Part shown: positions 1 through 64,000 of the stretch, in pieces
How positions within the stretch are numbered: the first letter of the stretch is position 1
Layout: each line of letters opens with the position of its first letter
Virus record (IMG/VR): IMGVR_UViG_3300025601_000016
Coordinates: 6,867-70,866 of that record
From: a virus
Direction: 5' to 3' (one strand)
Length of the DNA stretch: 64,000 nucleotides
The notes under the pieces: model-generated
The model's database searches: none
The model's input: only the letters and a program-made list of their open reading frames with translations
What the model was told of the DNA's origin: nothing
Program-made: the position numbers and the translations under genes

Positions 1-268
1 TGTCGATACGTTCTTTAGAGATTTTGACAACAAAAGATTGTTCAATTTTCTTAAAAGACACTGCTTCAATTACCTCACCAATATCCATCTCCTCTAATAG
101 CTCTTCTTTTGTGCCGTAGCTTCCAGTGTTACCGGCTGCTGCAAAAGTATCTGCGTCTTTAAAAACAAGAGCTTTCTTCGCCAAAATCTCAATCTCATTG
201 TGCAGTGCAGCAATGTAAGTGGCCATCTCAGATGGCAGCATATCGTTTGGATTCTTAAAATTAATCAT
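1..268 (-). CDS. hypothetical protein, 3' end truncated by window edge
   Basis: ATG at 268 (MINFKNPNDMLPSEMATYIAALHNE...), open to position 1; preceded by an ACCCAAG/ACCCAATG leader like other genes here. Confidence 0.6.
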   Translation of the reverse strand, partial: MINFKNPNDMLPSEMATYIAALHNEIEILAKKALVFKDADTFAAAGNTGSYGTKEELLEEMDIGEVIEAVSFKKIEQSFVVKISKERID

Positions 269-352
269 TGGGTGTCTTTCTTGGGTATTGTCAAAAGTTA
301 AGGTTATAGTTACGCATAACCCAATAGAGCCTAAACACTAATGGGAAGATGA

Positions 353-1138
353 TTGATGTCTACTAGCCGTATGGATATTTTTAAAGCAGCCGGACTCGAA
401 AGAAAGATGGTTACATCTTCTTCCCCTAGCCCTGAATCCGTACTCGTAGACGACACTAATGCCTTCACAAAAGAAGACATCAGAAAAGCACTTCCTGCTC
501 AATTGAAGATCAAAGTTTCAGATGAATTGGTCAACAAGATCAATTCAATTTCTTTGGATCCACTTGTTGCTGATGAGATCCGGGATAATTTTGTAGGTTA
601 CGCTTCCGTCATGAAAGACGGTAAGTTTAAGGTTGAGCAGTATCTTGAGGCTTGCGCATACGTCACTTACAAGATGATGGGCTACTCAAACAAAGATGCG
701 TATGGGCTTACGTTTCCCGATCGTGTACGTAAAATGCGTGCTGACGGTAAAGACGACAAGCACATAAGTGCTTTTGTAGCAGCCTATCATAAAAATAAGC
801 TTGTAAACATTATCCTGGAACAAGCAGTAATCCCTGCGTGTATTCTGAATCAGGATCTTTACCAACAAGCCCTGAACCAACAGGCTCATCTCATGATTCA
901 TGCTCAAAGTGAGAAAGTTCAATGTGAAGCTGCTAACTCGATTCTCAATGCACTTAAACGCCCCGAAACAAGCAAGATTGAGATGGACGTTAACATCAAA
1001 GATAACTCAGGCATCTCTGAGCTTAAGAATGTCATGATGCAAGTTGCGTCACACCAAGCTAAGCAGATCCAAGCCGGCGAAACCACAAAGACAATTGCTC
1101 ATGCTGATTTGTTTGATGCAGAAGGTAACCAAATTTAA
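353..1138 (+). CDS. N4 gp69-like protein (putative terminase small subunit)
   Basis: 261-aa ORF directly upstream of and coupled (TAATG) to the large terminase; N4-like synteny. Confidence 0.7.
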   Translation: MMSTSRMDIFKAAGLERKMVTSSSPSPESVLVDDTNAFTKEDIRKALPAQLKIKVSDELVNKINSISLDPLVADEIRDNFVGYASVMKDGKFKVEQYLEACAYVTYKMMGYSNKDAYGLTFPDRVRKMRADGKDDKHISAFVAAYHKNKLVNIILEQAVIPACILNQDLYQQALNQQAHLMIHAQSEKVQCEAANSILNALKRPETSKIEMDVNIKDNSGISELKNVMMQVASHQAKQIQAGETTKTIAHADLFDAEGNQI

Positions 1139-2757
1139 TGTCTGAACACACAGACCTGATTGACAGAGAAAAGTTTGAATCTGTCAGGAAAAAGACTGTC
1201 GATGATTGGTTAGACACCGTCGACTATGAGCATCTAAACAACGGCACATACGTACCTTCAGCGTTTGCTCTTTCTTTTATGAACTTTGTTAAACTGGTGA
1301 ATGGCGGACAAGGGGAGTCTCATAAAACCCCTGTGGTTCACTTGAAGATGCTAGACAAAATGGTCAGTGACAAACGCAAAGTCGCTAATCTGTGTCACCG
1401 TGGTATCGCCAAGACCACTTTGTTTTTTGAATACCTGAATTTCTATCTGGCTATCTTTAGAGAGCTTCCTAATTTTGGTGAGCTAGACTCGATGATCTAC
1501 GTGTCAGACTCAATGGATAACGGCGTTAAATCCGCTCGTAAAAATATTGAGTTTAGATACTACAATTCTGAGTTCCTTCAGGAATACCTACCTAAAGCCA
1601 AGTTCACTGATAACTATATCGAATACGAAAACCAAGACGGTAAGAAGTTTGGTATCAAGATGTTTGGTGCCAAGACAGGCATTCGCGGTACGAAGATCTT
1701 TGCCAAACGCCCAAAGCTAGCAGTGCTTGATGACTTGGTCTCAGATGAAGATGCACGCTCTAAAGCTTCAATGGCCGCAATTGAAGACACCGTCTACAAA
1801 GGCATCGAATATGCTCTCGACCCCACCAAAAGAAAGATCATCTTTAATGGAACTCCTTTTAACAAGATGGATATTCTATACCAAGCAGTGGAGTCCGGAG
1901 CCTGGGACGTCAACGTTTGGCCAGTATGTGAATCCTTCCCATGTACGCGAGAAGAATTTGCTGGTTCCTGGGAAGACAGATTTTCTTATGATTACGTTGT
2001 GGAACAATACAACGACTCAGTAAAAACAGGCAAAATCAGCAGCTTCAACCAAGAACTTATGCTGCGGATTAGCTCAGAAGAAGAACGACTGGTCCAAGAC
2101 AACGAAATCCAGTGGTACTCGAGAAAATCTCTTCTTAAAAGAAAAATCGCATTTAATTTCTACATCACCACTGACTTTGCCACTTCAGACAAAGAAACCT
2201 CAGATTACACAGTCATATCTGTGTGGGCGATCAACAATAATGGTGACTGGTTCTGGGTCGACGGCATCTGTAAGCGCCAAAAGATGAATGTAAGCATCGA
2301 CGACTTGTTTAGGTTTGTTGCGATCTACAGTCCCCAAAGCGTAGGTGTAGAGATCAGCGGCCAGCAGAATGCATTCATTCAATGGCTCCAAAACGAAATG
2401 ATGACCCGAAGTGCTTGGTTCAGTTTTGCCATGCAAAAAGGAACACCTGGGATTAGGCCAATCCTTAACAAACTCTCAAGATTTAACTTGGTGGTTCCTC
2501 TGTTTGCCGCGGGAAAGATCTTTTTTCCTGCTGAACTGAGAGAAACCCCTATTATGGCAGAAGCCATATCTGAGTTAAGTTTAGCGACCCAAAGCGGCAT
2601 CAAAGGTAAAGATGACTTTTTGGATACGATTTCGATGCTTCCAGAGCTTAATGCCTGGCTCCCAACAGAGTCGGCTGGAATTGCAGAAGAGCGTGATGTT
2701 GTGTTTGGAGACGATTCACGCGATACCTCTTCTTTCATTGACTCGTACATAGTATGA
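1138..2757 (+). CDS. terL: terminase large subunit (N4 gp68-like)
   Basis: ATPase motifs HRGIAKTT and VLDDL, FNGTP coupling motif, RNase H-like nuclease TTDFA...D...DD. Confidence 0.95.
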   Translation: MSEHTDLIDREKFESVRKKTVDDWLDTVDYEHLNNGTYVPSAFALSFMNFVKLVNGGQGESHKTPVVHLKMLDKMVSDKRKVANLCHRGIAKTTLFFEYLNFYLAIFRELPNFGELDSMIYVSDSMDNGVKSARKNIEFRYYNSEFLQEYLPKAKFTDNYIEYENQDGKKFGIKMFGAKTGIRGTKIFAKRPKLAVLDDLVSDEDARSKASMAAIEDTVYKGIEYALDPTKRKIIFNGTPFNKMDILYQAVESGAWDVNVWPVCESFPCTREEFAGSWEDRFSYDYVVEQYNDSVKTGKISSFNQELMLRISSEEERLVQDNEIQWYSRKSLLKRKIAFNFYITTDFATSDKETSDYTVISVWAINNNGDWFWVDGICKRQKMNVSIDDLFRFVAIYSPQSVGVEISGQQNAFIQWLQNEMMTRSAWFSFAMQKGTPGIRPILNKLSRFNLVVPLFAAGKIFFPAELRETPIMAEAISELSLATQSGIKGKDDFLDTISMLPELNAWLPTESAGIAEERDVVFGDDSRDTSSFIDSYIV

Positions 2758-2793
2758 GAATTAAACCGCATTATGCATTAATAGGGTGTTCTC

Positions 2794-3528
2794 ATGTCTC
2801 AGCTGCTCACAAGCGAACTTATTTCCAGACTGGCATACGGAGAAGTCTCTAATCTCAAAATGGGAGATTTGAACACAGGGCTCATCCGAGAGGAGAATAT
2901 GCCCGGTGTTCTGATGCAGCTCAATAAAGCAATGAAAGACTTGTTCACGAGGTTTGAACTCAAAACTCGAGAAGTCCTGATTAACACCCAACTAGACATT
3001 TCTTACTATTATTTGCGTTATGAATTTGCCATGAGTAATGTGGGCAGTGCTCAGCCTGTACTCTACATTGATGATAGTATGTGCGAGGATTTTGACGGCC
3101 GGATTGCCAAGATCCTTGCTGTCTATGATGCGTTTGGCCGGCAGCTGTACCTAAACAAAACCCAAGAGCCGCTGTCGGTCTTCACGCCTCAGTACGATTG
3201 TCTTCAGATTGGCTCCAACCAACAAACCGAACAGTTCTACGTTATCTTCCAGGCTCTGCACCCGGTGCTCACAGCCCCTTTTGGTACTGGAGCCAACCAA
3301 GGTGACCCAGACGTTGTTATCAATGTGCCTCCTGCCTTGGAGGATGTACTTGTGCTACTTTGTGCTTCTAAGATCTATGAAGGCATAAACGGTCCAGCCA
3401 ACGCCGCAAGAAGCGCATTGCTTCATCAAAAATATGAAATGGCTTTGATGCAGTCTGAGATCAGAGACAGCATCTCAGTCAGCGCAAACATGTCTAACAG
3501 CAAGCTTGATAAAGCAGGGTTTATTTAA
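2794..3528 (+). CDS. N4 gp67-like virion structural (head-tail adaptor) protein
   Basis: 244 aa, follows terL as in N4-like phages; ends SKLDKAGFI, similar to gp67 family C-termini. Confidence 0.75.
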   Translation: MSQLLTSELISRLAYGEVSNLKMGDLNTGLIREENMPGVLMQLNKAMKDLFTRFELKTREVLINTQLDISYYYLRYEFAMSNVGSAQPVLYIDDSMCEDFDGRIAKILAVYDAFGRQLYLNKTQEPLSVFTPQYDCLQIGSNQQTEQFYVIFQALHPVLTAPFGTGANQGDPDVVINVPPALEDVLVLLCASKIYEGINGPANAARSALLHQKYEMALMQSEIRDSISVSANMSNSKLDKAGFI

Positions 3529-5504
3529 TGAGACCAACGTCCAGTCCTTTTGCTAATCCATCAGGACTCGTCGATAAGCGTCTTGGTAATATGTGGGCGC
3601 AGATCGAGGAGGTAAGAGCTCTCTTACCTCAAATTGCTCATGTCAGTTATTATCTCGAGAGTCTTTTCAACCTCGATCGTAACTTGACGCTTCTCTCAGA
3701 TGAGAACGTCGATCACCATATTCTTAAAGACATTACTATTTTCCAGGGAGCCAATGCTTATGAGCTGGCTCTGGTTGAAGGCTTTGTTGGTACACCAGCT
3801 GAATGGCTCGAAAGTCTTATAGGTCCAATAGGTTCTACAGGCTTTCTTGATGTTGCTGCTCACCAAGTGCTAATTGATGGGATTGCTGCGAACGTGGCAG
3901 CTTTAGCTGCCGCGGACGCAGCAATCTTAGCTAATACAAATAAGTTTTCAGATTATACAACACTGGCTGCATACAATGCTGATGTCACAGCGGTTCAAGC
4001 TCAACTGACTGCTTTGGAAACAAGCATCCTGGCTCAGGTAGATCTACTACTTCCGACACCTAGAACAAATGCTGAGATAGGTTCTTTGGCTCAAGCTGTA
4101 GTGAACACGGCTCTTGCAGGGCTAGAACCTTCTTTTTTTGATCCAGATGGTCGTCTAGATTCTATTGATCTTTTGCTTGATGGTTTACGTGATGATCTTG
4201 ATGTCAACGAAATTGCATTCAACGAGTTTGTTTTTTCAAACCTGACAACAATAGGCCGAATCACCGCTCTTGAAGCTGTAGGAGAAGACACTGCTGCTTC
4301 ACTTATTGAACTCCAAACAGTCACGTTTGATACAGCAGCACAGCAATTGGTTCTTACGGCTGAAAGCGCAAGTCAGCTCTCTCAAATAAATAGTTTGTCC
4401 GCGGTTAGTCTAAACCAAGCGACCCAAATTAACGCACTTCAAGTATCAAATAACGCTAATTACGCGTCAGTTACTTCTATTGAGTTGGCTTATGTAACTG
4501 AAGACGAAGCCCTTGCTGCGTCTATACTCACAATTGAAAGTGCTTTTGAAGCAGCCGATCTTTTGCTTAGTGCTGATATTTTGACAGAGCAAACTGCTCG
4601 AACTACTGCAATTTCAGCAGCTGCCACAGACAGAACGCTTATTCGTTCTCAGTTTGCTTTGGCTGATACTGCCTTATCTGCAAGCATCTCTGCGAGCATC
4701 TCTACAGAAGCTTCAACTAGAGCTTCTGCGGATTCAGCTATAGCAGGCACTGTTACAACACTAAGCTCCACTGTTGGAGGGCTTTCTTCAACAGTGTCTG
4801 TTCAAGCTTCAACGCTTGCTGATATTGAAGGTAACTTAGCGGGTAAATACAGCATATCTGTTAGCGGGGGTGGTGTAGGCGCTTTTGTTAGTCTAGAAGA
4901 TGGAACAACCTACGGCAGTGTGATTGAGCTATCAGCAGCTAATATTAAGCTTCGAGCAGACGCTCTTGACCTTGGCACAGCCACTACGTTTGAATCAACA
5001 AAAGACACGTTTTACACAATCGCAGGCGAATACAGATTTAGGTATGGTGGCCCATTTGGAGTAAGTAACACTCTTTTGCAGTGGTATGGACTCAACTCTG
5101 TCGCTCTTAACTCTGAAACAAAAACAAATGGTGTTTTTGCTTTGGCGACAGATGGTAAAGTTTACTTTGGAAATAGCGCATTAGGCGCATCAATGTCTGT
5201 TACACACTCAGGTGTGTACGTAAAAGTTAAGATAGGCACAGGAACTAACAACACTGGATCGATCACGCTAACACCAACAGGTGGTGTTGCTCCATACACA
5301 TACTCACATCAGCTAGTCAAAACAGCAAATCTGAACAACATTTCCGTTACATTAAATAGCCCAACAAGTGCTACGTTTTCTATATCAGCAGGTTCCCAAA
5401 CACCTGTTAAATCTGTTGAATATCTTGTAGTATCAACAATTACAGATGCAGCAGGAAAATCGATTCAATACACTAAAGGTGGTGGACTTTTTTGGGAAAG
5501 TTAA
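3528..5504 (+). CDS. tail fibre / receptor-binding protein
   Basis: N4-like N-terminal anchor, GANAYELA...WLESLIGP motif, Ala/Ser/Thr-rich coiled coil (TEASTRASADSAIA), beta-rich C-terminus ending TDAAGKSIQY...LFWES. Confidence 0.85.
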   Translation: MRPTSSPFANPSGLVDKRLGNMWAQIEEVRALLPQIAHVSYYLESLFNLDRNLTLLSDENVDHHILKDITIFQGANAYELALVEGFVGTPAEWLESLIGPIGSTGFLDVAAHQVLIDGIAANVAALAAADAAILANTNKFSDYTTLAAYNADVTAVQAQLTALETSILAQVDLLLPTPRTNAEIGSLAQAVVNTALAGLEPSFFDPDGRLDSIDLLLDGLRDDLDVNEIAFNEFVFSNLTTIGRITALEAVGEDTAASLIELQTVTFDTAAQQLVLTAESASQLSQINSLSAVSLNQATQINALQVSNNANYASVTSIELAYVTEDEALAASILTIESAFEAADLLLSADILTEQTARTTAISAAATDRTLIRSQFALADTALSASISASISTEASTRASADSAIAGTVTTLSSTVGGLSSTVSVQASTLADIEGNLAGKYSISVSGGGVGAFVSLEDGTTYGSVIELSAANIKLRADALDLGTATTFESTKDTFYTIAGEYRFRYGGPFGVSNTLLQWYGLNSVALNSETKTNGVFALATDGKVYFGNSALGASMSVTHSGVYVKVKIGTGTNNTGSITLTPTGGVAPYTYSHQLVKTANLNNISVTLNSPTSATFSISAGSQTPVKSVEYLVVSTITDAAGKSIQYTKGGGLFWES

Positions 5505-5535
5505 TCTTTTATCAAACATCAAAGGAATAAGTCTT

Positions 5536-5652
5536 ATGAAATACATTGTTATTGGTTTTTTGGTATTTGTATCTGCCTGTGCATCAACCACAGACAGCTC
5601 TTACAGCGGCGGTAATGGGGCAGAAACCCCCAATCAAACTCAAAAAAAGTAA
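5536..5652 (+). CDS. small lipoprotein (38 aa), candidate receptor-blocking/superinfection-exclusion protein
   Basis: AAGGA RBS; MKYIVIGFLVFVSA-C lipobox; Gly/Ser linker; ends QKK; directly after the RBP gene. Confidence 0.75.
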   Translation: MKYIVIGFLVFVSACASTTDSSYSGGNGAETPNQTQKK

Positions 5653-5658
5653 ACGCTA

Positions 5659-6201
5659 ATGAGCTTATTTTCATTTTTCTTTAAATCTAAACAAAAACCT
5701 CAATATACTACTATTGAGGTTAAACCTGCTTCTGTACCCCCAATAGACACTATTCTTGGTTCTACATATCAAGACGATCTTCTTATGGAAGATCTAATAG
5801 ATAATGAAGGTCTGGTTCTTCATGCCTATTTAGACACTAAGAAACTTGTCACTATTGGTATTGGAACCATGATCGATAAAAATCGTGGTGGTGGGATCAC
5901 AAAAGAAGAGGCAATTTATCTTGCCAAGAATCGCCTTAAAAAAGCCGCTCAGCAACTAGATGAACACCTGCCCTGGTGGAGAGAACTCTCTCTTGTGAGA
6001 CAGCGTCTGATGGTAGAGCTGTGCTACAATATGGGTATTGGGTCCAAGACTTCTGGTCTATTGTCTTTTGTAAATACTTTGCCGGCAATCCAAAGAAGAG
6101 ATTATTTGACTGCGGCCAAAGGGTTTCAGAACTCTAAATGGGCAAGAGACGTTGGACCAATTAGGTCTGGTAAAATGATCAAAATGCTTTTAGAGGGGTA
6201 A
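5659..6201 (+). CDS. endolysin, T4-like lysozyme (GH24)
   Basis: EGLVLHAYLDTKKLVTIGIG (E-x8-D-x5-T triad), YNMG, SKWARDVG. Confidence 0.92.
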   Translation: MSLFSFFFKSKQKPQYTTIEVKPASVPPIDTILGSTYQDDLLMEDLIDNEGLVLHAYLDTKKLVTIGIGTMIDKNRGGGITKEEAIYLAKNRLKKAAQQLDEHLPWWRELSLVRQRLMVELCYNMGIGSKTSGLLSFVNTLPAIQRRDYLTAAKGFQNSKWARDVGPIRSGKMIKMLLEG

Positions 6202-6245
6202 TACCCGCTTTGCTAGTAGACCAACCCAAACGAGGAACATATCTA

Positions 6246-6704
6246 ATGTTTGAATTTCTAAAGAAGAATGCCGCAATGGCTATGGCGTCTGTTGCCCTAG
6301 TTCTTTCTGGCTGTAATAGCTTTACAGATATGCGTGCTCCGCCAAACATTTATGCGGACTCTGGTAGTGTTGCTGAAACGGCTTTGACCACGATTAAAGC
6401 CTTTGGTGCCGCACAAGACACAATCATCACTGTTTGTGGCCCTGCTCTCCCAGACACTGTCGAAGGTGATGCGTGTGCTAAGATCATCCCGGTCGAGCAA
6501 ACTCTAAGACCTGCAGTGACTGCTGCTGGCCAAATTGGCGCAGAGTACGCTGACATCGATGCTCGAATTCGTGAACTAGGCCCTAAAGCTCCCGCTGAAT
6601 GGCTCCTTGCCGCAGCTGAAGTAGCAGGCAAACTCTCCGCCGCATACGACCCAATCCGGACCGATGTTGATAACTTCCTCACTAATGTAGGAGCCCTAAA
6701 CTAA
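6246..6704 (+). CDS. lipoprotein, possible spanin component
   Basis: GAGG RBS, ATG 6246, VALVLSG-C lipobox, follows endolysin. Confidence 0.7.
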   Translation: MFEFLKKNAAMAMASVALVLSGCNSFTDMRAPPNIYADSGSVAETALTTIKAFGAAQDTIITVCGPALPDTVEGDACAKIIPVEQTLRPAVTAAGQIGAEYADIDARIRELGPKAPAEWLLAAAEVAGKLSAAYDPIRTDVDNFLTNVGALN

Positions 6705-7018
6705 TGGCTAATCTAGCTGCAATCATTAAAACTGCGGAACGTGCTGTTGGCATTCTCCGTATGCTTGAGTCGGTCCTTGGTGACCAAACACCATTTGTCA
6801 AAGACGGACTGGCAATTGTTGGTAAAGTACTGACAGGCGTTAAGTTTGGCTCTGCTTCTTATTCAGCACTGCTTGCTGAATTGGATGGTGTTGTTGTCGA
6901 AATGGAAGCTGTTCGCACTAAAGGCGGTGTTGTCGGTGATGACTTCAAACTTGAAGTAGCTAAAATTAAAGACCGCGGAAACAGAATTGACGCGATCCTT
7001 GCAGGGCTTAAAGGCTAG
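6704..7018 (+). CDS. hypothetical protein (lysis-module associated)
   Basis: 104 aa, TAATG-coupled to the lipoprotein, amphipathic helices. Confidence 0.75.
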   Translation: MANLAAIIKTAERAVGILRMLESVLGDQTPFVKDGLAIVGKVLTGVKFGSASYSALLAELDGVVVEMEAVRTKGGVVGDDFKLEVAKIKDRGNRIDAILAGLKG

Positions 7019-7046
7019 GCCTCCCCCCAGAACTAGCCTATGAGAG

Positions 7047-7079
7047 AAGGTACGAGCAGAAATGTTCGTACCTTTTTTT
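7047..7079 (+). terminator. Rho-independent terminator
   Basis: AAGGTACGAGCA-GAAA-TGTTCGTACCTT followed by a T-run. Confidence 0.85.
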
Positions 7080-7095
7080 GTATAAAGGATAGGTT

Positions 7096-7266
7096 ATGTA
7101 TAGAACTCCAGCAGAGCTTCCTAACGAACACGTATTGATGTATTCGACAGAGCTGGCGGGCTTATATCTCTTTTCAACAAACCATATTTTTAATTGTATA
7201 TTTCCAAGTTCTGAAGTTCCTGGAAAAAGTTACGTTATAGCTGAAGAATTCGATACTAGTTCTTAG
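7096..7266 (+). CDS. small hypothetical protein (56 aa)
   Basis: AAGGA RBS, MYRTPAELPNEHVLMYS...; below the ORF-track cutoff. Confidence 0.4.
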   Translation: MYRTPAELPNEHVLMYSTELAGLYLFSTNHIFNCIFPSSEVPGKSYVIAEEFDTSS

Positions 7267-7331
7267 GCTTTACTTTAAAAAGTTACAGCACTATTCCTGT
7301 TAAACATTGCTCATAACTTCGAGGGCCACCA

Positions 7332-9686
7332 ATGGCTGATCAAGATATCCTAGATTCTGATGACAGCTCCATTGTCAATGGTAGAGACCTTCAAAGTAAA
7401 CAAGATATAAGTACTGTTAACGCTAAACAGTTAAGAGAGTCTAATAAGCAGAGTCCAGGCGTAGTAAAACTCACTGATTGGGTCAACGAACCGTCTATTA
7501 CTGATCTTAAAAAAGATCTTGGGGCTGCTAAACCGTTTAGAGACACTCACGTATCTGACATCGATCGATGGGAGATTCTTAGAAACGGTGGTGTTCAGCC
7601 CGCCAAACGCCGCGGCAAATCATCTGTAAGACCTAAGCTAGTACGTCGACAAGCAGAGTGGAGATACTCAGCTTTGTCTGAACCGTTTCTCTCTTCTGAA
7701 GATATCTTCCAAGTAAACCCAAGAACTTTTGAAGATACTGCAGCAGCTTCTCAAAATGCTATTCTATTAAACTGGCAGTTCAGAACCAAGATCAATCCAG
7801 TTAATTTGGTCAACCAAGCGGTTCGAATCTTTGTAGATGAGGGCACAGTAGTATTCCGTCCTGGCTGGACTAGAGAAGTTGAAGTCGAAACTGTTATGGT
7901 TCCGATCTATCAATACTCTGAAGTCATGGAAGGCACCCCAGAAGAACAAGCTTTGATGCAAGCCCTGGAGCTGAAAGACGCAAATCCTAAAGCTTTTTAT
8001 GAGATGGACCCAGCAATCATTGCCAGCATTGAGTTCTCTCAAGAGCAAGGCCAAGCAGCATGGGCTGTTCAAGTAGGTGAAGAAGAAGCTGAACAAGAGA
8101 AGATTATAAAAAACCACCCTACTATGAAAGTGGTTAATTATCAGAACCTTTACATAGATCCTTCATGCGGCGAAGACCCAGAAAAAGCTGCTTTTATCGT
8201 AGAGTCTTTTGAGACTTCAAAAGCAGAGCTCATGAAAGACGGCCGCTATAAGAACCTTGGTTCTGTTAGTTTTGCCAGTGCTGATCTGCTTACAGAAACA
8301 GAGCACGGCACAACAACACCCCAAGATTTCAATTTTGATGATGAAGCCCGTAAGCGCATTGTTGCGTATGAGTATTGGGGTTTGGCTGACATCAACGGTA
8401 CAGGTGAGCTTGAACCTATTGTTGCTACCTGGATCGACAACCAATTCATCAGAATGGAACTAAACCCGTTTCCAGACCAAAGACCTCCTTACGTTTTTGC
8501 TAGTTACTCTCCTAAAAAGAGATCTGTATTTGGTGAGCCAGATGCTGAATTGCTTGAAGACAATCAAGCTATTTCTGGTGCTCTCACAAGAGGTATGATT
8601 GATCTGCTGGGTCGCTCTGCTAACTCTCAGCAGGGCATTCAAAAAGGTATGTTGGATATCACTAACCGCAGACGTTTTGAAAGCGGTGAAGACTACGAAT
8701 TTAACCCGTCGACCAATCCAAACTCAGGCCTGATTCAACATAAATATCCTGAAATACCTCGTTCTGCGCTTGAGCTTTTGGTGGCTCAAAACCAAGAAGC
8801 TGAAGGTCTTACAGGTGTCAAAGCATTCTCTGGTGGTATTTCGGGAGAAGGCTTTGGTGATGTAGCTGCAGGTATTCGTGGTACTTTGGATGCAGCTTCT
8901 AAAAGAGAGATGGATATTCTTCGTCGTCTCGCAGAAGCGTTTAAGCAAGCTGCTATCAAAATCATTGCTATGAACGGAGTCTTTCTCAGTGAGAGAGAGA
9001 CTGTTCGCGTAACAAACGAAACTTTTGTTGAAATTAAAAGAGAAGATCTTGAGGGGCAGTTTGATCTCATCATTGATATTTCAACTCCTGAGATCGACGA
9101 GCGCAAAGCTGCAGATCTGTCGTTTATGCTACAGACTGCAGTGTCGACACTACCTCTTGATTTTACTCAAATGATCTTGGCTAAAACTGCTAAGCTTAGA
9201 AAAATGCCTGAGCTTGCTAACCAAATTCAGACTTACAAGCCAGAACCAGATCCAGTTCAGGAAGCCCTTAAACAACTTGAGCTTAAAAAGATTGAACTCG
9301 AGATTGGTAAAATTCAGAGTGAGATTAACAGAAACAACGCTCAGGCTGAGAAATTCCAAGCTGATGCAGACAGTACAGATCTTGCAACAGAGATGGCTGG
9401 TTCAGGTATCGCTCATCAGCAAGACATGGAAAAACAGTCTGAACAGGCTCGTGGCAACCAAGATTTGGCAATCACTAAAGCCATGGTTGATAAGCGTAAG
9501 CCTGAAGACGGGCCTTTGAATTTGGAAGAAGCACTTGGTTTCAACCAACTCACAAAGAAACTGGCCGCGGCAAGTAATCAGCCAGTAAGTGTACTTCCAC
9601 CACAAGCCCCAACACTTCCACCACCAGAAGGAGTAGTTCCTCCAGGACAAGAATTACTTGACCCGAATCAAGTTCTCCCACAGTAA
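7332..9686 (+). CDS. portal protein (N4 gp59-like)
   Basis: 784 aa; PKLVRRQAEWRYSALSEPFLS and GVKAFSGGISG motifs of N4-like portals. Confidence 0.93.
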   Translation: MADQDILDSDDSSIVNGRDLQSKQDISTVNAKQLRESNKQSPGVVKLTDWVNEPSITDLKKDLGAAKPFRDTHVSDIDRWEILRNGGVQPAKRRGKSSVRPKLVRRQAEWRYSALSEPFLSSEDIFQVNPRTFEDTAAASQNAILLNWQFRTKINPVNLVNQAVRIFVDEGTVVFRPGWTREVEVETVMVPIYQYSEVMEGTPEEQALMQALELKDANPKAFYEMDPAIIASIEFSQEQGQAAWAVQVGEEEAEQEKIIKNHPTMKVVNYQNLYIDPSCGEDPEKAAFIVESFETSKAELMKDGRYKNLGSVSFASADLLTETEHGTTTPQDFNFDDEARKRIVAYEYWGLADINGTGELEPIVATWIDNQFIRMELNPFPDQRPPYVFASYSPKKRSVFGEPDAELLEDNQAISGALTRGMIDLLGRSANSQQGIQKGMLDITNRRRFESGEDYEFNPSTNPNSGLIQHKYPEIPRSALELLVAQNQEAEGLTGVKAFSGGISGEGFGDVAAGIRGTLDAASKREMDILRRLAEAFKQAAIKIIAMNGVFLSERETVRVTNETFVEIKREDLEGQFDLIIDISTPEIDERKAADLSFMLQTAVSTLPLDFTQMILAKTAKLRKMPELANQIQTYKPEPDPVQEALKQLELKKIELEIGKIQSEINRNNAQAEKFQADADSTDLATEMAGSGIAHQQDMEKQSEQARGNQDLAITKAMVDKRKPEDGPLNLEEALGFNQLTKKLAAASNQPVSVLPPQAPTLPPPEGVVPPGQELLDPNQVLPQ

Positions 9687-9729
9687 GACTATTGTTTACT
9701 AAAGACCCAAGAATATAGGAAACACCCAA

Positions 9730-10092
9730 ATGACCGGACTAGAGAGAGAAATCCAAGAAGTTGAGTTGGCGATCGAAGAAGCCAATGCTGCAGTTAAAAA
9801 AGCAAGTCAACTTCGCAAGCTTATGGAGAATGCCGAGTTTAGGGCAATTATCGAGGAAGACTACTTGAGAGAAGAAGCCATCAGATTGGCCCATATCTTT
9901 GGAAGCCCTAGTCCTACGCTTAAAGCAGCGAAGGATGATATTGCTACTGATATTCAAGGCATTGCTTCATTGAAACGATATTTCCATACCGTTTTGCAAA
10001 TGGGCACACAGGCTAACGATGCGCTAATAGCACATCAGGAAAACCTGGATGAGCTCCGTCAAGGCGATGTAGACGCGGAGGATCTTAACTAA
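9730..10092 (+). CDS. N4 gp58-like protein
   Basis: 120-aa coiled coil between portal and gp57-like gene. Confidence 0.7.
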   Translation: MTGLEREIQEVELAIEEANAAVKKASQLRKLMENAEFRAIIEEDYLREEAIRLAHIFGSPSPTLKAAKDDIATDIQGIASLKRYFHTVLQMGTQANDALIAHQENLDELRQGDVDAEDLN

Positions 10093-11309
10093 TGGCTGAT
10101 CCTGTTGTGAAAGATCCAGAAGACGAAATTATTGATGAAACAGTTCTTGAAGAATCAGCTTTTACTGAAGAAGTAGTTTCTGAAGAGGAAGAAGTTGTTG
10201 AACCAGAACAAGAAGACGTTCTGGAGATGTCTGACGAAGACTTTGAAAAACAACTTTCTGAAAAAGAACAAGTTGTCGCTTCTACAGAAGAAGACGAAAA
10301 AGAAAACGAAGCAGAGGTTGTTGCTGACTCAGCAATTAAAGACCCTGTGCCGGCTAAAAAAGCCCCAGCTAAAGAGCCCGTAAAAGAAGAGAAAGAAGCT
10401 GTCGCTTCTGACGATCCTCTTCAAGTAGATGATGCTGCGGCCGTACTTGCTTACAAAGAGATGATGAAACCGTTTAAAGCCAACGGTAAAACAGTCCAGG
10501 CAAGAACACCCGAAGAAGCTATTCGTCTCATGCAAATGGGCGCAGGACATATCAAGTATCAAACGCAAGTAAGACCTTTGTTGGCTCAAGTAAAAACTCT
10601 TGAAAACGCGGGTATTACAAACAGCGATCTTAATTTTCTTGTCGAACTTCACAACAAAAACCCAGAAGCAATTAAAAAGCTTGTTCGTGACGCAGATATC
10701 GATCCTTACGACATTGTTGTTGACGACAATGCTAAAGAAGCTGACAAGACGTACCAACCTAAAAACTATCTAGCTACAGAAGATCAAGTCGCTCTCGAAG
10801 AAGTTCTTAGAGAAGTTCAGGAACAGCCTGAAGGCGAAGCTCTTTTGAAAGCAGTTAGAGTTGACTGGGACCAATCCAGCCGAAAAATGGCTCTTGATGA
10901 GCCAAATGTTCTAAGGATTCTGACCGAACAAAAGCAATCAGGTGTTTATGATCTGATCACTGCTGAGATCGACCGCAGAAAGACCTTAGGTGAATTTGCC
11001 AATATGCCGCTCCTTACTGCCTACCACCAAGTGGGCACTGAGATGCAGAATAAGGGCGCGTTCAATAACCTGACCAGCGATAGTGCTGATCTAACGAAAC
11101 AAACCCCCGCACCAACTACAGTAACTCCTCAACCATCTAAGATTATTGCTACGAAAGCTGCAACACCGAAACAATCTAACAGCTCAGCCGCGGTTAAAGC
11201 TATTGCCCCGGTTAAGACGGTTGTGACGCCTAAAGCTGACCTCTCTAACGTCATGAATATGAGTGACGAAGAGTTTGCAAAAATCGAGGGTCTAGAGAAA
11301 TTTGCTTAA
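10092..11309 (+). CDS. N4 gp57-like protein (acidic; scaffold-like, often annotated tape measure)
   Basis: PFKANGK...EAIRLMQMGA motif, MSDEEF repeats, upstream of capsid. Confidence 0.85.
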   Translation: MADPVVKDPEDEIIDETVLEESAFTEEVVSEEEEVVEPEQEDVLEMSDEDFEKQLSEKEQVVASTEEDEKENEAEVVADSAIKDPVPAKKAPAKEPVKEEKEAVASDDPLQVDDAAAVLAYKEMMKPFKANGKTVQARTPEEAIRLMQMGAGHIKYQTQVRPLLAQVKTLENAGITNSDLNFLVELHNKNPEAIKKLVRDADIDPYDIVVDDNAKEADKTYQPKNYLATEDQVALEEVLREVQEQPEGEALLKAVRVDWDQSSRKMALDEPNVLRILTEQKQSGVYDLITAEIDRRKTLGEFANMPLLTAYHQVGTEMQNKGAFNNLTSDSADLTKQTPAPTTVTPQPSKIIATKAATPKQSNSSAAVKAIAPVKTVVTPKADLSNVMNMSDEEFAKIEGLEKFA

Positions 11310-11347
11310 TGATGGTTCGGTCCAATCATTAACATAGGATTAAGAGC

Positions 11348-12538
11348 ATGGCTGATGCAGCTCATCTTTATAATAATCCGCCTTCGGTAGATTCGACTGT
11401 CGGTGGCGGCCAAATGAACGAGTTCTTCTATCAAAAGAAGGCTCTTATCGACGCTCGTCGTGAAATGTATTTTATGCCCCTGGCTGACACTATGTCGATG
11501 CCTAAGCATTATGGTAAGCGGATTAAAGTTTACCATTACGTTCCACTTCTGGACGTTCGCAACGTAAACGACCAGGGTATTGATGCTGCTGGTGCTGCTA
11601 TTGCTGACGGTAACCTTTATGGTTCCTCGAAGGATGTCGGTACGATCACATCGAAACTACCTGTAGTTTCTGAATCTGGTGGCCGTGTTAACCGCGTTGG
11701 TTTTACACGTATCATCCGTGAAGGTACTATTTCGAAGCTCGGCTTCTTTACTGAATACTCTCAGGAATCGATCGACTTTGATTCGGATGCAGAACTGATG
11801 ATGCATATGAACCGTGAACTCGTTTCCGGTGCTGTTCAGATTTCTGAAGCTGCTCTCCAAATTGACCTTCTTGAAGGTGCCGGCGTCGTTGCTTATGCAG
11901 GTGACGCTGTCTCTGACATCACGGTTGATGGTGAGTCTGCTGATCCGGCCGTGGTCGACTACAGAGACCTCTTCAATCTTAGCCTTGTTCTTGACGACAA
12001 CCGTACGCCAAGAGAGACCAAGATTATTACTGGTTCCCGCATGATTGATACGCGCACCATTCGTGGTGGACGTGTCATGTATATCGGTAACGAGCTCCAA
12101 GCCACTGTTGAAGAGATGGTTGATCCCTTTGCAGCAAAAGCTTTTGTGCACGTTCACCAGTATGCAGCCGCTACTACCACGCTTAATGGTGAAATTGGCA
12201 CAGTCGCTCAGTTTCGCATTGTTGTGGTTCCTGAGATGCTCCACTACGAGGGTGCAGGTGCAGCTGTCACCACAAACCCTGGTTTCCGTGATGATGGCAC
12301 TAACTACAACATCTATCCGATGCTTGTTGTTGGTGAAGCTTCCTTTACGACCATTGGCTTCCAGATTGGTGGCAAGGGCGTCAAGTGGCAGATGATTCAC
12401 AAGAAGCCTGGCGTGGATATTGCTGACCGTACGAATCCATACGGTGAGATCGGCTTCCATTCCATCAAGTGGTGGTATGGTACGATGATCCTGCGTCCTG
12501 AGCGTCTTGCTCTGATCAAGACTCTTGCGAAAGAGTAA
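11348..12538 (+). CDS. major capsid protein (N4 gp56-like)
   Basis: 396 aa; [28 protein letters not shown] and PYGE.GF.SIKWWYG motifs; strong codon bias. Confidence 0.96.
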
Positions 12539-12546
12539 TACAGAAT

Positions 12547-12618
12547 AGCGTCATCCTCTTTTGGGAGATCGAGGGTGGCGCTGCCTGGCTAGATTTTTCT
12601 TGGGTGGTCTAGCCAGGC
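12547..12618 (+). promoter_or_regulatory. two abutting stem-loops after the capsid gene (mRNA stabiliser/attenuator)
   Basis: AGCGTCATCCTC/GAGGGTGGCGCT and GCCTGGCTAGA/TCTAGCCAGGC; no U-tract. Confidence 0.6.
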
Positions 12619-12662
12619 TACTCTGTGTAACCCGAGACAATAACCCAAGAGGTACTAGTAAT

Positions 12663-12926
12663 ATGTCAGAAGAAATCCACCCAGCTCCCATTGAGTTTTC
12701 AAAGAAAGAAATAGAGACAGACCACATTTTGCAATATTTCCACTATGTGCATTTGCCTCAGATTCTTCAAAGTAAATCTAAGCCGTTTTGTGATTTGGCT
12801 CGAATGCTGATTGACACAACACCACGTAACCCAGAGCGCACAGTTGCTCTTCGTAAACTGCTCGAAAGCAAAGACGCTGCTGTTCGCGCAGGTATTCCAA
12901 AGAAACAGGAAACACCCAATGTCTGA
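12663..12926 (+). CDS. Acb2/Tad1-like helical-hairpin protein (putative anti-defence nucleotide sponge)
   Basis: GAGG RBS; FHYVHLP...SKPFCDLA...P.NPERTVALRKLLESKDAAVRA pattern. Confidence 0.55.
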   Translation: MSEEIHPAPIEFSKKEIETDHILQYFHYVHLPQILQSKSKPFCDLARMLIDTTPRNPERTVALRKLLESKDAAVRAGIPKKQETPNV

Positions 12927-13647
12927 TGAAAACACAGAACAAGATTTTGAAGAAGAAGCTACTGCGAGCGAAGATGCTTTTGACAACGGACCCACTCGTT
13001 TGGAGTCCCTTAAGCAAAAAGCTAACGCAATGGGTCTAAAGCATTCTCCTAATATTGGAGAAGAAACACTTGCTCAAAAGATCAAAGAAGAAGAAGCAAA
13101 ATTCTCTAAAGATCCGCTTGAACAAGAAGCAGTCCAGACAAAAACTCTGGCTCCTAAAGCTAAAACTTCGGATCCTAGAGTTCCTCGTAAAGGGGAAACC
13201 CCTTCTTTAGAAAAGATGCTGCTTATGGATACAGATGATGTTCTTGAGTATCCACCGCATTTGCGTACACGCATTATAAGAGCAGTACAGAGACACCGGG
13301 GCCTGAAGCTTATTCGTTGCCAGATCTACAATAACAATCCGGCAAAAAATGACCTCAAAGGCGAGATTCTTACTATCTCCAATAAGTATATTGGTGTGGT
13401 TCGCAAGTTCATTCCTTTTGGTGAAGACACCGAAAAAGGCTACCATGTACCGCAGATTCTTTATGATATGCTCAAGCGTCGTAAGTATCAGCGTGTGACG
13501 ACCGTCAAAAACCCTGATGGTACAGAGCGTGTTGTCCAGTCAATGACGCCTGAGTACACAATCAATGTTCTGCCTCCTCTTACACAGGCAGAGCTCAATG
13601 AACTCGCAATTCGTCAAGCCGCTGCTGAACGCGTAGGCTTGGTTTAA
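12919..13647 (+). CDS. N4 gp55-like protein
   Basis: start ATG 12919 with AGGA RBS; LKQKANAMGLKHSPNIG, NPAKNDLKGEI, LPPLT..EL motifs. Confidence 0.85.
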   Translation: MSDENTEQDFEEEATASEDAFDNGPTRLESLKQKANAMGLKHSPNIGEETLAQKIKEEEAKFSKDPLEQEAVQTKTLAPKAKTSDPRVPRKGETPSLEKMLLMDTDDVLEYPPHLRTRIIRAVQRHRGLKLIRCQIYNNNPAKNDLKGEILTISNKYIGVVRKFIPFGEDTEKGYHVPQILYDMLKRRKYQRVTTVKNPDGTERVVQSMTPEYTINVLPPLTQAELNELAIRQAAAERVGLV

Positions 13648-13673
13648 TATCTAACTGCTGACGGGAACTATTC

Positions 13674-14753
13674 ATGGCTAACGATCCTTCGACCGAAGCC
13701 CAAAGTATTTATGTTGAGCTTACGACAGCTGAAGCATTCCCGTCAGTAGCTGTAGATATCACTTCTACTGACTTTGCTCTTCCTTCTACTGTGGGCAATC
13801 CACTTTATGTGGCTCCTACAGCAGTAACTGTTGAAGAGCTGACAGATAAAAACCCAGATGGCGTCGGTGTATTTGATGTCATTATGAAGTCTGTCCGGAA
13901 CCATATAGGTGAAGAATACGACCTTGGGCGTATATCAGGCCAAGAGTACGCATCAGTTTACGTACAAATGACTACCGCGGCGCTTCAAACAGCGACACAG
14001 TTTCTCATTCAAAAAGACGCAGCCACGTACACTAATGCACTGATTCAGATGCAGGCGCGCGAAGCTGAGATTAAATTAGTCATTGCCGCGGCTATGCTAG
14101 CCCAGCAAAGACAATCTTTGGTTCTCACTGAGATCCAGGTGCTTACAGCTAAAGCTGAATACGCTCTCAACAAAATGAAACTTGCTACTGAAGACATTAC
14201 TTACACCAAGATCGAAAAAGACATGGAAGTAAGTGCTGCTCAGAAGCTTCAGATTGAAGCCCAAACAGATATTGCTGGTTACCAGCTCACAGACATTATG
14301 CCTGAAGAGAAAGCCCAGCTTCAATATCAGACCACATATGTGTTGCCGGCCGGCGTGGCTAAGACAAACTATGAGACCACGCAAATCATGCCGCAACAAA
14401 AAGACAGTCTGGTTAAAGACGTGGCGATCAAGACATATCAATTGGCGAGTCTTTTGCCTGAGCAGCTTAACCTTACCAAGGAACAGGTTGAGGTTCAGCG
14501 AGCTCAGACAATGGACACTAGAGTCAATGGTGTTACCGCTATCACAGGCGCGATCGGCAAACAAAAAGCCCTGTATGATCAGCAGATCGACTCATACATT
14601 AAAGACGCTAGACATAAGGGTGCCAAGTTCTGGATTGACGCGTGGATCACGCAGAAGTCTTTGGATGAAGGTTTGGCTGCGCCAAGTGAGTTTACCAATT
14701 CAAACGTAGATGAAGTGCTTGCAAGCCTTAAGCTGGATCTTGGTCTCACATAA
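13674..14753 (+). CDS. N4 gp54-like virion protein
   Basis: G.GVFD.IM, VQRAQTMDTR and GKQK.LY.QQI.SY motifs. Confidence 0.85.
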   Translation: MANDPSTEAQSIYVELTTAEAFPSVAVDITSTDFALPSTVGNPLYVAPTAVTVEELTDKNPDGVGVFDVIMKSVRNHIGEEYDLGRISGQEYASVYVQMTTAALQTATQFLIQKDAATYTNALIQMQAREAEIKLVIAAAMLAQQRQSLVLTEIQVLTAKAEYALNKMKLATEDITYTKIEKDMEVSAAQKLQIEAQTDIAGYQLTDIMPEEKAQLQYQTTYVLPAGVAKTNYETTQIMPQQKDSLVKDVAIKTYQLASLLPEQLNLTKEQVEVQRAQTMDTRVNGVTAITGAIGKQKALYDQQIDSYIKDARHKGAKFWIDAWITQKSLDEGLAAPSEFTNSNVDEVLASLKLDLGLT

Positions 14754-14766
14754 AAAGATCTAAGTT

Positions 14767-17115
14767 ATGAGCCTTTTTGGTAGTAAGAAAAAAGTTTATG
14801 TCTCCTCTACCGTTTACAAAATGGCAGATGATGACACCAATCGTTCGTCTTATATTCAAGAAATCATAGCCGCCAATGCTCTGGGAACGAGTAATGTTAG
14901 TATGGGTGAGGCTATTGGTCTAGGTATTAGGAATGGACCAAGAGTCTCTCAAAAAAGCTTTTTTAGGTGGGCTAAGAACAACTACGATTTTGGTATGGCC
15001 CGAGCGGCTATCAATTATAATGAAGTTATTGATAGTGTCGCAGTAGCAGCGCGAATTCTTGTAGAAGATTTTGCCAGCGATCCGAACATTGAAGTAACCG
15101 TAAATACTGCTTTCATCGATAACGCCGATGAGAGCTATTATGGCGAACGCTTTATTTATGAAAACAGACCTGAGCTGGCTGACTCTGATTGGGCTGCAGA
15201 CGTAGATCCTGATACTAATGATATCTGGATCCAGTATGTTCCAGGCGCAGAGTATCCAACAGGTACACCTATATCTAGTGAGTACTTTTCTGAGCCTGGT
15301 TTTGATTCTAGTGACACTGTGCTTGTGGCTTACTACACAGCCAGAAACACTGTCACAGATACCTCGTATCCAGTTAAAGTCTTTATCTATAAGATTGGTG
15401 ATGGAATTGCTGCCCTAGATGATTACCGTGTTCAGTTAGACGACGGCACAGCAACAAGAGAGTTTTATCCATTCATACCTCTTAGGATTAATAACAAATC
15501 TGTATTTGAAGCAGGATCTCCCGCTACAGGTAAAGAAGATGAGATTCGAGAAGCATGGAAAAAAGGTCTTGGAGGTGACATCGATGATGCACTTACCGAG
15601 ATTGAAGCTAATCCTTCGCTTGGCGATATTGATTACGCTTATCTTGTGTTTGGAGTTTCTTTGAACACACAAAGCAATGTCGAAAAACAATACCTGTTTG
15701 AATTTTTTCGTACACTTGCTGGTCGACAAACTACCACGGCCGCTGACTTCACAAACTATCAGGCCACCAATGACACTTTGGGTAACCAATTACGCGAGTT
15801 GAATGTAGATTCACCTCTTCTGAACAATCGTGCTTTTAATGACCCAATAAACCCAGGGTATCTTCAGGGTGTCGACGTAGGCACTCAATCCGTGGCTCCC
15901 CAGATTACTAACATCCATCTGACTTTGCCTACACCGGAGCTTGGTGTTTTAGACATGAAGATCTCTTGGTCAGATATTTCTGAAACCAGAGCTACAGGTA
16001 AAGCCTTTGCTGAAGCAAAGGTAGGCGAAGTCGAGGTCAAAGAAGGCATAGCCTACAACGAAAGAACAGTGCTTGGTTTTATCAATGGAGAGTTTGCATC
16101 TTCTAATCCTGTAACGGGTCTGACAATACGAAAGCAGATCAATTCTCTTGAGTATATTGAGATTAAGATTCAGGGTCTGATGCATAAAAACCTGATTTAT
16201 AAAGGCAAGTCTGTCGACATCACAGCTCGAGAAGCTATGGCAGATCCAGACGAGTCTGGGTTCATTATACCTCTTCATGAACCTACGCTTAAGCGTCTTG
16301 GTTCAGTTATATCTACTGAGCTGGCTCGAGAATCTTTCATACTGGTATTTAATTCATACCAAGTCGTAAAAACCAAATGGTATCAAAAAGGCATTTTCAA
16401 AGTACTTCTTGCTATTGTTATTGCTATAGTTGTTGCAGTTGTTTTTTACTACTTTGGTCCTGAAGCTGCAGCAGCTACTGCTGAAGGAGGTTTTGGACTA
16501 TTAGGAGGTGCCGCAACAGTTGGAGCACTATTGGGCTTCACCGGCGTCCTGGCAATTGCTGTAGGTGCCGCGGTAAATGCAGTTGCTGCACTTATAGTAC
16601 TTCAAGTCATTGGTTCAGTGGCTGGCGAGCTGTTTGGAGATAAAATAGGTCAAATCATAACCTTAATAGCAGCAGTTGTTATTTCTCTTGGTTCAGGCCC
16701 AGGTGGCTGGTCTACTGGGAATATGGCAGCAAACATTGGTAATATGGCATCAATCGACAAACTGTTGATGATGACTAACGCAACAACAGATCTAGTGAGG
16801 CTGTATCAACAGTCTGCTTATCAGAAGATTATGGAAGAGACCCAAAAGTGGAGTGAAGATTCTCAAGCTAAGCAAAAAGAGCTTGAAGAGCTTATGTCAG
16901 AGTTTGACGGCAAAAACGTCATAGATCCTCTTATGCTGGTCGACTTTTCAAACCCGCTCGACAATACCAAGATATTTGGTGAAAACTTCGTAATGGCTGC
17001 TTCTGCTAGGGAATCACCCGAAACGTTTCTTTCTCGGACCTTAGCAACAGACCTTTCTTCTTTAAGCCACTCTATGGTCTATAGATTTGTAGACCTTTCA
17101 TTGACTTTGTCTTAG
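14767..17115 (+). CDS. N4 gp53-like virion protein with C-terminal hydrophobic segments
   Basis: KKKVYVSSTVY start, DIDYAY.VFGVSLN, KWYQ.G.FK followed by TM helices. Confidence 0.88.
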   Translation: MSLFGSKKKVYVSSTVYKMADDDTNRSSYIQEIIAANALGTSNVSMGEAIGLGIRNGPRVSQKSFFRWAKNNYDFGMARAAINYNEVIDSVAVAARILVEDFASDPNIEVTVNTAFIDNADESYYGERFIYENRPELADSDWAADVDPDTNDIWIQYVPGAEYPTGTPISSEYFSEPGFDSSDTVLVAYYTARNTVTDTSYPVKVFIYKIGDGIAALDDYRVQLDDGTATREFYPFIPLRINNKSVFEAGSPATGKEDEIREAWKKGLGGDIDDALTEIEANPSLGDIDYAYLVFGVSLNTQSNVEKQYLFEFFRTLAGRQTTTAADFTNYQATNDTLGNQLRELNVDSPLLNNRAFNDPINPGYLQGVDVGTQSVAPQITNIHLTLPTPELGVLDMKISWSDISETRATGKAFAEAKVGEVEVKEGIAYNERTVLGFINGEFASSNPVTGLTIRKQINSLEYIEIKIQGLMHKNLIYKGKSVDITAREAMADPDESGFIIPLHEPTLKRLGSVISTELARESFILVFNSYQVVKTKWYQKGIFKVLLAIVIAIVVAVVFYYFGPEAAAATAEGGFGLLGGAATVGALLGFTGVLAIAVGAAVNAVAALIVLQVIGSVAGELFGDKIGQIITLIAAVVISLGSGPGGWSTGNMAANIGNMASIDKLLMMTNATTDLVRLYQQSAYQKIMEETQKWSEDSQAKQKELEELMSEFDGKNVIDPLMLVDFSNPLDNTKIFGENFVMAASARESPETFLSRTLATDLSSLSHSMVYRFVDLSLTLS

Positions 17116-17157
17116 GTTACAGCGTAAATCTAAAGCAATCTAAATAGGATATTTATT

Positions 17158-17625
17158 ATGGATTGGACACCGTTACCTAAGCCGCAAAGCACCAGTTCTC
17201 TATGGTCTTCAACGCTCCCTACAGCTCAACCAATCTCAACAAGTATTGCTGGCTTTGGTTCTGCAGGACCAGCTAATCCTTTTTACAATGATACCCAGTA
17301 CGCACCTGGATCTATCTCAAATGACTCTCGCATTGCTGGAGGCCATATGTCTGCCACAGGAGCGAATGGGACACCTAATTTTGGTGATGGTAAAACCGAT
17401 TGGGGCGGTAGATTTGGCATGATGGGTAATGTAGCCCAGTCACTTGCCGGTCTGTTTAGTGTCATTCAAGGTTTTAAACAAACCAAGCTAGCGGGAAAAA
17501 GCCTTAATTTTCAAAAAGATGCTTGGACCAAACAATACAATATGTCCAAAGAAGATCATGATCGTGAACTAGCAGATCGTGCTAAAAACCGTAAGCAAGT
17601 TGAAGATCAGACTCTGTCTGCTTAA
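17158..17625 (+). CDS. N4 gp52-like ejection/virion protein
   Basis: 155 aa Gly-rich, synteny. Confidence 0.65.
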   Translation: MDWTPLPKPQSTSSLWSSTLPTAQPISTSIAGFGSAGPANPFYNDTQYAPGSISNDSRIAGGHMSATGANGTPNFGDGKTDWGGRFGMMGNVAQSLAGLFSVIQGFKQTKLAGKSLNFQKDAWTKQYNMSKEDHDRELADRAKNRKQVEDQTLSA

Positions 17626-17640
17626 TGTCAGGAAACACCA

Positions 17641-19473
17641 ATGGCTATTAGATTCAATTCTATCGGTCTGCCTACAGGTATTGATACCGAAGGTATGGCC
17701 TCTGCTGCTAATCAAACAGCAAGTGGAATAGCCGCAATTGGTGCTGGGCTTACAAACCTGGGTGCGAGAAAAGACGCACGAGACGCCGCTCAAAAAGAAA
17801 AAATGCAGAACAGCGCTCTTGAGTATTTTACGCTCAAAGCAACCAACGCTAAGAGCGAAGATGAGATTTTAAATGTAGGTAAAGAGATGGAAGCATTTAA
17901 TGCTTCTAACCCTTTTGGCGCTATTGTAGGCGGCGCTGAACAGATAGCAAAATCTAAAGAAAGCTTGCTCATCAGAGAAGGTCTTAAACAAGACAATAGA
18001 TTTGCAGGTACTCAAGCAGATATGAGCCGAGCTACTCTTGACGCAACAAACCTTACAAATGAGTTTAATACAAAAGAAGCTGACGTAATAAGCCAAGCTT
18101 TCGTGCTGTCGACTAGTGGGGATGTAGAAGGCTTTCGTGCGTTTGTAGCAGAGAATCTTTCTCGCTTGCAGGCAACATATGGAGATAACGCCAGCAACTT
18201 AATGGAACAAGGCATTACTGCTCTAGCCACTGCTGAAACTGATAGAAGTGCTCGAGATAAAAACTCTGATGAAAACCGCAACAGAGATATGGTGGATAGT
18301 CAGTTAAAGACAGATTATGATTATATCAATAGAGCTTCTGAAATAGCTGCCACAGAAGCAGATCGGCTTGCTACTCAAGCCCAAAATAATAGAGAGCTGG
18401 ACAAAAAAGCAAATGCTCTTGCTAATAGATACGTAAATGTAAACTCCGTTTATGAAGATGTGCAAAAAAGGGTACGAGATGGCACTATGAGCCCAGAAGA
18501 CGCTTTGTATCTCACCAATGCTGTAAAAAATATCTATGAAACCACTGATCCTAATCAGCTTGCTGGTGCGGGTATCGATATATTAGGCGACGCGAACGCT
18601 TTTGTAGACATTCAAACCGCACGGAGGAGAGAAAATCCAGGTAATGCTGCGAATTCAAATATAAGCAGTCGAGAAGACTTAGCTAATCGTGAGTTGTACG
18701 CCAAACGTGTATCAGAAGACTACGCTCGTAACAACGTAAACATTGCCAGTGAAGTTGGCTCTATTTTGGCCAACGCAAAGCTTCTTCAGCAAACAGATCC
18801 TTTTCTTAAAACATTTATTGAAGCAGAACAATTTAATAACAACGTTGTTAAACCTGACGGCACTCAGGTTAAATTGTTTGAAGCATTTGATCTTCAAAAT
18901 GCTAACGGAATTCAAGTTATTCCTAATGCTATGAGAACAAAAATTACCAACTTTCAAAAAGAACAAAAACTTGAAGGTGGTAGAATTATGACTGATGGTG
19001 AAATTCTTGCTATACTGCAAGACACTATCAAATCTAACACAAATCCATTATTACTAATTCCTGGCGGTAAAGAATATGGTGTACGAGAATTAGACTTTAA
19101 TTCTTTTAAGAAAAAAGCCGAAGCTTGGCGTAAAACAAATACAGGTGAGGTTGCGGCCAAAAGAGTAAGAATAGCCCGCCAAGTTGCTTTGGCTGAAAAT
19201 TCAGAAGCTAAAATTAAAGAATTGGAATTACAGTATGTGCTTGCTTCTCAAAAAGGAAGCGAAGCAGAGATGCAGAAACTCAGTAAACTGCGTGACGAAG
19301 AAATTGATATGTTGACCGGTCTTTCATCGTACATGAATAACGAAGTAGGCGCTTTAGGCCAAAGTGGTATGGCAAGACTATTGGCGACTTCTCCTAGTCC
19401 AGAACGGGATGCCGAAATACAAGAACTTAGGATGGAACAGTTTTTTGGTGATATGAACACGGCTAGAAGGTAA
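17641..19473 (+). CDS. N4 gp51-like ejection/virion protein
   Basis: 610 aa helical protein directly upstream of vRNAP. Confidence 0.65.
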   Translation: MAIRFNSIGLPTGIDTEGMASAANQTASGIAAIGAGLTNLGARKDARDAAQKEKMQNSALEYFTLKATNAKSEDEILNVGKEMEAFNASNPFGAIVGGAEQIAKSKESLLIREGLKQDNRFAGTQADMSRATLDATNLTNEFNTKEADVISQAFVLSTSGDVEGFRAFVAENLSRLQATYGDNASNLMEQGITALATAETDRSARDKNSDENRNRDMVDSQLKTDYDYINRASEIAATEADRLATQAQNNRELDKKANALANRYVNVNSVYEDVQKRVRDGTMSPEDALYLTNAVKNIYETTDPNQLAGAGIDILGDANAFVDIQTARRRENPGNAANSNISSREDLANRELYAKRVSEDYARNNVNIASEVGSILANAKLLQQTDPFLKTFIEAEQFNNNVVKPDGTQVKLFEAFDLQNANGIQVIPNAMRTKITNFQKEQKLEGGRIMTDGEILAILQDTIKSNTNPLLLIPGGKEYGVRELDFNSFKKKAEAWRKTNTGEVAAKRVRIARQVALAENSEAKIKELELQYVLASQKGSEAEMQKLSKLRDEEIDMLTGLSSYMNNEVGALGQSGMARLLATSPSPERDAEIQELRMEQFFGDMNTARR

Positions 19474-19479
19474 ATCCTC

Positions 19480-22400
19480 ATGAGCGATAATGTTCTTAGA
19501 AAGCAGCTACAACTGCTTGGTGAGGAATCCTTAAAAAACGCTACAGAGCCTACAAGGCCCTCTTACCAACCCCTATCTGTGCGACAAGCAATAATAGGCA
19601 TAGGTCCTCAAGAAGAGTATCAGCTCGATCGCAATGCTCTTACGGGAACTGAGTTTAGACGCAAATACGGCGAAGTCCTCTATAAAAGAGACTATGAGTC
19701 TTATGCTCCTGGATCAAATAAAGGTCCTTATTCGGATGCAGCACTTGAAGCTCGTAGTCGTACTACTGGTGAACATGTAAATGACGCTAGCCGTCAGGTA
19801 GCCGCAGGAGTAGTTGGCCTTGGTGGAATTATTGCTAACTTTGGTTTGCTGACAGTAAGTGCTTCACAAAACTACAGCCCAATTACTCTTGCCAACAATA
19901 TGACTGGTGTTGTTGAACCAAAAGTAGACTCGAGAGAAGCCAGAGCCAAGACCCAAGAGTTTACTAAAAAAATTCAAGAAGAAATTTTGTCTGGCGAAAC
20001 TGCTTCAATGAAAGCAAAGACAGATGTAGCGCAAAGACAAAGAGACATATTGTTTGCGGACTCTGAATATAAATACGAACAAACAAAAGCAGCCAGAGAT
20101 CCTAATGACAAAATAGGTCAGTTTTTTGATGCAGTAGGTAAATTTGGTCGCGATTCTGCTATTGAAGCAGCAGTACTTGACAATAATCCATCCGTAAAAG
20201 GCAAGCTTGTAGCAGAGGCAATAGGTTCTACGGGACCTGCTCTTTTGGTTACAGGCGGTACGTCTGCTCTTGGTTCCAGACTTCTTGCCGCAACCACCCT
20301 GAAAGCAGGGACTAAAGAGGTTGCTAAACGAGGAATTACATCGTCGACTATTGGTCTTATAGAAGGCCAGGGTGCTTACAATGGAGCAATTGCTGAAGTA
20401 AACGCAATGACTCATGAGCAGCTCATGAAGTCTCCTGATTACAAAGCCCTTATTGATGCTGGTTGGTCTGAAAAAGACGCTAAGATTTATATTGCAGATA
20501 AAGCTGGTGTTAGAGCACAGCTTATACAAACAGCTCTGGGTACTGCTGCAGGCTATGGTGTTGCAAAATTTGAAGCAGCACCTTTCAGTAGAGCAGTCAC
20601 TGCCAAAAATATTAAAACAGTTGCTTCTCAAACAATCGAAGAAACATGGCAGGGTGCCACGGGTCAACTATCCTCTAACCTAGGTATAAGAGAATACGCA
20701 GATCCTAACAAAAACCTTACGGCTGGTGTTGGTCAAGCAGCTACACAAGGTTGGATAGGCGGTATGTGGTCAACACAGATCATTACTGCTCCGCCTTTGC
20801 TTGCTCACGCAGTCGGCAAAGTTGCTAATAAAACAGGATCTATTGCAAAGTACGGCATTGCAATTCTAGCTGATAAGCAAAGAGCCAGAATGGAGCAAAG
20901 AGGTCCTCTTGGCGATAAGGCTATTCAGGAAAGCATCACTATTTTTGATGACATTGTCACTAAAGCAAACGGCATAGCTGTAGACAGTCAAGAGATTCTC
21001 GCCGCTGAGCCAGGTAGCATTGAACCTGCAGCTTTGGACGAGCTTCTAGCAAATCTAGAGCAGGTCAAACAAATTCCAGATGTCTTTATTGACACTGAAT
21101 CTGACGTTTATAAAGCACGCACAGAAAAATTCAGTGACGATGTTATCCCTGGTTCCAGACTGGCTACACTCCAGAATGTCCTAAAAAAACTCGTTGCTGA
21201 TCCTAAAAGCAAAGACGCGTATAAAGACAGTGATCAACTGATTGCTGCATCTGAATTTGCTGTCGAAGAATGGGCTGCAGTTCAGGAGTTCAGAGATACT
21301 GTGCCTGACTTTGATCTAGAAGCTGCGGCAACTGTTGAACCAAATACCGCAAAGCCTGAGCCCACAATGGCTCAAGTAGCTAAGATGACTCTGGATAATC
21401 TTTTGCAAGGACGTGCCTTTGTTCAAGGCATTGAAAAAGCAAATGAAGTCCTTAACACATCTAACAAAACGAGCGCCACGGTTCGTGATGTTATGGAAAA
21501 CCCTGTTGGCACCAAAACAGAGAGACTGAACAACACAGACACCTCTAAGTTTACGCCAATTCAGCTCAAAGCACTTGAAGTTGCTAAGGCTGCACAAGCG
21601 CCTGGTGAGTCAAAAACAGGAGCTACACAGAAAAGCCTGGAGCAAACCGATAATACTACGGAAGAAGTCAGAAAACAGCTTCTTTTCCAACCTACCAGTC
21701 AGCCGTATCGTGAAGTACCTTCTGTTAATAAGCTTTTGTCCATCATATTCAAAGGTGCTGAAAGAGCGTCTAGAGCTTCTGATGGTGAAGCTAAGTCTGA
21801 AGGTATAGAGTCTTCAGTTGCGGCAGAGCGTTTGCAGAATCTGGTTCAAAACCAAATCAACAAAGTAAATGCTGGATTTGAGTCAGAGATATTTATTCCA
21901 CTTAATCCTGGAAAAGACGGTAACATAAAATACGAAACTCTTCGTCAGGATGGCGGTGGCTTTTCGACAAAAGAAGACGGCAATGCTATTTATGTTAACC
22001 CTAAAAATGCAAGTTCTTTAGAAACGTTTCGTCGTGTCATTGATGATACGAACACAGGCATTCGCGTGTTTAATGAAGCTTTGAAACAGTTTCCTGAGCT
22101 GTTCCCAGAAGGCACAAAACCATTCACGGAAATAGCTGCAAGATCTGCTCCGGAGGTTTCTACAAAAGATGTCCCTAAGAAATCTAAAGATAAAAAAGCC
22201 AGTCAAGAAACCGCTGATCGGAACAATACCGATGATGGCAGGGATAGTTCTGTTCCTGGTTCCACTGCTGCTTCTGTTGCTAAAGACAATCTCACCAAGG
22301 TAGGTTCAGATGTTCTGAGTCTTGATGAGCTGTTTGGTGATCAGCCTCTTACGACTATAGAACAAGCTCTTGATTACCTGTCGTCGCTTAAAAATCTGAC

Positions 22401-25400
22401 AGCTACTCAAAAACAAATCAAACTTCTCATTGAGAAGAGTGCTGTATTCAAGCTGAATCCAGACATCAAAGTCAGACAGGGTACTTCAGCAGAGGCTGTC
22501 TCCAAATCAGATGGTTGGTTTGACCCAGCTAAAAATGAGATCGTTGTATTCAATGACTCTATTTCTGATTTGCTGCATGAGATGTTTCATGCTGTCACAT
22601 TAGAGGTTTTGAATCAAAACCTTCTTAAAGTGGAAGCACAAGGAGAAGCTCGTACAGACGCTGAGAAAGCTGCTCAAGAGCTTTGGAACTCTGCTCGAGG
22701 CTTTCTCGCTTTGGAACCAGAAAACGCTACCATGGAGCGCGTCCAAGCTATTATGGATGCATTGATTGATGACAACGAAGACCGCGGCGGTATTCAAGGA
22801 TACGTGTACGCAATCAATGAGTACATGTCTTATGGTCTGACTAAAAAAGAAGTGTCAGATCTTAAAACCGAAAACGAGTATGCACGTCCTTCAATTGCTG
22901 CGGCCGTTAAAGTCTTCATTAAACGTATGTTCAATGTAGGCCCTAGTTCTTCTATTTTTGATGAAGTCTATATGCGGTCAAGCATTCTGGCTCTTGATGA
23001 GACAACCGCCAAAGCTATTCAAAAAATCAAAAACAAGGCTGCTAAAAAAGAAGCCAAGAAAGCACCAAAAAAAGACCCTATCCCTGTTGAGACAGCGGCA
23101 CCGATTGAGGAAGCCACGCAGCCGAAGGCTGACGTGGCTGACGAAGTTGCCGCGGTGGATTCTGCTTATATCACCCAGAGTGAATCTGCTGTTGCTGCTG
23201 TCAAGGAAGCACGAGATAAGACTCGTGAATTGCTAAGTAAGCTTAATTTCAAGTTTGAAGATACTTCTGACGTTAGTCTTTTGAATCTTGAGCGTATTGC
23301 CAGTAAATACATTACAGGTCTTCATAACGATGACCCAGTATTTTTGGATGAAGCTTCCAGAGCTCTTTCGTATGCGCTTTACACAGACATAAATGAATCT
23401 GTGAAGGTTAAGATCCCACGATCTGTAATCGAGACATCTCTTCGTAGCTGGCTTGAGACCGGAACTCCTCCGAAAATCGACAAAACAGTTTGGACTGCCA
23501 TTATCAATTCACTGAATAAATTGATGTCATTTTTCAGTGGCAAAGAGTTTGTTAACATTGAACGCGCACTTGCAGACACAATTACAGGAATCACTACAAG
23601 CCGCGATTATTCTTTCAAACCCCAGGCTGGGTTTGAGAAACTAGTCTTCCAAAAAGAGATGGGTAACAATCCTCTTGCAGTTCAAGTACTCACATCTTTG
23701 ATCAAATCAGGGCTGAATTTTACTCTTACTGGCTCTGTGGCGTATGCAGACCAAGTTCCTATATACCGTAAAGCAAACAGCCCGCTGCATGATGTAGATC
23801 TGCTTTTTAAACCTGATGATGTGGATGCAGCATTTGAATGGTTTTCAAACGGAGACCCCGAAAATTGGGGTGATGCCAAGACACTTTATACATTTACTCC
23901 AGGTGGAGTTAAAGTCATAGGTCTTGCGGTTGTGCCTGCTGGGTATGAAATTAGAAACGTTAGCTCTACTTGGAATGTTAAGGCAAACAATCCTCAGCGT
24001 AGTTATGATGTGCATGACAAAAAAACAGGCGAAAAAGTAGGCAGCTACTTTTTTCTTCGTGGATCCAAAGAAACATTTGAAGGTATCGCAGGTATTACTA
24101 TTGATTTGATTGCAGAGGTTAGAGAGTCAAAAATACCTCAGACATTTAATCATAACGGGAAATCATTCACTATAGACGTCTCTAGTTACGTTGGTGGCTT
24201 TGCTGCTAAGCTGAGTATGCTCCGTCCTAAAGACGTAGTTGATTTTAAAGCTGTGGTTCCTCCTGTTAGACAGGTTATCAGTGATACAACCGAAGAAACA
24301 AAACCAACTGCTGTCAAAAAAGATGAACCAAAGTTTAAAAGCCAAAAGCGCGCTTTTATTGCAAAACACGAAGCTATGGAAAAGTTGCTTAATAGGCAGA
24401 AAAACAGAACTGATCTGAGCGATAAAGGTAAAGAAAAGCTTAAAGCAGATCTGCTTGTTTTAGCTGAAAACAAAGTTCTTTACGAAGCATACAAAGCTGA
24501 TCTTGAAATGGGCACAGACACTCAGCCTGTTGATCCAGTAGTTACTAATACAACAACACCATCTGCTAAAGCCGTTACGCCAACAATCGTTAAAAAAGAC
24601 GAACCAAAATTTAAAACCCAAAAGCGCATTAGCCGTGCAGATCTAAAAACCAATCCAGATACTTTGTATTTGTTTGGTGATAACGACCAAGGCAAAGGGT
24701 TAGGTGGACAAGCAAAAGAGATGCGGGGCGAGCCTAATGCTGTAGGTATACGCACCAAGAACTCTCCTTCTACAAAACCTGAAGCATTTTGGTCTGACGA
24801 TACTTACGAACAAAACAAAGAGAAGCTCAATGAGGATTTTCAGCGTGTTGTAGATCATATTAAAAATGGGGGCAAAGTTGTCATCCCTCAAGATGGTCTT
24901 GGCACAGGGTTGTCTGATCTATCTAATAAAGCACCTAAAACACTGGCGTACATAGAAGCTGTTCTTGTTCGCCTAGAGGCTTTGAGTCAAGGTGCTGTTC
25001 CTAAAGCAGCGCCAACAGTTTCTACAACTAAATTGAATTCTGCAAAAAGCAGAAAAGATTTACGCTTTGGAGTCACTCGTTTAAGAGACGCTGAAGGCGA
25101 GCTTTCAAACAATTATACAGTCGAATTTAATCCTGAATGGACTGCTCGTATTGAGAAGCTTATTGCAGATGACCAAGATCCTTTTGGTTCAAATTCTTAT
25201 CTAAACAGTTTTCTCAATAAAGAGGTTTTTGCTCTTTTTGAAAAAGGGAACACTAATTCTATAGACCCAAGCGGTGGTGAATTTTTTAATGGTAAATTTC
25301 ATTTTACTACAAACTGGAATTCCTCAGACGCCAGTATTCAAGAAGAATATTTCAATCCGTCTCCTGATAATCTAGATTTCTTCAAAGAGGGTACTTCACC

Positions 25401-28400
25401 TAATAATACGATGGAGACTCCAAACGAATCTATTTCTTCTCAAGAAGAAAGAATGGATCAGCTTGGAGATCAGGTTCTCAAAGCTGAGTTTGAGATCATT
25501 CCTGGTGAAGAGAATACGTATGTTGCTACGTTTAAAGACAAACAGCTTACTCGAAAATTTGAGGATGCAGATCAATATACTGCAAGTGTTATGGCAGCGA
25601 ATAAAGATCTTCGTAATCATTTCGAATCAGTAGTCTTGTCTGCATTCGATGAAAGGATTGCGGAGCTTTTCCCAGAAAACACTCAATTTGATGAGCTAGA
25701 ATGGGGTGGAGATTCTTTTACTTTTTACGCAGATCAGCAGCCGTTGATTAAAGCAGCGCCTACCGAGGATGTCGCGCCGACATCCGAGGCTGCTGCGTCA
25801 ACGCAAGAATTCACTAACAACAACCCTCCTCCTCTTGACAGTGATCCTAGAGATCAACAGTCGCCTGCCCAGGCTACGCCTGAGCCGGCTCCTGTTGAAC
25901 AAATTGCCATAGAAGCCAACGAAGAAGATCTGGCAGCTTTGGCAGAACAGGCTGCGGCTGACTTTAAAAGACATCAAACCTCTCTTGAGGAAGATGCCAA
26001 GATTGTTGAAAACGAAGAAGAGCAGGCTAAAAAAGAGCGCCCTCCAGCTCTTGATTATCTTAATGATACTCTTGTCAAAGACATTGATGGTAATTCACCA
26101 TTTACAACTGCATACGAAGTACGTCCTATTCTCCAGCCAGGAGAAGACGTTATAGATTTAGTCAACACAACTGACTACGAATACAAAGTTGATGATCTGG
26201 TTGTTAAAAGCCTCAGAGCAACAATGAGGAATTTGGAAGAGGTTGCTGAAAACGTTCAGAAACGTCTTTTAGATCCAGAAAATAAGCTGAATCAACCCTA
26301 TAGTGGGAAGATACAATCAACGTATTTTGATCTGCTTAGACAAAACCAAGAAGGAACTATTGACGAGAACAGTAGAGATGTTCTTAATCTTCCTATTGGT
26401 AGAGCCCTCTCTATCATAGAAGCAGAAAGCGTAGACGCTCCTCGCTATGATGAGCATCTTTTGAGACTAGCTACATTGGCTGTTCTTGATTACCTCATGA
26501 ACAATTCTCGTTCAGGCGGAATCTACAAAAATAAAGACATCATTGACGTTCTTAACCTAGATCAGAACGATCAGATCACAGGCGTAATGCGGGAAGTTGC
26601 CAATCACGGTCGTGGTATGGGTGACGTCATTGAAAGCGTAGGCTTGGCTATCAGAGAGTTCTGGGGAGCAGCTCCTGTTAAAGGAGTGTCTACAACTCAA
26701 ATCAAAGGAATTTCAGAAGGCATTGCCGCTGAGATTCTTGATGTCATGAACACAATGAGTGATCCTGCTGATCTTGAGACTATGTGGGTTAGTAGAAAGT
26801 CTACTGAAGTAAGAAGAGACGGCCGTGATAACCAAACGTTTATCACTTATAAAATAGGCCCTGCTTTTGAAAAGCTATTTGGTTCTTCAAAAACGATTCT
26901 TCGTGACACACTAATTACTCCAAGAAGCGAAACAATCGAGTCGCAAATAGGTAAGCGTTTCACTGTAAGTGAAATGCAAAATACGCTGAAAAAAGATAAG
27001 AGAGTAATGCTCTCTGATGAAAAATGGCGTTCAGGTAAAGTCCAAATGGATACGCCATATGGCGTCTCAACTGCCATGACTAGAATTATGAATACCCTTG
27101 GTAAAGAGGGTATGAAAAAAGCTCTTGGTTATGTGGATCTTTCAGACCCAGATAAGTTCTGGAATAGCGAACACAAAGCTTCAATAGAAGGCCGCAACCT
27201 TAGTATTGAGTATGCGATCGACAACACAATTGATTTTGGTAAGCGCGTTGCTGAATGGGCAGAAAAAAACAACAAGACTGTTGAAGAAGCTGAAATCTTT
27301 TTCAAGATTAAGATTTCAACAAACGGTCGTTACTATCAGCAAGGGTTCAATCCACAGAACGACAAGCTTGCTCGGGAGATGTTTGCAGCATCCAGAACAA
27401 AGGTTGATCTCACAGACCCAGAAGCATTGCTCTTCCTTAAAACTGCTGTTTTGCAGGCATGGGACAACGGTTATAAAATCGAAGACCTTGGCCCAATTGC
27501 GTCAGCTGCAGTTGTAGATAAGCTTTTGAACGGCGAGACAATTATTGATGAAGCAGGTAACACTGTAGTCACGCCAGGTATTTTGAGAGCTGTTGTTAAT
27601 TCTTTAAAAGTAAACGGACCTGAGACAGCTAACGCTATTGTTAAATTTACTGCCAGTAAAGACGTAGAGCAATCAGCAAGATTGCTTAAAGCTCTGGATC
27701 TGCTTGCTCAAGTCGAGTTGGCGCAAGAACAAGGCCTAACTGAGCTTACTACAGATCTGCCTTTGGAGATTGACGGTAAAACTAACGGTCCAGGTACGAA
27801 TGCTGTTCAGAATATCATTGAAAGATTTACTGTTGCTGAAATGGAAATGAAAAGAAGAATCGGTCTCTTTCATGGGGCAGGTTCTACAGATCCACAGGAC
27901 ATTCAGACATACACAAAGTTTAGAACACAGCATCAAAACAAAGGTCCTTCTGCAGATCTTTACATGGCAGTTGGTGAGACGATGTCTCACACAGTCATGG
28001 ATCTGCGTAAGAGACTTATTGAAAACGTAGGCGAAGGTCGTACTGCAGCCAATCCTATTACTTCTAAGAATGCTGTTAAAGCTCTTGATACTATTCTTGA
28101 GTTGTTTGCTGAAGTCGGTGATGTGGTTATCAATCCGCCAAAAGACGCAAACACCCCTGGAAGCATCTCCATTAAGCGCGCAGGTACCAAGCAACCCATC
28201 ACAGCTTCTTTGTATGGTTCTGGTGCTGCAGCCATTGCTGCGAGCCTTCTAAACGCTCTTAACCAAGTGATAGCAGCTGAGATCACTGACAGCATGGCCA
28301 CGGGTAAAACTGACCGTATTAGGTCTATGGCTCAAAAAATAGATCTTCTTAGTAGTATTCGCGTCAAAGAATTTGAAGGTTCATACACTGCTTACGATTC

Positions 28401-31400
28401 GCAGAATATGAACGTCACTAACAAAATCATGACGCTTAACAAAATTATTGCTCAGTTTGATAACTCAAATAAGCCTACTAAAGAACGTCAAGAACAAATC
28501 AAAAAGTATCTTGCTATTTATAAGATGCAAAATGTTCAGTTTCATAGACTGAGAGATAACATAGCTGCTCTCTATGTTTTGCCGTTTAAAGAAGCTCTTT
28601 CTATGAATGTCGGCAGATCAGTAGCTGTAGCCAACAATGCTCTTTCTAAAGCTGCAGGCCATCACGGAGATCTTTACGCAAGAATTGTTAATGATCAGTT
28701 GTTTGAATTGGTTCGTGTTCAGAGAATTCCTATTAATGAAAGAACCAAAGAAGAGCTGAAGATAGACAGCACTAACTTTTTGCGTAAAAATGAAGAACTC
28801 TCTGTTGAAAGCTTTAATAAAGTTTTGGATAAAAACAGAAAATTTGCGCCTATCATAGACATGGGTGCGACTGTTTTTGATCTATCCAGCAAAGATAGTG
28901 AAACTACTACTGATGTAAAAGACAGACGAAAGCAGGCCCTGGAGTATAACAAAAAAGCACAAGAAGAAGGTGCACCATTTAGAGAAGCTGAGCCTAGCTT
29001 TACACCTAACGTTCAAATGCAAAACAAAATGACGCCTTTCTCTAGAAGGCCTACTGTTGCAGGTGCTGGTGTTAAGATTTTGTCTTATCTTACCATTGCC
29101 GGCGCTGACGTTTTTCTTATGAATGGCGCTTTTAATGACCCACGTTTTCCTTCAGGAATTCTCGCAGTACATGACGGCGCAGAAGTAGGTATTGATCCTG
29201 CAAAATTGAAAATAGCGTCTCAAGTAATAAACGAGGTTATTTGGAATTCATGGCAGACTAACACTATTGAATCTGTGCTTGCTGATCTAAAAAATCTTGA
29301 AGAGCTCGATTCTCAACTTAGAGAGCTTGGTGCTTATGGAATGATGACTGCTGGTAAGAGACCACAGCCTCTTATGGCAGCAATTGAAAGAGCCAAAGCT
29401 GATCTTCAGGGCATGGCAAATATGAGAGAAGCTCGTATCATAGCCATGGATAAGGTTGCTGCTACAGTAGACGGTGGCCCTGGTGTAGGCGCTCCTTATG
29501 TAAAAGAAGGCAAGGAATTCGGCGTAGGCGAAGACCAAAAAATGGTCGACTACCTTAATGAAGAACTTGATTCTGCTCTTGAGATGATTGAAGCAGCCCA
29601 AGACTTTAATGCTACAGAAAGAGCAGAAGGCAAATTCCTTGAAACTTTTGAAAAAGAGGCTGTAAACGGATCTCAATTCAGAAAGTTATTTGAAGCTTCT
29701 GAAGATAAAAGCGCCTCTGCATTTATAGCTATTCTTGGATCTCAAATTAAAGACCCAAGACAACAAGCTACTTTTGATGACATGGTTCAGTCTAGAGCCA
29801 TGAAAGAAATTCTAGCCGCCGGACTTAAAATCAATGTCCAAAAAACAGCCAATAAACCCGGAGAATACTTCAGCAAAGAAAAAGTTCTCAATATAAGAAA
29901 CATGACGGTAGAAACAGCTTTGCATGAACTTGTTCACGCAACTACTGTTTACCAAGTCATGGCTCACTTTGCCGATCGAGAAGGTGACACAAACAAAGAT
30001 CGTGTCATGGCGATTAAACGTCTTGAAAGCCTGATGAATGATTTTCTACTTCGAGACCTGAACCCAGGCAGTGCAGAATTTACAGTTCAAAAACTCCTTC
30101 AAGGTACTTTGGATTTGAATCCTGAGCCTGAAATAGGTCTTTCATTGGCTCTTCTTGAGTTCATGGCTTATTCGCTTAGTAACCAACAGCTGATTAATCG
30201 CGCTGCTAAAACTCAAGCCACTGACGTGATGTCTATTGCTAGAGTAATGGGTGAAAAGGTCATTCAGGCGATGCGTCGCTTGCTTGGATTTACATCCAAT
30301 AAAGTCTTTGATCACATCAGGTTTAATACCAAGATTATTATGCAATCTGGCATTAACAATGTCATTGAAAGCAATCTTCAAAACAGAAACACTGTTCTTG
30401 ATCAGATACTGGATAACGCAGTAGACCTTACGTCTCCTGAAGAAACCAGAAGAATGGAGCTTCAAAGGCTCTTTACTAAGCAAGTAGACGCTTATCTGTC
30501 AGAAAAGAGAGCTAACAATTCTATTCTGGAAAACGACACCAGAATCGCTCAAAGACTTGCTGAGTATTCAAGTGCAGAACTAGAGTCCATGAACGCTCTG
30601 AGTCGTCTTGGAGCAGCTGGGTTCACTATAGAGAGCGCGCAGGACGTGCTTCTGTTTAAGTCTCTTCAGGCCATGTTCTCGATGGATCTCAAGCTAGACA
30701 AGCTAGCTCGTATTGAGGCCCAAAAAATATTTGAAGCTGTCTCAGACAAGCTGTCCCCTGAAAACTTTCTTAATGAGATGGGGACTACAGGCCCTGAGGC
30801 TACTCAAAGCCAGGAACAGCGAGCAGAGAGGATGTATCAAGCCGTTATCGGTTTGCCATTCACTGAAGCTGAGACAGACATTGTCATGAAACCTGGGTCA
30901 GACGGCCGCGGTATGAGCGACAGATTGTCTGTCTTCTTGGCTCTCTCTCAAACCAGTCCTGAATTTAGAAATGTGTTGGGAGCAATTGATTTTGATTCTC
31001 TGAAGCTCAATACAAATAGCTCAGAAACTGGCTTGGATGGTGTTCTCACTAACATCACTGAAAAGACAATCAACACAGTCAATGCAAGAGTCATTGGATC
31101 CAATACAGCAAACCTTTCAACAAAAGTAGGTTTGGATATTCTAGCAGAGCAGTTGCTTCAGTATCGTGCTGAAGCTGCCATGGAAATTGAAAATCAAGGC
31201 TCAGGCTTGCTCAATAAAGCAAACGCTGCTGTCAGAGGCGTACTTGATAAGTATGGTGTAAATGGCGCAATTGATTCTGCTGCTGACTTTTCTACCCAGC
31301 TTTTGAATAACCCTGCTGTTCCAAATTCAATTGTTAACCTGCTTTCAGAAATCCGCGGCATCACAGACGACACAAGACTTGTCTTTGAAAAAGTAAAAAA

Positions 31401-33930
31401 AGCAAAACAAGAAATCTCTGTTGTTCGTCAGGAGTATGTTGAACGTGTCCCTAAGATTATCGCAGGCAAATTCTCTGAAGGTTTTAGTAAAGGCAAAGCG
31501 TCAGATACAAATAAAACAAACGCTACACGTCTTGCTGCAGACTGGACGCACATGTTTAACGGCTTTGGTAAGACTGACTTGTCTGTGCTTATTGACACTC
31601 TTGGTGAGTCTTCTGCTTTGTCTCTTTTTGGGAATAGCTCTGACAAGCAGACTCTTCGTACTAACAATATCAAAGATTCGAAAGCCCGTGTCTTGGCGTC
31701 AGCCAAGGCACTAGGGCTTTCGGATCGTTTGACAGATAAAATCACTAAAGCTTATTATGCTAAAGCCAAACAGCTAGGTAAGTTTCAAATTGATTACACG
31801 CTAGGTGACAATCTACTTACGTCAGCGACTTCTATTATGGGTCTTTACAATGAAGGTGGTCGTGTTGGCTCTATTACTGTAGCTGAAGAACTTGAGCTTA
31901 AAAAAGCTCTCTTTAAAATGTATGAAAATACAAATGATCAGCTTTCTTTGATCAGAGCTATTGATGAGCTTGCTAGTTTAGAGGCTGTTGATCAGCTTCC
32001 AAAAAGAACACATCAACGTCTTGCCAAAATCATAGCTAATGAAGGCTCCGGTGTGAAAGACGCCCTCTCTTATATGGTCGAACTGCGTAAACAAGAAAAC
32101 GAAAAAACTGATCACAGAGGTGCCAGAATCAATGGCATCAAAGGTCATATGGAATCTACTGCCAGAAGAAAATATAAAGTCATTATTGCTTATGATAGTA
32201 ATCATGCAAATCTTATAGAGAATGGTTACACCAGGATCCGTCCTTATAAAGACCCCATAGGACAAAATACAGGCAGAGCTTATTACTTCTCAGCGCATCA
32301 AAAGCTGGCCAACTACAACCAAGGCGGTATGCAAACTGTTAAAGATACCTTCAGCGGTATTGATCCTAGAACAGGTCTAGTAGTTGGTTCTAATACTACT
32401 GGTGGTCTTATTAAAGGACTTGAAGCTGCTAGCCTGAACAAGCGTATGAAAGAAGGAAAAATCACGTCTAAAGATAACGTGCTTCCTAGATTTTCAGACG
32501 ATGGAGTGCTCATTGGATTTGAGCAGTTCCTGGCGCCAGACATGATTGATATGCTTCAGATGTCGACTAATTATGCAGAGTCGCTAGGTAAGTGGGCTGG
32601 TCGTATTGTAGAAGAAAAAGCGGCTCTTGGCTTTAACATGGCTAACATAGACGCTCTTCATGAGACGTGGGAAAGAGACGCTGCTCTAGGCAGAGAAAAT
32701 GAGTATGTGGAATTTGGTTTTGAAAGAGACCCAAATACCAATGAGCTTATTCTTACAGAGGATCTGAGAAACGATCCTGTCTGGGAAGACTCGTTCCGTC
32801 TTATACCTCCTGCCGCAAGAGACTACGGAATTAATAAATTTGACGGACCTATTATGATCCGCAGAGATATGATCAATAATGCTCTTGGGTTTAGATCTGC
32901 TAGTATCGCAGATATCTACACAGGCAGAACACGCTGGTCTAAAGAGATCCAGGACACGATGAAGGACATCTTCCTTCTCACGCCTTTCTTGGGTCCTGAT
33001 ATGCTTAAGTATCTCACGACAGCTGAAGACACTATTCAAACCATAGTGTCAGAAGTGAAACATATTATTGTTGTTAAATCAGGTATCGTTCTTGCGGCGA
33101 ATACCCTTTCTAACATTGTTCAGCTTGCCGGCCGTGAAGTTCCTTTGACGTACATGGTTAAAAGAACACGTACCAAATATGCTGAAGTGGATCAGTTCAA
33201 GAAAAACGAAGAGCGTATTATTGATCTTAGATACAAGCTCTATGCCTCTAAAAGTAAAAGAGAGGTTTTGGCTCTTCAAAATCAAATTGAGACTATTCAA
33301 GAAGCAAGTAAACGACTCTCGATCTGGCCACTTATTGAAGCCAACCAACTGACAACAATATCAGAAGGCCTGACTGACTCTGATAAGTCATACATGGATG
33401 GCAAGTATATGGATTGGGTTGAGAAAAAAGCGGCAGAGCTACCTGGCGCACTCTCGACTGTTGCGAGATATGCGATCGTGTCTAAAGACACGGCTCTATA
33501 TAAAGGCCTCAATCGCGCAGTGCAGTATTCTGACTTTGTTGCAAAAGCGATTTACTTCGATTTCTTGACTCAAGAACGTAATACAAGTTCTGAGGAAGCC
33601 TTGAAAAAAATCGATAGTGAATTCATTAACTACGACCTTGTGGATAGCCGCGTAAGAACAGCTTACGAAAGCATTGGTCTTACTTGGTTCATGAACTTTA
33701 AACTGAGATCCATAAAGGTTGCTTTGGACCTTATAAGAAACAACCCAGCAAGTGCTCTATTGAGCCTTGGTACAGCAGGAATGATTGGTATGGAGGTTGG
33801 CTCACCTATGAGCGATAACCTACCTTTGGTGACAGCAGACGGCCGTCTTGGCTATTCTCTGGGTCCTGGAATGGTTCAGGCAAGCTGGAATCTTAATCCG
33901 TGGTTCCAGTTATGGGAAGCCATAGACTAA
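19480..33930 (+). CDS. virion-encapsidated single-subunit RNA polymerase (N4 gp50-like), 4816 aa
   Basis: T7-superfamily motifs STNGRY (~27320), EIDGKTNG (~27770), RAGTKQPITASLYG (~28180), VHDG (~29170); no Cys noticed, as for N4 vRNAP; N4-like C-terminus. Confidence 0.96.
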   Translation: MSDNVLRKQLQLLGEESLKNATEPTRPSYQPLSVRQAIIGIGPQEEYQLDRNALTGTEFRRKYGEVLYKRDYESYAPGSNKGPYSDAALEARSRTTGEHVNDASRQVAAGVVGLGGIIANFGLLTVSASQNYSPITLANNMTGVVEPKVDSREARAKTQEFTKKIQEEILSGETASMKAKTDVAQRQRDILFADSEYKYEQTKAARDPNDKIGQFFDAVGKFGRDSAIEAAVLDNNPSVKGKLVAEAIGSTGPALLVTGGTSALGSRLLAATTLKAGTKEVAKRGITSSTIGLIEGQGAYNGAIAEVNAMTHEQLMKSPDYKALIDAGWSEKDAKIYIADKAGVRAQLIQTALGTAAGYGVAKFEAAPFSRAVTAKNIKTVASQTIEETWQGATGQLSSNLGIREYADPNKNLTAGVGQAATQGWIGGMWSTQIITAPPLLAHAVGKVANKTGSIAKYGIAILADKQRARMEQRGPLGDKAIQESITIFDDIVTKANGIAVDSQEILAAEPGSIEPAALDELLANLEQVKQIPDVFIDTESDVYKARTEKFSDDVIPGSRLATLQNVLKKLVADPKSKDAYKDSDQLIAASEFAVEEWAAVQEFRDTVPDFDLEAAATVEPNTAKPEPTMAQVAKMTLDNLLQGRAFVQGIEKANEVLNTSNKTSATVRDVMENPVGTKTERLNNTDTSKFTPIQLKALEVAKAAQAPGESKTGATQKSLEQTDNTTEEVRKQLLFQPTSQPYREVPSVNKLLSIIFKGAERASRASDGEAKSEGIESSVAAERLQNLVQNQINKVNAGFESEIFIPLNPGKDGNIKYETLRQDGGGFSTKEDGNAIYVNPKNASSLETFRRVIDDTNTGIRVFNEALKQFPELFPEGTKPFTEIAARSAPEVSTKDVPKKSKDKKASQETADRNNTDDGRDSSVPGSTAASVAKDNLTKVGSDVLSLDELFGDQPLTTIEQALDYLSSLKNLTATQKQIKLLIEKSAVFKLNPDIKVRQGTSAEAVSKSDGWFDPAKNEIVVFNDSISDLLHEMFHAVTLEVLNQNLLKVEAQGEARTDAEKAAQELWNSARGFLALEPENATMERVQAIMDALIDDNEDRGGIQGYVYAINEYMSYGLTKKEVSDLKTENEYARPSIAAAVKVFIKRMFNVGPSSSIFDEVYMRSSILALDETTAKAIQKIKNKAAKKEAKKAPKKDPIPVETAAPIEEATQPKADVADEVAAVDSAYITQSESAVAAVKEARDKTRELLSKLNFKFEDTSDVSLLNLERIASKYITGLHNDDPVFLDEASRALSYALYTDINESVKVKIPRSVIETSLRSWLETGTPPKIDKTVWTAIINSLNKLMSFFSGKEFVNIERALADTITGITTSRDYSFKPQAGFEKLVFQKEMGNNPLAVQVLTSLIKSGLNFTLTGSVAYADQVPIYRKANSPLHDVDLLFKPDDVDAAFEWFSNGDPENWGDAKTLYTFTPGGVKVIGLAVVPAGYEIRNVSSTWNVKANNPQRSYDVHDKKTGEKVGSYFFLRGSKETFEGIAGITIDLIAEVRESKIPQTFNHNGKSFTIDVSSYVGGFAAKLSMLRPKDVVDFKAVVPPVRQVISDTTEETKPTAVKKDEPKFKSQKRAFIAKHEAMEKLLNRQKNRTDLSDKGKEKLKADLLVLAENKVLYEAYKADLEMGTDTQPVDPVVTNTTTPSAKAVTPTIVKKDEPKFKTQKRISRADLKTNPDTLYLFGDNDQGKGLGGQAKEMRGEPNAVGIRTKNSPSTKPEAFWSDDTYEQNKEKLNEDFQRVVDHIKNGGKVVIPQDGLGTGLSDLSNKAPKTLAYIEAVLVRLEALSQGAVPKAAPTVSTTKLNSAKSRKDLRFGVTRLRDAEGELSNNYTVEFNPEWTARIEKLIADDQDPFGSNSYLNSFLNKEVFALFEKGNTNSIDPSGGEFFNGKFHFTTNWNSSDASIQEEYFNPSPDNLDFFKEGTSPNNTMETPNESISSQEERMDQLGDQVLKAEFEIIPGEENTYVATFKDKQLTRKFEDADQYTASVMAANKDLRNHFESVVLSAFDERIAELFPENTQFDELEWGGDSFTFYADQQPLIKAAPTEDVAPTSEAAASTQEFTNNNPPPLDSDPRDQQSPAQATPEPAPVEQIAIEANEEDLAALAEQAAADFKRHQTSLEEDAKIVENEEEQAKKERPPALDYLNDTLVKDIDGNSPFTTAYEVRPILQPGEDVIDLVNTTDYEYKVDDLVVKSLRATMRNLEEVAENVQKRLLDPENKLNQPYSGKIQSTYFDLLRQNQEGTIDENSRDVLNLPIGRALSIIEAESVDAPRYDEHLLRLATLAVLDYLMNNSRSGGIYKNKDIIDVLNLDQNDQITGVMREVANHGRGMGDVIESVGLAIREFWGAAPVKGVSTTQIKGISEGIAAEILDVMNTMSDPADLETMWVSRKSTEVRRDGRDNQTFITYKIGPAFEKLFGSSKTILRDTLITPRSETIESQIGKRFTVSEMQNTLKKDKRVMLSDEKWRSGKVQMDTPYGVSTAMTRIMNTLGKEGMKKALGYVDLSDPDKFWNSEHKASIEGRNLSIEYAIDNTIDFGKRVAEWAEKNNKTVEEAEIFFKIKISTNGRYYQQGFNPQNDKLAREMFAASRTKVDLTDPEALLFLKTAVLQAWDNGYKIEDLGPIASAAVVDKLLNGETIIDEAGNTVVTPGILRAVVNSLKVNGPETANAIVKFTASKDVEQSARLLKALDLLAQVELAQEQGLTELTTDLPLEIDGKTNGPGTNAVQNIIERFTVAEMEMKRRIGLFHGAGSTDPQDIQTYTKFRTQHQNKGPSADLYMAVGETMSHTVMDLRKRLIENVGEGRTAANPITSKNAVKALDTILELFAEVGDVVINPPKDANTPGSISIKRAGTKQPITASLYGSGAAAIAASLLNALNQVIAAEITDSMATGKTDRIRSMAQKIDLLSSIRVKEFEGSYTAYDSQNMNVTNKIMTLNKIIAQFDNSNKPTKERQEQIKKYLAIYKMQNVQFHRLRDNIAALYVLPFKEALSMNVGRSVAVANNALSKAAGHHGDLYARIVNDQLFELVRVQRIPINERTKEELKIDSTNFLRKNEELSVESFNKVLDKNRKFAPIIDMGATVFDLSSKDSETTTDVKDRRKQALEYNKKAQEEGAPFREAEPSFTPNVQMQNKMTPFSRRPTVAGAGVKILSYLTIAGADVFLMNGAFNDPRFPSGILAVHDGAEVGIDPAKLKIASQVINEVIWNSWQTNTIESVLADLKNLEELDSQLRELGAYGMMTAGKRPQPLMAAIERAKADLQGMANMREARIIAMDKVAATVDGGPGVGAPYVKEGKEFGVGEDQKMVDYLNEELDSALEMIEAAQDFNATERAEGKFLETFEKEAVNGSQFRKLFEASEDKSASAFIAILGSQIKDPRQQATFDDMVQSRAMKEILAAGLKINVQKTANKPGEYFSKEKVLNIRNMTVETALHELVHATTVYQVMAHFADREGDTNKDRVMAIKRLESLMNDFLLRDLNPGSAEFTVQKLLQGTLDLNPEPEIGLSLALLEFMAYSLSNQQLINRAAKTQATDVMSIARVMGEKVIQAMRRLLGFTSNKVFDHIRFNTKIIMQSGINNVIESNLQNRNTVLDQILDNAVDLTSPEETRRMELQRLFTKQVDAYLSEKRANNSILENDTRIAQRLAEYSSAELESMNALSRLGAAGFTIESAQDVLLFKSLQAMFSMDLKLDKLARIEAQKIFEAVSDKLSPENFLNEMGTTGPEATQSQEQRAERMYQAVIGLPFTEAETDIVMKPGSDGRGMSDRLSVFLALSQTSPEFRNVLGAIDFDSLKLNTNSSETGLDGVLTNITEKTINTVNARVIGSNTANLSTKVGLDILAEQLLQYRAEAAMEIENQGSGLLNKANAAVRGVLDKYGVNGAIDSAADFSTQLLNNPAVPNSIVNLLSEIRGITDDTRLVFEKVKKAKQEISVVRQEYVERVPKIIAGKFSEGFSKGKASDTNKTNATRLAADWTHMFNGFGKTDLSVLIDTLGESSALSLFGNSSDKQTLRTNNIKDSKARVLASAKALGLSDRLTDKITKAYYAKAKQLGKFQIDYTLGDNLLTSATSIMGLYNEGGRVGSITVAEELELKKALFKMYENTNDQLSLIRAIDELASLEAVDQLPKRTHQRLAKIIANEGSGVKDALSYMVELRKQENEKTDHRGARINGIKGHMESTARRKYKVIIAYDSNHANLIENGYTRIRPYKDPIGQNTGRAYYFSAHQKLANYNQGGMQTVKDTFSGIDPRTGLVVGSNTTGGLIKGLEAASLNKRMKEGKITSKDNVLPRFSDDGVLIGFEQFLAPDMIDMLQMSTNYAESLGKWAGRIVEEKAALGFNMANIDALHETWERDAALGRENEYVEFGFERDPNTNELILTEDLRNDPVWEDSFRLIPPAARDYGINKFDGPIMIRRDMINNALGFRSASIADIYTGRTRWSKEIQDTMKDIFLLTPFLGPDMLKYLTTAEDTIQTIVSEVKHIIVVKSGIVLAANTLSNIVQLAGREVPLTYMVKRTRTKYAEVDQFKKNEERIIDLRYKLYASKSKREVLALQNQIETIQEASKRLSIWPLIEANQLTTISEGLTDSDKSYMDGKYMDWVEKKAAELPGALSTVARYAIVSKDTALYKGLNRAVQYSDFVAKAIYFDFLTQERNTSSEEALKKIDSEFINYDLVDSRVRTAYESIGLTWFMNFKLRSIKVALDLIRNNPASALLSLGTAGMIGMEVGSPMSDNLPLVTADGRLGYSLGPGMVQASWNLNPWFQLWEAID
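24313..24627 (+). repeat. 39-bp imperfect direct repeat inside vRNAP (24313-24351 and 24589-24627)
   Basis: both copies encode VKKDEPKFK(S/T)QKR, in frame, 276 nt apart. Confidence 0.9.
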
Positions 33931-34160
33931 AGTTTATACGGTTTGGTCTGAATCAATATTGCTCTTGAGTAATACTTAGACAGAGTTCCAATAAAAGAGT
34001 CTTCAGTAACAAAGTATCCTGTTGGCTCTCCATCCAGGCCTATGGTTGTAGGTCTGATAACACCATTTGAATGAAGATACTGTTGACCTTCACTTTCAGT
34101 AGGGCTTGCCCAGTAACCATACTTGTTTCTGCCAATAGTAAATGAACCATACTCTGTCAT
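33927..34160 (-). CDS. hypothetical protein (77 aa)
   Basis: MTEYGSFTIG..., TAATG-coupled to upstream ORF; converges on vRNAP. Confidence 0.65.
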   Translation of the reverse strand: MTEYGSFTIGRNKYGYWASPTESEGQQYLHSNGVIRPTTIGLDGEPTGYFVTEDSFIGTLSKYYSRAILIQTKPYKL

Positions 34161-34507
34161 TACGCTTTCTCCCATACATAATGCCAGATTCCTGCATGGT
34201 ATCTTTGAAGCGAACAACGATCGTCGTCTTGATCTTCTTCTGAAGCGAAACAGTCATTCTGTAGAGCATACTCTTTTGCTCTCTTAAGATATTTTTGAAC
34301 ATTTAGATGATCAGGAATACCACTTACAATGATGTCTTTTTTGTCCTCTGTAAGTTCTACTTTGATCATCACTTGTTCAAGATGCCTGTTGTCAATTGCA
34401 TAACCGTCAAAAAAACAGTAGTTAACAAATGTAGCTGTTTCTTCGTGGCATTCATAATCACCTTCTGCGTATTTAATTATGCGTAAAGAATTTTCTGTAT
34501 TTGTCAT
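34160..34507 (-). CDS. hypothetical protein
   Basis: 115-aa ORF with AAGGA RBS. Confidence 0.75.
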   Translation of the reverse strand: MTNTENSLRIIKYAEGDYECHEETATFVNYCFFDGYAIDNRHLEQVMIKVELTEDKKDIIVSGIPDHLNVQKYLKRAKEYALQNDCFASEEDQDDDRCSLQRYHAGIWHYVWEKA

Positions 34508-34529
34508 CTCACTTTCCTTTTTTGAGTAA

Positions 34530-34603
34530 TACTCTGTATGGGACTTGAACCCATATTACCTTGTTTAACTTTACAAGGGTCTTACCAATTAAATGAACAG
34601 AGT
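34530..34603 (-). tRNA. atypical tRNA or pseudo-tRNA (Asn-like GTT in an 8-nt anticodon loop, no encoded CCA)
   Basis: acceptor ACTCTGT/ACAGAGT, D loop AATTGGTA, anticodon stem CTTGT/ACAAG, loop AAAGTTAA, T arm ATGGG-TTCAAGT-CCCAT. Confidence 0.7.
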
Positions 34604-34604
34604 T

Positions 34605-34746
34605 TGGTGCTGGAGATCCGTACAAGCTTCACGTTCTCCAGCTGCCTGACGTTATCAGGCATGAGTAGTCTGCACATCACAGGTTGCCCCGCTTAACATC
34701 ACAGACCTCAGCCCCACCCTGCTTGCACGGGACTACGGGACCACTC
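34605..34746 (-). ncRNA. GC-rich structured RNA ending in a hairpin plus ACCA
   Basis: several stems, a GCAA tetraloop, and GCTGGAGA...TCTCCAGC-ACCA one base before the tRNA-like element. Confidence 0.5.
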
Positions 34747-35670
34747 TTAATCAAGATCAATAGGATCTCGAAAACCTAAATATACAGGATGAATTGGCAC
34801 TCCATATTGAGAGAGCCTCATATACTTAATTTTAATTAGCTTACCAGAAAGCTCTTCCCGACGATCCCAGAGCTTTTGCCCTGTATCTCGAGACATGCCG
34901 CGGAAGCTTCCTACTGCGAAGATTGCTCCGCTAGGCATTCGGCATACGAATGAACCAAGTGTTCCTCCTGCAATTCTACCGTCTTGGGCAGTGGAGCGCT
35001 CAGTTCGTCCAAGAGGATTTGTGAAGCCCTCATTATGATTATGAAGCAGTTCGTTAACAGCGACAATTTCCACCTCAATATCTTGGAAGTCTTTGATCTT
35101 GAGAACGTACTTTTCATTCTCAGTGCGCTTACCCGGCTTATAAATAGAATCTTCCCATCTTACGATGGTTCCATCCAGTCCAGGATCACGATCATTTATA
35201 TCATGGAAAAGCATCAAACCATCCATGTCTTTAATACGAAGACCATGGACAACCATAACCATAGGGTGGTCTATTGCGTTTACTGTTGCAGCTACAACGG
35301 ACCATCGATCTGAATATGGCAAAGACATATCTGAGATTTCATCAAACATATGATAAATCACATCATCAAATTCACGATACTTGGCAGAAAGAAGCCCATC
35401 GCAACCTTCAAATGAGTCACCGGCCTGGAGCTCCCCCTCAAAGACCCATCCGGAAAGGACGGCAATATCTTCAAAAATTGCCGAAAACGTTTCAATGATC
35501 CATTGGTTAGTGATTGGCTTCATCGATCGACCAAGGAACTCCATACCGCCTTGATTATCGCTGCGGATAATCATCTTCATTCCATCGATCTTTTTCTGAG
35601 CCAGACAAGGAAATGTGATCTTTTCTAAGTCTGCATTACAAGGCTGCATAGGCTTTGTGAATTTAATCAT
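34747..35670 (-). CDS. lig: ATP-dependent DNA ligase
   Basis: motif I KIDG, FEGEL, YHMFD, Y.PGKR, LKIK, C-terminal OB fold P.HPVYLGFRD. Confidence 0.93.
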   Translation of the reverse strand: MIKFTKPMQPCNADLEKITFPCLAQKKIDGMKMIIRSDNQGGMEFLGRSMKPITNQWIIETFSAIFEDIAVLSGWVFEGELQAGDSFEGCDGLLSAKYREFDDVIYHMFDEISDMSLPYSDRWSVVAATVNAIDHPMVMVVHGLRIKDMDGLMLFHDINDRDPGLDGTIVRWEDSIYKPGKRTENEKYVLKIKDFQDIEVEIVAVNELLHNHNEGFTNPLGRTERSTAQDGRIAGGTLGSFVCRMPSGAIFAVGSFRGMSRDTGQKLWDRREELSGKLIKIKYMRLSQYGVPIHPVYLGFRDPIDLD

Positions 35671-35677
35671 ACGTCAC

Positions 35678-36019
35678 CTAGTTAAATGGATCTGATTCTT
35701 CTTCATCAGAAGGCCCGTTAAACATTTTGTTAACAAAAGATTGCATTTCTGCTTCTGTTGAAAACTCCATAAGAAGTGATTTTTGTGTTGAGATCTCGTC
35801 TTCAGACATATAGTTTTTTAGCTTTGTCTGACGATCAAGGCACGCCTCTGGAGTTTCTAGCGCACTCATATAAATCGTTTCTTCAATTGGTTTGTTTTCC
35901 GTCTTAGACCAGTAAGCACACCTGGCTCTTTTCTGAGGACCCTTAGAAACCTCAATCAAAACCATCATTGGTGAACCTGATTTCATTACAACAACATCAT
36001 TTGCTTTAAGATTTGTCAT
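35678..36019 (-). CDS. YodC/DUF2158-like protein
   Basis: DVVVMKSGSPMMV...C.YW. Confidence 0.65.
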   Translation of the reverse strand: MTNLKANDVVVMKSGSPMMVLIEVSKGPQKRARCAYWSKTENKPIEETIYMSALETPEACLDRQTKLKNYMSEDEISTQKSLLMEFSTEAEMQSFVNKMFNGPSDEEESDPFN

Positions 36020-36033
36020 TCTTTTCTCCTACA

Positions 36034-36065
36034 TAAATAAAAAGCCGCCCAAAATGAGCGACTTA
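36034..36065 (-). terminator. Rho-independent terminator, preceded by two more hairpins at 36081-36149
   Basis: AAGTCGCTC-ATTTT-GGGCGGCTT then TTTATTT on minus strand. Confidence 0.7.
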
Positions 36066-36152
36066 CTGTTTAGGTAAGATGGGGAGGTATGGCTGTAGGG
36101 ACCACCACAACCTCCCCTGGATACCCTAATTGAGAGCTTAGGATACCCAATC

Positions 36153-36650
36153 TTAGTTCAGGTTGTCAAAGATGCTTTTTGCTTTTGGCTTTTCAGCAGG
36201 GGCTTCTACTTCAGCCTCTACAGCAACGCATATTTCAGCAACTGGTTCTTCACTTGCAGCTTCAACAGGTGCGGCTGCTTTAAACAAAGAACTCTTCTTT
36301 GGTTCTTCTGTTGCATTAATTGCTTTTTCTGGAAGAGCTTCTTCTGTGATTTTTGCATCAAGGAGAACAGATGGTTCTGGAAGTTGATAGCTTGTAACGT
36401 CGTTTTCCACGTTTCTCTTAACAGCGCCATCGCTTACTTCTTCAAAAGTAGTCATGCTGTTAATTGGCTTTGAAACGGACTGAACAGTCACTGGAACAGG
36501 TTCAATCGTAATGGCAGCAGTATGGCCATTCTCACCGCGGCCGGCTGTGAGGACTACTGGGAGCTCATCAGCGTCGCTTACTGGAACCACTGCCCGAATA
36601 TAGTTTCGGATAGCTTCAACGATTTCGTTTTCTTCTAGGAATACTTGCAC
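36153..36650 (-). CDS. conserved N4-like protein downstream of the resolvase (GTG start)
   Basis: AAGGA RBS before GTG; VQVFLEENEIVEAIRNYI; ends KSIFDNLN. Confidence 0.7.
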   Translation of the reverse strand: MQVFLEENEIVEAIRNYIRAVVPVSDADELPVVLTAGRGENGHTAAITIEPVPVTVQSVSKPINSMTTFEEVSDGAVKRNVENDVTSYQLPEPSVLLDAKITEEALPEKAINATEEPKKSSLFKAAAPVEAASEEPVAEICVAVEAEVEAPAEKPKAKSIFDNLN

Positions 36651-36738
36651 GTAACTTTTCCTTTGTTCTGGGTTATGCGTACTTGGGAGATTTTTCTCAT
36701 TTTGAGAAGTAACTTTCCTCGGGGAGTAGATTGATATT

Positions 36739-37221
36739 TCAGCCATACATGGCTCCTGAGTTGCTGATAAATGGGCGGATACCCACTTCCATTCTCGGAT
36801 TCTTTTTGTCAATGGATCTCACTTCGCAAGAGAATCCAGGCACGAAATGACAATTATCATCCTCTAACTTTCCCATTTCAACAAGAGTATCGACAAAATA
36901 TTTATCTATAATGCTGACTACATTCATTAGATCACGTTTAATATTATTTTGTGGATACAGTAAGTAATGAAGAGATACCTTACCCCATAGCTCAGTTACA
37001 TTGGGAAGAGCTAAAACTTGGTCTTCAATCTCTTCTTTGAATTTCACCTTAGTTGTATTGGCAGTTTGATAGTGCCAATTTCGGTAATTATTCAGATTAA
37101 GCCAATGCTTCTTTGTTGCTTTGGTATAGGTCCCATCTTTTTTGAGACGTGTCTTACCGCCTATGTAGAGAGGAAGAATGAGTTTGAGTTCGGGAGGTAC
37201 TGGTCTATCTATAAAGGCCAT
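36739..37221 (-). CDS. RusA-like Holliday junction resolvase
   Basis: LNLNNYRNWH, RDLMN...IDKYFVD.L...EDDN. Confidence 0.85.
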   Translation of the reverse strand: MAFIDRPVPPELKLILPLYIGGKTRLKKDGTYTKATKKHWLNLNNYRNWHYQTANTTKVKFKEEIEDQVLALPNVTELWGKVSLHYLLYPQNNIKRDLMNVVSIIDKYFVDTLVEMGKLEDDNCHFVPGFSCEVRSIDKKNPRMEVGIRPFISNSGAMYG

Positions 37222-37281
37222 AAAAAACCTCTTTGCTGGGTTACAGCAAAGAGGCTTAGTGTTCTTCAGTACTAAAGTCTA

Positions 37282-38001
37282 CTAGCCGAAAAGTGACTTT
37301 GTAGCTTTAGGTGAACCAGTACCGCTCTTAGGAGCGCCACTTGAACCAGTCACTTCTTTGAACTTATTACGTGTCTGGCCAGAGTTTTTATCCCCCCACT
37401 TTGTGTAGAAGAGATCCGCTTCTGCAATATCTGCATCTTTTTTGAGTTCCAGATATGTCTTCTTGGTTTCAGTATGAAAATACTTATCGGTCTCGTTTAC
37501 ATCACGAGACTCATTCGTATCAACATAAGAATCACCAACTTTTTCTTGTTTATTTTCGGTAACTTTAAGAATAGCTGCGGAGACTTTTTTACCAAGGAGT
37601 GAAGTAATCACTGGCATGTTTTTGTTGACCTCAGACTTGGACTGAGAGTCCCAGACTTTAATCACTTTTTCTTCAACAGTTTGTTCCGCAAGCGGAAATC
37701 CTGTCGATACTAGACAAAGATCGTTGATTGTTTCAAAGCCTGGCAGCATACGTGTTTTGCCATCTTTTTCGTATGTGGCATCGCCATTACGATTAAAGAT
37801 CCATGTGCGATCGGTGATCTCTTTATCACCATACGCAATGACTGTTACCACACACTTTGCCTGGGATTTGGCAGACGGAGTGACATAAGCAAGCTTGATG
37901 ACACCGTCATACAAACCTGATTCAACTGTGAAGCTACCACCACCTAGATAGTCGACTTGCTCTTCAGCACCTGAGATATCAATATTCTTGAACATATCCA
38001 T
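37282..38001 (-). CDS. ssb: single-stranded DNA-binding protein (N4 gp45-like; late transcription activator in N4)
   Basis: D.LGG, LPGF..INDL, C-terminal KSLFG. Confidence 0.88.
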   Translation of the reverse strand: MDMFKNIDISGAEEQVDYLGGGSFTVESGLYDGVIKLAYVTPSAKSQAKCVVTVIAYGDKEITDRTWIFNRNGDATYEKDGKTRMLPGFETINDLCLVSTGFPLAEQTVEEKVIKVWDSQSKSEVNKNMPVITSLLGKKVSAAILKVTENKQEKVGDSYVDTNESRDVNETDKYFHTETKKTYLELKKDADIAEADLFYTKWGDKNSGQTRNKFKEVTGSSGAPKSGTGSPKATKSLFG

Positions 38002-38065
38002 AGAAGTATTTCCTGTTTATTGGAGTTTCATTTGTGACTTAAAGCCACCAAAAAAGCTGCTAGCT

Positions 38066-38782
38066 TTAAGTATAAAACTTAATCATATGGTTCAGCAGCA
38101 GAGCCACATTATTATCCATGAAAGTCTCTTGCTCAGTAAAGAGACCCATTGGGCCACGGATTCTTTCACCAATGGTATTCTTAGTCAAACGTGTTTGGAA
38201 AATATATTTGAACCCAAGAAGTTGATCGTCAGGTGTGATATTCAACAAGCTCGAGCTGTAAGGTTTAAGGTCATCTAGCGACATACGCTTGGTAGCAACT
38301 ACCGTTGAAAAATAGGACTCAATCCCATTGTTTTTCAATGAGCCTTTGATGGGAACAGAGACTCGATCGACAAGATGTGCGTTTTGTATACTTAAAGTAT
38401 GAGCCAACATGATTACATGCTTGTCTGTAGACGCTACAAGCTGCTGCATGAGGATCTTGAAGTATTGAGCATACTCTTGCCATGCTTGCCGGCCGTCCTT
38501 TGCTGGAATGACCAACTGGCTCTCATACATGTCCATAAGAAACGTAAGAGAGTCGATGATGATTCCATCATAGTCAGGATTACCTGTCACCAGATCAAAT
38601 GCTTCATTGACCTGATAAGGATCTGTGACGATCCCAGGCACAAAGTTATTTTTAAATGGCAGTGCTTTACCTGATTCTGTGTTTAGATAAACCCAGCGAT
38701 CTTGGTTGGGTATGTCTTTTAGACTTGCAGATTTGCCTGTAGCAGACTCACCTCCAATTAATATAAGTTGATTATGACTCAT
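38066..38782 (-). CDS. AAA/Sak4-like ATPase (N4 gp44-like)
   Basis: GESATGKS Walker A, IIIDSLT Walker B. Confidence 0.88.
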   Translation of the reverse strand: MSHNQLILIGGESATGKSASLKDIPNQDRWVYLNTESGKALPFKNNFVPGIVTDPYQVNEAFDLVTGNPDYDGIIIDSLTFLMDMYESQLVIPAKDGRQAWQEYAQYFKILMQQLVASTDKHVIMLAHTLSIQNAHLVDRVSVPIKGSLKNNGIESYFSTVVATKRMSLDDLKPYSSSLLNITPDDQLLGFKYIFQTRLTKNTIGERIRGPMGLFTEQETFMDNNVALLLNHMIKFYT

Positions 38783-38794
38783 AGTCAGATGTCC

Positions 38795-40957
38795 TCATGG
38801 TTCAGTTTTAGCTGTCTTACGTGCAACTGTTCTTAAGATTGTATGTTGAAGCTCATTGTCCGAGAGAGGATTATCAATCTTCTTATTGAACTCGATAACG
38901 CGAGATTCAATTTCTGGATAAAGCATCTTTGCATCGAACAGAGCCAAAGCGTATTTAATCATTTGGTTGTTTCGATTACCCATAACCATACGTTCAGCAA
39001 ACCAACGTTCTAGGCTATTCAGGTCTTTGAGCTCAGTCATCTGAGATTTATGATGCTCATTTCGTGAAGTCTTAGGAATGAATCTGATTGGATCCAGAAG
39101 TGTACCTTGGATATTGTAGTGATGTTGGCCTAGGTGATTGGTAAGCCATTTACGCTCACGTTGGTTTGCCCCTTCATCTATCTCAAAAGGCAACCACTCC
39201 ATGATGTTATTCATGAACTGTGTGTAGTCATCTTTGTTGAGATGGAGCTCATATTTCAGTGGCATAACGACTCTAAAACGATCAGGGCCTGTGCCGTCTT
39301 CTCTATGACGCTTAGTTGTGTACGTCATGAATGTATAATCACGCAGCATTTCATGAACCAGGTCACGAGAAGACTTACCGTCGACATCCAACACAATCAT
39401 ATTGAAGCCTTCGATAACGTTGTCACCTCTTCTGTGGTTCCCCACAAAACGATGGTTGCACCAATGGTAACCTTCAGCTTGAGTCATCAAGTGAAGATTT
39501 TCAAAAGGTTGTACTTCAGGTTCATAGTCAGATGCGTAATCTTCTGAATAAGAAAACATCATCTTGTCAAGATCAGTTTCATTCAGGGCTTCGCCAGAAA
39601 AGAATTCAATTCCTTCTGTAAAAGCCTTCTTGATCATGATATTGTTCTTATAGCCCCATGCGGTTGCAAGGGTCATGATTTCCTGACGGGCGGCGTTACC
39701 TGTTTTGTAATAAGGCAACGCTTCCGTCAGGTCAGCATGTGTGAGCTCTTGATCGTGCGCAGCAATGTACTTTGCCAGCTTTACATAAGCTTTCTCTCTG
39801 CTGAGTAGTGTCTTGAAGTCTGCTCCAGAAGATTCAACCAGGTTGATGGCATGATAGAGATTATCCATCAAGATCTCAGGAGCTTGGTCAATAAATCCAA
39901 ATACACCAGCAAGCTTCAAAGCTTTAAAATAACGGTGGTTCAGTTCAGTTTTTTCCATCTCACAATGATCAGGAAGCCTGTCTGCTTCATTCTCACAAAG
40001 AATGCGATACTCGACCAATTCAATGGCTACATTGTCTGGCAGTGACATTGTCCACATATGGTTCATAGGATCAGCAAGTTGCGTGAATGACTTACTGATG
40101 ACGTCAACCATCGAAGAAGAGTGCGAATCAATCAAGTCTTTGTAGATTTCTTCAGCAGTCATTTTATTGGAACTGCGCTCATGCACGCCCCACGCAAAAA
40201 GAAAGCGTCGGCTGTAGCCTGTTTGCAAGAACTCAAAAAACATGTCTTCAGTGTTACCACCATCCAGCAATTTGCTTGGTGTACCAAAGAGCAGCATGTT
40301 TGCTGGAGTAGGCCCATCAATGTCCTGGCCGCGGCTGTTATCTGTTGTATTCTTAGTAAGCTTTGCTTTGGTCTTACCTTTGTCAAAAAGCTCGAGAAAC
40401 GTATTGAGAATCTCTGTGTTGGCCAGAAGGTTGGAACCAACCTCATCAATTTGTAGATTGATGGCGCCTGCGTCTGCTAGCAGTAGCTTCTGTCTGAGCT
40501 GTTTGACTGCAGGTACAGTACCACTGTCAAACGTATAAGGATAAGGCCCAGCTTGGGCATATTCTTTTTCTAGGCCCTGAAGCTCAGCAGATTGATCTGT
40601 ATTTTTATAAATTGATCGGTTTGTTGAAAGCTTCAAAAGGTTCTTATCAGAGATTTCATTAAGAGTTGCTTCAATGAATCGGGTTTTAAATCCGTCCATG
40701 AAGTAGTCTTCGATAATGCTAACAGAATGCCCTTTACCAAAACCAGATGTGGCTAGACCCAGTGCATAAATGTTTACTGGTATGTCTCCGCGGTCTTTAG
40801 TCTTGATCTGGGCTCTCATAGTAGAAGCCATCTTTGCAAGAAAGTAAGCGACTTCGACTCTAAAGAAATTACGGTTTTGGTTCTGTGTCTTTTTGCAGAT
40901 GATATTTACCATCTCTTCCAGCACAGGATGATCTGTCAAAGAGTCAAAGTCTCTCAT
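38795..40957 (-). CDS. DNA primase (N4 gp43-like)
   Basis: SGFGKG P-loop, DEVG, primase motifs LDVD and YTTKRH, GNRNN. Confidence 0.9.
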   Translation of the reverse strand: MRDFDSLTDHPVLEEMVNIICKKTQNQNRNFFRVEVAYFLAKMASTMRAQIKTKDRGDIPVNIYALGLATSGFGKGHSVSIIEDYFMDGFKTRFIEATLNEISDKNLLKLSTNRSIYKNTDQSAELQGLEKEYAQAGPYPYTFDSGTVPAVKQLRQKLLLADAGAINLQIDEVGSNLLANTEILNTFLELFDKGKTKAKLTKNTTDNSRGQDIDGPTPANMLLFGTPSKLLDGGNTEDMFFEFLQTGYSRRFLFAWGVHERSSNKMTAEEIYKDLIDSHSSSMVDVISKSFTQLADPMNHMWTMSLPDNVAIELVEYRILCENEADRLPDHCEMEKTELNHRYFKALKLAGVFGFIDQAPEILMDNLYHAINLVESSGADFKTLLSREKAYVKLAKYIAAHDQELTHADLTEALPYYKTGNAARQEIMTLATAWGYKNNIMIKKAFTEGIEFFSGEALNETDLDKMMFSYSEDYASDYEPEVQPFENLHLMTQAEGYHWCNHRFVGNHRRGDNVIEGFNMIVLDVDGKSSRDLVHEMLRDYTFMTYTTKRHREDGTGPDRFRVVMPLKYELHLNKDDYTQFMNNIMEWLPFEIDEGANQRERKWLTNHLGQHHYNIQGTLLDPIRFIPKTSRNEHHKSQMTELKDLNSLERWFAERMVMGNRNNQMIKYALALFDAKMLYPEIESRVIEFNKKIDNPLSDNELQHTILRTVARKTAKTEP

Positions 40958-40987
40958 TTCATTTACCCTAATTTTAATTGGATTTAG

Positions 40988-41998
40988 TTAGATGTACTCA
41001 AGTCTTTGAGTACAAAGCGGAGCTGCGTCACAATAATTACAACGCTTAACCTCACCAGGAGAAGTGATAACAATCCCTTTTCCTGCTTTAGTTTTATGGT
41101 TTAGTGCCTCAGCATAGTTATCAAAGTTCTTTGTAGCCCGAGCAAGTTTGTCTGGGTTAGCATAGTACTTATGGACATCCTCTGAACGCCAAAGCTCTTC
41201 ATCAGTACAACGAATCATATCAGACTCGCTAGCAAAGCCTGCGTTCTGTTCGATCTCGTCTAACTTAGCGATGATGAATTTCTCAGCATCAGCTGGCTGA
41301 TAAAGATTCACTGGCATTTCCATAACTGGATTTGGTGGATAGTTGTCTCTTCCTACATCACGCTGCAGCCAGTCTGTGAGAATGAAGTTGATGATACCCA
41401 TATTGGATGTGATGATGTCTTCATTCAGCCATTTGTAACAAGCCATTTGTAGGGCGTAATCGCCTTTTTCAGTTTGATCCATTTTCATATAGCTGTAGAC
41501 GCCCGTTGATTTGTTATCTTCAGGTTGTCCATTAATGACTTGATCAAATTTACCGCTGATCCACATTGTAGTTCCTGCAGAAGTTTTAACTTTACGGTAA
41601 GCCCTTTGCTCAATGTAGATTGGAATGCAGTCTGGTCTGTCTTCAAGCATCTTCTTAGTTGGGTTAAGCACAAGCTTGTCTACAACCCCCGAAGGAAAGC
41701 CAATGCTCTTAAGAATCACATCTTTATTTGGATTCTCAAAAGCAGCCTCAATGGCTGAATGAATTGCCTGACCAATGCGTGATTTAGTCAGTTTAATTAT
41801 CTCAATTTCGTTATTTTTGTCTGGCAAACGATGACCCAGTATCAAAGCCTTAGTTGGCTTCAGTAGCTGAGTTACACTTAGTATTGGTAAACCGTCTTTT
41901 GGTGCACCAACTGGGATATGATCATAAGTATCTGTAGCCAACCAAAGTGCCATTGTCAGGTTCAAATTAGTTGAGTTAATGAGAGTTGTCTTGCCCAT
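40988..41998 (-). CDS. PD-(D/E)XK/Cas4-like exonuclease (N4 gp42-like)
   Basis: IGQAIH, SGKFD...DNKST, Q...Y, C-terminal CxxCxxxxxC. Confidence 0.85.
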   Translation of the reverse strand: MGKTTLINSTNLNLTMALWLATDTYDHIPVGAPKDGLPILSVTQLLKPTKALILGHRLPDKNNEIEIIKLTKSRIGQAIHSAIEAAFENPNKDVILKSIGFPSGVVDKLVLNPTKKMLEDRPDCIPIYIEQRAYRKVKTSAGTTMWISGKFDQVINGQPEDNKSTGVYSYMKMDQTEKGDYALQMACYKWLNEDIITSNMGIINFILTDWLQRDVGRDNYPPNPVMEMPVNLYQPADAEKFIIAKLDEIEQNAGFASESDMIRCTDEELWRSEDVHKYYANPDKLARATKNFDNYAEALNHKTKAGKGIVITSPGEVKRCNYCDAAPLCTQRLEYI

Positions 41999-42008
41999 AG
42001 CCAGGATC

Positions 42009-42329
42009 CTATTCTTGGGTTTCTTCTTGGCCCTCAGTGAAATATGTGTGCTCGGACATCATGCCCATGTACATCAAATTAAGGACGATAAAATCAGCGA
42101 TCTGATCTGTATCTACTTTATATTGTTCTTTCATTCTGAGCAAAGAAAGATTGCGAATATCGCCCAAATCTTTGGCGGTAATCTTACGCTTTTTAGGTGT
42201 GATCAGTACGTTTAGTTTTTGGCTTCTGAGTGTGGGATCTGCACCCTGCACTTTTGCTGGCTGAATAAAATGAATTTCAATGGTAGCCATATACCAATGG
42301 GTTTCTACGAAGGAGAGTTTCTTTTTCAT
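42009..42329 (-). CDS. conserved N4-like hypothetical protein
   Basis: follows DNA polymerase; NLMYMG.MS motif. Confidence 0.7.
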   Translation of the reverse strand: MKKKLSFVETHWYMATIEIHFIQPAKVQGADPTLRSQKLNVLITPKKRKITAKDLGDIRNLSLLRMKEQYKVDTDQIADFIVLNLMYMGMMSEHTYFTEGQEETQE

Positions 42330-44968
42330 GGGTTTACTTTCAGTGAATTAAGAAATGCGTAAACATCATCGTATGATGCATCGTTTTGCAGTTTATGTTC
42401 TTCAGCCCATGTTGGATAAAAGACTGAAACTGCACCTGATAACTTAACATCAGGATGTTTGATATCAGGATGCTTTTGCCATTGCACACATTCAACAATG
42501 TTTTGATTGAACCAGTTTAATACAGAAGCATTATCTCTAACTAAATAATACTGAGCATCATGGATCTGGCAAGAAATTCTAATTTCTGATTGAAGATCTC
42601 CTCCTCTTACGCGTTCCATAAACTCAGACGCTGCACGATTGTTCAGCAAGCCCCAGGACTGGCCTAAAGCATTGCCGGCCGTACGAGCCTCTGCTTTGGC
42701 TTGATGAGGCGTGTGGCGCTTTGTCATGACTACCTGATTGAGTATAGGTGTTCTGACTCGCAGACCGAATGCCGCAGTTACGTAACCTGTATTAGCTGCT
42801 TCGTTGATTTTAGCCTCAATGAAAGCATCAGATACTTTATAAAGCTCGTGATAGTTTATCTCAATTTGATCAGCCATAATTGCATCAAATCCGCAATTAT
42901 TCATCAGTCCATGTCTAGTACCTCCATACGTTAACAAGAACGTTGGAGCCTTAGACATTTGCCTAAGCTCAGGATACTTGCTTTCGATAGAGTTGATGCT
43001 TGCTACAGAGCTTGAATCAATGTCTGGCATCTGGTCACCAAAGTATGAATGAGCTCTGAGACAGTGACCATCATAACCGTCAGTATAGACTTTCAGTTTG
43101 TTTGGATCTTTAGTTAGCAAAGCAGAAATCTTGTCTTCTAGCGAGTCAAAATCAAGACCAACAAAAAGCCAGCCCTCAGGTGCTTTGATGCATCGTTTGA
43201 TGTACTTAGCCAGACGAGATTTAGAAGGTATGTTCTGCAAGTTTGGATTAGAAGAACTCAGTCTTCCAGACACAGTCCCACCGATATTAAAATTACCATG
43301 CATATAATAATTACCGTCTGGTGCTTTTCTGGCTCCTTCAAGAGCTGGAATAAAAGTCGACAGTAGAATGCCGCTGTCTTTGAGATCCAGCAAAGCATTA
43401 AGCAAGCTTAGAACGTCAGGATTTTTTGTATGGTTCCTTAGATCTTTGATATACTTACTTTTGGTAGATGGTGCACCTGAAGCAGTTTCGCCTAGTATAG
43501 GTAATCCAAGAAACTCAGGAGAATAAAGAAGCCCAGAAAGCTGCAAGTCGCTATCCGGATTAAACTCCAGTTTAATTTGAGAAACATCAGTACGCTTCTT
43601 TTTCCATTTGCTATGCAGTTCTTCAACTTTTTTCTCCTTCAGATAATAAGTGTAGTCTTTGACTACAGTATTATTGAGAATTGTCTGAACAGCAGTTTCT
43701 TTGATAACTGTCAGATCTTTTTTTGAAATAATTACCTGGTTCATATCAACAGGTAGACCGTTCAGTTGCATGTCTACGATATCAACAAGAGAAGGCAAGA
43801 ATATCTGCCTGTATATTTCTTCCTGGTTTTCTTCCACCATCAAAGGATAGTTTTTGTTGTACACAAACCAAGTTGAGAAACAGTCAATAAGGTTATACTC
43901 AAGAAGCTCTGCTACAGGTATCTTGGTAACATCTTTGATTTCATCAACAGCATAGTTACCAGCAAACTCAACTGCCTGCTGCTTTAAGCCAAGCTTGTTG
44001 CCGGCACATGAGTTTGTGGCCAAATAACTGATAATTTTAGTGTCTTCAAAACAAGAATTCACAACGACATCATTAAATATAATGTCTCTTGAGCTATCAA
44101 TACTTTCTGAAACACTCGCCAATTGATGAACCAATACAGTTAAATCAAAAGCTGCATTATGGAATATCAGTCTTAGCTTAGACTGTGTGCTATTCGAATT
44201 AATAGACCTGTTAGTTAGCCAAAAAATAAGTTGTTCTCGAACTTCATAATTATAAAATCCAGGAGCATGGTCTACTTGAAAAGCAATTCCTTCATTCTCA
44301 TTCCAAGCAAACGCGATAGAAGCTATGCCGGCGTCATGCATATCCAAACTAAATGTCTCAATGTCACAGGTTAGATTTTGGATTTCTGAAATTGAACTTA
44401 AAGCATTTCGAATTTCTTGATATGTTTGTGGGTAATAACAAAATTTAGTAATGTTCTTGCCTGGATCCACATAGACTTGATTACGATCAGCAAGAAGAGA
44501 CTGCATGGCAATCTGAATGCCTTGCTCAGTTTTTACTGGGTCATAAAATGACATCTTATAATTAGGCACATAAAGTACACTGATGTCTTGATGATCTGGA
44601 AAGTGAGACGTGGATGGAGTAAACAATGTGCCTACTTCTTCTGACGCTTTAGGTGAACCTGTCAGTGTCTTAAAATAATCTGGCTGGCTAACCAAAACAT
44701 GCATAATACCGATGTCTTTGAGAATAGAAAGAAGCTCTCCAAAAAACGATCTTTGTTCGTCTACAGAAAGTGGTTTTCTTTTTTTGCCGTTTTTAGACAT
44801 AGTATATGGAAGCTTATAAGCGACAGCTTCTTTGATTATTTCTGGGTCAGCACCCACATGAATAAGACCATTATCAAAGTAGCTTTTTTTCATCTCATCA
44901 TGATTAAGATCATAAGCGAGAATCGCTATTTTGAATTCTGGATCATGATGAAATGTGATGTATTGCAT
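42326..44968 (-). CDS. family A DNA polymerase (N4 gp39-like)
   Basis: exonuclease CDIET and FHNAAFD; SGRLSS; motif A DFDSLE; motif B R..SK..TF...YG; motif C IHDA. Confidence 0.96.
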   Translation of the reverse strand: MQYITFHHDPEFKIAILAYDLNHDEMKKSYFDNGLIHVGADPEIIKEAVAYKLPYTMSKNGKKRKPLSVDEQRSFFGELLSILKDIGIMHVLVSQPDYFKTLTGSPKASEEVGTLFTPSTSHFPDHQDISVLYVPNYKMSFYDPVKTEQGIQIAMQSLLADRNQVYVDPGKNITKFCYYPQTYQEIRNALSSISEIQNLTCDIETFSLDMHDAGIASIAFAWNENEGIAFQVDHAPGFYNYEVREQLIFWLTNRSINSNSTQSKLRLIFHNAAFDLTVLVHQLASVSESIDSSRDIIFNDVVVNSCFEDTKIISYLATNSCAGNKLGLKQQAVEFAGNYAVDEIKDVTKIPVAELLEYNLIDCFSTWFVYNKNYPLMVEENQEEIYRQIFLPSLVDIVDMQLNGLPVDMNQVIISKKDLTVIKETAVQTILNNTVVKDYTYYLKEKKVEELHSKWKKKRTDVSQIKLEFNPDSDLQLSGLLYSPEFLGLPILGETASGAPSTKSKYIKDLRNHTKNPDVLSLLNALLDLKDSGILLSTFIPALEGARKAPDGNYYMHGNFNIGGTVSGRLSSSNPNLQNIPSKSRLAKYIKRCIKAPEGWLFVGLDFDSLEDKISALLTKDPNKLKVYTDGYDGHCLRAHSYFGDQMPDIDSSSVASINSIESKYPELRQMSKAPTFLLTYGGTRHGLMNNCGFDAIMADQIEINYHELYKVSDAFIEAKINEAANTGYVTAAFGLRVRTPILNQVVMTKRHTPHQAKAEARTAGNALGQSWGLLNNRAASEFMERVRGGDLQSEIRISCQIHDAQYYLVRDNASVLNWFNQNIVECVQWQKHPDIKHPDVKLSGAVSVFYPTWAEEHKLQNDASYDDVYAFLNSLKVNP

Positions 44969-45552
44969 TAGGTGGTAATCCTACGAAAAAGAAATCGTTT
45001 AAGAGGTTCATTGACACGATCGTAATGAAGAAAGAAGTTGGACTTCTTTGAATCATCACGACTGTATTTCAATTTTGTTTTGCCAACAGGATCGTTTGCT
45101 TCAATGAAATTCTCAAACACCTTAAGGGAATGAGAAAACGTTGATAGTTGGTCTGGCATATTGGCTACATACTCAACAGGATTATTTGCAAGGTTGCTTA
45201 ACTGAGTCAGAAAATGAGCCATGTAAGTCATATACTGAGGTATGTCTGTCCGGTTGTCTTTAAGGTATTGAGCCTTGTCTTCGAGTTCAGGAGCAATTGG
45301 GCTGATACCTATTTGTTTGTATGTTGCACTGACAGCAAAGAGTTCAGACTTGTAATAAAACCCTAAGGGAGATCCGCCGTACTTGAGATGATTTTCATTT
45401 ACAAGCTCTGCGGTCTCTGTAGCGACAAGAGAGTTTTCTTTTTCACCTAGTGTAATAAGAAGCTCCTTGTGAATTAAGCGCCCCATATTACCACCTATGT
45501 AAACATCTCTAATCTCTTTCATAGTAAATTGGTCTATTCCGGTGAACCACAT
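44968..45552 (-). CDS. N4 gp38-like hypothetical protein
   Basis: between helicase and polymerase; coupled stops and starts. Confidence 0.7.
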   Translation of the reverse strand: MWFTGIDQFTMKEIRDVYIGGNMGRLIHKELLITLGEKENSLVATETAELVNENHLKYGGSPLGFYYKSELFAVSATYKQIGISPIAPELEDKAQYLKDNRTDIPQYMTYMAHFLTQLSNLANNPVEYVANMPDQLSTFSHSLKVFENFIEANDPVGKTKLKYSRDDSKKSNFFLHYDRVNEPLKRFLFRRITT

Positions 45553-46898
45553 TACAGATAAATTCCTCTTTTGTTTTGATGGATCCCTTTATCATAGACA
45601 TACACTTTTTTCTTGGCCCGAGAGGCTCCAACATACAGCATACGGCGTAGTTGATTTGAATCAGTGGATGTAAAGATATCGTCCATGATCATAATTACAG
45701 AATCATAAGTCGACCCTTGTGCTTTATACACAGTGGCCGCTTCTCTGTTTCTAAGATCAATAAATGTTTCTTGTAGCTTGTAGAAAGCCCTCCACTGTTT
45801 ATTATTTTTAAAATGTTTTAAAAGACGATCATATTCTAATCTGCTCTCAGGAACATAAACAGAAGTGCGTGTACTAGAGTGAGATGAGACATCTAAGCTA
45901 TAAGCGCCTAGGTAGTTGTCTCTATCCACTTTGACCATTTCTGGCCCCAGAACGTTATGTACAAAAAGCTCTTCTTCAACACTGAAGCTAGTGCTAGGTC
46001 CTACAGAAAAATGGTTATTGCAGATCAAATATTCACCACCAACAGGATGAGAGGGCAGTCCTCTCAAATTTCTGATGTGATCATTATATCCAATTACAGT
46101 ATTATTTGTGTATGCAAGTATCCTACAAGAGAGCTCTTGGTCGTCAGACTTTACGGACCCTCCGGGTCCGTAAATCTGATCGACCAAAGCTCTCAATTGG
46201 TCACCATCAACGTGCTCAATCTCTCCAGGAACTTCACACCAATGAGTGAGACTTTGTCTGTCTGTTCCGTTGACAATGTCTTTCCTGAGACGATCACATA
46301 GATCCATAAGCCCTGGCGATTCGGCATTGCGTACAGGTGTAGTAATTTCGTAATGGAGGTGTGGGTAGTCGGCTAGCCGTACAGCAGGGCTTAATTGCTC
46401 CATGACAGGAGCCAGTTGGTTCTTGTCACCAATGTAGATGATCTTGCAAGAAGAGTCAGTTGCTTCCTGGATCAGGTTGTAGAGGTTTTGTTCAATCATA
46501 GAGGCTTCATCAATGAAGATAATTTCATTGTCATGAACTCTCCATTTGTTATTTTTAGTCAGAAGTGTTTGACCTGTACTAAAGTCTTTACGCGGAGCCA
46601 CTCCAAGAAAAGAGTGGATAGTAGAAGCAAAGCGTTCTGTTGCTTCAGAAAGTACAGCAGCAGCTTTGTTTGTCGTGCTAGTTAGGATGATTTCTTTTCG
46701 AGCGTTTTCATTCTTACCCATGGCAGCGTTGTAGTTTTTAATTGTTTGAAGCAGAGTGTCGGCAAGCTCTTTTGTAGTAAAAGTCTTGCCAACACCTGGA
46801 GCCCCAGTAAGAAAAAACTCTTTACTTTGACCAACAATAAACGCGGCGATGCTGTTAACTGCTTGTTGTTGATCCGCGTTCAATGTAGGTCGAGTCAT
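45552..46898 (-). CDS. Dda-like SF1 DNA helicase (N4 gp37-like)
   Basis: GAPGVGKT, IDEASM, GDKNQL, KAQGST, YVGASRA. Confidence 0.93.
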   Translation of the reverse strand: MTRPTLNADQQQAVNSIAAFIVGQSKEFFLTGAPGVGKTFTTKELADTLLQTIKNYNAAMGKNENARKEIILTSTTNKAAAVLSEATERFASTIHSFLGVAPRKDFSTGQTLLTKNNKWRVHDNEIIFIDEASMIEQNLYNLIQEATDSSCKIIYIGDKNQLAPVMEQLSPAVRLADYPHLHYEITTPVRNAESPGLMDLCDRLRKDIVNGTDRQSLTHWCEVPGEIEHVDGDQLRALVDQIYGPGGSVKSDDQELSCRILAYTNNTVIGYNDHIRNLRGLPSHPVGGEYLICNNHFSVGPSTSFSVEEELFVHNVLGPEMVKVDRDNYLGAYSLDVSSHSSTRTSVYVPESRLEYDRLLKHFKNNKQWRAFYKLQETFIDLRNREAATVYKAQGSTYDSVIMIMDDIFTSTDSNQLRRMLYVGASRAKKKVYVYDKGIHQNKRGIYL

Positions 46899-46900
46899 TT

Positions 46901-48103
46901 TTAATCCTCGTCGTTAATATAAACCAACGTTCCATATGGAACTGTTGCGTTTGGGTTATTAGTACAGATCCAAATCAAAGGAACCGAAGGAGCTTTTGAT
47001 GGAATGCTGACAAACATATCTGTGAAAATTACAACCGCGGTGGGTTCGTTTTTCTCGATATGTTTATAGATTTCTTTGAGGCAAGTACCGCCTCGGCCGG
47101 TGACTTGAATATTGTCAAATTCATCATCAGCTTCAAAGACATACTCTTCATGGATCTTTGTATCAAAGGTCACAAGCGTAAGCTTCTCAGGATTGTAAGT
47201 GTCTTTAATGTACTTAACTTCTGAGTTAAAACGAACAATGTCTTTCTCAGAAATTGAACCAGAAATATCAAGATAATAGATCAAATGATCCAAGCCATGA
47301 GAGTTAGTTCGGCCTGGTAAAATCGGATCGTCGTACCTTCGATTAATAGCTTTATAAGAATATTCTTGATCGGAAAGTGATTCAAAAAACATCAACAGAA
47401 TTTCTTGCCAAGGAAGTTTGGGATTCAGAAACTTGTTGATCATTTGCTGGATCTCACCAGGAATAGACCCAGCTTGATTATTCATCTTTGCAATCGTAGC
47501 AGCATCCATGACGTTGCCTTGAGCTTTATTCTGGATCTGCGAAGGCGTCATACCTTTTGTAATGCTATCAGGCCCGCTCCCAGGGATAGAGAAATCTCCT
47601 CCCTGAGGGTTGTTAGGCATATTAGCTCCGGCTTCACGTTTACTGTGCAAGTCATCATAGACCTGCTCAGTAGTCATATTTTTATAAGCAGGATCCATCA
47701 AATAAGGGAAACCTGACATATCAAAATTATGATCTTGCAGCATGTTGTTGATCACATGATCAGCCGCGGCATTGTAGTCTTCAAAGTGTCTGTTACCTGC
47801 ACGCAGCATGTGCTGAAAAGCAATGTGCCAGCCTTCATGGGCTAGCACAGTTACTCGAGACTTCTGGTTCAAAGACAAAAAGAACTCTGGGTTCCATGCC
47901 ATAAACACACCATTGGTGCACGCAGTTGGAATGGAACGATCCCATTCAAATTCGATCGTAGCGATCAAAGATGACAGAAACCCTGAGTTCTTCTCAAAGA
48001 AAAGCTGCACTTTGGTTCTATCCAAAGCTTTGTTGAGAGTAATAATCTCACCTGCAGTCAAAGGCTTTTCAGATACAAAATCTGATGGATCGAAACTAGG
48101 CAT
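46901..48103 (-). CDS. metallopeptidase-like plus vWA domain protein (N4 gp25-like)
   Basis: TACTNG, HEGWH, DISGS (MIDAS), GRGGT, FTD. Confidence 0.9.
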   Translation of the reverse strand: MPSFDPSDFVSEKPLTAGEIITLNKALDRTKVQLFFEKNSGFLSSLIATIEFEWDRSIPTACTNGVFMAWNPEFFLSLNQKSRVTVLAHEGWHIAFQHMLRAGNRHFEDYNAAADHVINNMLQDHNFDMSGFPYLMDPAYKNMTTEQVYDDLHSKREAGANMPNNPQGGDFSIPGSGPDSITKGMTPSQIQNKAQGNVMDAATIAKMNNQAGSIPGEIQQMINKFLNPKLPWQEILLMFFESLSDQEYSYKAINRRYDDPILPGRTNSHGLDHLIYYLDISGSISEKDIVRFNSEVKYIKDTYNPEKLTLVTFDTKIHEEYVFEADDEFDNIQVTGRGGTCLKEIYKHIEKNEPTAVVIFTDMFVSIPSKAPSVPLIWICTNNPNATVPYGTLVYINDED

Positions 48104-48113
48104 AACTAACTCC

Positions 48114-49175
48114 TCAAACTGTGCTGAGATCCGTAATCATCTTCATGGCGTATTGACCAAATTCTGGAACTTCACGGTCGATGTTTTTAAAGCGTGTAAT
48201 CACGCCACGACAAAAGATAACTTGGAAATCAGCACCAAAACGTTGAATGAAAGGTAGGATCTTAACAACCTCACCTTTAGTGACTTTGTTTGATGCCCAA
48301 CAAATCGTTGCAAACTTAGCACTTGCTTCCGTTGGCACAGAGATTCTAGCATTCATTTTTGGATCCAGAAGATCAGCCCAATCAGGAATATCTTTTTGAA
48401 CTTCACAAAAAGTCAAAAAGTCGTATCCAGCCGCTGCGCCAATCGTACCGGCTACTCGTGGTAGCATGTTTTCACGCACAATTTTCTTGCCATTAATCAG
48501 GCGATCAAGGAACTCCCAGGTCCGCGGACATGCATAAGTTTTGTCTGTGTGATCTGGTGTAAAGTTCAAAAGCATTGCTTGATTGAATTGAACATACGCA
48601 GTGATGCGATAGTCGATACCTTTTTGAGTAGCCCACTTAACCCAGTCTTTTGTAGAGACATTGAGTTCATAGTGAATAAGACGTGACTGAAGAGCAGTAG
48701 ACATTTTATGAACTACGGCTTTGTCAGTAATCTTGTTACCACATGCAATTGTGTAGACGTTCTCATGAAGATTAAAGCTACCAACCTGACGATCCAAGAT
48801 GAGCTTATAAGCAGCAGCCTGTACGGCTTTGTTTGCTGACGACAGCTCGTCAAGAAGCAGCAACCAACCATTCATTGCTTGTGTGGTTCCATCGTCCAGA
48901 GTACGCATAGGAAGCTCCTCACCCTCAAGTGGGAAGATATCAAAGGGCGTAAACGTAGCCTTATTACCATCTCGCATAGGGAAGCCCTGAAGATCTTCAG
49001 GTGTACACTGGCTCAAACGAAGATCGATAAGTTTTAGGTTAGCTTTATTAGCAAACTCTCTTGCTGCGTCAGACTTACCAATGCCTGGCGAAGAGGTAAT
49101 GTAAGGAACAAGACCATTTTTAAGGCATTCAGCCAGCTCCGTTTGGAGCTGGCCGTGATTGATAGTGATATCCAT
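48114..49175 (-). CDS. MoxR-like AAA+ ATPase (N4 gp24-like)
   Basis: SSPGIGKS, LLDE, PRTW. Confidence 0.9.
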   Translation of the reverse strand: MDITINHGQLQTELAECLKNGLVPYITSSPGIGKSDAAREFANKANLKLIDLRLSQCTPEDLQGFPMRDGNKATFTPFDIFPLEGEELPMRTLDDGTTQAMNGWLLLLDELSSANKAVQAAAYKLILDRQVGSFNLHENVYTIACGNKITDKAVVHKMSTALQSRLIHYELNVSTKDWVKWATQKGIDYRITAYVQFNQAMLLNFTPDHTDKTYACPRTWEFLDRLINGKKIVRENMLPRVAGTIGAAAGYDFLTFCEVQKDIPDWADLLDPKMNARISVPTEASAKFATICWASNKVTKGEVVKILPFIQRFGADFQVIFCRGVITRFKNIDREVPEFGQYAMKMITDLSTV

Positions 49176-49200
49176 GGGAGATCTCTTTTCTTGGGTTAAG

Positions 49201-49389
49201 TTAAAGGTCGTCTTTTTGAATTATTCTGGAACCACACCTGTTAGCGCAGTGCTCAGCTACATCATCAGACAGTCCTACTTTGTGGATTACACCTGATGGG
49301 TATTCTAAATGATAGATGTTGTGTTCTCGGCCGGTCGTCATTTTACGATAAATAGGGACAATCAATCTATTTCTTGGTTCGTCTGACAT
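49201..49389 (-). CDS. hypothetical protein (62 aa)
   Basis: GAGG RBS before MSDEPRNR. Confidence 0.6.
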   Translation of the reverse strand: MSDEPRNRLIVPIYRKMTTGREHNIYHLEYPSGVIHKVGLSDDVAEHCANRCGSRIIQKDDL

Positions 49390-49527
49390 GCTTTTTGTCC
49401 TCGGTTGTGATGAGTAGTTTTGCAATTTTTGGTTCGTCTCTGTGTATGCGTTTAAATAAATGCATAGCAATACGGACTCGATCCAGATGATTGGCTATCT
49501 CAAGAGATTCTTGAGCTGTTCGATTTC

Positions 49528-49635
49528 TCACAACAAAGCTATGATGTTAGGAATATTGAATAGTAGAAACAAAATAGCAGCCCAAAGAATTATCGTTATA
49601 CCTACTGTAATAAAAAAACCTTTACGACGGGACAT
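49528..49635 (-). CDS. small membrane peptide (35 aa)
   Basis: AAGGA RBS; MSRRKGFFITVGITIILWAAILFLLFNIPNIIALL. Confidence 0.5.
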   Translation of the reverse strand: MSRRKGFFITVGITIILWAAILFLLFNIPNIIALL

Positions 49636-49987
49636 ACTTCATTCCTTTCGTTGCCTCTGCATAAATTTGTCGTATCAAATGTATTCCGGCATTTGGTGAT
49701 GTGTCATAAAGCTCAGCACTAATTTTTCGTACAGCATGCAGCACTGTCGTATGGTCTGAGTGTCCAGTTTTTCTTGCAGCTCTTGGTAAGCTCCAACCAG
49801 ATTCAACACACAAAAGAAACCAAAAATAATGTCTAGCAGCAACGTAGTTACTTTTTTTGGTTTTAATCTTCAGATCATCTAAATTCATTTTATGAATCTT
49901 CATGACTGCTTTTAGATGTTTGTCTGATGCGTCTTTGGCACTCTCTACAACAATCTGATTACAACATGGGCAAATACGTTGGTTCAT
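49622..49987 (-). CDS. DnaA domain IV-like helix-turn-helix protein
   Basis: ARH...L......SLP...R..G..DHTTVLHAVRKI signature. Confidence 0.85.
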   Translation of the reverse strand: MNQRICPCCNQIVVESAKDASDKHLKAVMKIHKMNLDDLKIKTKKSNYVAARHYFWFLLCVESGWSLPRAARKTGHSDHTTVLHAVRKISAELYDTSPNAGIHLIRQIYAEATKGMKYVPS

Positions 49988-49988
49988 A

Positions 49989-50222
49989 TTATTCTTTCTG
50001 TTCGTTCATCATGTTCATGAGACTAGGCATTGATCTACTAAACTCACCACAATGCTCATCATCCTCAACCCTGGGTCTGAGATTATCAAACTGGACAAGT
50101 GTTTCTTGCCCAACAGTTAGATAGGACACATAGGGAATGGGAGGATATCTATAACAATGTCCCCCATAAGTGTCTCTTTTCTTCATGAACTCACAATTAG
50201 TACAAGTGCGATCATTCATCAT
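49989..50222 (-). CDS. small Cys-rich protein
   Basis: CxxC...C.RYPP...CGEF; GGAG RBS. Confidence 0.7.
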   Translation of the reverse strand: MMNDRTCTNCEFMKKRDTYGGHCYRYPPIPYVSYLTVGQETLVQFDNLRPRVEDDEHCGEFSRSMPSLMNMMNEQKE

Positions 50223-50460
50223 ATTCAATCTCCTCATGGTAATACGTCTTACTGTTGTGATGCTTTTTTGTAGCAATAAAGCCTAGCACATTTACAACAT
50301 GATGCGGAGGTCCATACGAGAAAGAACCATTACTTTCAGTTACGCTCCAGATTTGAGAAGGTTTGTAGCCAAGCTCAATCAAATCAATTGGACGTCTGAA
50401 GTAATTACCGTTTTTATCCCGTATTTCTTCAAACGGAAATTCTCGATAATAGTCAGTCAT
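50212..50460 (-). CDS. hypothetical protein
   Basis: 82-aa ORF coupled by ATGA overlap. Confidence 0.7.
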   Translation of the reverse strand: MTDYYREFPFEEIRDKNGNYFRRPIDLIELGYKPSQIWSVTESNGSFSYGPPHHVVNVLGFIATKKHHNSKTYYHEEIEYDE

Positions 50461-51080
50461 GCCGCATCCCTCTGCAGAGCAGTCGCAGCCCCTTCGATAA
50501 AATCCACAATCCGCAACGCTTCAGACTGGTAGCGCCTGGATGTCACCGTCTGGCAATGCTCGCGGGCCTGCTTAATTGCATCCCCACCAATCCATGTCCT
50601 GCACCCTGCCGTGATGACCAGCCCGCCGAGAATGGAAGTCCACGCGAAATATTCGTGACCGTCCAAACGAGTGACACGAGCGAACAGGATTAGTCCGCCC
50701 AAATTAGCACCGCGCATATCGGCACCGCGTAGATATGCACCGACCAGATAAACACCGTTCAGATTGGCACCACTTAGATTAACATCGCGCATATATGCAC
50801 CGCGCATATCGGCACCACGCATATCAGCACCGTACAAATTAACACCGCCCAGATCGGCATAGCTCAGATCGGCACCGCGTAGATATGCACCGCTTAGATC
50901 GGCACCGCCTAGATAGGCACCGCCTTTAAAGGCGACCTTTACAGCCAGCCCCAGCTTTACGCCCCAGTCTGCGCTTTTATTGCATTCGATTTTGGCGGTG
51001 AATTGGACCTCATGCGTCCAGCGATTTTTGATTTTGTAATGTTGTTCCTTGATTGTTTCAATCTCTCTCTCATCAACCAC
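50457..51080 (-). CDS. pentapeptide-repeat protein
   Basis: about 15 A(D/Y/N)(L/M)xG repeats; probable GTG start at 51080; GC-richer than flanks. Confidence 0.85.
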   Translation of the reverse strand: MVDEREIETIKEQHYKIKNRWTHEVQFTAKIECNKSADWGVKLGLAVKVAFKGGAYLGGADLSGAYLRGADLSYADLGGVNLYGADMRGADMRGAYMRDVNLSGANLNGVYLVGAYLRGADMRGANLGGLILFARVTRLDGHEYFAWTSILGGLVITAGCRTWIGGDAIKQAREHCQTVTSRRYQSEALRIVDFIEGAATALQRDAA

Positions 51081-51081
51081 T

Positions 51082-51225
51082 TTATTTAGATCCTTTTTTA
51101 ATTGGATAAAGAAGCGCCTCGAGCTCACGAATGTAAGCTACGAGGCGAAGAGTAGTCTCAGCATCTGGGTCTACAGCAAGAGCTGCTTTAGCGTCAGCTT
51201 CTATCTTATCCAGGTCAAGATTCAT
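51082..51225 (-). CDS. small hypothetical protein (47 aa)
   Basis: MNLDLDKIEADAKAALA...LVAYIRELEA; ATGA-coupled. Confidence 0.55.
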   Translation of the reverse strand: MNLDLDKIEADAKAALAVDPDAETTLRLVAYIRELEALLYPIKKGSK

Positions 51226-51353
51226 GACACTAGCTTAGAGATAAATAGCACCCCCAAACAAAAAATAATAAGCACCGCTACAGTGCCCATAGCTAGTTGA
51301 ACCATGTCGGCTCTGTATTCTTTATCTGTGATTATTTCATATTTCTTTTTCAT
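51222..51353 (-). CDS. small membrane protein
   Basis: MKKKYEII...AMGTVAVLIIFCLGVLFISKLVS. Confidence 0.45.
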   Translation of the reverse strand: MKKKYEIITDKEYRADMVQLAMGTVAVLIIFCLGVLFISKLVS

Positions 51354-51370
51354 GATAAATCTCATTGAGT

Positions 51371-51447
51371 TGGTTCACCCGACAGGACTCGAACCTGTGA
51401 CCCTCCGCTTAGAAGGCGGATGCTCTATCCAGCTGAGCTACGGATGA
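51371..51447 (-). tRNA. tRNA-Arg (anticodon TCT)
   Basis: full cloverleaf: TCATCCG/CGGGTGA, TAGCTCAGCTGGATAGAGC, loop CTTCTAA, GGTTCGAGTCC, encoded CCA. Confidence 0.97.
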
Positions 51448-51450
51448 TTG

Positions 51451-51774
51451 TTAAAATAACCAGTGTTTGTGGGGAGGGTGAGAAAATGCCTCAGCCTGCC
51501 CTACATGACGATAATACTTTCCGAGGAAAGCCTTACGTTCATGTTCTGTAAACGGATACGGTGGACACTGATTCCACCGACCGGCAGTAGCTTTAAAGAA
51601 CAACACAGGATCTATGTCAGCCTTTAACGCGTTACATCTTTTGCAGCAATCTACGAGAATGTAACCACCGTATTTCTTGGGCCATAGATGATCAGCTGTT
51701 CGTTGAGTGCCTATATCGCGCCCTCTAACTTTGGCGCTGTGTGTCATTTTTTCATGACAATAGAAGCACTCCAT
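51451..51774 (-). CDS. HNH endonuclease
   Basis: CFYC...TADHLWPKKYGG...CCKRCNALKAD. Confidence 0.85.
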   Translation of the reverse strand: MECFYCHEKMTHSAKVRGRDIGTQRTADHLWPKKYGGYILVDCCKRCNALKADIDPVLFFKATAGRWNQCPPYPFTEHERKAFLGKYYRHVGQAEAFSHPPHKHWLF

Positions 51775-51778
51775 TAGT

Positions 51779-52060
51779 TTACCTTTCTTTTTTAAACTCA
51801 AAATTTATTTTCTCAATTTGGTAGCATGTAGGTCCATGTATAACGAAGGTTATAAACACCAGAAAAACAATTAGTTTTCTTGCGTCTTTACCATCGTGCT
51901 CTGCCACCAAAAGCATAATTTTATCAATATTGTGTCTATCACCAAGAGCCTTTGGAAAGCCTTTTACACAATCTATCAATAAAAAAATAATGCCTGATCC
52001 AACCCACATAAGGCTGAACCAGGCAATGAGTTGTCCCATCAGGGATGCCATATCTAACAT
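51779..52060 (-). CDS. membrane protein (2 TM)
   Basis: two hydrophobic segments. Confidence 0.6.
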   Translation of the reverse strand: MLDMASLMGQLIAWFSLMWVGSGIIFLLIDCVKGFPKALGDRHNIDKIMLLVAEHDGKDARKLIVFLVFITFVIHGPTCYQIEKINFEFKKER

Positions 52061-52063
52061 GGC

Positions 52064-52288
52064 TTAATCAACGATCGTCTCTTCATTTGGAGATACGCTT
52101 TCTAGCTCATCTCCATTGATCAGAGTAAAGCCTTCTTGGTTTTTGGCGTAATAGCCTGCAGCGCCTTTGATAGGCAACTGGCTCATGCCTGAGAATTCAA
52201 ATCCTTCCGGAGCCTCTTCAGGTTTCGTAGTAAAGAACTTGATTTTCTTGGCAGAGTTATCGATAAAATAGTAACGGGCTTGGGACAT
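52064..52288 (-). CDS. hypothetical protein
   Basis: 74 aa; leader AGAGATCTCCCATG shared with the MoxR gene. Confidence 0.75.
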   Translation of the reverse strand: MSQARYYFIDNSAKKIKFFTTKPEEAPEGFEFSGMSQLPIKGAAGYYAKNQEGFTLINGDELESVSPNEETIVD

Positions 52289-52321
52289 GGGAGATCTCTC
52301 AGCTAGGGTTGAGCTAAGAAA

Positions 52322-52774
52322 CTACTCTTCTGCTTGGCTATGGTCAATTCCTTTATAGAACATAGCTACGTTTGTTGCTTTGTTTGAAGCAAAAACCTGA
52401 TCTCTATTTTTTGCTTCTGTTTCATTAGTCCAATACATTATTTTTCCTGCTGAATATGCATGAAGACCGTCTTTAAAATAGTGTTCTTGGAAGTCCTCAT
52501 CATCTTCTCCATTAACATAACATTGAATTAGACACCCTGTGTATATTGATGAGATTTTTAATAGTTCTTCTTTAAAACCATACCATTTAAGTTTTTCAGA
52601 AGAATAAAAGAATATTTCTCTACTTAAACAATCTACTGATGATTCAAAAAACTCAAGTATTTCAAAAGAGTTTTCAAAAAAATAATCAAAAAAGGATTTG
52701 TTTAACCCGGCAGCCATTTTCTCATATTCTTCAGTGTATTCAATACTCACCTCAAACATTGAACGATAACCCAT
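52322..52774 (-). CDS. hypothetical protein
   Basis: MGY.S.F...KWY...L..IS..Y.......GED.ED pattern seen in phage proteins. Confidence 0.75.
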   Translation of the reverse strand: MGYRSMFEVSIEYTEEYEKMAAGLNKSFFDYFFENSFEILEFFESSVDCLSREIFFYSSEKLKWYGFKEELLKISSIYTGCLIQCYVNGEDDEDFQEHYFKDGLHAYSAGKIMYWTNETEAKNRDQVFASNKATNVAMFYKGIDHSQAEE

Positions 52775-52788
52775 TATATATTTCCTTT

Positions 52789-52821
52789 AAAAAAACCGGA
52801 AGAGAGCGAACCCTCTTCCGG
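52789..52821 (-). terminator. Rho-independent terminator
   Basis: CCGGAAGAGGG-TTCG-CTCTCTTCCGG then a T-run. Confidence 0.9.
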
Positions 52822-52827
52822 CAATAG

Positions 52828-53064
52828 TTAGTACCGATACCAAATAGTGAAAATACCATCTATCAATAGTGGGTAATCTTCAGGTGTTTTAGGAATAGCC
52901 CTGATAATGATGTCTGCAAAATCACCTTCATCGCAGACATCTTCTGAAAGCTTTTTGAGTTTGATGAAGTCTGCATCTTCAACTGTGATTGCAAAGCAAT
53001 CATGATCTCCGCCGCCATCATCCCAGTTTTCATGTTGGGTTGTTAGTACCACTGTCTTGGTCAT
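52828..53064 (-). CDS. hypothetical protein
   Basis: AAGGA RBS, MTKTVVLTT... Confidence 0.65.
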   Translation of the reverse strand: MTKTVVLTTQHENWDDGGGDHDCFAITVEDADFIKLKKLSEDVCDEGDFADIIIRAIPKTPEDYPLLIDGIFTIWYRY

Positions 53065-53074
53065 TGAGTTTCCT

Positions 53075-54340
53075 TTATGAGAGAGTGTAATTTGCGTTGA
53101 TAATTTGATCTCCAATATCGCCTACTTTAATGAATTCTTTCTTGGATCCAGTAATTTGAGTAGCGAGATCAGATAGTATGTCACTCTTAGCTAAGCTGCT
53201 AAGAATGTGGTTGTACTGACGACGTACATCATTCCCATAATTAGGATGTGCTCTGAAGCAGTCATGAACTGCCAGCATTGGAAATGATTTAACAGGTAAA
53301 GTCATAAGCATATCATTAAGCTTATGAGCACTGATAAGGCTGATGTTGTTCTCATCAACCAGATCAATAACACGCGCCGAAAGAAAACCTGTGTTCAGGT
53401 AATTCTTCCATATCTTAGATAGAAGAATATCCTTCTGGCGTCCTTTGCCTTTAGTTGTGTCACGGCGTGTAGTACGTCGCATAGCAACGTTACACACTTC
53501 AATGAGTTTAGTTACCTGGCTCTCATCGAAGCTACAGCGTCTCATCATTTCCCTGACAATCATGCCATCAATTGAATGAACGATGTTAGGACTGAGTGAT
53601 CTACCTTTAGGAGTACCCTTAGCCTGCTTTGTATAGACAGGAGTTGCACCTCCCATAAATACAATTTCAGTTACGTCTACTTCATCAACAGTCATCTCTA
53701 CTTCAAAGCCATCCGGAAGTGTCCAGCTGTGCTCTGTAGCATATGGTTGCCACAAGCCTTTAAGTGACAGGTTTAATTCCCATGCACCAGGGATCTCATT
53801 TTCTATGATCTCATAAAAGAGATCTAGTGTAGGTGAGCCTTCACCAAAGAGAATCTTAGGCATAGCTGTAGAGCCATATAGAGCCGTCATGATTGCCTGT
53901 TTGAGTTCTGAGCGTGATGCTCTCAGCCTTGTTGCAGATCTGACTTTCATATCTGCAAAGAGCGTTGAGTAAGCGTCCTCACGATGACCAGTGTCGATGA
54001 CACCACATCGCCTTGCTGATTTCTCACAGTTTGCAAGTACCGCCAGGATCTGAAGACCTGACGAACATGCATCCAGTGAGATTGGATAACCAATAGCTTT
54101 ACCATCAAGCGTATCAGCGTATGCTTTCAAGCCTGCAAAGTAGAGTGCAGGCTTGTCAGCTGTATGAATAAGGCCAGCTAGATTGCCGGCCTTTTCTTGT
54201 TGATTAAACCAATTAATACGATCTTCAAAGTCTACCTTATCCAGGTCGACAGTTTCGCCATTAATATCTGTATCGCCATAGTTGGTAGCGATATCAATCT
54301 TCAGATACTCTAAGGCGGTGTACTCCGTGAAAGATGTCAT
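53075..54340 (-). CDS. RNA polymerase II subunit 2 (N4 gp16-like)
   Basis: LDACSSGLQ (motif A), R..LKQA.MT..YGS (B), N.VHSIDG, VHDCF (C). Confidence 0.95.
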   Translation of the reverse strand: MTSFTEYTALEYLKIDIATNYGDTDINGETVDLDKVDFEDRINWFNQQEKAGNLAGLIHTADKPALYFAGLKAYADTLDGKAIGYPISLDACSSGLQILAVLANCEKSARRCGVIDTGHREDAYSTLFADMKVRSATRLRASRSELKQAIMTALYGSTAMPKILFGEGSPTLDLFYEIIENEIPGAWELNLSLKGLWQPYATEHSWTLPDGFEVEMTVDEVDVTEIVFMGGATPVYTKQAKGTPKGRSLSPNIVHSIDGMIVREMMRRCSFDESQVTKLIEVCNVAMRRTTRRDTTKGKGRQKDILLSKIWKNYLNTGFLSARVIDLVDENNISLISAHKLNDMLMTLPVKSFPMLAVHDCFRAHPNYGNDVRRQYNHILSSLAKSDILSDLATQITGSKKEFIKVGDIGDQIINANYTLS

Positions 54341-54512
54341 AATCGTCCTTTCTTATGATATATTGGTAAGGGAGATCCCAGGCGTGAGACCAGCCACATG
54401 AGTAGTGGCCTAGTTCACCTGCTCTAGGGCAGTTAGCACGTTCAAGATCATCGTTGACTGAATCAAGTCCAGTAGCTTTTTTGTAGTTTTCTTTAGAGAG
54501 TGACTGAGACAT
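54294..54512 (-). CDS. hypothetical protein
   Basis: ATG...DDLERANC..AG..GH..CGW conserved-looking small phage protein. Confidence 0.7.
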   Translation of the reverse strand: MSQSLSKENYKKATGLDSVNDDLERANCPRAGELGHYSCGWSHAWDLPYQYIIRKDDYDIFHGVHRLRVSED

Positions 54513-54825
54513 AGTTCACCTTAAACAGCGGATTCGTTGCTCCATGATTTTTACTTTTTAAAAGACGTTCTAGGCCTTCTTTGGCTTGAGTAAGTTGTAT
54601 TTTGCTTGGGTAGAAAGGAAGCGGATTGGCGTTAAATACGATAAAGTAACAGACTTGTTCGTGTAACTCTTTCAAAGTACTTGCTCGTATTAGTCCTTTT
54701 TCTTTTGTTATGTTTTCTTGAATCATATTTAATTTGATCCATTCCTGGAAAGGGTTCTTATCCAATATAAGCCATTCAACTATTGGATCCCCTCTCCTCA
54801 TACCTGTTGTGAACACAACCATCAT
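54493..54825 (-). CDS. hypothetical protein
   Basis: 110-aa ORF in operon. Confidence 0.55.
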   Translation of the reverse strand: MMVVFTTGMRRGDPIVEWLILDKNPFQEWIKLNMIQENITKEKGLIRASTLKELHEQVCYFIVFNANPLPFYPSKIQLTQAKEGLERLLKSKNHGATNPLFKVNYVSVTL

Positions 54826-54840
54826 TTCTGGCTCTTTCTT

Positions 54841-55194
54841 TTAATGCCTCTTAATTTTGAAGGCGGTTACAATTGGGTTTTCAGCCATAAGGCTTCTAAG
54901 ATCTTCAAGAGATTCAGTTGCGTAATCATGTGACATTCCCAAACGCTCAAGGGTTTGTTGTATGACAATAGAAAACTCAATTTCTTCGATAACATTTTTG
55001 AGATTAGCTCTGCTAATCAAAGTATGTGTCTTAGTCTTATAACTACTCATACGCTTACGGAGAATCAGACCCCCAATATCGCTTTTTCTTGGAATGAGTA
55101 CTGAAGTTTCTTTTCTTTGGTTAGCGTATGATCCAGCAAACACAGTAATATTGGCTGTGTTTATGTTCGTGTAATTAGCACTGTAGTTTTTCAT
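54841..55194 (-). CDS. hypothetical protein
   Basis: 117-aa ORF, ATGA-coupled to RNAP1. Confidence 0.65.
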   Translation of the reverse strand: MKNYSANYTNINTANITVFAGSYANQRKETSVLIPRKSDIGGLILRKRMSSYKTKTHTLISRANLKNVIEEIEFSIVIQQTLERLGMSHDYATESLEDLRSLMAENPIVTAFKIKRH

Positions 55195-56156
55195 AAAACC
55201 ATTTCCTTGTTTGCAAACTCAACAACAGCCTTGTTCCAAGGATTGCCTTGATAGTTGACATGGTAACCCTGGCAGTAAGTTCTACCGCGGCGATCGTATT
55301 TATGAGTCAGCCAGAATGTGTCTCGCAATTGAGTAAGTGCGTAGATCACGTCTTTGCTGTTTTCATCGTATCTTTCAAAAGCTCTCACTCGCTTTTGATA
55401 CTCTTCATGAGTTTCATTAGGTCTTTTCTTATCTAGATCAGACCATGAGTTATCGATGAGCTCAGCTACTTGCGTATTCAGCGTGAGAGGTATCTTGTTC
55501 ATGCGATCGAGATGATCCAGGCAGAGATCTGCCATCTCGTAGAACGGCTTGCTTCGGCCGGCCTTGAGTACAATCATAGATCTGGAAGCCTCTTCGCTAA
55601 GATATCCATTGGTTCTGTTGTGCTTCAGCTTCTTGGGCTGAACCACCATTGGCAAAGGATACTGAAAGCGTTCAATGTCTTTAATGACATCAGAAGTCAG
55701 TTCTAACCTGATAATAAATTCTTCCCTATCCAGGGAATAATCTACAAAATCATATTCAATCGCTAATTCCAGTGCATCACCACAAGCCTGCATCGCTTGG
55801 ATATGGTTCCCACTACTGTCCATGAACTGAAAGTAGAGAGCTCCAATCAAAATCGACGCAGACGCTCGTTTATGAATTGCCATCTGAACACAGACACCAA
55901 TACAGAATTCTTTACTTATCTCTGTCGGAATACCCGATGATTCATACTTTTGAATGAACTCATCACAATCAAAAGCTGCCTTGATACGTGTGTATCTCTG
56001 GTTCTTATCGAAGAGTATTTCCAACTCTTCCTGGGCTTCCACGTAAGGTGCATCAGACAATCGAGTGTCTTTCAGCACAGTATAAGCAACACTACTCTTA
56101 CTAGCAAAACTAGGCTTTGCTTCGCTTTTAGACATGAATAGTTTATGCATACTCAT
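55191..56156 (-). CDS. RNA polymerase II subunit 1 (N4 gp15-like)
   Basis: QYPLPMVV.P, THKYDRRGR.YCQGYHVNYQG. Confidence 0.95.
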   Translation of the reverse strand: MSMHKLFMSKSEAKPSFASKSSVAYTVLKDTRLSDAPYVEAQEELEILFDKNQRYTRIKAAFDCDEFIQKYESSGIPTEISKEFCIGVCVQMAIHKRASASILIGALYFQFMDSSGNHIQAMQACGDALELAIEYDFVDYSLDREEFIIRLELTSDVIKDIERFQYPLPMVVQPKKLKHNRTNGYLSEEASRSMIVLKAGRSKPFYEMADLCLDHLDRMNKIPLTLNTQVAELIDNSWSDLDKKRPNETHEEYQKRVRAFERYDENSKDVIYALTQLRDTFWLTHKYDRRGRTYCQGYHVNYQGNPWNKAVVEFANKEMVL

Positions 56157-56251
56157 AGTAGCACCTCATTACTTAGGATTAAGGGAGTATCTACTGAAAA
56201 GTACTCATTTTGAGTACTTTAGTATTTAGGTCAGTAGATTTTGAGTTGAAC

Positions 56252-56659
56252 TCAGAATGGAAATACTTTGTTCAACATCTTATCAATAAGATCATGTATT
56301 TTGGTGTCTCTATCAAAATATGTATGAGTATAGCAGAAGTAGTCTACTTCACCTTTATTGTTGGTTCCTCTGGATATTGTAATCGTACCATTAGGTACTT
56401 TATTCATTATTGTTTCTATCTTGTGAGCCATATATCGATTAGTTGAATCAACTCTGGTTTTCACAGAAACATCCAGCTCGTCATTAAGAATGGCTTCGAT
56501 AAAGCTCTGTTGCTTCACGGCATTCTCAAATTCACCCATACTATAGCAGATCAAGTTAAGTTTAAGTGCTACTTCTTGAGCTTCGTATGGGTTAGCAAAC
56601 ACCATGTATTGGCTCATGTCATTGCCAACTTCCAAGTGAAATGAAGGTCTTCTGGACAT
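56252..56659 (-). CDS. N4 gp14-like hypothetical protein
   Basis: upstream of RNAP1; AAGGA RBS. Confidence 0.65.
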   Translation of the reverse strand: MSRRPSFHLEVGNDMSQYMVFANPYEAQEVALKLNLICYSMGEFENAVKQQSFIEAILNDELDVSVKTRVDSTNRYMAHKIETIMNKVPNGTITISRGTNNKGEVDYFCYTHTYFDRDTKIHDLIDKMLNKVFPF

Positions 56660-56738
56660 CTTGTTTCCTTTCTATTGTTACTATCTATCGGGCCGTGAGG
56701 CCCTACCCTAAGAAGGGTAGGGCCGAGAGGACCAGGCT

Positions 56739-57368
56739 CTAGGAGCCGAACAGCGAACGAAGAGACGCTTTCTCAGTCGCCTCAATATCGATCTTAGCTG
56801 CAGATGCAGCGTCATGATCAGTCTGCTCACGGTGAAGCTGCAAGTAGATACCCGCTTTCAGCTTACCTTCCTCCATCTTGCCAGATGCAGGTGAGTAGAG
56901 CTTGCTTTGTCCAAGCTCAAGAGTCTCTGCATCTTCATGCAGGAGATCAAGGAACGCATTGTTTGTTGCGTTAACAAGGTTAAAGTCCTCGTTAGAGGTA
57001 TTCACTTTCTTGTTAGCCTTGAAGACTCGAAGCGGCCGTCCTGTGAGGATCCGGATTGGCTCTCCGCCGTCTTCCTTTACGATCACAGTGTTAACCCAAA
57101 AGTCTACTGGCTCGTTTTTGTCGTAGACAGTAGCAACATTAGAGATAGCAGCTTGTGGTGCAGATTTACGGTTCTCAGAATAGCTAGCCATGGTGTGTTC
57201 TTTCTTTCTTGGTTCCAGAGCTCGGCGGAATTGCCTTGTCTGTATTGTGTTAACAATTTTCGTCTCTGCGTGCTTCGCAGCTACGTCGATGGCCTTAGCC
57301 ATCAGTTTGCGTGCTGCAAACTCAACTAACTGGCCTTTAAGGTCCTTAGGTCCTCCGTAATAGGCCAT
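56739..57368 (-). CDS. N4 gp2-like ssDNA-binding RNAP II activator (internal start at 57191 gives gp2-sized product)
   Basis: FWVN...TGRPL...NTSNEDF...N.FLD.L...AETLE.G...LQLHR resembles N4 gp2 (FWLN, TGIPL, NSSNADF, LEPGE, QLRR; recalled from memory). Confidence 0.8.
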   Translation of the reverse strand: MAYYGGPKDLKGQLVEFAARKLMAKAIDVAAKHAETKIVNTIQTRQFRRALEPRKKEHTMASYSENRKSAPQAAISNVATVYDKNEPVDFWVNTVIVKEDGGEPIRILTGRPLRVFKANKKVNTSNEDFNLVNATNNAFLDLLHEDAETLELGQSKLYSPASGKMEEGKLKAGIYLQLHREQTDHDAASAAKIDIEATEKASLRSLFGS

Positions 57369-57416
57369 ACATAAGTCCTTCCATCAAAGAGGCGCGAATG
57401 CGCCCCCACGAGAAGA

Positions 57417-57791
57417 TCAGATCTCTGGGAATCGAGTTTCCCTCATACCAATCATATTCTTGGTACTATCACTCAGTTCTTCATACCGGGCCTTCAGGGC
57501 CTCGGTATTTTCACCATATTTGATGAGAGATTCACGTTGGAGTTCAATGAGCTGAATACGTTTCACCTCATCTTTGTACTTACCTGAGATCTTGGTCATC
57601 TCAGTCTTCCGGTGGACGACGTCATTGCCGAGATCCACTGTCATGAATACAGATTGCGCCGTATCGGCTACTGTATTCATGGTTCCACCAACGACTGTCG
57701 TCACGAGTCGAGCTGCTGGCTGCAGCACTCCTCCAACTACTGTTCCAATCACAGCACCTATTCCCATACGGGCTACATATCCAATCATCAT
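57417..57791 (-). CDS. early hypothetical protein
   Basis: AAGGA RBS; first gene under promoter P7. Confidence 0.7.
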   Translation of the reverse strand: MMIGYVARMGIGAVIGTVVGGVLQPAARLVTTVVGGTMNTVADTAQSVFMTVDLGNDVVHRKTEMTKISGKYKDEVKRIQLIELQRESLIKYGENTEALKARYEELSDSTKNMIGMRETRFPEI

Positions 57792-57877
57792 GATTGGTTC
57801 CTTTCTTATCTTGAAATACAAAGAGTTGCGGCACGAAGAGAGGTCAAAGTCAGAGAGCAAACTCCCAACAAAGACCG

Positions 57878-57900
57878 CACTTCGGCCGGCACGGCCACTT
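57878..57900 (-). promoter_or_regulatory. vRNAP hairpin promoter P7
   Basis: template (+) strand CAC-TTC-GGCCG-GCA-CGGCC-ACTT. Confidence 0.85.
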
Positions 57901-57908
57901 AGTGTAAG

Positions 57909-57989
57909 AAAAGAAAGAAGACTTCCACCGACCAGGTGGAAGACATTTATAAATAAAAACCTGGCCCCTCCCCTAAGGGAGAGACCAGG
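57909..57989 (-). terminator. tandem Rho-independent terminators
   Basis: CCTGGTCTCTCCC-TTAG-GGGAGGGGCCAGG-TTTTT then CTTCCACC/GGTGGAAG-TCTTCTTTCTTTT. Confidence 0.8.
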
Positions 57990-58013
57990 CTCTGGAGACC
58001 AACGGAGGTTGGT

Positions 58014-58199
58014 TTATGACGACTTAGGCGACGAAGCAAAAGCCGAATTGGATGTCTGAGAGATCAGACCCAACATCGTATTGATGTTTTCACAGGTCAG
58101 AGCAAGCTCAGCGAAACGCAGCGTCATCTCCTCTACAGCACGCTCAACGCGTTGTGCTTCAGAGATGGTCTGCGTCAGTTTTGGCGTATTAAGAGCCAT
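58014..58199 (-). CDS. early hypothetical protein (61 aa)
   Basis: GGAGG RBS. Confidence 0.75.
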   Translation of the reverse strand: MALNTPKLTQTISEAQRVERAVEEMTLRFAELALTCENINTMLGLISQTSNSAFASSPKSS

Positions 58200-58225
58200 A
58201 GTAGTAGTCCTCCAGTTGGTGATAG

Positions 58226-58690
58226 TTAGGCGTTAACGGAATGCGGGAAGTAAGGTCCCGAGACACTTTCTACTGTATCAGCGAGCACAGAAGGCTCCAT
58301 CACAGTCTCAACGTCAGGATAGCTGTAGCCAAAGGTGGCTTTGGCAAACACAGTCATGCAGCTGAACCCTGCCGAAGCAACGTAAAGCAATGGCACGGAC
58401 AACTCCGGAAGGAGCCAGCCCATGCCAAAATGCACAAGATGTATTTCTATTGCCAACAGGAAAGTACCCAGCACGAGGGCTGAATGTTTCCTCCAATTAT
58501 TCTGACGTCGGTGCTCGAGATACATCTCCAGCGATTCCGATAGCAGCCACGAAAAGATTCCAAGAGTGACAGTAAGAGCCGCTATCTGGCCAATACTCTT
58601 GTCTGCACTGGCAAAGCCAATGACAGCATAGAGTACGACAAGAGCGACCAGCGAATAAGTCGACCAAATGGTAAACTTCTTACGATCCAT
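58226..58690 (-). CDS. early membrane protein (4 TM)
   Basis: GGAGG RBS, start MDRKKF. Confidence 0.8.
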   Translation of the reverse strand: MDRKKFTIWSTYSLVALVVLYAVIGFASADKSIGQIAALTVTLGIFSWLLSESLEMYLEHRRQNNWRKHSALVLGTFLLAIEIHLVHFGMGWLLPELSVPLLYVASAGFSCMTVFAKATFGYSYPDVETVMEPSVLADTVESVSGPYFPHSVNA

Positions 58691-58730
58691 GGACAGTCCT
58701 CCGTAGTTACACACCGTCAGGACGACGATG

Positions 58731-58753
58731 CACACAGGCCGGCACGGCCACTT
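58731..58753 (-). promoter_or_regulatory. vRNAP hairpin promoter P6
   Basis: CAC-ACA-GGCCG-GCA-CGGCC-ACTT. Confidence 0.85.
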
Positions 58754-58763
58754 TCTTTCTCTG

Positions 58764-58810
58764 AAAAACAAATGCCCCCACCGCACACCCAAAGGGAGGC
58801 GGCGAGGGCA
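58764..58810 (-). terminator. Rho-independent terminator
   Basis: TGCCCTCGCCGC...GCGGTGGGGGCA then TTTGTTTTT. Confidence 0.75.
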
Positions 58811-58819
58811 AAGGTTAAG

Positions 58820-59191
58820 TCACTTAACGGGACCAAGCATACGCGCAACGGTGTTGATAGCGTATTGCTTGGCGTAAGCGGCTTTAGGATCCTTAGTAAA
58901 GGAAGAGGTCTTCGTTTCACGAAGAGGAGTAAGTCGACCTGAAGCAACGCCAGCGTTCCAGTAATAGCGCAAACCTGCACTGAATGCAGACATGAACAAG
59001 CCTCCAGCTACGCCACCCATGACACCAGCTGTAGAGCCGATGCCTTTGAGTGCCCAGATGAAGAACAATGTTGATGTTATGTCTATTACTTTGGAGTGCT
59101 GTGCATACCAACGAACGCCCTTCGTATTGATGAGCAAGAATGTGGCAGCACAGAAGCAGACGAGGCCAAGGCCCATTGCGTCCATAAGCAT
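58820..59191 (-). CDS. early membrane protein
   Basis: TGGAGACT RBS, start MLMDAMG; Gly-rich TM segments. Confidence 0.8.
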   Translation of the reverse strand: MLMDAMGLGLVCFCAATFLLINTKGVRWYAQHSKVIDITSTLFFIWALKGIGSTAGVMGGVAGGLFMSAFSAGLRYYWNAGVASGRLTPLRETKTSSFTKDPKAAYAKQYAINTVARMLGPVK

Positions 59192-59235
59192 GAGTAAAGT
59201 CTCCAGTTTATGAGTGATCACGTAGTCAAGCCACG

Positions 59236-59258
59236 CACACAGTCCGGCACGGACTCTT
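59236..59258 (-). promoter_or_regulatory. vRNAP hairpin promoter P5
   Basis: CAC-ACA-GTCCG-GCA-CGGAC-TCTT (compensatory stem change). Confidence 0.85.
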
Positions 59259-59268
59259 TTAGCGTAAG

Positions 59269-59306
59269 AAAAAAAACCAACCCCCAGCCCGAAGGCTGGA
59301 GGTTGG
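59269..59306 (-). terminator. Rho-independent terminator
   Basis: CCAACCTCCAGCC-TTCG-GGCTGGGGGTTGG then T8. Confidence 0.92.
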
Positions 59307-59536
59307 AGTTCACAAGTAGAGTTGGAGACTACACTTGGTGAACAGTGTGTCTCGAATCTTACCCTAAAGATAAGTGAGCAGTTTATCGACATGCTCAGGT
59401 ACACCCGGTTCTTAATGAGCCTACGCAGGGAACCGGGAAGGTTGCGTAGCGGTAGATGTGCGACTTTACCTCGGCATAACCCGTGAGCAGGCTGGTTGTT
59501 CGAAGAACCAGTTTTCCAGGAGGCGCACCCTCCTAC
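59269..59536 (-). ncRNA. putative early non-coding RNA with two pseudoknots
   Basis: bounded by promoter P4 and a strong terminator, no RBS-led ORF, dense base pairing. Confidence 0.7.
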
Positions 59537-59556
59537 TCAGGCCGGCACGGCCCCTT
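59534..59556 (-). promoter_or_regulatory. vRNAP hairpin promoter P4
   Basis: TAC-TCA-GGCCG-GCA-CGGCC-CCTT. Confidence 0.85.
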
Positions 59557-59557
59557 T

Positions 59558-59956
59558 CTACTCTGTGAGAGCAGGAGGAGCCGAGACGACTTCAGGTTCG
59601 TAGTAGACAACGTTCACTCGCTCTTTGCCATACATGGCAGTAGCAGCAGTGATCATATGTCTTGTGCCTTTGGACTCACCGTCCCAGAATGCACACAAAT
59701 GGTTAGCATGAGCAGCCATCTCGGCATTGCGCCGATAGCCTGCAGACTTACCATATTGCTTCCAATCAGGGAGAAAGCGATCAATAGGCTTATCGTGAAT
59801 ACGAGCCCAGCGTTCCCCAAGGGAATCAGCTCCGTTGGCTCCACCTGATACAACGATGCAATCAACGTTCTCCCACTCAGTGAGAGCCCATTTGAGCAGG
59901 TTATAATCAGTAAAGCCACGGGAACCCGCGATGATAAGTTTAGGCATAATAGCCAT
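59558..59956 (-). CDS. SLOG-superfamily (YspA/DUF2493-like) protein
   Basis: LIIAGSRGF.DY, VSGGANGAD..GE.WA, GKSAGY.RN.EM, FWDG.SKGT.HMI. Confidence 0.88.
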   Translation of the reverse strand: MAIMPKLIIAGSRGFTDYNLLKWALTEWENVDCIVVSGGANGADSLGERWARIHDKPIDRFLPDWKQYGKSAGYRRNAEMAAHANHLCAFWDGESKGTRHMITAATAMYGKERVNVVYYEPEVVSAPPALTE

Positions 59957-59996
59957 AAGAGTCTCCATCTTTAAATGACGCCAGAACATCTGACGA

Positions 59997-60019
59997 CACA
60001 CCGCCACGCAGTGGCTCTT
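59997..60019 (-). promoter_or_regulatory. vRNAP hairpin promoter P3
   Basis: CAC-ACC-GCCAC-GCA-GTGGC-TCTT. Confidence 0.85.
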
Positions 60020-60066
60020 TGGAAAGGAATGCTCTTCTAAGGGCTCAGGAAGCCGCTGGAGAGCAT

Positions 60067-60112
60067 AAAAAAAGCTTGGCCACTTGTCCTCTAAGGGACA
60101 AGCAGCCAAGCT
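60067..60112 (-). terminator. Rho-independent terminator
   Basis: AGCTTGGC.GCTTGTCC...GGACAAGT-GGCCAAGCT then a T-run. Confidence 0.85.
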
Positions 60113-60122
60113 GTAGAGAGCC

Positions 60123-60350
60123 TTATAAGAAGTTGAACATAACCTGACCGTTAAGGTGCAGGCTTTGGTCCATTTTCTCAAAGAGAAAATCTAAATGATT
60201 TTCGTACATGTTGTTATAGTCATAGTGATCTGTCACGACGATGTCCCTGTCAGCTACCCAGGTCCAGAAACCGTCATCGTCAGGAGTGACAAAGAGCATT
60301 TCTGTTTGGTTAGAGTCAGGATCTGTGAAAAACACGATTTCTTCAAACAT
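60123..60350 (-). CDS. early acidic hypothetical protein
   Basis: TGGAGACT RBS, MFEEIVFFTDPD... Confidence 0.75.
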   Translation of the reverse strand: MFEEIVFFTDPDSNQTEMLFVTPDDDGFWTWVADRDIVVTDHYDYNNMYENHLDFLFEKMDQSLHLNGQVMFNFL

Positions 60351-60385
60351 GAGTTTAGTCTCCATTACACAGGCATAAGTACCTG

Positions 60386-60408
60386 TACTCCGTCACGCAG
60401 TGACACTG
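60386..60408 (-). promoter_or_regulatory. vRNAP hairpin promoter P2
   Basis: TAC-TCC-GTCAC-GCA-GTGAC-ACTG. Confidence 0.8.
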
Positions 60409-60600
60409 ATAGTAATCAGTCTTAAGTGAGTATTAAGTAATAGGAGAGAGGTTAACTAGAGTTAAGGAGTTGGGGATTTGTGGTAAAGAGCAGTATTTAA
60501 TAGCACAATACTTGGTAATACTACATCTATACATAAAGTATTAGAGTAATCTTTAAGTATTAGTGACTGAGTATTTGAATTACCCAAATGAACACTATCC
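60409..60600. repeat. AT-rich non-coding tract with scattered AGTA(A/T)T copies
   Basis: about 8 AGTATT/AGTAAT copies plus inverted AATACT in ~190 bp. Confidence 0.55.
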
Positions 60601-60608
60601 CATCTGTA

Positions 60609-60640
60609 GAAAACTTAACCCCTTCCCGTGAGGGAAGGGG
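60609..60640 (-). terminator. Rho-independent terminator
   Basis: CCCCTTCCC-TCAC-GGGAAGGGG-TTAAGTTTT. Confidence 0.75.
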
Positions 60641-60646
60641 AAAGTG

Positions 60647-60847
60647 CTAAGCAGCTTCTGCTTTAGGAGCAGGCTTCTTGACTTTGCGTGGCTTAGCCTT
60701 GACAGGCAGAGCAGCACGAGCTTCGTCAACAGACTTCTTGGCGATTATGGCGATCATAGCCCAGATACCGCTGAGAGCGACGCCGAGCGAGATGACAATG
60801 ATCTTACCAAAGGTAGCCCAGGTAGCGAGAAGGAAAGCAGTGAACAT
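60647..60847 (-). CDS. first early gene: membrane-anchored basic protein
   Basis: TGGAGACT RBS, MFTAFLLATW..., Lys/Pro/Ala-rich tail. Confidence 0.8.
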   Translation of the reverse strand: MFTAFLLATWATFGKIIVISLGVALSGIWAMIAIIAKKSVDEARAALPVKAKPRKVKKPAPKAEAA

Positions 60848-60889
60848 GGTAGTCTCCAGTGTTAGGTACACGAGCAGGATGCAAGCATA

Positions 60890-60912
60890 CACACCGGGGC
60901 GCAGCCCCACTT
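60890..60912 (-). promoter_or_regulatory. vRNAP hairpin promoter P1
   Basis: CAC-ACC-GGGGC-GCA-GCCCC-ACTT. Confidence 0.85.
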
Positions 60913-61048
60913 CACATAGGTAGAGCCACCGGGGGGGTTTTGGAAACGGAGTGCTCCTTAGTGTAAGAGCACTGCAACCCCTCCTACATATGATGATTTG
61001 TGTATAAAAAAATATTATGAGTTAGAAGCGTATTAAGCTCTTCATACA

Positions 61049-61363
61049 TCACCAGGAACCTCTCATAGCTGTGCTGACAGAACCGCCTGAAGTTCTCATG
61101 CCACCGAATGGATCAATTACTTCTTTTTTTATTTCCCAGATAAGATTTCTAAGTATAGCCGCAGCAATTGCTTCATCTATACTATAGAATAGTCGTATAT
61201 TGTCTTTCTTTACTCCAATTTTTAAAGCATAGAGACAAGTTACTTTATCTAATACTGGTGAATAGTACCATTCTGCTCGCCAAATAGTTCCTATTTTCTT
61301 CACCGTATAAGACATGTTACTTATAAACTTTAGTTCTTCTTCTTGAGAGATTACATTAGACAT
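61049..61363 (-). CDS. hypothetical protein
   Basis: GGAG RBS before MSNVISQ. Confidence 0.6.
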   Translation of the reverse strand: MSNVISQEEELKFISNMSYTVKKIGTIWRAEWYYSPVLDKVTCLYALKIGVKKDNIRLFYSIDEAIAAAILRNLIWEIKKEVIDPFGGMRTSGGSVSTAMRGSW

Positions 61364-61565
61364 CAAGCTCTCCTTGGATGTTTTGCCATAGTTCAATGGC
61401 TCTCTTTGCTTCTTCTAGTGTCTTGGGTTCCTGACTGAACTTGGCAGCCACGCCATCTGGTCTTGTAAGTATTGTCCAGCCTTTACCTGCGCGCTCATAG
61501 TAAAGAGCTTCATATACTGGGGAGCCATTGTACTTATGGAGCGTGCGTGTTTTGAATTTACTCAT
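61356..61565 (-). CDS. hypothetical protein
   Basis: AGGA RBS before MSKFKTR. Confidence 0.65.
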   Translation of the reverse strand: MSKFKTRTLHKYNGSPVYEALYYERAGKGWTILTRPDGVAAKFSQEPKTLEEAKRAIELWQNIQGELDV

Positions 61566-61642
61566 GATTCTTTCCTGATTATTGACGGATACTACAAACA
61601 ATAGTTATTACTGAATGTGGTGGGTTACCGCGGGAGATCTTT

Positions 61643-61816
61643 ATGTTCTTTGAAACATATATGGATAGGAAGAAACAGTATCGTTGGAGGCTCAAAGCCG
61701 CAAACGGTAAAATTATTGCTTCTGGCGAAAGCTACAAACAACAAGCCAGCCGGGACAAAGCTATTGAACTGATGAGGCATTTGCTCGAGGTGCCAATTAA
61801 AGAAGTGAAGAATTAA
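61643..61816 (+). CDS. YegP/DUF1508-like protein (57 aa)
   Basis: GGGAG RBS; FETY.D.K.QYRWRLKAANGKIIASGESY; below the ORF-track cutoff. Confidence 0.85.
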   Translation: MFFETYMDRKKQYRWRLKAANGKIIASGESYKQQASRDKAIELMRHLLEVPIKEVKN

Positions 61817-61819
61817 ATT

Positions 61820-62110
61820 ATGGATCCTTCACTTATTCTTTCCGCAGGTGTACCAGGGGTGTTGCTTGCAGGCATCGGTTTTATCTGGCGTGAGTGGCAA
61901 GCAGACCGCCGAAAGGCCGAGGATCGCTATACTGCTGCCCTCGCAGAATCCAGAGAAGACGCAAAGGCCATGCACCAATTAGCCGCGGATCTCGGACAAG
62001 CGGCTGATGCCATTGGCCAAATAAATGTGAATGGTGGCAAGATAGATAAACTTGCAGCACAAATGTATGAGACTCTGTCATTAGTTAAAACCCTTAAAGG
62101 GATTAACTAA
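61820..62110 (+). CDS. N-terminal TM plus coiled-coil protein (holin/antiholin candidate)
   Basis: one TM then charged helix. Confidence 0.7.
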   Translation: MDPSLILSAGVPGVLLAGIGFIWREWQADRRKAEDRYTAALAESREDAKAMHQLAADLGQAADAIGQINVNGGKIDKLAAQMYETLSLVKTLKGIN

Positions 62111-62111
62111 T

Positions 62112-62291
62112 ATGGTAGCCACACCCTTCAAATGGAGCTGCATGGGGCGGAAGCGCCGTGAAAAGCTGGATGAGAAATCAACCAAGCTCATAGAAGAAAG
62201 AGCCACTTCAAGAAAAGCTGCTCTGGCCAAAGCTGCAGATGCTGTTACTAGGTTAAATTTAGAACTTAGTAGGGCAATAAAACATGATTAA
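62112..62291 (+). CDS. small basic protein (59 aa)
   Basis: MVATPFKWSCMGRKRREKLDE...; fills the operon gap. Confidence 0.6.
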   Translation: MVATPFKWSCMGRKRREKLDEKSTKLIEERATSRKAALAKAADAVTRLNLELSRAIKHD

Positions 62292-62775
62292 TAAAGAAAA
62301 TGGGTCTTTGTTTGCTGCAATAGCTGCTACAGGTTTATTGTTTTTATCAGCAAGTATGGGATCCAGAGCCATTACCATAGCCGCTTACGTTCCTATTATT
62401 TTGGCTGGCGTAATTGCAACCTTCTCATTTGCCGCTTTATCTATACGCGCGTGGGGCCAAAAACCCCCAGGAGAACTAGTTGCTTGGATCTTTGGTCATC
62501 TAACTCTTTGGTCCGTCGCGTTTACAGTAGAAGAGTTTGGCTGGTTCCTATGGCGGGTCAAAGAACCAAGTGAAGTGATTACTCTTTTTGAGTACACATT
62601 GTCCCCTGCTCTGAAAGTCATTCAAACCGTTTCAATACTCGGACTGGTACTGCTTATGTATCTGGTCCAAAGAGGCCAAGAAGGTACAAAACTTACTATC
62701 AATCTTCGTCTTTTTTGGTTGTTCAATGTGACACTGGCCAGTATCTATTTCCTAATGCTGCACTTGCTTGTTTAG
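62284..62775 (+). CDS. multi-pass membrane protein
   Basis: about 5 hydrophobic segments in 163 aa. Confidence 0.75.
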   Translation: MINKENGSLFAAIAATGLLFLSASMGSRAITIAAYVPIILAGVIATFSFAALSIRAWGQKPPGELVAWIFGHLTLWSVAFTVEEFGWFLWRVKEPSEVITLFEYTLSPALKVIQTVSILGLVLLMYLVQRGQEGTKLTINLRLFWLFNVTLASIYFLMLHLLV

Positions 62776-62784
62776 GAGCTCCGG

Positions 62785-63090
62785 ATGAGACATAACAAAA
62801 AAGACCCTAAAACAGGAAGATTTGTTAGCGTTAAGAGAAAACGTATAAACAAAAGCCTGTTTCTTTTACCTGTATTGCTTTTTTTGATTGTCTCTGCGGG
62901 CATAGTTTTTATGCTCCATCTTAGAGCAACAGAGATTACTTACATTGTGATATCCGAGCAAGAGCTTCTTGGTTCTTATGAAGCACCTGCTATAGTTGAG
63001 CAGATTGTCGAACCTGTAGTCATTAAAAAAGAAGTCCCGCGGGAACCAATAAAGATTTACCGCGGGACTTCTATTGAGATCATTGACTAA
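62785..63090 (+). CDS. single-TM protein
   Basis: AGGAG RBS, KDPKTGRFV basic N-terminus, one TM. Confidence 0.7.
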   Translation: MRHNKKDPKTGRFVSVKRKRINKSLFLLPVLLFLIVSAGIVFMLHLRATEITYIVISEQELLGSYEAPAIVEQIVEPVVIKKEVPREPIKIYRGTSIEIID

Positions 63091-63158
63091 TGTAGCTGAG
63101 GGCCTGCAGCCCAGGCAACTGCTAAATAGCGCTCGCTTTTAATGTCGTCCGCCAATGG

Positions 63159-63191
63159 AAAAGCCCCTAGAGTGTAAATCTAGGGGCTTTA
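63159..63191. terminator. bidirectional terminator between converging genes
   Basis: AAAAGCCCCTAGA-GTGTAAA-TCTAGGGGCTTT. Confidence 0.8.
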
Positions 63192-63240
63192 TATTTGTTC
63201 AGGTCGAAGGCGGCGTTCCCGCGCTAGGCAGTCAAACGCG

Positions 63241-63552
63241 TCATTCCGGAACCACTGGGTCCGCCGGATTTTCGGGAATCAGTTCCGAGGCCCGAAGCCC
63301 TATGAGCGTGGTAGCCTCACCTGCGAGTCCATGCCAGCCACCCGATGCAATCAGGTAGGCTGATCCCAGCAGTAGCGACAGCCCGGCCTGAGATAGCTCC
63401 TCTACCGAGCGCAGCGCTCTGAATGTATCTACCGCCTGCACAACTGGCGACCCCTGTCCCTGTGCGCGATAGATTGCCTCGGACTGATCTGCGTCAGGCT
63501 CATAGGCCAGCAGCGCGTCTCGAAACGCGGGAATAGAATTTGGGTAGGTCAT
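63241..63552 (-). CDS. hypothetical protein (GC-rich island)
   Basis: AAGGA RBS, 103 aa. Confidence 0.75.
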   Translation of the reverse strand: MTYPNSIPAFRDALLAYEPDADQSEAIYRAQGQGSPVVQAVDTFRALRSVEELSQAGLSLLLGSAYLIASGGWHGLAGEATTLIGLRASELIPENPADPVVPE

Positions 63553-63576
63553 CCGATTTTTCCTTTGTTGGCAGAA

Positions 63577-63702
63577 TTATTTCTTTTGCACGGGGTGATC
63601 TGGCTGGCTGCCGCCTGAACTGCCGTTATTGGCAGGAGGCGCAGTTGCACATGCGGCTGCTAAAGTCATGATCAGTGCGGCGATTATCAGTTTCGGTTTC
63701 AT
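63577..63702 (-). CDS. small lipoprotein (41 aa), paralog of 5536-5652
   Basis: MKPKLIIAALIMTLAAA-CATAPPANNGSSGGSQPDHPVQKK; lipobox; ends QKK. Confidence 0.75.
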   Translation of the reverse strand: MKPKLIIAALIMTLAAACATAPPANNGSSGGSQPDHPVQKK

Positions 63703-63782
63703 AGTGTCTTGCTTTCTTGCTTCTAAATTTGTCGGATATTTCATTGTGTGGTGTCCTCACCAGTTGTAAATCCTGCGTCTAC

Positions 63783-63811
63783 GCTTAGCCCGCGCGCGGT
63801 GGTTTAGTCAA
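63783..63811 (-). promoter_or_regulatory. putative host housekeeping-sigma promoter
   Basis: TTGACT-N16-GCTAAGC, resembling alphaproteobacterial RpoD promoters. Confidence 0.45.
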
Positions 63812-63821
63812 TGGCGTCAGC

Positions 63822-64000
63822 TTATGATTCCCAAGACAAAAACAACGGCGAAACAAACTGCACTTTTTTGCCTGCGGCATCTGTAGCCGTTGTCAGGATT
63901 GCGCCTTGCACTTCTTGGCCAACCGAACCCGTCGCCGACGCTGTTATCGACGCGGCGGTCGACGACGAAAGCGACACGTTCGGCGAGGCGGGCGCCTGCG
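63822..64000 (-). CDS. 3' end of a second tail-fibre tip (paralog of the 3528-5504 C-terminus), truncated by window edge
   Basis: QAPASPNVSLSSSTAASITASATGSVGQEVQGAILTTATDAAGKKVQFVSPLFLSWES*. Confidence 0.85.
   Translation of the reverse strand, partial: QAPASPNVSLSSSTAASITASATGSVGQEVQGAILTTATDAAGKKVQFVSPLFLSWES

Follow-up and report, generated by a model that had tools for sequence, protein, structure and literature searches.

Phage-encoded small RNAs are known, and a function has been assigned to very few of them. ToxI, a protein-binding pseudoknotted RNA engaged in phage-defence conflicts, is a tandem array of ~36-nt repeats that are processed by the toxin, and phage escape by means of a pseudo-ToxI is also known. 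In T4, the leader of the gene 32 mRNA reportedly carries an H-type pseudoknot near the RNA 5' end, which is said to be a protein-recognition site. In the N4-like phage LUZ7, as is predicted for the locus described here, there are short transcripts of less than 250 nt without coding potential. A section of PMC4496689 describes the put RNA of HK022, a gene-free structured RNA just past an early promoter, and also states that early transcription of N4 by its virion RNA polymerase (vRNAP) transports the genome into the cell. In a text search of the literature, we have found no RNA gene described as driven by the injected virion RNA polymerase.

We have analysed a window of 64,000 nt (the whole stretch of DNA studied, positions 6,867 to 70,866 of IMG/VR record IMGVR_UViG_3300025601_000016). 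The best explanation of one unit in its early region, to which we give a probability of roughly 0.4, is that an uncultured N4-like (Schitoviridae) salt-lake phage carries here a self-contained gene whose product is a structured, non-coding RNA that would act in trans around a pseudoknot.

Promoter, terminator and coding potential

Three features assign the candidate RNA to the minus strand: its terminator has a U-G pair in the stem and ends in a U8 tail, and the promoter points that way. A minus-strand hairpin promoter of the N4 vRNAP type (59552-59540) and a terminator (59306-59269) bound ~266 nt without a conserved ORF (Table 1). The sequence-only reading had placed here a promoter, its P4, and a UUCG/U8 terminator around ~270 nt lacking an RBS-led ORF, and both elements are indeed present on the minus strand where it put them. 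It had also claimed a gene behind every other promoter, and each of the remaining six promoters of this type is found upstream of an RBS-led gene (6/6).

Table 1 Features of the candidate RNA unit and its borders, in positions of the window
Feature	Position	Strand	Details
Hairpin promoter GGCCG-TGC-CGGCC	59540..59552	-	vRNAP type; no. 4 of 7
Variable 5' domain	59456..59535	-	hairpins UAGGAGG/CCUCCUG and CUGGUU/AACCAG; 20-codon GTG frame 59528-59466
Predicted H-type pseudoknot 1	59404..59449	-	S1 59449-59443/59427-59421, 7 bp; S2 59437-59430/59411-59404, 8 bp
Hairpin UGAGCA/UGCUCA	59375..59397	-	6 bp, 11-nt loop; invariant in all haplotypes
Linker hairpin CUUAUC/GGUAAG	59358..59374	-	variable
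Hairpin GAGACACACU/AGUGU-A-GUCUC	59325..59353	-	such a hairpin in 41/3000 shuffles
Complement AGUCUCCA	59323..59330	-	exact 8-nt complement of UGGAGACU at 60858, 60364, 59967 and 59205
Competing nested hairpin	59308..59343	-	GUUCAC 59343-59338/GUGAAC 59313-59308, AAGUG/UACUU, AGU/ACU; apical loop CUCCA 59327-59323
Predicted intrinsic terminator	59269..59306	-	13-bp stem 59306-59277 incl. one U-G pair, UUCG loop, U8
Next hairpin promoter GTCCG-TGC-CGGAC	59242..59254	-	upstream of 123-aa membrane-protein gene 59191-58820; bounds the RNA unit

The promoter motif GKCCGTGCCGGMC has four matches in the window against 0.06 expected, and three further hairpins with a TGC loop are found at 60908-60896, 60404-60392 and 60015-60003. 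An N4-type early unit is recognised by a template-strand hairpin (stem of 5-7 bp, loop of 3 nt) that recurs upstream of early genes, and further by a giant virion RNAP encoded in the genome. The DNA analysed here has both, the latter as an ORF of 4816 aa, and transcription from the hairpin is predicted. N4 promoters have the hairpin centre at -11 according to the part of PMC4496689 that deals with them, and from this geometry the RNA would start at about 59536/59535.

The SLOG-family gene upstream ends in a stop codon at 59560-59558, and the promoter begins 6 nt past it. At the other end, an intrinsic terminator is expected to have a GC-rich stem-loop and a U-tract, with the stem kept in relatives, and the stem of the relatives L081 and L082 has another sequence and is still fully paired. 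The 123-aa gene downstream lies 78 nt past the U-tract and has its own promoter 15 nt past it; in relatives this promoter reads GCCCG-TGC-CGGGC, which is a compensatory change, and an insertion of ~45 nt with a second hairpin separates it from the terminator.

Only two ORFs exist on the RNA strand, the 20-codon GTG frame of the 5' domain and a 194-codon frame from 59404. The longer one crosses the terminator and the next promoter and then enters the downstream gene; it is broken in relatives by indels of 4, 2 and 1 nt, the AUG at 59392 opens just 9 codons in L081, and the N-terminal extensions of proteins P0001 and P0006 do not align. The shorter one is deleted in L081, L082 and X22, and in haplotype B it carries two non-synonymous changes and one synonymous change. 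A small-protein gene should keep its frame in relatives. The sequence-only reading had named ribosome footprints on a conserved small ORF, such as this frame of ~20 codons, as grounds for refutation, and the frame is lost in relatives. Overall, the unit has its own N4-type promoter, its own strong terminator and no conserved frame, all as read from the DNA.

Structure and variation among haplotypes

There are three haplotypes in all, with ~86-100% identity: A (the window), B (metagenome runs X7 and X17) and C. Parts of the stretch are without coverage in runs X13, X17 and X22, and these gaps carry no inference.

An H-type pseudoknot is expected to have interleaved helices of disjoint nucleotides, loops that are long enough, and covariation in each helix. 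Pseudoknot 1, with loops of 5, 2 and 9 nt, agrees with this prediction. When the 228-nt body is shuffled with its dinucleotides preserved, only 3 of 1000 sequences contain two interleaved perfect helices totalling at least 15 bp. In haplotype B, the pairs 59446/59424 and 59435/59406 both change from C-G to U-A, one in each helix, and these two swaps account for all four substitutions within 59404-59449. Under the a-priori 69-pair model of the sequence-only reading, ten randomly placed substitutions give at least two compensatory pairs with a frequency of 0.001. Compensatory change in both helices, together with the rarity in shuffles, thus supports the first pseudoknot that had been proposed from the letters. 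Template-switch mutation at inverted repeats in the DNA could imitate compensatory change without selection at the RNA level, and haplotype B is compatible with the window's nested MFE fold too, with six one-sided changes kept and two broken. Forcing S2 costs 2.3 kcal/mol in the window and 0.6 kcal/mol in L081 relative to the nested MFE, and S1 as an isolated duplex has -8.9 kcal/mol.

The pseudoknot segment is 100% identical in L081 and L082, and indeed the 82 nt of 59453-59372 show no difference in these two, against 86-90% identity overall. The conserved body of the RNA comprises ~185 nt (59453-59269) and starts at pseudoknot 1. The MFE of the whole RNA has a z-score of -4.5 with the terminator and -2.95 without it (2/200 shuffles fold as well). 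In haplotype B, 10 substitutions fall in the 266 nt of the RNA versus 4 in 235 nt of compared flanks.

All 69 pairs claimed in ten helices are standard pairs (69/69), and the helices outside pseudoknot 1 differ in how they behave among haplotypes. The 5' domain is present in A and B; in C, 79 nt are missing at the joint 59455/59535 and 12 letters stand in their place, and no second copy of the insert was found elsewhere. The two proposed 5' hairpins exist as pairs but lie inside this 79-nt segment that is replaced in relatives. The linker hairpin has its pairs in the window but is missing in relatives: its loop is changed in B, and in C it is lost by a 4-nt deletion and substitutions. Such deletions in the 5' domain and the linker would also be expected of a decaying cassette. 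The hairpin at 59397-59375 does not vary, so it provides no covariation evidence.

Near the 3' end, two hairpins compete. The one at 59353-59325 shows no covariation across the three haplotypes; in B, the change 59344 U>C disrupts its top pair, and in C it has two pairs fewer. The nested one has -12.4 versus -14.0 kcal/mol in the window, i.e., 1.6 kcal/mol apart, and is the MFE in L081. A second pseudoknot had been proposed between the loop of the former hairpin and a downstream segment. The complementarity of GUUCAC and GUGAAC is present and invariant, and a 6-nt match of loop to downstream sequence has a chance of ~3% given the hairpin. However, it shows no covariation in the three haplotypes, and the same pairing belongs to the nested hairpin, which has 8 more pairs, so the second pseudoknot is not established.

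Only a narrow lineage of uncultured phage has the RNA. G001, the near-complete relative closest to this phage (84% identity in the capsid protein), is without it and has an unrelated early region. A DNA search for the RNA in five related records gave 0/5, and the covariance model R1 gave 0/40 on N4-like records (the longer contigs picked from 80 loci), 16 of which are at least 90% complete. Against cultured phages, blastn with 59200-59620 gave no match, and with the 151-nt core it gave 18 records, each of at most 31% coverage, with a best E of 0.04. In IMG/VR, the promoter pattern had 0 matches, the loop-only pseudoknot pattern had 4, none with complementary stems, and the 123-aa neighbour protein had none; the core pattern had 0 matches in GTDB genomes. 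Searching by the neighbouring SLOG gene returned 79 loci at no more than 56% identity, with the RNA in none, and R1 on SLOG-gene loci recovered only its three source sequences plus a 9-bit match at E 9.2. On the right end of coliphage N4, R1 found no match in the gp70-gp71 gap (best 6.2 bits in the 6154-nt locus), and Rfam had 0 matches on the scanned stretch, including RF03044.

With Rfam 15, whose families include riboswitches, ribozymes and CRISPR repeats, only two tRNA matches exceed the gathering threshold in the whole window, which agrees with the earlier statement that the RNA family was not recognised. In 59150-59650, no riboswitch, ToxI/antitoxin or RF03044 (Proteo-phage-1) match was found at E up to 10; the best sub-threshold match, limited to the last hairpin plus the terminator, was rnk_pseudo at 35.5 bits versus a gathering threshold of 55. 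We have also rejected tRNA mimicry, as the tRNA-Arg of the phage is unrelated to the RNA, and a ribozyme of the HDV-like or pistol type, since the strands do not enclose a P3 hairpin and Rfam gives no match.

Alternative explanations

The alternative that survives best, though we consider it unlikely, is that the RNA is a riboregulator which pairs via AGUCUCCA with the RBS UGGAGACU of four early genes and damps or times their translation. This would make it an RNA counterpart of early-mRNA shut-off, with CUCCA shown in the apical loop of the alternative hairpin. A base-pairing sRNA is expected to have an accessible, conserved seed complementary to the initiation regions of its targets. The octamer is invariant in all haplotypes, and the complement lengthens to 10 nt at the gene at 60845 (the first) and to 9 nt at the one at 60350 (the second). 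An 8-nt complement turns up in 127/20000 shuffles of the RNA, but it was picked out post hoc. The six copies of TGGAGACT in the window are four early-gene RBSs, one within the vRNAP gene and one antisense copy within the RNA itself. Where the contigs of relatives reach, 3/4 RBS sites retain the motif (3 copies in L082, 2 in L081), and G001, which is without the RNA, has different early RBSs. The exception is the SLOG-gene site, which reads AAGAGACU in L081 with no matching change in the RNA. Accessibility is divided as well: the hairpin that displays CUCCA is the MFE in L081, and a second copy, CUCCAAC, lies 19 nt downstream, but in the MFE of the window most of the 8-mer is taken up by the GAGAC/GUCUC stem. 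When the 3' module is cofolded with seven early translation-initiation regions, the gains of 3.6-9.2 kcal/mol fall at the 4th-63rd percentile of 5103 background windows and are not exceptional. Furthermore, this explanation leaves the conserved pseudoknot unexplained. A genome-wide target scan with duplexfold was uninformative, because self-antisense ranked top and long loops inflated the energies.

It is improbable, in our judgement, that the RNA acts in cis, either as the 3' UTR and terminator of the SLOG mRNA or as a leader or attenuator that governs read-through into the gene of the 123-aa membrane protein. After the SLOG stop codon no terminator comes before the one at 59306, and so transcripts begun at the 60015-60003 promoter are expected to pass through the RNA. 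Moreover, riboswitches commonly have a pseudoknot and then a terminator, and a gene follows 78 nt past the U-tract. However, the RNA starts right at a complete copy of the promoter hairpin, the downstream gene has a promoter of its own after the U-tract, and in relatives the second-hairpin insertion comes between the terminator and that promoter. A riboswitch or attenuator should have its regulated gene in the same transcript together with an antiterminator pairing. In this sequence we have found no conserved antiterminator pairing, the sole GGAGG complement to the 5' strand of the terminator being in the dispensable 5' domain, and no riboswitch family by the Rfam search of 59150-59650. A role as stimulator of frameshifting or read-through for the SLOG gene was rejected too, as the distance from the stop to the pseudoknot is 109 nt in the window and 42 nt in L081, and the read-through frame ends after 6 codons.

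Somewhat less probable still is that the unit is the relic of a lost cassette, in which a promoter and a terminator are left over, the folds have arisen by chance or by template-switch repair, and the RNA has no function. The large and small indels between haplotypes fit this picture, as do the absence of the unit from the nearest complete relative and the 40 N4-like records, the similarity of GAGAC...UGUUCAC to the RBS-start region of the first early gene (UGGAGACUACCAUGUUCAC), and a substitution density in haplotype B that is not lowered in the RNA. On the other hand, two independent compensatory swaps exactly in the predicted pseudoknot helices (P ~0.001), a core of 82 nt that stays identical against a background of 86-90%, a pseudoknot that is rare in shuffles and a terminator kept by compensatory change all argue against mere decay.

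We regard as very improbable that the act of transcription matters and not the RNA fold, i.e., a role at the DNA level in replication priming or genome entry. T7-type origins use phage-RNAP promoters, and vRNAP transcription in N4 also brings the genome into the cell, but neither role needs a conserved pseudoknot or a strong terminator, and the region is already transcribed from six other units.

A ToxI-like mimic of a type III antitoxin, neutralising an abortive-infection toxin of the ToxN type, was suggested by the sequence-only reading, and an early RNA predicted to be pseudoknotted and protein-free would suit it; this proposal hardly survives, since TRF reports no tandem repeats (0 rows at score >=30), the three direct repeats in the RNA are short and two-copy, and neither ToxI nor any other antitoxin family matches at E up to 10.

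The candidate RNA and described systems

Based on the above analyses, we return to the stand-alone structured RNA as the preferred reading. The injected virion RNA polymerase would make it in the first minutes of infection, ahead of any phage protein. The RNA may then act in trans through its pseudoknot, whose surface would be recognised by a protein of the host or the phage; for that protein the RNA could be a decoy, sponge or cofactor. Its 3' module of two mutually exclusive hairpins and the terminator would provide stability and possibly a switchable second site, while the 5' 80 nt are probably a dispensable, lineage-specific insertion. The more specific idea of a translation-independent first-strike effector, whose vRNAP-made pseudoknot captures a target of host defence or takeover before phage protein synthesis, is speculative, and we consider it unlikely.

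If true, the vRNAP early programme of Schitoviridae would gain its first assigned RNA effector. An RNA made by vRNAP would be the earliest possible phage product and free of translation, which is ideal for counter-defence or takeover. If the competing 3' hairpins do switch, the same RNA could later expose the anti-RBS loop and shut down the surrounding early genes. The candidate offers defined predicted ends, a pseudoknot with natural compensatory variation, a naturally deleted domain and a testable target motif in the shared early RBS.

Compared with ToxI, which has tandem repeats of ~34-36 nt, the RNA here has none and no Rfam match. The LUZ7 species, which we compare by description, are late, overlapping and partly processed, lie in the orf69-orf70 gap and have no link to a hairpin promoter of vRNAP. 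The gp70-gp71 gap of coliphage N4 is at the right end of the genome and has no R1 match, while the RNA here lies among vRNAP promoters. The likeness to the T4 gene 32 leader is that of a phage H-type pseudoknot near an RNA 5' end, with protein recognition belonging to T4; the T4 element acts in cis on the downstream gene, whereas the RNA unit here has no gene. The promoter hairpin differs from those of N4 at the centre of its template-strand loop, which is C here versus a purine in the promoters covered by that section of PMC4496689. As far as the same source describes HK022, put resembles what is predicted here in being a gene-free structured RNA directly downstream of an early promoter; it acts in cis on the host RNAP to suppress terminators, whereas the RNA here ends in an efficient-looking terminator and its neighbours have promoters of their own.

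Predicted early promoters of the phage

Its gene content places this uncultured phage in the Schitoviridae as a divergent member, since the window (bases 6867-70866 of the 70,866-nt IMG/VR virus record) carries a giant ORF of 4816 aa and the structural proteins find matches only among N4-like phages, all below 60% identity. Runs with near-identical DNA are labelled salt-lake metagenome. Between 60908 and 57884 the minus strand has seven DNA hairpins of one type, in which a 5-bp stem carries a TGC loop. The pattern GKCCGTGCCGGMC is matched four times in the window against 0.06 expected, and the other three hairpins have the stems GGGGC/GCCCC, GTCAC/GTGAC and GCCAC/GTGGC. This layout is the architecture of the N4 virion-RNA-polymerase (vRNAP) early promoters, whose hairpin is centred at -11 in the account of PMC4496689. 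The sequence-only reading had held that every promoter but one drives a gene, and indeed the remaining six each stand upstream of an RBS-led gene (66, 75, 132, 123, 154 (+61) and 124 aa); the RNA unit is the sole geneless one among the seven.

The nearest near-complete relative, G001 (L164), has four hairpin promoters, all upstream of genes, and the RNA unit was not found in it. Its promoter hairpins (21740-24075) differ, with 6-7 bp stems and AGA, AAA or AGT loops followed by a TTGCTGA-like sequence, and its early genes are unrelated to those of the window. These differences indicate that the early region turns over completely, though the capsid proteins are 84% identical.

Extent, relatives and frames of the RNA unit

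Features of the RNA unit and its flanks, in window positions
Feature	Position	Strand	Remarks
Fourth promoter hairpin	59552-59540	minus	begins 6 nt past the SLOG/YspA-family stop codon
S1 of pseudoknot 1	CUACGCA 59449-43 with UGCGUAG 59427-21	minus	all Watson-Crick
S2 of pseudoknot 1	CCCGGUUC 59437-30 with GAACCGGG 59411-04	minus	all Watson-Crick
Terminator	59306-59269	minus	13-bp stem, UUCG loop, eight U
Fifth promoter hairpin	15 nt past the terminator	minus	then RBS and ATG 59191 of the 123-aa membrane protein

According to N4 promoter geometry, transcription should start at about 59536/59535. The upstream neighbour belongs to the SLOG/YspA family (Pfam PF10686, E 3e-13). Its own unit (59558-60015, minus strand; promoter hairpin 60015-60003) lacks a terminator, so its transcripts should cross the next promoter and include the structured RNA in full as their 3' UTR.

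For comparison we used two JGI metagenome contigs encoding the 123-aa protein, L081 and L082, which are 86-90% identical to the window across 4-5 kb; the protein itself forms a single 90% cluster of six members. Besides the window (haplotype A), reads of four metagenome runs gave two more types, haplotype B (runs X7 and X17, and X13 in part) and haplotype C, the L081 type (run X22). In haplotype C, the RNA has 12 nt at its 5' end where the window has 79 nt, and both 5' hairpins drawn earlier, though present in the window, are gone. The CUUAUC/GGUAAG hairpin fares similarly, being present in the window but deleted in C and altered in its loop in B. The C terminator has another stem sequence with pairing still complete, and the fifth promoter hairpin changes from GTCCG/CGGAC to GCCCG/CGGGC in the relatives. 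Past the U-tract, C carries ~45 extra nt (directly after it, L081 1278-1322 and L082 3998-4042) with a further, imperfect hairpin, GAAGCCCUGG...CCAGGUCUUC, and then a T-rich run, which may be a tandem terminator. The 79-nt presence/absence polymorphism (59456-59535) sits inside a small GGUGC-UU-GCACC hairpin of the relatives; in the nested minimum free energy (MFE) fold this segment can pair with the pseudoknot 3' strands, and it could be a lineage-specific anti-pseudoknot module.

The RNA strand offers just two frames, one of 20 codons that starts with GTG and directly adjoins an AGGAGG, and one of 194 codons that crosses the terminator as well as the next promoter. The former, named earlier as a possible conserved small ORF, is not conserved and is absent from haplotype C. 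Ahead of the 123-aa gene its frame stays open for 71 codons, across the terminator and the gene's own promoter (58820-59404, minus strand). Public gene calls for two relatives' proteins, P0001 and P0006, do begin upstream of the 123-aa start (169 and 181 aa). Since these N-terminal extensions align neither with each other nor with the window's frame, they are annotation artefacts. Comparison of A, B and C thus reveals no coding frame, and the unit, as claimed, reads as wholly non-coding.

Pseudoknot 1 and the 3' module

The first H-type pseudoknot pairs as the sequence-only reading had drawn it, and with loops of 5, 2 and 9 nt the fold is sterically plausible. When the 228-nt body is shuffled with its dinucleotides kept, only 3 of 1000 shuffles contain a pair of interleaved perfect helices that add up to at least 15 bp inside 70 nt. 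The 82 nt of 59453-59372 do not differ between the window, L081 and L082. Within 59404-59449, haplotype B has four substitutions. C>U at 59446 together with G>A at 59424 turns a C-G pair of S1 into U-A, and C>U at 59435 together with G>A at 59406 does so in S2, so that either helix has a single compensatory swap. With ten random substitutions, at least two compensatory pairs among the 69 modelled pairs arise at a frequency of 0.001, and this test is fair because the structure predates sight of any variant. The contigs with the B changes are of low depth (5.6 and 2.9), though two runs share all four of them. With wobble pairing, the window's nested MFE fold can accommodate B as well (6 kept, 2 broken, 0 compensatory), and template-switch mutation at inverted repeats, copying a change between arms, could in principle also produce the swaps. 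A fold with S2 enforced lies 2.3 kcal/mol (A) or 0.6 kcal/mol (C) above the nested optimum, and S1 as an isolated duplex has -8.9 kcal/mol. Overall, natural compensatory change upholds both helices of the predicted pseudoknot 1.

In the rest of the body, the UGAGCA/UGCUCA hairpin is invariant in all haplotypes and hence uninformative. The hairpin GAGACACACU/AGUGU-A-GUCUC is rare by chance (41/3000 shuffles); its top pair is broken in B, and in C it is shorter by two pairs. The complementarity between its loop GUUCAC and GUGAAC, the basis of the claimed second pseudoknot, is present and invariant (conditional chance of a 6-mer match ~3%), but suboptimal folding uses the same pairing in a competing nested hairpin, extended by AAGUG/UACUU and AGU/ACU to an apical loop CUCCA. 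This alternative has -12.4 against -14.0 kcal/mol for the optimum in the window, and is the MFE in L081. As the two hairpins share nucleotides and are mutually exclusive, a double pseudoknot is not established; from the folding models, a two-state module seems at least as good a reading. The motif CUCCAAC occurs twice, 19 nt apart (59321-59327 and 59302-59308 of the minus-strand RNA). One copy falls around the apical loop of the alternative hairpin and the other just ahead of and within the terminator 5' strand; L081 and L082 retain both.

Possible roles and known systems

Taken together, the comparisons establish, at the level of sequence, an autonomous, non-coding unit, and we infer that the injected polymerase transcribes it and that the RNA acts in trans. 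Our first-ranked reading is an early RNA that binds protein and is centred on the pseudoknot. Less survives than was first proposed, as a single pseudoknot has support, the 5' third is dispensable and the lineage is very small.

Ranked second is a riboregulator that pairs with the RBS shared by early genes. Four of these genes have the 8-nt RBS UGGAGACU (60858-60851, 60364-60357, 59967-59960 and 59205-59198, minus strand), kept at 3/4 sites where the relatives' contigs reach (3 copies in L082, 2 in L081). TGGAGACT is present six times in the window; these include the four RBSs and an antisense copy within the RNA (59330-59323). This complement is invariant in all haplotypes, grows to 10 nt for the first gene and 9 nt for the second, and is matched in 127/20000 shuffles of the RNA; moreover, the alternative 3' hairpin places CUCCA in its loop. 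However, it was spotted post hoc, cofolding gains with early initiation regions are ordinary (4th-63rd percentile of 5103 windows), and the SLOG RBS is changed in L081 with no matching change in the RNA. The UGGAGACU motif exceeds the length explained by pairing with the usual anti-Shine-Dalgarno; two more early genes have GGAGGACU, and G001 has AAAGGAC/T instead.

A cis-acting 3' UTR or leader ranks third, a decaying relic fourth, and a priming or entry role fifth. Last comes the suggested antitoxin (ToxI) mimic, as the RNA has no tandem repeats, which define ToxI.

In Rfam, the unit matches no family at threshold; the best local hit, rnk_pseudo (35.5 bits vs 55), spans the last hairpin and terminator only. 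Across the window two tRNA matches alone pass (34530-34603, 35.8 bits; 51371-51447, 67.6 bits); ARAGORN calls only the latter, tRNA-Arg(UCU). No homolog of the unit was found in cultured phages or in 40 N4-like IMG/VR records. The RNA is also unrelated to the one in the gp70-gp71 gap of N4, where its covariance model has no hit. The open-access main texts covered yielded no description of a vRNAP-driven RNA gene, and 'pseudoknot' occurs in one Schitoviridae paper, in its reference list only. The putative small RNAs of LUZ7 described in PMC9163698 are late and lie at another locus.

What the first reader, a model, noticed from the sequence alone, without database searches (positions are those of the whole stretch)
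63577..64000. Second, inverted tail-fibre tip paired with its own mini-lipoprotein: candidate RBP/receptor-blocker cassette system
Seen: the last 180 bp, read on the minus strand, encode ...NVSLSSSTAASITASATGS...ILTTATDAAGKKVQFVSPLFLSWES*. This aligns end-to-end with the C-terminus of the tail fibre at 3528-5504 (...SVTLNSPTSATFSISAGS...VVSTITDAAGKSIQYTKGGGLFWES*). Each tip is followed by a ~40-aa lipoprotein of the same design (MK-hydrophobic-A-C-A, Gly/Ser linker, C-terminal QKK): 5536-5652 and 63577-63702. The second copy is visibly GC-richer, in the opposite orientation, and missing from the ORF track. Known: T5 oad-llp and the phi80/T1 tail-cor arrangement couple an RBP to a lipoprotein that blocks the cognate outer-membrane receptor, and Mu gin/P1 cin invert alternative fibre ends. 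Inference: this phage carries at least two [tip + cognate blocker] modules, either as a second full fibre or as a spare cassette swapped in by inversion or recombination.
Basis: partly seen in the sequence, partly recalled or inferred. Interest (0 to 1): 0.88.

Follow-up and report, generated by a model that had tools for sequence, protein, structure and literature searches.

The report
Second tail fibre with mini-lipoprotein gene
The window ends in the tail end of a second, very long tail-fibre gene of an N4-like phage, cut by the assembly break and followed by a tiny lipoprotein gene like the one behind the first fibre; nothing shows that the fibre ends switch, and what the lipoprotein does is still open.

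Summary
The last 58 codons (minus strand) match the end of fibre 3528-5504 at 20 of 53 residues. Each end is followed by a lipobox mini-ORF with a 24-residue mature part ending in QKK. These are the only two such ORFs in the 70.9-kb genome (shuffles average 0.3).

The window end is the contig end. The first 1,842 codons of the same gene lie at the contig start, so this is a second complete fibre broken by the assembly, with about 65-70 codons missing. I found no invertase, no integrase and no shared crossover DNA.

Fibre 2, lipo2 and a 103-codon membrane-protein gene form a GC-rich block, as far as it is read (fibre 2 beyond its first 340 codons 0.55, lipo2 0.52, ORF103 0.60; backbone 0.43). 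Unrelated co-occurring phages share its parts at 85-92% protein identity. Those phages carry other fibre ends and no lipoprotein; one keeps a 3' remnant of it.

A third homologue, on a metagenome contig, overlaps the start of a lysozyme gene. The lipoprotein always lies between a fibre gene and lysis genes.

I lean to an exit or lysis role (about 0.4) over receptor blocking (about 0.25). It matches no known protein family.

The parts
63822..64000 (-). 3' end of the fibre 2 gene: the last 58 codons plus the stop, which is the second half of an Ig-like 'WES' end domain. The 5' 1,842 codons lie outside the window, at contig bases 2-5527 (locus L002, minus strand). About 65-70 codons are missing at the contig break.
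   Evidence: The size of the gap is inferred by comparison with P0002, P0004 and P0043. Related salt-lake contigs run 34-347 nt beyond base 64000.
63703..63821 (-). 119-nt spacer between the fibre 2 stop and lipo2. It holds an alternative upstream ATG at 63744, which would give a 55-aa form with a GAGG-like ribosome site.
   Evidence: No terminator-like site was found here.
63577..63702 (-). lipo2: a 41-aa lipoprotein precursor (lipobox AAAC, Cys18) with a 24-residue mature part ending QKK.
   Evidence: A homologue on L013 has 17 of 24 identities in the mature part. The same protein, with a 1-nt change at the stop, is on record from a 14.8-kb contig. A 3' remnant is in L009.
63241..63552 (-). 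ORF103: a 103-aa protein with one hydrophobic stretch in its C-terminal half. It is conserved downstream of fibre genes in GC-rich phages and is a holin-like candidate.
   Evidence: Relatives at 92, 89, 64 and 65% identity are in L009, L010, L011 and L012. In L012 the next gene is a PF11860 muramidase, E 6.6e-36. No family match of its own.
63160..63190 (.). A 12-bp-stem hairpin with T-runs, terminator-like. It lies between the minus-strand unit fibre 2-lipo2-ORF103 and the converging plus-strand genes.
   Evidence: consensus scan only.
3528..5504 (+). Fibre 1 (658 aa). Its N-terminal 120 residues are shared with other N4-like contigs. The end domain is at about 5208-5504 (Ig-like, ends in WES).
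   Evidence: SprB repeat, 26.7 bits, below the 28-bit cut-off; P0006 orthologue; beta-sandwich model, mean pLDDT 79.8; only weak Ig-like matches, best E 0.018.
5536..5652 (+). lipo1: a 38-aa lipoprotein precursor (lipobox VSAC, Cys15) with a 24-residue mature part ending QKK. It starts 31 nt after fibre 1 and ends 6 nt before the lysozyme gene.
5659..6201 (+). GH24 phage lysozyme (180 aa), the likely endolysin.
   Evidence: PF00959, 41.1 bits against a cut-off of 22.3. PHROG 7 endolysin, E 1.7e-15.
6246..6704 (+). A 152-aa ORF with a canonical lipobox (LSGC), in the position where N4 has its spanin genes. Function unknown.
   Evidence: No family match. N4 gene order is taken from passages of bioRxiv 10.1101/2025.11.12.688109.

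Best explanation
Anatomy (about 0.9). The window ends inside a second tail-fibre gene of an N4-like podophage. The gene reads on the minus strand. Its first 1,842 codons lie at the other end of the same 70,866-bp contig. The assembly broke inside the terminal domain, and about 65-70 codons are missing, so the whole fibre has roughly 1,970 residues. Downstream follow a 41-codon lipoprotein gene (lipo2), a 103-codon membrane-protein gene (ORF103) and a terminator-like hairpin.

From about codon 340 of the fibre onward, this unit is GC-rich where it is read (fibre part 0.55, lipo2 0.52, ORF103 0.60; backbone 0.43). It was taken up by recombination from unrelated GC-rich phages of the same habitat. 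Both fibres end in the same mobile Ig-like domain, which ends in W-E-S/T/A and is found on many unrelated fibres.

Lipoprotein (inferred). A conserved mini-lipoprotein with a 24-25-residue unstructured mature peptide is made alongside the fibre and lysis genes and is anchored in the envelope. I think it most likely acts at the exit step (about 0.4). It could weaken or open the outer membrane beside the endolysin, in the manner of a bacteriocin-release lipoprotein or a minimal o-spanin. A receptor plug matched to its fibre seems less likely.

Shown: the genes, their conservation, their positions, and the cassette exchange. Inferred: lipidation, location in the envelope, and any function.
For: Anatomy:
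- The window end is the contig end.
- The contig start holds a 1,842-aa frame on the same strand with tail-fibre PHROG matches, E 3.6e-21.
- That frame stops within the 'YYQ..P...NG.FW' linker that directly precedes this end domain in P0002, P0003, P0004 and P0006.
- The window's 58 residues cover only the second half of the domain.
- Related contigs in four salt-lake runs extend 34-347 nt past base 64000.

Acquired block:
- Fibre modules are 85% identical to L004, L005 and L006.
- ORF103 is 89-92% identical in L010 and L009.
- Backbone contigs of 3 of the 4 runs laid cross the hairpin and reach 63249, inside ORF103.

Lipoprotein is a real gene:
- The pattern finds only these 2 ORFs in the genome; shuffles average 0.3.
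- The L013 homologue has a strong ribosome site (ribosome site read from its codons) and 17 of 24 mature identities.

Link to lysis:
- lipo1 ends 6 nt before a GH24 lysozyme gene.
- The L013 copy overlaps the lysozyme start, 3778 against 3781.
- lipo2 ends 24 nt before ORF103, whose L012 homologue directly precedes a muramidase gene.
- No terminator-like site separates the fibre, the lipoprotein and the next gene.
- No embedded o-spanin-like ORF exists in 6200-7330, so the outer-membrane step is otherwise unassigned.
- Both lipoproteins lie nearest, by language-model features, to the same unnamed clusters of 38-39-aa proteins and to the colicin E1 lysis-protein cluster (0.90-0.91, about 150 shared features). 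This is a lead only.
- Lambda Rz1 is likewise an unstructured lipoprotein whose Cys-proximal linker tolerates Gly-Ser repeats (passages of PMC6139136).
Against: - The lipoprotein is absent from 3 of the 5 ORF103-type contigs seen (L005/L010, L011, L012) and is only a remnant in L009. It is therefore not an essential lysis part there.
- It is present behind all 3 WES-type ends whose downstream context I could read, and behind none of the 4 other ends. That pattern fits a link to the fibre end.
- Two diverged copies in one genome fit 'one per fibre' better than a single lysis role, unless lipo2 merely came along with ORF103.
- There is no match to Lysis_col or to any spanin family.
- No partner i-spanin was recognised. 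The mature peptide has no second Cys and is shorter than Rz1 (40 aa) or the N4 o-spanin (56 aa).
- The in-frame circular join of 1,901 aa could mean that nothing is missing. I judge this a one-in-three coincidence, because the first half of the domain would then be absent.
Confidence: 0.45

Rival explanations
1. Receptor blocker paired with the fibre end. Each mini-lipoprotein masks the envelope receptor recognised by its neighbouring WES-type end domain. It would work like T5 Llp or T1/phi80 Cor, preventing superinfection or the loss of progeny on cell debris. Fibre end and lipoprotein would move together as a two-gene host-range cassette.
For: - The lipoprotein is present downstream of 3 of 3 WES-type ends with readable context: window copies 1 and 2, and L013.
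- It is absent downstream of 4 of 4 other ends on related fibres: L005/L010, L009, L011 and L012. My own arithmetic gives a Fisher exact probability of 1/35, but the loci are not independent.
- In L009 the replacement of the end domain removed the 5' two-thirds of the lipoprotein gene in the same event.
- There are two diverged copies in one genome, one behind each fibre.
- Llp- and Cor-type genes next to receptor-binding genes are established (passages of PMC11990801, and PMC9586334).
Against: - The mature part has 24-25 residues, is rich in Gly, Ser, Pro and Asn, and has no second Cys. Llp has 61 residues, a Cys11-Cys58 bond and a 1,640 square-angstrom interface.
- The lipoprotein type does not follow the end-domain type. 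The L013 end is nearer end 1 (18 of 29 and 39 of 67 identities, against 9 of 29 and 7 of 20 for end 2). Its lipoprotein is nearer lipo2 (17 of 24 against 12 of 23).
- In L013 a 103-aa ORF separates the fibre end from the lipoprotein, and the lipoprotein overlaps the lysozyme start.
- In four salt-lake runs, contigs holding an end-2-like sequence (5-10 differences in 179 nt) diverge exactly after the stop codon into unrelated AT-rich sequence. What that sequence encodes is unknown.
- No match in PHROGs, Pfam or NCBIfam.
Confidence: 0.25
2. The mini-lipoproteins have another envelope role or none. For example, they could be a short tether or decoy whose C-terminal lysines engage the cell wall, or a passenger gene that persists only because it lies between two exchanged blocks.
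For: - No family match of any kind.
- Only three full copies and one remnant were found in all collections searched.
- One database variant has lost the stop codon, which changes the C-terminus.
- lipo2 sits in a block that also carries an apparently orphan holin-like gene.
Against: - The lipobox Cys, the mature length (24, 24 and 25 residues) and the terminal QKK are kept across copies that are otherwise 9-17 of 23-24 identical, at gene GC of 0.40, 0.52 and 0.58. That argues for selection.
- The L013 copy has a strong ribosome site.
Confidence: 0.2
3. Invertible or shufflon-like switching of alternative fibre ends (Mu gin / P1 cin type).
For: Two related end domains lie in opposite orientation in one genome.
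Against: - No Resolvase-family match and no Phage_integrase-family match in the 70,866-bp record. The controls matched in 12 and 14 of 14 genomes.
- The only DNA shared between the two ends is 19 nt at 89% identity.
- The second end belongs to a gene with its own start codon and 1,842 upstream codons.
- The two ends lie about 58 kb apart in the window.
Confidence: 0.02
4. Assembly chimera: the GC-rich ends of the contig belong to another phage and were joined to the N4-like backbone by mistake.
For: - ORF103 and the lipoprotein's 3' end occur at about 5- to 100-fold higher depth than the backbone, in L005-like and L009-like contexts within the same metagenomes. The assembly graph is therefore tangled here.
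- GC jumps from 0.42 to 0.54 in the last kilobase of the window.
Against: - Contigs of 3 of the 4 runs laid (X1, X2, X5; different samples and studies, one of which may be the source sample) run from the backbone through the hairpin to 63249.
- Both contig ends carry the two halves of one gene in one orientation.
- The first 340 codons of fibre 2 have an intermediate GC of 0.48, as expected for a recombinant gene.
- A separate 14.8-kb contig on record carries lipo2 with its upstream spacer.
Confidence: 0.05

Closest known systems
T5 Llp and T1/phi80 Cor superinfection-exclusion lipoproteins
   Same: A small phage-encoded lipoprotein encoded next to a receptor-binding gene. Present in a lytic phage.
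   Different: Llp has 61 residues, folds, carries a disulfide bond and binds the periplasmic face of FhuA. Here the mature part is a 24-residue low-complexity peptide. There is no sequence match. The gene is co-oriented with the fibre and abuts lysis genes. The lipoprotein type does not follow the end-domain type.
Two-component spanin outer-membrane subunit (lambda Rz1, N4 gp60a)
   Same: An unstructured lipoprotein encoded in a lysis cassette. In Rz1 the Gly/Ser-tolerant linker follows the lipid-bearing Cys.
   Different: Rz1 has a 40-aa mature part and N4 gp60a has 56 aa. Those genes are embedded in, overlap or follow an i-spanin gene. Here the gene precedes the endolysin, no i-spanin was recognised, and the mature part has no periplasmic Cys.
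Colicin lysis (bacteriocin release) lipoproteins, Pfam PF02402
   Same: A mini-lipoprotein design. It is the only Pfam-named cluster among the best hits for both copies by language-model features, at 0.90-0.91. Their small size and outer-membrane action are my recollection and come from no call.
   Different: No Pfam match at E<=10. The shared-feature count (146-152) is below what same-family pairs usually show. The genetic context is a phage, not a colicin operon.
Dual receptor-binding proteins of Schitoviridae (for example the two tailspikes of Gamaleyavirus)
   Same: An N4-like phage with two separate fibre or spike genes. The arrangement is described as common (passage of PMC11990801).
   Different: The second fibre here has about 1,970 residues. 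Its gene lies divergent from, and a few kilobases upstream of, the terminase gene. It is largely made of modules shared with unrelated GC-rich phages.
Mu gin / P1 cin invertible fibre segments
   Same: Two alternative-looking fibre ends in opposite orientation.
   Different: No invertase, no crossover repeats, and each end belongs to its own complete gene.

Membership tests
Llp/Cor-type receptor-blocking lipoproteins | Signal peptide with a lipobox Cys | tested here: met
   VSAC (Cys15), AAAC (Cys18), and AAAC in L013. Lipidation itself was not shown.
Llp/Cor-type receptor-blocking lipoproteins | Gene next to the receptor-binding gene | tested here: met
   31 nt and 119 nt downstream of the two fibre genes. 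In L013 one ORF lies between them.
Llp/Cor-type receptor-blocking lipoproteins | Folded mature domain able to form a large interface (Llp: 61 residues, Cys11-Cys58) | tested here: not met
   Mature parts of 24, 24 and 25 residues, rich in Gly, Ser, Pro and Asn, with no second Cys. Llp data are from passages of PMC9586334.
Llp/Cor-type receptor-blocking lipoproteins | Sequence similarity to known members | tested here: not met
   No PHROG, Pfam or NCBIfam family beyond signal-peptide-only matches below the cut-offs. I did not check which models of Llp or Cor these libraries hold.
Llp/Cor-type receptor-blocking lipoproteins | Blocks adsorption through the cognate receptor | not testable with these tools
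   The host and the receptor are unknown.
Gin/Cin-type invertible fibre-end systems | Serine invertase gene beside the segment | tested here: not met
   PF00239: 0 matches in the record; the control matched in 12 of 14 genomes. PF00589: 0 matches. The unassembled gap of about 0.2 kb is too small to hold one.
Gin/Cin-type invertible fibre-end systems | Inverted crossover repeats shared by the alternative ends | tested here: not met
   The best shared DNA is 19 nt at 89% identity.
Two-component spanin, o-subunit | Lipoprotein gene embedded in, overlapping or next to an i-spanin gene | tested here: not met
   The gene precedes the lysozyme gene. There is no type II membrane protein with a coiled-coil domain nearby. 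The 152-aa neighbour has a lipobox of its own.
Two-component spanin, o-subunit | Periplasmic cysteine in one of the two subunits (507 of 528 systems) | tested here: inconclusive
   None in the mature mini-lipoproteins. The 152-aa ORF has two further Cys after the lipobox Cys. The figure is from PMC6139136.
Colicin lysis proteins (PF02402) | Match to the family profile | tested here: not met
   No match at E<=10 for any of the 3 copies.
Colicin lysis proteins (PF02402) | Mini-lipoprotein design recognised by features | tested here: inconclusive
   Cosine score 0.91 and 0.90, with 151 and 152 shared features. Same-family pairs usually share 170 or more.
WES-type Ig-like fibre end domain (unnamed; overlaps the Pfam SprB repeat) | About 100-residue beta-sandwich at the extreme C-terminus, ending W-E-S/T/A | tested here: met
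   Ten sequences were read: 6 end WES, 2 WET and 2 WEA. Model pLDDT is 79.8 and all-beta. The SprB repeat scores 26.7 bits, below the 28-bit cut-off. For fibre 2 only the second half is in the assembly.
N4-like phages (Schitoviridae) | Core genes similar to N4-like phages and a genome of about 70 kb | tested here: met
The terminase region matches 422 phage records at 60-80% nt identity; the 15 listed rows are largely N4-like phages. PHROG 2125 virion protein, E 5.3e-51. The record is 70,866 bp and 97% complete by CheckV.

The most novel reading that the evidence does not exclude
A 24-residue lipopeptide is a minimal receptor-masking (anti-superinfection or anti-readsorption) factor. It travels with the Ig-like WES end domain as a two-gene host-range cassette and is exchanged between unrelated phage types: an N4-like podophage and GC-rich phages with J-like tail proteins. 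It would be by far the smallest exclusion lipoprotein known, and a portable pair of 'key plus lock-cover'.
Probability: 0.2. Interest if true: 0.75.

Novelty: new variant of a known kind. Interest (0 to 1): 0.4.

Why it matters
Two fibres in an N4-like phage, and mosaic fibre ends, are ordinary. Two things are not yet described.

First, a family of mini-lipoproteins with no database family is kept behind a mobile fibre end domain in three loci of very different GC content.

Second, there is a clear recombination scar (L009). It shows a fibre end and its neighbouring gene being replaced together, between phages of different architecture living in the same salt-lake communities.

If the lipopeptide acts at lysis, it would add a very small outer-membrane factor to the list of spanins and disruptins. 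That would help with phages in which no spanin can be found. If it masks a receptor, it would show that exclusion factors can be far smaller than Llp or Cor, and that they move with the fibre end.

In either case, small lipobox ORFs behind fibre genes are missed by gene callers. lipo2 was reported missing from the ORF track, and it appears in the protein collection only from another contig.

Tried and rejected
Searches for more copies or contexts mostly failed.

- Viral-contig scans with end 2, with the three-end alignment and with the four-end alignment found no relative.
- The scan with the fibre 1 N-terminus found 3 contigs. All of them end inside the fibre gene, so there is no downstream context.
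- The metagenome scan found one locus, L013.
- The genome scan found one weak partial match, in a Saccharibacteria MAG (L015), which I did not follow up.
- Word-based protein searches with lipo2 and with the 68-aa ORF that holds lipo1 found only the window's own proteins.
- tblastn of end 1 against 50,697 phage records found no match.
- blastn of 60500-64000 against the same records found no match.

Other negative or unusable results:

The contexts of P0002, P0003, P0004, P0006, P0007, P0040 and P0043 could therefore not be read. This is the main gap in the work.
- The complex prediction of the 152-aa ORF (residues 24-152) with lipo1 (residues 9-38) returned 'no answer', score 0.00. It is evidence neither way.
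- The Foldseek search of the end-domain model against the PDB gave only generic Ig-like matches, best E 0.018.
- In read laying no contig of the four runs covered 63618-63751, which is the 5' half of lipo2 and the spacer. Contigs drop rare variants, so this says nothing about absence.
- One literature search (bacteriophage + colicin lysis protein + lipoprotein + endolysin) returned 0 papers. I made no other search for small lipoproteins behind fibre genes, so I do not claim the family is absent from print. Supplementary files were not consulted.
- I considered a tail-fibre assembly chaperone and rejected it, because an exported lipoprotein cannot act on cytoplasmic fibre folding.
- I considered a small holin. 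I judged it less likely, because the lipobox Cys is kept in all three copies.
Full report
WHERE THE WINDOW LIES. The window is bases 6867-70866 of a 70,866-bp IMG/VR virus record. The record is classed linear and is 97% complete by CheckV. Base 64000 is therefore the end of the contig. The terminase region matches 422 phage records at 60-80% nucleotide identity, and the 15 listed rows are largely N4-like phages. Gene order downstream of the terminase gene is: a PHROG 2125 virion protein, fibre 1, lipo1, a GH24 lysozyme, a 152-aa ORF, a 104-aa ORF, and then a 784-aa ORF that I read as the portal gene from its size and position, without testing it. In N4 the corresponding stretch holds the pinholin gp63, the regulator gp62, the SAR endolysin gp61, the i-spanin gp60 and the embedded o-spanin gp60a (passages of bioRxiv 10.1101/2025.11.12.688109).

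THE OBSERVATION. On the minus strand, 63822-63998 is an open frame of 58 residues ending in WES. It aligns with the last 53 residues of fibre 1 at 20 identities, up to the shared C-terminus. lipo1 has 38 aa with Cys15, and lipo2 has 41 aa with Cys18. Both have a 24-residue mature part that begins CA and ends QKK. A lipobox mini-ORF pattern run over all six frames of the genome returns exactly these two. Thirty shuffled genomes give a mean of 0.3.

THE 'SECOND TIP' IS THE END OF A COMPLETE SECOND FIBRE. The first 5.5 kb of the contig hold a 1,842-codon frame on the minus strand. It has its own ATG, runs off base 1, and has tail-fibre PHROG matches with best E 3.6e-21. It shares orientation and GC-rich composition with the window's last kilobase.

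Joining the two contig ends keeps the frame open, giving 1,901 aa. Even so, I think sequence is missing at the break, for these reasons:
- A profile search returned many fibres carrying this end domain.
- In P0002, P0003, P0004 and P0006 the domain is preceded by a linker of the form 'NYY.Q..DP...NGS.W..T....L..R.SGSW'.
- The contig-start frame stops in the first half of that linker.
- The window's 58 residues begin in the middle of the domain.
- Counting in P0004 and P0043 gives about 65-70 missing residues.
- In four salt-lake runs, contigs that hold an end-2-like sequence run 34-347 nt beyond base 64000.

All five short contigs that carry relatives of these fibres (the contig of L003/L016, and L017, L018, L004 and L006) also end inside the fibre gene. 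That is what one expects where variants of the fibre end coexist in a population.

NO SWITCHING MACHINERY. The record has no Resolvase-family match and no Phage_integrase-family match, and the controls behaved as expected. The best DNA shared by the two end regions is 19 nt at 89% identity. Each end belongs to its own complete gene. The Mu gin / P1 cin model is not supported.

A GC-RICH BLOCK TAKEN FROM OTHER PHAGES. GC values are: 0.43 for the backbone; 0.48 for the first 340 codons of fibre 2; 0.55 for the rest of fibre 2; 0.58 for end 2; 0.52 for lipo2; and 0.60 for ORF103. Modules of fibre 2 are 85% identical in protein to fibres on IMG/VR contigs L004, L005 and L006, whose other genes are not N4-like. 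ORF103 is 92% and 89% identical in L009 and L010, and 64-65% identical in L011 and L012. A 12-bp-stem hairpin at 63160-63190 closes the unit.

The block is not an assembly artefact, as far as contigs can show. In 3 of the 4 runs laid (X1, X2 and X5), backbone contigs run through the hairpin to 63249. Those runs are from different samples and studies, though one may be the source sample. The same call shows ORF103 and the lipoprotein's 3' end at about 5- to 100-fold higher depth. The loose ends there are L005-like and L009-like. So the donor-type phages live in the same salt-lake communities.

THE END DOMAIN. The profile search gives 262 proteins at E<=1e-3. Of the 150 listed, I count 44 as single matches at or near the C-terminus of proteins from 156 to 1,908 aa. 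The multi-match rows are SprB-repeat proteins. The ten sequences I read end in WES (6), WET (2) or WEA (2). P0006 is an orthologue of fibre 1. P0040 and P0043 are nearest to end 2. The model is an all-beta sandwich with mean pLDDT 79.8, and its PDB matches are generic Ig-like folds, best E 0.018. No cultured phage among 50,697 records carries the domain. It is a mobile terminal module. Whether it binds a receptor was not tested.

THE LIPOPROTEIN AND ITS NEIGHBOURS. A third copy turned up on metagenome contig L013. There, a fibre with a WEA end (frameshifted in that assembly) is followed by a 103-aa ORF and then a 42-aa lipoprotein. That lipoprotein has a strong ribosome site and a mature part 17 of 24 identical to lipo2. 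Its stop codon overlaps the start of a GH24 lysozyme gene. lipo1 ends 6 nt before the window's lysozyme gene. lipo2 ends 24 nt before ORF103.

ORF103 has one hydrophobic stretch in its C-terminal half. In L012 its homologue directly precedes a PF11860 muramidase gene (E 6.6e-36). In L011 a lysozyme gene lies about 2 kb downstream. So in 3 of 3 loci the lipoprotein gene lies exactly between a fibre gene and lysis genes.

Related fibres with other ends carry no lipoprotein:
- L005/L010 has a trypsin-like 164-aa ORF in its place.
- L011 and L012 pass straight from the fibre gene to ORF103.
- L009 has a scar. After a different fibre end comes a 32-codon chimera: the first ten codons of an ORF103-like gene, fused out of frame to the last about 40 nt of the lipoprotein gene, and followed by the intact ORF103. 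An incoming cassette of 'fibre end plus ORF103 start' therefore replaced the resident end together with most of the lipoprotein gene.

WHAT THE LIPOPROTEIN DOES. Two readings fit the position.

For a link to the fibre end:
- The lipoprotein is present behind 3 of 3 WES ends and behind 0 of 4 other ends.
- L009 shows the fibre end and the lipoprotein being lost in one event.
- There are two diverged copies in one genome, one per fibre.

Against a link to the fibre end:
- The peptide has 24-25 residues of low complexity and no second Cys, while Llp is a 61-residue disulfide-bonded protein with a 1,640 square-angstrom interface.
- The L013 end is nearer end 1, but its lipoprotein is nearer lipo2. 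The lipoprotein follows the lineage of the flanking DNA, not the type of fibre end.
- In L013 it is attached to the lysozyme gene rather than to the fibre end.
- An end-2-like sequence occurs in other contigs with unrelated sequence directly after the stop codon.

For an exit or lysis role:
- The adjacency and overlap with lysis genes.
- No terminator-like site between the genes.
- No embedded o-spanin-like ORF in the spanin position.
- The design resembles unstructured lysis lipoproteins. Rz1 has a 40-aa mature part with a Gly/Ser-tolerant linker, and both copies are feature neighbours of the colicin E1 lysis-protein cluster at 0.90-0.91, which is a weak lead.

Against an exit or lysis role:
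- The lipoprotein is dispensable in relatives with the same ORF103.
- It has no family match.
- No i-spanin partner was found.

I put the exit or lysis reading at about 0.4, receptor masking at about 0.25, and another role or none at about 0.2. Switching and chimera together get under 0.1.

KNOWN AND NEW. Two receptor-binding proteins are common in Schitoviridae (passage of PMC11990801), and mosaic fibre ends are commonplace. The mini-lipoprotein family has no database family and only three full members in everything I could search. Its association with a mobile end domain, across phages of different build, is the part worth following.

LIMITS.
- The host is unknown.
- Lipidation, timing of expression and any phenotype are inferences.
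I did not test it and did not use it as evidence.

Noticed in passing
window 6246-6704 (+): A 152-aa ORF with a canonical lipobox (LSGC after a KK-hydrophobic start) lies directly after the lysozyme gene, where N4 has its i-spanin and embedded o-spanin. It has no family match and no embedded lipoprotein ORF. The endolysin is thus flanked by two lipoprotein genes.
   Followed up: partly
L009:4905-5003: A 32-codon chimeric ORF. The first ten codons resemble the start of ORF103 and are fused out of frame to the last about 40 nt of the lipo2-type gene. The intact ORF103 homologue follows. This is a recombination scar of a fibre-end replacement.
   Followed up: yes
window 63586-63588 (the lipo2 stop codon), compared with protein P0153: The protein collection holds lipo2 from a separate 14.8-kb contig as a 64-aa form. 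One base fewer at the stop codon extends the protein by 9 residues and makes it overlap the ORF103 start. This is either a sequencing error or a real variant that alters the QKK end.
   Followed up: partly
window 63822 (loose ends in runs X1, X2, X5, X6): Contigs with an end-2-like sequence (5-10 differences in 179 nt, depth 24-91) diverge exactly after the stop codon. They continue into AT-rich sequence with a ribosome-site-like AGGAG and an ATG. That sequence is absent from the whole contig and from all held loci. The same fibre end sits in at least one other genomic context in these salt-lake communities.
   Followed up: partly
L003/L016, L017, L018, L004, L006: All five short IMG/VR contigs that carry relatives of fibre 1 or fibre 2 end inside the fibre gene, as does the window's own contig. 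Assemblies seem to break at these fibre ends, which suggests coexisting variants.
   Followed up: no
L005:1879-2373: In a related fibre locus with a different end domain, the place of the lipoprotein is taken by a 164-aa trypsin-like peptidase ORF (PF13365, 32.2 bits). It may be another kind of accessory gene tied to a fibre end.
   Followed up: no
window 63160-63190: A 12-bp-stem hairpin flanked by A- and T-runs lies between converging gene sets, close to where GC begins to rise from the backbone level to that of the GC-rich block. It is a likely two-way terminator.
   Followed up: partly
window 50696-50922 and 46129-46194: Self-comparison of the contig shows tandem copies of about 90 nt at 74-87% identity (contig 57562-57788) and a 66-nt palindrome (contig 52995-53060). 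Neither is related to the finding.
   Followed up: no
L002:4541-4698 and 5204-5361 (outside the window): The N-terminal part of fibre 2 contains an internal repeat, 72% identical over 158 nt. The protein motif recurs, and similar motifs match cyanophage and actinophage fibre proteins at 26-36% identity.
   Followed up: no
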